Assembly (NCBI GenBank): GCA_000004985.1
Contig: GG739254.1
From: Naegleria gruberi
Lineage: Eukaryota
Reading direction: 5' to 3' (one strand)
Length of the DNA: 2,644 nt
A program made the translations under genes and the position numbers. The notes beneath the pieces are model-generated. The model worked only from the letters and a program-made list of their open reading frames with translations. It was not told the DNA's origin and did no database searches. This document shows, piece after piece, positions 1-2,644 of this stretch (the first letter of the stretch is position 1; every line of letters begins with the position of its first letter).

Positions 1-20
1 GAGGGAAAAAATCATCAGTT

Positions 21-57
21 TATTGAGTGTCTAAAGATTTTGGCAGCTAACATGAGG
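21..57 (+). repeat. tRNA 5'-flank repeat, copy 1 (TATTGA..TAAAGATTTTGGCAGCTAACATGAGG)
   Basis: The 26-nt core at 32-57 matches 191-216 at 25 of 26 positions (A50 versus C209). An upstream TATTGA is shared (21-26 versus 182-187). The last GG of the repeat forms nt 1-2 of the tRNA. Confidence 0.6.
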
Positions 58-128
58 AACAGTAGTTCAGCGGGGAGAATATGGGGCTCTCACCCCCAAG
101 GTCGGTGGTTCAACTCCATCTTGTTTCT
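56..128 (+). tRNA. tRNA-Glu, anticodon CUC (73 nt, no intron, no encoded CCA)
   Basis: Cloverleaf folded by hand. Acceptor GGAACAG (56-62) pairs with TTGTTTC (121-127), 7 bp including 2 G-U. U8 is present. D stem GTTC (65-68) pairs with GAAT (77-80). D loop AGCGGGGA carries A14, G18G19 and A21. Anticodon stem TGGGG (82-86) pairs with CCCCA (94-98). Anticodon loop CTCTCAC (87-93) has U33, anticodon CTC at 89-91 and A37. Variable loop is 5 nt, AGGTC. T stem GGTGG (104-108) pairs with CCATC (116-120). T loop TTCAACT (109-115) has T54, T55, C56, A58 and a G53-C61 pair. Internal A-box-like TAGTTCAGCGG and B-box-like GGTTCAACTCC are present. Discriminator is T128. Confidence 0.7.
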
Positions 129-129
129 C

Positions 130-133
130 TTTT
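130..133 (+). terminator. RNA polymerase III T-run (TTTT) two nt after the tRNA 3' end, within T-rich context TTTCTCTTTT
   Basis: Four consecutive T at 130-133 immediately downstream of the tRNA and followed by A7. Four T is the minimal Pol III terminator, so this is weakish. Confidence 0.4.
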
Positions 134-163
134 AAAAAAACACTGCCGCCATTATCAAGTTTG

Positions 164-169
164 TTTATT
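164..169 (-). promoter_or_regulatory. Candidate AATAAA polyadenylation signal for the PARP mRNA
   Basis: Minus-strand AATAAA lies about 68-73 nt downstream of stop codon 239..237 within an AT-rich 3' UTR. The signal is eukaryote-typical but not proven here. Confidence 0.3.
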
Positions 170-181
170 AGATTTGATAGC

Positions 182-226
182 TATTGATTTTAAAGATTTT
201 GGCAGCTACCATGAGGTTTCTCTTTT
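182..226 (+). repeat. Copy 2 of the tRNA flank unit with the tRNA body missing (leader+GG fused directly to TTTCTCTTTT trailer)
   Basis: 191-216 aligns to 32-57 and 217-226 (TTTCTCTTTT) aligns to 124-133. The 66 nt between them in copy 1 (58-123, the tRNA body) are absent. Copy 2 lies in the 3' UTR of the minus-strand PARP gene. Confidence 0.55.
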
Positions 227-236
227 AGAATCTTCA

Positions 237-1651
237 CTATTGTTTAATTTCAACCATAAACTTGATTGTGCATTGAGCTGAGTTATATACTATAAATTCA
301 TTATTAAGCAAGAATCCATTCTTTGCTTTTGCAAATAATGAATCATAATCTTGTCCATTATAATTTATCAAGGATTCTTCTGTGAAATCCGAAAGTGTAT
401 GATCCCAATTAGTAACTTCCAATTGTTTGCCAACATGTACATCAAATACAGCAAGATAGGCCTTATCTGAAGAACCTCCTGCCCAATAGGATCCTGTGAA
501 ACTGGTATATCCGAGAGATTTCTTGAATTTGTCAGCTTTTTTGGTTATGGAAACAGGTCAGTAATAAAATAGAAACTTACCGAAATAATTACCATGTCCA
601 AACATTCTACCATTAGCAGCAGGTCTCAATTGAAGACCATTAATCATGATGGACAAAAAGTTTGCATTTTTAGAGCCATGCCAGAACAATTCTCTCTTTT
701 GATTTCGTTTCTTTTGGACAAAATTGTCGAATAGTGTTTGAGTTTGATTATTGGTAACTCTGAAAGCTCTGTAAAACAAGTGACTATCTGAGCCCATCAT
801 CTTCTGAGGAGTTTAATTTCATCTTGTGAAGCATCCTCCACAACAAGTCCATTCTTTTTAAGGAAATCAGGTTGATCAGATTGATCATGTTTTGTAATCT
901 TGACTTGAGTAGCCATGACATCAAGAATTTCCTGCTGATCATCTAATAGTGAAGCAGCACTTTCCTTATTACTCTTATCATTAATCAAATAATCCTGAAC
1001 TTTCTTCATCTTTCTTGGAATGACAGCGTACAATTTCAGTAATTTTTCATTGAATGAATTCAGAAAATCCTCATCATTCTTGAAATTCTCATTCACCTTA
1101 TACAATTCATCCAAAATAGATTGAGCAGAGTCCAATTGTTCCTTTGTAACACTTCCAACTCCAACATTGTAATTGCTTACAATGGAAATATTCGAAAAAT
1201 TATTCAATTCTGAAATTAAACTCTTCACATCTGGACTGGAATTCTCTAAATAAATATCATCCCCTGCATTGGTCATATCAGATCCCAAATTTGTCATATC
1301 TACATAGCCTTTCTTCATCTTGGATCGAACTAAACTATCCCATTCACTCAAACTGGCTTTGATTGCAATTCCTGTGGCACCAACTCGACCATAGACAATA
1401 TGAATTTCACCATCCTTTTCAGTCATTTCATAATACTTGTTATTATTCTTGGAGGAGACCATAATTAATTTACAATATCTTCCGGCAGTGTTTGTGAAAT
1501 TTTTCACACTCGAGGAAAAGCTTCGGATTGGATGAATCGTGGAGGAAAAATTATTAACTCTCTTCATCATGCTCATGCTTCTGTTGAGCATTAGTGGTGA
1601 AATAATCTCCCGATGGGAAGCAATAGATAAAGTACAGTTTAGTTTGCGCAT
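237..1651 (-). CDS. Poly(ADP-ribose) polymerase family protein (WGR - helical/PRD domain - ART catalytic domain), about 455 aa; interrupted by one intron and one frame discontinuity
   Basis: Segment A is 1651..800, frame of ORF 797..1684, with the first ATG at 1651 in context AAAAAAATGC; the ORF-track M at 1684 is TTG. Segment B is 800..581, frame of ORF 558..800. Segment C is 535..240 with stop TAG 239..237. Family motifs: WGR-like YGRVG at 1393..1379 followed by KKGYVD. Helical-domain matches to PARP1/2 include VTKEQLDSAQSILDEL, LYAVIPRKM and VVEDASQDEIKLLRR. Catalytic residues: ELFWHGSK (HGS at 680..672), GNYF-ADKFKKSLGY (Tyr 587..585, Ser and second Tyr conserved) and LLNNEFIVY (catalytic Glu 299..297). 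The ORF-track ORFs 797..1684, 558..800 and 237..422 are pieces of this one gene. Confidence 0.85.
536..580 (-). other. Spliceosomal intron, 45 nt, phase 1 (GTAAGT ... TACTGAC branch-like ... AG)
   Basis: Minus-strand sequence is gtaagtttctattttattactgacctgtttccataaccaaaaaag. Splicing joins ...GNYF(g) to (ct)GAC..., giving the PARP-consensus YFAD motif and continuing the open frame to the C-terminal NEFIVY segment. Unspliced, the frame stops 8 codons later at TGA 560..558. Confidence 0.75.
797..803 (-). other. Frame discontinuity (-1) inside the PARP coding sequence; in-frame TGA at 799..797
   Basis: The upstream frame ends ...EIKLLRR-TGA. The downstream PARP-homologous frame (MMGSDSHLFYRAF...LFWHGS) is offset by -1 and is open only from 812. 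Both sides align to PARP1/2 (EIIRKYVKNTHATTH...), so the switch must occur within about 812-800. There is no room for a canonical intron. Confidence 0.6.
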
Positions 1652-1672
1652 TTTTTTGTGGTTGACTATTGT

Positions 1673-1715
1673 GAAATTGATCAAGATTTTGATTGGGATT
1701 GAAATTGATTGAAAG
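1673..1715 (+). promoter_or_regulatory. Cluster of ATTGA / GAAATTGAT repeats just upstream of the PARP ATG (reads CCAAT / TCAAT on the coding strand)
   Basis: GAAATTGAT occurs at 1673-1681 and 1701-1709, and GATTGGG at 1691-1697 gives CCCAATC on the minus strand. All lie 22-65 nt upstream of ATG 1651. This is a possible promoter or 5' UTR element. Confidence 0.2.
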
Positions 1716-2277
1716 ATAACGAAAGAAATGATTTTTAATTATTAGTATTGTAAACTCTGTTAAGGTCAAATGGTAGAACTGTGAACACTGTTATGTTGAA
1801 GTTAAATCTCCCAGTTGATGATAGTATTCCACCTCATGTTTTTATTGGCGAGAAATTAGATACATGCTAATTACATTTCTTTTTTAACTTTTATTGGACT
1901 GAAATTTATTTTTTACTTTCTCATCACGGGAATGCTGATGAAACAAAAGTATGAATCTGATGATGTAACAACATCGGAAAAGATGTAGAAAATGTTTAGA
2001 ACATTGAAGTATTAATAATTAAAGAATTAAAATGTATTTCATATTTAAACAAGTTGATGATTTACTTCATATTGTATGTACTCATAATTTTTTAAATGAT
2101 GATTTATTGAATGAAGCAGGTTGTAGTGAGAAGCAAATGGAGGCATTTTTTTTTGCCTACTTTTAAAATGTTAGACAATTTTAATGGTACACACCATTAT
2201 TCGAAAGGTCAATCACTGTAGATTTTCAAGGAAGAAACCACGTGTTCGATTCTTGACCAAGGACTTTGATTATGCTT

Positions 2278-2385
2278 GAAAATTAAAAATAAACGTGAGC
2301 GTGGCCAAGTACCTAACAATCATCCATTACTAAAATTAAAAATAATTGTGAGTTGTAATGAAAATCTAAAATAAGAGAATGTGAG
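2278..2385 (+). repeat. Three spaced copies of a motif of about 22 nt, AAAATTAAAAATAA-NN-GTGAG(T/C)
   Basis: 2279-2292 and 2332-2345 are identical 14-mers (AAAATTAAAAATAA), followed by ACGTGAG and TTGTGAG respectively. A degenerate third copy CTAAAATAAGAGAATGTGAGT sits at 2365-2385, immediately before the TATA box. Confidence 0.35.
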
Positions 2386-2392
2386 TATAAAA
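2386..2392 (+). promoter_or_regulatory. TATA box (TATAAAA) upstream of the plus-strand ORF
   Basis: TATAAAA lies 41-47 nt upstream of ATG 2433. The orientation is inferred from the downstream open frame. Confidence 0.3.
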
Positions 2393-2432
2393 ACTCAGTT
2401 GCACCTTGTATGACACCAACAAGCTGACACTC

Positions 2433-2644
2433 ATGAAATTAATGATGACGATGATTGTTTCCTTCGTTATGAAGATATCACCGATAATACTCACCAAGTT
2501 ACATCCAATAACACTGCCTCAAGTCCCTCGATATTCTCACCACTCTCAACTATCCTCTATCAGGATGAAGTTACTGAGTTTCAAAATTAACACTCAATTC
2601 TGGAATCGGCAACCAACATTAATTCATATGCCATATGAAATCAA
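2433..2644 (+). CDS. 5' part of a hypothetical protein gene (runs off window end); hydrophobic N-terminus MKLMMTMIVSFVMKISPIIL
   Basis: The frame is open from the stop at 2388-2390 to the window end, which is more than 84 codons in AT-rich DNA. The first ATG is at 2433. GC content is higher than in the preceding intergenic DNA. I recognised no homolog. The Kozak context is weak, with C at -3. Confidence 0.3.
   Translation, partial: MKLMMTMIVSFVMKISPIILTKLHPITLPQVPRYSHHSQLSSIRMKLLSFKINTQFWNRQPTLIHMPYEI

What the first reader, a model, noticed from the sequence alone, without database searches (positions are those of the whole stretch)
21..230. The tRNA's leader and trailer recur 160 bp downstream with the tRNA body absent
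Copy 1 is TATTGA..TAAAGATTTTGGCAGCTAACATGAGG-[66-nt tRNA body]-TTTCTCTTTT. Copy 2 (182-226) is TATTGA..TAAAGATTTTGGCAGCTACCATGAGG-TTTCTCTTTT, with one mismatch in 26 nt and the body exactly missing. In copy 2 the first two tRNA nucleotides (GG) abut the last six. Candidate explanations are a tandem duplication followed by internal deletion of one tRNA copy, a 'ghost' tRNA locus, or a dispersed flank element that tRNA genes insert into. The junction shows only 1 nt of microhomology (G) and no target-site duplication. This argues against SINE or retroelement insertion and favours deletion. The near-perfect conservation of 26 nt of non-coding leader suggests a recent event or a functional upstream element.
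Basis: seen in the sequence. Interest (0 to 1): 0.55.

Follow-up and report, generated by a model that had tools for sequence, protein, structure and literature searches.

The report
Leftover flanks of a duplicated tRNA
One copy of a Naegleria gruberi chromosome region carries, just after a glutamate tRNA gene, a 93-base insert containing a second copy of that gene's flanks without the gene; it looks like an inert scar of sloppy DNA repair or copying and is absent from a near-identical relative.

Summary
The 35-37 nt upstream of tRNA-Glu(CTC) (56-128) recur at 182-216. The 11 nt TTTCTCTTTTA (124-134) recur at 217-227. The 66 nt between them (58-123, tRNA positions 3-68) are absent from the second copy.

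The window is a whole 2,644-bp scaffold of Naegleria gruberi. A 98.4%-identical metagenome contig (L001) has one leader-tRNA-trailer unit and no ghost or spacer, so the ghost is a local structural polymorphism. It is the only large difference in 1.87 kb.

The ghost has no tRNA fold and no internal Pol III promoter. It sits 10 nt from the stop codon of a convergent PARP-like gene. Its sequence equals the single-copy allele's flanks except for one clustered change. The 47-nt spacer matches nothing local. The ghost-downstream join coincides with a 5-nt TAGAA microhomology.

I favour one complex template-switching repair or replication event beside the tRNA gene. SINE or retroposition is excluded. 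A dispersed flank element could not be tested because the N. gruberi assembly was unreachable. The finding is ordinary and of low interest.

The parts
21..55 (+). Leader copy 1: 35 nt directly upstream of the tRNA (TATTGAGTGTCTAAAGATTTTGGCAGCTAACATGA). The repeat runs on into tRNA positions 1-2 (to 57).
   Evidence: The same leader is present in L001 with 2 mismatches.
56..128 (+). tRNA-Glu(CTC), 73 nt, with an intact cloverleaf, U8, A14, G15, G18, G19, A21, U33, a TTCAA T-loop, and A-box-like and B-box-like sequences.
   Evidence: ARAGORN. Rfam RF00005 scores 56.5 bits against a gathering score of 29. Cloverleaf is -17.9 kcal/mol against an MFE of -18.8. Conserved in L001 apart from T-loop position 59.
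124..134 (+). Trailer copy 1: the last 5 nt of the tRNA plus CTTTTA. This includes the T4 run (130-133) expected to act as the Pol III terminator.
   Evidence: The terminator role is inferred from general Pol III biology.
135..181 (+). 47-nt spacer of unknown origin, absent or unalignable in the single-copy allele. It carries AATAAA on the minus strand at 164-169.
   Evidence: Searches show window-specific insertions at 140-159 and from 172. There is no significant local similarity on either strand (all p > 0.1). The longest exact match is an 11-mer at 1483-1493 on the minus strand.
182..216 (+). Ghost leader (copy 2): TATTGA-TTT-TAAAGATTTTGGCAGCTACCATGAGG, ending with tRNA positions 1-2.
   Evidence: It shares the ACC variant with the L001 leader.
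217..227 (+). Ghost trailer (copy 2): TTTCTCTTTTA, joined directly to the ghost leader. The following AGAA|TCTTCAC join lacks the 19 nt that L001 has between two TAGAA repeats.
237..1651 (-). Convergent WGR/PARP-like gene. Its stop codon is at 237-239, 10 nt from the ghost. It has a 45-nt intron at 536-580 and a 1-nt deletion (frameshift) near 804 relative to L001 and to the main-scaffold protein. It is context for the ghost, not part of the repeat.

Best explanation
The ghost is an inert scar left by one complex, error-prone repair or replication-restart event immediately downstream of the tRNA-Glu(CTC) gene, on one Naegleria gruberi haplotype.

Proposed sequence of events (inferred): a break or stalled fork arose in the short spacer between the Pol III terminator and the stop codon of the convergent PARP-like gene. 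The repairing DNA end then copied short patches of nearby sequence while switching template. It copied the tRNA 3' end plus terminator (11 nt), jumped across a 1-nt G microhomology to the 35-nt leader, and added about 47 nt from an unidentified template. It rejoined using a TAGAA microhomology. The process resembles polymerase-theta-type templated insertion or microhomology-mediated template switching.

The result is a 93-bp block (135-227) that looks like the tRNA gene's flanks with the body removed. The block has no tRNA fold and no internal promoter, so I expect it to do nothing.

Shown: the repeat, its absence from a near-identical locus, the lack of tRNA features, and the clustering of changes. 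Inferred: the break, the order of copying, and the enzyme.
For: (1) The repeat is real and far beyond chance.

(2) The window is a complete 2,644-bp N. gruberi scaffold. The 98.4%-identical contig L001 has the same upstream flank, leader, tRNA, trailer and PARP 3' end, but no spacer and no ghost.

(3) The spacer plus ghost is the only large difference in 1,874 aligned columns. Elsewhere there are only three 1-nt indels and one 6-nt indel.

(4) Explained stepwise, the block needs at least 3-4 separate indel events within about 100 nt. Under the background indel rate, the Poisson probability is 0.002 for 3 or more events and 0.0001 for 4 or more. This favours one complex event or a hotspot.

(5) The ghost is identical to the L001 leader and trailer, including ACC where window copy 1 now has AAC. 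The only exception is one clustered change, GTGTA to TTT. It is therefore young and was copied imprecisely at one spot.

(6) Junction features fit microhomology-mediated joining. There is 1 nt (G) at the leader-trailer join. A 5-nt TAGAA direct repeat in L001 flanks exactly the 19 nt missing at the ghost-downstream join.

(7) The spacer has no local source, as expected for filler DNA.

(8) The ghost is not detected as tRNA even at E <= 1 and has no unusual fold on either strand.

(9) Background from papers: Pol theta makes templated extensions in cis and in trans during end joining (PMC4912351). tRNA genes are replication-fork arrest sites in yeast (bioRxiv 10.1101/082008). N. gruberi has 924 tDNAs, and tDNA loci turn over quickly (PMC2888827).
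Against: There is no outgroup, so the polarity (ghost gained here versus lost in L001) is inferred, not shown.

A 35-nt templated tract is long for typical Pol-theta insertions. The 47-nt filler has no identified template.

I did not establish whether Naegleria has a Pol theta homologue.

The near-coincidence of the copied tracts with the tRNA ends is not predicted by this model. About 1.4% of random deletions in a 114-nt unit would land that close. A deletion model with endpoints in the acceptor-stem arms explains this more naturally.

The second N. gruberi copy of the locus, on the 339-kb scaffold, could not be retrieved.
Confidence: 0.45

Rival explanations
1. Stepwise origin. The roughly 114-bp leader-tRNA-trailer unit was tandemly duplicated, with filler or since-diverged spacer between the copies. 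A later 66-bp deletion removed tRNA positions 3-68 from the copy nearest the PARP-like gene, leaving a gene relic.
For: The two copies are head-to-tail and in the same order. The deletion endpoints lie inside the two arms of the acceptor-stem inverted repeat (54-62 and 121-129). This is the classic position for structure-associated deletions and explains why almost exactly the tRNA body is missing; only about 1.4% of random deletions would do so. tDNA relics and rapid tDNA turnover are well documented, and N. gruberi has 924 tDNAs (PMC2888827).
Against: The model needs the duplication, the 47-nt spacer, the 66-nt deletion, the 19-nt TAGAA-flanked loss and the GTGTA-to-TTT change as separate events. 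They would all fall within about 100 nt and within the time in which the ghost gained no point substitution. The spacer resembles neither flank of the single-copy allele. As single-stranded DNA the tRNA region is not unusually stable (z = 0.19), and the predicted fold does not contain the acceptor stem.
Confidence: 0.3
2. The ancestral state was a tandem pair or small array of tRNA-Glu units, each made of leader, tRNA, trailer and 47-nt spacer. L001 collapsed to one unit by unequal crossing-over, and the window haplotype lost the body of its second unit.
For: The L001 leader looks like a hybrid. Its 5' part (GAGTGT.TAAAG) resembles window copy 1, and its ACC resembles window copy 2. The spacer would simply be the inter-unit spacer, which can only be seen when there are two or more units. 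Mismatch density in the leader-tRNA-trailer region (3 in 114) is somewhat higher than in the rest.
Against: It still needs the body deletion and the 19-nt difference. The hybrid pattern rests on two sites and is equally explained by one new SNP (A50) in the window. No two-tRNA allele has been seen.
Confidence: 0.12
3. The ghost is an assembly or cloning artefact. The window is a tiny unplaced Sanger-era scaffold, and the ghost (or the loss of a real second tRNA body) arose in the clone library or in the assembly.
For: The scaffold is only 2,644 bp. It carries a 1-nt frameshift in the PARP-like gene relative to both other versions, which suggests low coverage or low quality.
Against: A chimeric read would not produce a clean leader-trailer join embedded in otherwise collinear sequence. 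Both sides of the block align perfectly with an independent contig.
Confidence: 0.06
4. The leader plus trailer is a dispersed flank element or 'empty site' that tRNA genes occupy or leave. In that case the ghost is an unoccupied or vacated landing pad, or a functional upstream Pol III element kept by selection.
For: N. gruberi has about ten times more tDNAs than kinetoplastids (PMC2888827), so some proliferation mechanism exists. The ghost occupies, relative to the PARP-like gene, the position where L001 has the filled gene.
Against: The join is not at the tRNA boundaries; 2 + 5 nt of tRNA remain. There are no terminal inverted repeats or target-site duplications. The leader was not found in JGI metagenome contigs, GTDB genomes or IMG/VR. 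The tRNA body was likewise not found there. The window carries both a filled and an empty copy side by side, which is not a simple presence/absence allele. The leader is no better conserved between alleles than neutral flank.
Confidence: 0.04

Closest known systems
tRNA gene relics and pseudogenes from local tDNA duplication and decay (rapid tDNA turnover in eukaryotes; Bermudez-Santana et al. 2010, PMC2888827)
   Same: It is a partial copy of a tRNA locus lying next to an intact gene, in a genome with a very high tDNA count (924 in N. gruberi). It is polymorphic between close relatives.
   Different: Typical relics keep a mutated or truncated tRNA body. Here the body is almost wholly absent and only the flanks are copied, so tRNA-finding tools would never list it.
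Templated insertions from polymerase-theta-mediated end joining, or microhomology-mediated template switching (PMC4912351, PMC7165422, PMC4215184)
   Same: The insert is a patchwork of tracts copied from sequence within about 160 nt, plus filler of unknown source. Junctions show 1-5 nt microhomology. An allele without the insertion exists. All changes are clustered at one site.
   Different: The copied tracts (35 and 11 nt) and the filler (47 nt) are at the long end for Pol theta scars. The enzyme and the initiating break are not shown, and presence of the pathway in Naegleria was not checked.
tRNA-derived SINEs and retroposed tRNA copies
   Same: Both are a sequence related to a tRNA locus found a second time in the genome.
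   Different: There is no tRNA body, no internal A or B box, no CCA or poly(A) tail and no target-site duplication. The ghost also contains upstream leader sequence that is removed by RNase P and so would be absent from a copy made from the mature tRNA.
Structure-associated deletions with endpoints at the base of a hairpin or inverted repeat (general knowledge of the slipped-mispairing model, not checked here)
   Same: The missing 66 nt are bounded by the two arms of the acceptor-stem inverted repeat.
   Different: The stem is weak as DNA, with two G.T pairs and four A-T pairs out of seven. It is not part of the predicted single-strand DNA fold. There is only 1 nt of direct-repeat homology.

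Membership tests
tRNA gene (Rfam RF00005), applied to copy 1 at 56-128 | Covariance-model score above the gathering threshold, with a cloverleaf | tested here: met
   56.5 bits against a gathering score of 29, E = 6.8e-11. ARAGORN calls tRNA-Glu(CTC). Cloverleaf energy is within 1 kcal/mol of the MFE.
tRNA gene (Rfam RF00005), applied to the ghost at 182-227 | Any tRNA-like score or cloverleaf, and internal A and B boxes | tested here: not met
   There is no second match in the window even at E <= 1. ARAGORN finds one gene only. The ghost retains only tRNA positions 1-2 and 69-73.
Simple tandem duplication | Two head-to-tail copies in the same orientation | tested here: met
   Leader and trailer recur in the same order and strand.
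Simple tandem duplication | Copies abut, or are separated only by sequence that belongs to the duplicated unit | tested here: not met
   The 47-nt spacer has no significant similarity to either flank, to L001 or to the rest of the window. Tandem Repeats Finder reports nothing.
SINE / retroposed tRNA copy | tRNA-derived body with an internal Pol III promoter, a 3' tail (CCA or A-rich) and flanking target-site duplications | tested here: not met
   The body is absent, there is no tail, and no direct repeats flank 182-227.
Templated insertion (TMEJ / MMBIR-type scar) | Inserted tracts identical to nearby sequence, and an allele lacking the insertion | tested here: met
   The 35-nt and 11-nt tracts match sequence 93-159 nt upstream. 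L001 lacks the block.
Templated insertion (TMEJ / MMBIR-type scar) | Microhomology at each junction | tested here: inconclusive
   There is 1 nt (G) at the leader-trailer join and 5 nt (TAGAA) at the ghost-downstream join relative to L001. No microhomology could be scored at the spacer junctions because the spacer template is unknown.
Templated insertion (TMEJ / MMBIR-type scar) | Dependence on Pol theta or on break-induced replication | not testable with these tools
   This needs genetics, or at least the N. gruberi proteome. The literature search returned no paper linking Naegleria and Pol theta among those listed.
Dispersed repeat / MITE-like flank element | Many copies at unrelated genomic sites | not testable with these tools
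   The N. gruberi assembly could not be reached. There were no exact hits in JGI metagenomes, GTDB genomes or IMG/VR, but these collections are poor proxies for the Naegleria genome.
Dispersed repeat / MITE-like flank element | Terminal inverted repeats and target-site duplication | tested here: not met
   No inverted repeat pair brackets 21-134 or 182-227.

The most novel reading that the evidence does not exclude
The leader-trailer pair could be a reusable 'socket' for tRNA genes in Naegleria. In that reading tRNA bodies are copied into, or precisely lost from, a conserved roughly 46-nt flank cassette at the DNA level, perhaps guided by the tRNA transcript or an R-loop over the gene body. 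The ghost would then be an empty or vacated socket, and the mechanism might help explain how N. gruberi came to have about 924 tDNAs.
Probability: 0.04. Interest if true: 0.7.

Novelty: new member of a known kind. Interest (0 to 1): 0.2.

Why it matters
It matters little beyond this locus. It is a clean, small example of how the DNA next to a highly transcribed Pol III gene can be scrambled, leaving a flank-only relic that tRNA-finding software cannot see. If such flank-only relics are common near the roughly 900 tDNAs of N. gruberi, they would record how tRNA genes turn over in this genome. They would also show which repair pathway, templated end joining or duplication followed by deletion, drives that turnover. 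For annotation, the finding flags this 2.6-kb scaffold as a divergent and possibly degenerate haplotype of a locus on a large scaffold, not as a separate gene.

Tried and rejected
(1) Fetching the second N. gruberi copy of the locus. Exact-protein look-ups for P0001, P0002 and P0121 all returned 'not on record', so the 339-kb scaffold could not be read.

(2) Looking for the leader or the tRNA body elsewhere. Two JGI metagenome scans, two GTDB genome scans and two IMG/VR scans returned nothing.

(3) Reaching more alleles through the neighbouring gene seen in L001. The 46-aa fragment found no homologue, and an earlier attempt used a wrong frame.

(4) Searching with the C-terminal exon. This found only the main-scaffold model P0121 and a distant 56%-identity protein.

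(5) Finding a local template for the 47-nt spacer, including the idea that its 3' half is a third degenerate leader copy. Smith-Waterman scores against every local target were no better than shuffles (p = 0.11 to 1.0). The best exact matches, an 11-mer and a 9-mer, are at or near chance level.

(6) A hairpin or cloverleaf-driven deletion. The DNA fold of 40-140 is not unusually stable (z = 0.19) and lacks the acceptor stem, so there is no thermodynamic support.

(7) A structured RNA in the ghost. Folds of both strands are indistinguishable from shuffles, and there is no Rfam hit.

(8) A distant relative. Contig L002 (47% protein identity) has no tRNA near its PARP homologue, so it cannot serve as an outgroup.

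(9) Bacterial promoter and terminator scans were not run, because the sequence is eukaryotic.

Full report
WHAT IS THERE. The window is AT-rich eukaryotic DNA. A protein search with the long minus-strand ORF returned a 100%-identical 'predicted protein [Naegleria gruberi]' whose contig is 2,644 bp long, the same length as the window. The window is therefore a whole small scaffold of the N. gruberi assembly.

ARAGORN finds one tRNA, Glu(CTC), at 56-129. Rfam's tRNA model places it at 56-128 with 56.5 bits against a gathering score of 29. It has the usual invariant residues. Its cloverleaf energy of -17.9 kcal/mol is within 1 kcal/mol of the minimum free energy.

A WGR/PARP-like gene converges on the tRNA from the other strand at 237-1651. 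It has a 45-nt intron at 536-580, read directly from the sequence as GTAAGT...TACTGAC...AG.

CHECK OF THE OBSERVATION. The repeat finder reports 32-57 against 191-216 at 25 of 26, and 116-137 against 209-230, whose core TTTCTCTTTTA (124-134 and 217-227) is identical. A search for the 26-mer allowing three mismatches finds only these two sites, and none in 200 dinucleotide shuffles. TATTGA (21-26 and 182-187) extends the repeat. Between it and the 26-mer, GTGTC in copy 1 is TTT in copy 2.

The segment absent from copy 2 is 58-123, which is 66 nt and corresponds to tRNA positions 3-68. The ghost therefore keeps G1, G2 and positions 69-73, so the loss is near-exact rather than exact. There is 1 nt of microhomology (G57/G123) and no target-site duplication.

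THE KEY COMPARISON. The same protein search found a 99%-identical protein on an ENA metagenome contig (P0003). I fetched that contig as L001 (2,094 bp). L001 aligns to the window at 98.4% identity over 1,874 columns.

L001 contains the same upstream flank, the same leader, the same tRNA (one T-loop difference at window position 114), the same trailer and the same PARP 3' end. It has only one leader-tRNA-trailer unit. Where the window has 92 nt between TTTCTCTTTTA and (T)AGAATCTTCAC, L001 has about 18 nt (GAACATTTTTTAATTAA). MAFFT describes this as two window-specific insertions, of 20 nt at 140-159 and 54 nt at 172-225.

Everywhere else the two sequences differ only by 21 further substitutions, three 1-nt indels and one 6-nt indel. 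The ghost is thus a local structural polymorphism and the only large one in the region.

A third version exists on a 339-kb N. gruberi scaffold (proteins P0002 and P0121). Its DNA could not be retrieved. Naegleria is described as mainly a heterozygous diploid (PMC9928731). The small scaffold is therefore most simply a divergent haplotype of that locus; this is an inference.

WHAT THE GHOST IS NOT. It is not a tRNA: there is no Rfam hit at E <= 1 and no ARAGORN call. It has no A or B box, because those lie in the missing body. It has no CCA or A-rich tail, no flanking direct repeats and no bracketing inverted repeats. This excludes a SINE or retrocopy and gives no support to a MITE-like element.

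Neither strand folds better than shuffled controls. The leader is no better conserved between the window and L001 (2 differences in 37 nt) than the neutral background of 1.6%. Nothing therefore points to a constrained upstream element.

Exact-match scans for the leader and for the tRNA body found nothing in JGI metagenome contigs, GTDB genomes or IMG/VR. These collections are poor proxies for the Naegleria genome, so 'dispersed in the genome' remains formally untested.

HOW IT MOST LIKELY AROSE. Four observations shape the mechanism.

(a) Apart from the clustered GTGTA-to-TTT change, the ghost is identical to the L001 leader and trailer. That includes ACC where window copy 1 now has AAC. The ghost is therefore young and was copied from an ACC-type leader.

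(b) The 47-nt spacer has no detectable source in the window or in L001 on either strand. Smith-Waterman scores against shuffles gave p = 0.11 to 1.0, and the best exact matches are an 11-mer and a 9-mer. A plain tandem duplication would not create such a spacer.

(c) At the ghost-downstream join, the window lacks 19 nt that L001 has between two TAGAA repeats. This is a 5-nt microhomology signature.

(d) Read stepwise, these are at least three or four independent indel events within about 100 nt. At the background rate of 4 events in 1,664 nt, the Poisson probability is 0.002 for three or more and 0.0001 for four or more.

Clustered patchwork copies of nearby sequence, filler DNA and short microhomologies at the joins are what error-prone templated end joining or microhomology-mediated template switching produce. 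Pol theta is reported to extend ends using templates in cis and in trans (PMC4912351), and complex rearrangements by template switching are described in PMC4215184. tRNA genes are known replication-fork arrest sites in yeast (bioRxiv 10.1101/082008), which gives a plausible reason for a break just past the terminator.

I therefore favour one complex event, with confidence 0.45.

THE MAIN RIVAL. It has one real advantage. The deletion endpoints lie in the two arms of the acceptor-stem inverted repeat, which would explain why almost exactly the body is missing. Only about 1.4% of random deletions in a 114-nt unit would land that close. However, the DNA fold of the region is not unusually stable (z = 0.19) and does not contain that stem.

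OTHER RIVALS. A third possibility is an ancestral tandem pair that collapsed in L001 (0.12). It is suggested by the hybrid look of the L001 leader but rests on two sites. An artefact (0.06) is unlikely because both sides of the block are collinear with an independent contig, although the scaffold is tiny and carries a frameshift. A dispersed or mobile flank cassette is given 0.04.

Polarity is not proven, because no outgroup was available. The only more distant relative recovered (L002, 47% protein identity) has no tRNA at the site.

FUNCTION. None is expected. Without A and B boxes, Pol III should not be recruited by the standard type-2 route. At most, the ghost lengthens the 3' untranslated region of the PARP-like gene and moves the active tRNA gene about 93 nt further from that gene's stop codon. 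An AATAAA on the minus strand at 164-169 inside the spacer is noted but was not tested.

COMPARISON WITH KNOWN THINGS AND NOVELTY. This is one more case of rapid local turnover at tRNA loci. N. gruberi has 924 tDNAs, and tDNA positions turn over at rates similar to unconstrained sequence (PMC2888827). It is also one more case of a templated-insertion or duplication-deletion scar. Its only unusual aspect is that the relic consists of flanks only. I rate it a new member of a known kind, with interest 0.2.

The most novel reading not excluded is a reusable flank 'socket' for tRNA bodies. I give it about 4%.

Noticed in passing
window 797-810 (minus-strand gene): There is a 1-nt deletion relative to L001 and to the main-scaffold protein P0002 (...EIKLLKKMMGSD...). 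It shifts the frame of the WGR/PARP-like gene between the regulatory and catalytic domains. It is either a sequencing error in a low-coverage scaffold or a dead allele.
   Followed up: partly
window 536-580, minus strand: This is a 45-nt spliceosomal intron (GTAAGT...TACTGAC...AG) inside the PARP catalytic domain. In the window it contains an in-frame stop. In L001 it is open in frame, and the metagenome gene caller read straight through it (P0003).
   Followed up: partly
window 237-1651 (protein level): Apart from Naegleria-like sequences, the best named homologues of this PARP-like protein are bacterial (Spirosoma, Fibrella, Larkinella, Fibrisoma; 33-42% identity). This hints at transfer between bacteria and amoebae in one direction or the other.
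   Followed up: no
N. gruberi 339-kb scaffold (proteins P0002, P0121; DNA not retrievable): The main-scaffold annotation splits the gene into two models, with Thr/His-rich tails between ...GNYF and DKFKK.... That allele may carry extra sequence in or near the intron, or the models may be wrong.
   Followed up: no
window 164-169, minus strand: An AATAAA lies inside the 47-nt spacer, about 70 nt past the PARP-like stop codon. If it is used as a poly(A) signal, the ghost would be transcribed as part of that gene's 3' UTR.
   Followed up: no
window 114 (tRNA position 59): The T-loop base differs between alleles: C in the window and A in L001. With A the cloverleaf is the minimum-energy fold. With C an alternative fold is 0.9 kcal/mol better.
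   Followed up: yes
window 2279-2299 and 2332-2352: A direct repeat, AAAATTAAAAATAA(AC/TT)GTGAG, occurs twice 53 nt apart at 90% identity in the very AT-rich ORF-free region upstream of the PARP-like gene. A second pair lies at 1840-1857 and 1889-1906.
   Followed up: no
L001 (ENA ERZ929261, run ERR1078381, PRJEB11402): A metagenome assembly contains a contig 98.4% identical to this N. gruberi scaffold, so a close relative of strain NEG-M was present in that sample. L001 1955-2094 (+ strand) also starts a neighbouring gene (MSKRTTSHDPLSNQ...) that has no detectable homologue.
   Followed up: partly

What the first reader, a model, noticed from the sequence alone, without database searches (positions are those of the whole stretch)
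797..812. The PARP reading frame is broken by a -1 shift inside the conserved helical domain
The N-terminal 284 codons end at an in-frame TGA (799..797) right after EIKLLRR. The next PARP-homologous stretch (MMGSDSHLFYRAF...) is in the -1 frame, which is open only from 812. Both flanks align contiguously to PARP1/2 (EIIRKYVKNTHATTH in PARP1). The lesion therefore looks like a single-nucleotide indel within about 13 nt, not an intron. All catalytic residues downstream are intact, so two explanations are plausible: an assembly or sequencing indel, or a very recent inactivating mutation. A programmed frameshift is conceivable but nothing supports it; I see no slippery heptamer.
Basis: seen in the sequence. 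Interest (0 to 1): 0.55.

Follow-up and report, generated by a model that had tools for sequence, protein, structure and literature searches.

The report
One-base deletion in Naegleria PARP copy
The broken reading frame is real in this sequence, but it is only a single missing A in a tiny leftover scaffold of the Naegleria gruberi draft genome. An intact copy of the same gene sits on a large scaffold, so this is an ordinary sequencing error or a very young null allele, not a biological mechanism.

Summary
On the minus strand, 284 codons (ATG 1651) end at TGA 799..797. The PARP catalytic domain continues in the -1 frame, which is open from 812.

The window is the whole 2644-bp Naegleria gruberi scaffold that carries NAEGRDRAFT_54926. 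Three intact relatives read straight through the site:
- a second N. gruberi copy on a 339-kb scaffold (NAEGRDRAFT_51615), which reads ...EIKLLKKMMGSDSH...;
- an environmental contig with about 98.7% nucleotide identity;
- a 53%-identical orthologue.

Bacteroidota homologues also carry IKKMMG at this position. DNA alignment places the lesion exactly: CTCCTCAAGAAGATG in the intact copy against CTCCTC-AGAAGATG in the window. One A is missing at 805/806. The "RR*" of the window is therefore KKM read out of frame.

Adding the A back gives a complete 456-aa protein with WGR, PARP_reg and PARP catalytic domains and an intact H-Y-E triad. dN/dS is about 0.11 on both sides of the break. There is no slippery heptamer and no downstream RNA structure. 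The frame-restoring GT..AG candidates would delete conserved residues.

The lesion is therefore a non-programmed one-base deletion. It is either a consensus error in a leftover scaffold (slightly favoured) or a very recent null allele or copy. Only reads can decide between these. Interest is low.

The parts
806..1651 (-). PARP coding sequence upstream of the lesion (codons 1-282: N-terminal extension, WGR, PARP_reg, first residues of the catalytic domain), ending ...EIKLL
   Evidence: ORF list and translation. Pfam WGR 67-118 and PARP_reg 163-257. 100% identical to N. gruberi EFC35419.1.
805..806 (-). Site of the one-base deletion. Intact copies have CTC AAG AAG ATG; the window has CTC-AGAAGATG (one A of the AA pair is missing).
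   Evidence: Pairwise DNA alignments to L001. Proteins P0001 and P0002 read KKMMG. Adding one A gives an uninterrupted 456-aa protein.
797..805 (-). Out-of-frame codons AGA AGA TGA ('RR*'), which are AAG AAG ATG ('KKM') shifted by the deletion
581..805 (-). Catalytic-domain exon in the -1 frame ((K)KMMGSDSH...WHGS...GHGNYF plus the first base of the Ala codon)
   Evidence: Translation. Pfam PF00644 E=7.8e-23. Alignment A2.
536..580 (-). 45-nt spliceosomal intron (GTAAGT...ACTGAC...AG, phase 1) that splits GNYF|ADKF
   Evidence: Bacterial homologues have contiguous YFADKF. An intron sits at the same position in L001 (45 nt, 3 substitutions) and in the divergent orthologue L002 (42 nt).
237..535 (-). 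Last exon (ADKFKKSLGY...NNEFIVYN...VEIKQ) with stop TAG at 239..237
   Evidence: 98% identical to N. gruberi P0121 on the 339-kb scaffold.

Best explanation
The window is a complete 2.6-kb unplaced scaffold of the Naegleria gruberi NEG-M draft assembly. It carries a second, ~99%-identical copy (allele or very recent duplicate) of a bacterial-type WGR-PARP gene. The other copy lies on a 339-kb scaffold. In the window copy one A of CTC-AAG-AAG-ATG is missing at 805/806. Translation therefore runs AGA AGA TGA and stops, and the catalytic domain continues in the -1 frame. Nothing is programmed. I judge it slightly more likely that the missing base is a base-calling or consensus error in a thinly covered leftover scaffold than a real mutation. 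On that reading the true sequence encodes an intact 456-aa PARP. Shown: the identity of the scaffold, the exact position and size of the lesion, the intact state in all relatives, and equal purifying selection on both sides. Inferred: that the missing base is an error rather than a real allele.
For: The scaffold identity rests on P0003, which is 100% identical with a longest contig of 2644 bp and corresponds to EFC35419.1 / NAEGRDRAFT_54926. The intact second copy in the same assembly is P0002 (EFC40626.1...EIKLLKKMMGSDSH...) together with P0121, which holds the last exon; both lie on the 339,217-bp scaffold. The single missing A is seen against L001, and adding it back gives a full-length ORF. 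KKMMG is conserved in Bacteroidota homologues and KRLMG in a 53%-identical orthologue, with no gap at the junction. This is the only frame-disrupting lesion in 1.37 kb of coding sequence. dN/dS is 0.12 upstream and 0.11 downstream of the break, and the catalytic triad is intact. This is the pattern expected of an error or a brand-new lesion. From general knowledge, not tested here: very small scaffolds of Sanger draft assemblies are built from few reads and are enriched in single-base indel errors.
Against: The scaffold is not simply a noisy re-read of the main locus. It differs from the main copy by amino-acid substitutions (E/D at 962, I/T at 367-366, K/R in VQKKRNQ) and by a structural difference at the intron. 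It is therefore a genuinely distinct DNA molecule that could carry a real mutation. The AA context is not a long homopolymer, where errors concentrate. No reads were available, so nothing here directly shows an error.
Confidence: 0.5

Rival explanations
1. The deletion is real. One allele (or one of two very recent duplicate copies) of the N. gruberi NEG-M PARP gene carries a very recent one-base deletion. It encodes a 284-aa WGR + helical-domain fragment without the catalytic domain, which is a null allele covered by the intact copy.
For: The window is a distinct haplotype or copy with its own substitutions and its own intron structure. Heterozygosity in N. gruberi is reported in the literature (PMC9928731, citing Fritz-Laylin 2010). 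The gene looks like an accessory, horizontally acquired gene, so loss of one copy may be tolerated. An intact second copy exists.
Against: There is no relaxation of constraint downstream (dN/dS 0.11 against 0.12 upstream) and no second lesion, so it would have to be very young. Neither window ORF is on record in any other public assembly. Two metagenome scans that allowed either variant found nothing.
Confidence: 0.44
2. A programmed -1 (or +2) ribosomal frameshift, or transcriptional slippage, restores the full-length PARP from this sequence.
For: The only support is that the two frames overlap by a few codons (812..797) and that a stop codon lies at the end of the overlap.
Against: There is no X XXY YYZ heptamer in CTC CTC AGA AGA TGA. 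The 111 nt downstream fold no better than shuffles (z=+0.5). Every relative, including the other copy in the same genome, encodes the protein in one frame, so the shift is not conserved.
Confidence: 0.02
3. A short unannotated intron removes the stop and restores the frame.
For: Four short (38-44 nt) GT..AG combinations restore an open frame (donors at 844 or 841, acceptors ending at 804 or 801). The gene does have one 45-nt intron.
Against: The donors are GTTGTG and GTGGAG, unlike the GTAAGT of the real intron. Splicing would delete 13-15 residues (VVEDASQDEIKLL) that align without gaps to conserved columns in intron-less bacterial homologues. The same stretch is plain in-frame coding sequence in L001, P0002 and L002.
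Confidence: 0.02

Closest known systems
Bacterial WGR-PARPs ('ADP-ribose polymerase' / 'WGR domain-containing protein' of Bacteroidota such as Spirosoma, Fibrisoma, Saprospiraceae; compare the Herpetosiphon aurantiacus PARP discussed in PMC4245714)
   Same: Same WGR, PARP_reg and PARP catalytic architecture and the same length (~450 aa). 40-46% identity over about 90% of the protein (340-360 bits). The H-Y-E triad and the IKKMMG motif at the break site are shared.
   Different: The Naegleria gene has a 45-nt spliceosomal intron, a 3-residue deletion in LRPA---ANG, and its own N-terminal extension. The window copy additionally lacks one base.
Human PARP1/2/3 (clade 1 DNA-repair PARPs)
   Same: The helical and catalytic domains align. 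The break maps opposite PARP1 ...EAEIIRKYVKNTH..., and the triad residues H, Y and E align.
   Different: Similarity is much weaker (63 bits to the PARP1 catalytic fragment, E=2e-16). There are no zinc fingers or BRCT domain.
Single-base indels in unplaced mini-scaffolds or haplotigs of draft Sanger assemblies, and heterozygous null alleles
   Same: One isolated 1-nt deletion, an intact twin locus in the same assembly, and no decay on either side.
   Different: Nothing distinguishes this case from the ordinary one.
Programmed -1 ribosomal frameshift sites
   Same: Only the geometry is shared: the downstream ORF is in the -1 frame and overlaps the upstream ORF's stop.
   Different: No slippery heptamer, no stimulatory structure, no conservation.

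Membership tests
PARP (clade-1-like / bacterial-type WGR-PARP) | WGR + PARP regulatory (helical) + PARP catalytic domains | tested here: met
   Pfam PF05406 (22.9 bits, cutoff 22), PF02877 (19.5 bits, below the 26.8 cutoff, but aligned over profile 34-126) and PF00644 (81.5 bits). Full-length alignment to bacterial WGR-PARPs.
PARP (clade-1-like / bacterial-type WGR-PARP) | H-Y-E catalytic triad | tested here: met
   WHGS, GNYF and NEFIVY align to PARP1 H862, Y896 and E988 (residue numbers from memory) and are invariant in alignment A2.
PARP (clade-1-like / bacterial-type WGR-PARP) | One uninterrupted reading frame (functional gene) | tested here: not met
   In the window as given, the frame is broken at 805/806. 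It is met after adding one A and in the second N. gruberi copy.
Programmed -1 ribosomal frameshift | Slippery heptamer X XXY YYZ in the overlap | tested here: not met
   The overlap 812..797 reads ACTCCTCAGAAGATGA, which holds no such heptamer.
Programmed -1 ribosomal frameshift | Stable RNA structure a few nt downstream | tested here: not met
   MFE -13.3 kcal/mol against a shuffle mean of -14.7; z=+0.5.
Programmed -1 ribosomal frameshift | Frameshift conserved in orthologues | tested here: not met
   P0002, L001, L002 and the bacterial homologues are all in one frame.
Spliceosomal intron at the break | GT..AG boundaries that restore the frame without removing conserved coding residues | tested here: not met
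   Frame-restoring candidates exist, but they delete 13-15 conserved, aligned residues and have weak donors.
Decaying pseudogene | Relaxed constraint (dN/dS near 1) and/or several disabling lesions | tested here: not met
   dN/dS is 0.12 upstream and 0.11 downstream against L001, and there is a single lesion. Power is low (11 substitutions).
Sequencing/assembly artefact | Reads disagree with the consensus at the site | not testable with these tools
   No reads or traces are available. Exact look-ups of the window ORFs and two metagenome scans found no independent copy of the frameshifted sequence.

The most novel reading that the evidence does not exclude
The deletion is real. On this reading, N. 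gruberi NEG-M is heterozygous for (or carries a duplicate with) a freshly inactivated copy of a horizontally acquired, bacterial-type PARP, while the other copy carries a >=170-nt His/Thr-rich insertion at the intron. The strain would then be caught in the act of losing this accessory gene.
Probability: 0.4. Interest if true: 0.2.

Novelty: already known. Interest (0 to 1): 0.08.

Why it matters
It matters little beyond annotation. NAEGRDRAFT_54926 is annotated as a 259-aa 'predicted protein', but it is the front part of a WGR-PARP gene truncated by a one-base deletion. Its twin on the large scaffold is split into two wrong gene models (NAEGRDRAFT_51615 and the model behind P0121). Correcting these gives one 456-aa PARP per copy. 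The gene itself, a Bacteroidota-like PARP with an intron in Naegleria, is a tidy case of inter-domain gene transfer, but that is separate from the frameshift.

Tried and rejected
- Alternative genetic codes (ciliate or Euplotes type). The frame changes at the break, so reassigning TGA does not help. The ORFs use CAA/CAG for Gln and have no in-frame TAA/TAG.
- Intron at the break. I enumerated all frame-restoring GT..AG pairs and rejected them against the homologue alignment.
- Programmed frameshift. Rejected for lack of a heptamer, lack of structure and lack of conservation.
- Fetching the DNA of the 339-kb N. gruberi scaffold. Exact-protein look-ups of P0002, P0003 and P0121 returned nothing, so the two NEG-M copies could be compared only at protein level.
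- Looking for an independent copy of the frameshifted allele. Look-ups of both window ORFs and two metagenome scans that allowed either variant all came back empty. This is uninformative, not negative evidence.
- The N. gruberi genome paper and the 2011 review were not held in the library. Statements about Sanger coverage and scaffold make-up therefore rest on general knowledge.

Full report
**What is in the window**

The window is AT-rich (about 24-38% G+C). On the minus strand it carries one gene. An ATG at 1651 opens 284 codons that end ...VVEDASQDEIKLLRR, followed by TGA at 799..797. The -1 frame is closed by TAA at 815..813 and open from 812. It reads TPQKMMGSDSHLFYRAF... and continues to GHGNYF.

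A 45-nt GTAAGT...ACTGAC...AG intron (580..536, phase 1) then separates GNYF from ADKFKKS. The last exon runs to TAG at 239..237.

Pfam finds WGR (residues 67-118) and PARP_reg (163-257) in the first part. It finds the PARP catalytic domain in the second part (E=7.8e-23). On the joined protein the catalytic-domain match starts at residue 280, profile position 9. The break at residue 284/285 therefore lies in the first strand or helix of the catalytic-domain model, not in the helical regulatory domain.

**Where the window comes from**

A search of the joined protein returned three near-identical proteins.
- P0003: 259 aa, 100% identity, longest contig 2644 bp. It is N. gruberi EFC35419.1 / XP_002668163.1 / NAEGRDRAFT_54926. 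The window is therefore that entire scaffold, and the annotated model simply stops at the TGA.
- P0002: 375 aa, 99% identity. It is EFC40626.1 / NAEGRDRAFT_51615 on a 339,217-bp N. gruberi scaffold.
- P0001: 408 aa, 95% identity, from an ENA metagenome contig of 2094 bp, fetched as L001.

**The lesion**

P0002 and P0001 read ...DEIKLLKKMMGSDSH... and ...DEIKLLKKMMCSDSH... in a single frame.

L001 is about 98.7% identical to the window over about 1.6 kb. Aligned at the DNA level, it differs at the site by exactly one base. L001 has CTCCTCAAGAAGATGATG and the window has CTCCTC-AGAAGATGATG.

So one A of the AA pair is missing at 805/806. The window's AGA AGA TGA ('RR*') is AAG AAG ATG ('KKM') read one base late. 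Adding one A gives an uninterrupted 456-aa protein.

The intact state is ancestral:
- Bacteroidota homologues (40-46% identity) have I-K-K-M-M-G at this position, with no gap across the junction.
- A divergent eukaryotic orthologue, P0023/L002, is 53% identical and has an intron at the same position. It gives one tblastn alignment through the site with IIKRLMG.

**Rival mechanisms**

- Intron. Twenty-one GT..AG pairs restore an open frame mechanically, four of them short (38-44 nt). Their donors are GTTGTG or GTGGAG. They would remove VVEDASQDEIKLL, which aligns to conserved columns of intron-less bacterial proteins and is plain coding sequence in the intact copies. Rejected.
- Programmed frameshift. 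The overlap holds no X XXY YYZ heptamer. The 111 nt downstream fold at -13.3 kcal/mol against -14.7 for shuffles (z=+0.5). No relative needs a shift. Rejected.
- Code reassignment. This cannot repair a frame change.

**Age of the lesion**

Against L001, pS and pN are 0.016 and 0.0019 upstream of the break, and 0.054 and 0.0060 downstream. That gives dN/dS of 0.12 and 0.11. There are only 11 substitutions, so power is low. Still, there is no hint of relaxed constraint downstream and no second disabling lesion. The H-Y-E triad is intact.

Either the deletion is not in the organism at all, or it is very young.

**Error or allele?**

The window is not just a noisy duplicate of the main locus.
- It has its own amino-acid states: E rather than D at 962, and I rather than T at 367-366. 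The main copy has its own as well: R in VQRKRNQ.
- The main copy is structurally different at the intron. The last exon on the 339-kb scaffold is in a separate model, P0121 (98% identity).
- All 43 tail codons of P0002 after GNYF are compatible with being the +1 frame of P0121 residues 16-59. This His/Thr-rich stretch of at least 216 nt is absent from the window and from L001.

The two NEG-M copies are therefore distinct molecules, either alleles or a recent duplicate. The window has the intron structure shared with the environmental strain.

That explains why the assembler left the window as a separate 2.6-kb scaffold. It also means a real mutation is possible. On the other side, such scaffolds are built from few reads, and single-base indels are their typical error (general knowledge, not tested).

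No independent copy of the frameshifted sequence could be found, but the collections searched probably do not hold N. gruberi reads.

I put the consensus error at about 0.5 and a real recent null allele or copy at about 0.44. Only reads or PCR can decide.

**Comparison with what is known**

The gene is a WGR-PARP of the bacterial type. It scores 340-360 bits against Bacteroidota proteins but only 63 bits against the human PARP1 catalytic fragment. Bacterial PARPs with WGR, with or without PARP_reg, plus the PARP domain are described in PMC4245714.

The frameshift itself belongs to no special class. It is an ordinary one-base deletion.

**Verdict**

Novelty is nil and interest is low.

Noticed in passing
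window 56-129 (+); L001 1671-1744: A tRNA-Glu(CTC) gene lies about 110 nt downstream of the PARP stop, on the opposite strand. It is conserved in the environmental contig L001.
   Followed up: partly
window 140-230 (repeats 191-216 ~ 32-57 and 209-230 ~ 116-137): Relative to L001, the window has about 70 extra nt between the PARP stop and the tRNA. They contain a copy of the tRNA gene's two flanks joined together with the tRNA body missing (26 nt at 96% and 22 nt at 82% identity). It looks like a partial duplication of the tRNA locus or a footprint. It remains unexplained.
   Followed up: partly
window 237-1651 (whole gene): The Naegleria PARP is far closer to Bacteroidota WGR-PARPs (40-46% identity, ~340-360 bits) than to human PARP1 (63 bits). 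Yet it carries a spliceosomal intron that is conserved in a 53%-identical orthologue (L002). This suggests an old bacteria-to-heterolobosean (or reverse) gene transfer. No phylogeny was built.
   Followed up: partly
window 1480-1651 (-): The first ~55 residues (MRKLNCTLSIASHREIISPLMLNRSMSMMKRVNNFSSTIHPIRSFSSS...) form a Ser/Arg/Asn-rich extension before the conserved KLIMV motif. The L002 orthologue has a similar extension. It could be an organelle-targeting presequence. This was not tested.
   Followed up: no
N. gruberi 339,217-bp scaffold (proteins P0002 and P0121; DNA not available): The intact twin gene is annotated as two overlapping models in different frames. The cause is a His/Thr-rich stretch of at least 216 nt at the position of the 45-nt intron, absent from the window and from L001. 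This is either an insertion in the intron of that copy or a local misassembly. Both gene models are probably wrong.
   Followed up: partly
L001 411-1637: The ENA gene call P0001 reads straight through the 45-nt intron and translates its in-frame TGA as W. The caller evidently applied a TGA=Trp code to this AT-rich eukaryotic contig, which is an annotation artefact.
   Followed up: yes
window 1700-2644: The upstream ~950 nt are very AT-rich (down to 24% G+C). They hold only short ORFs and showed no recognisable gene. L001 does not extend across most of this region.
   Followed up: no
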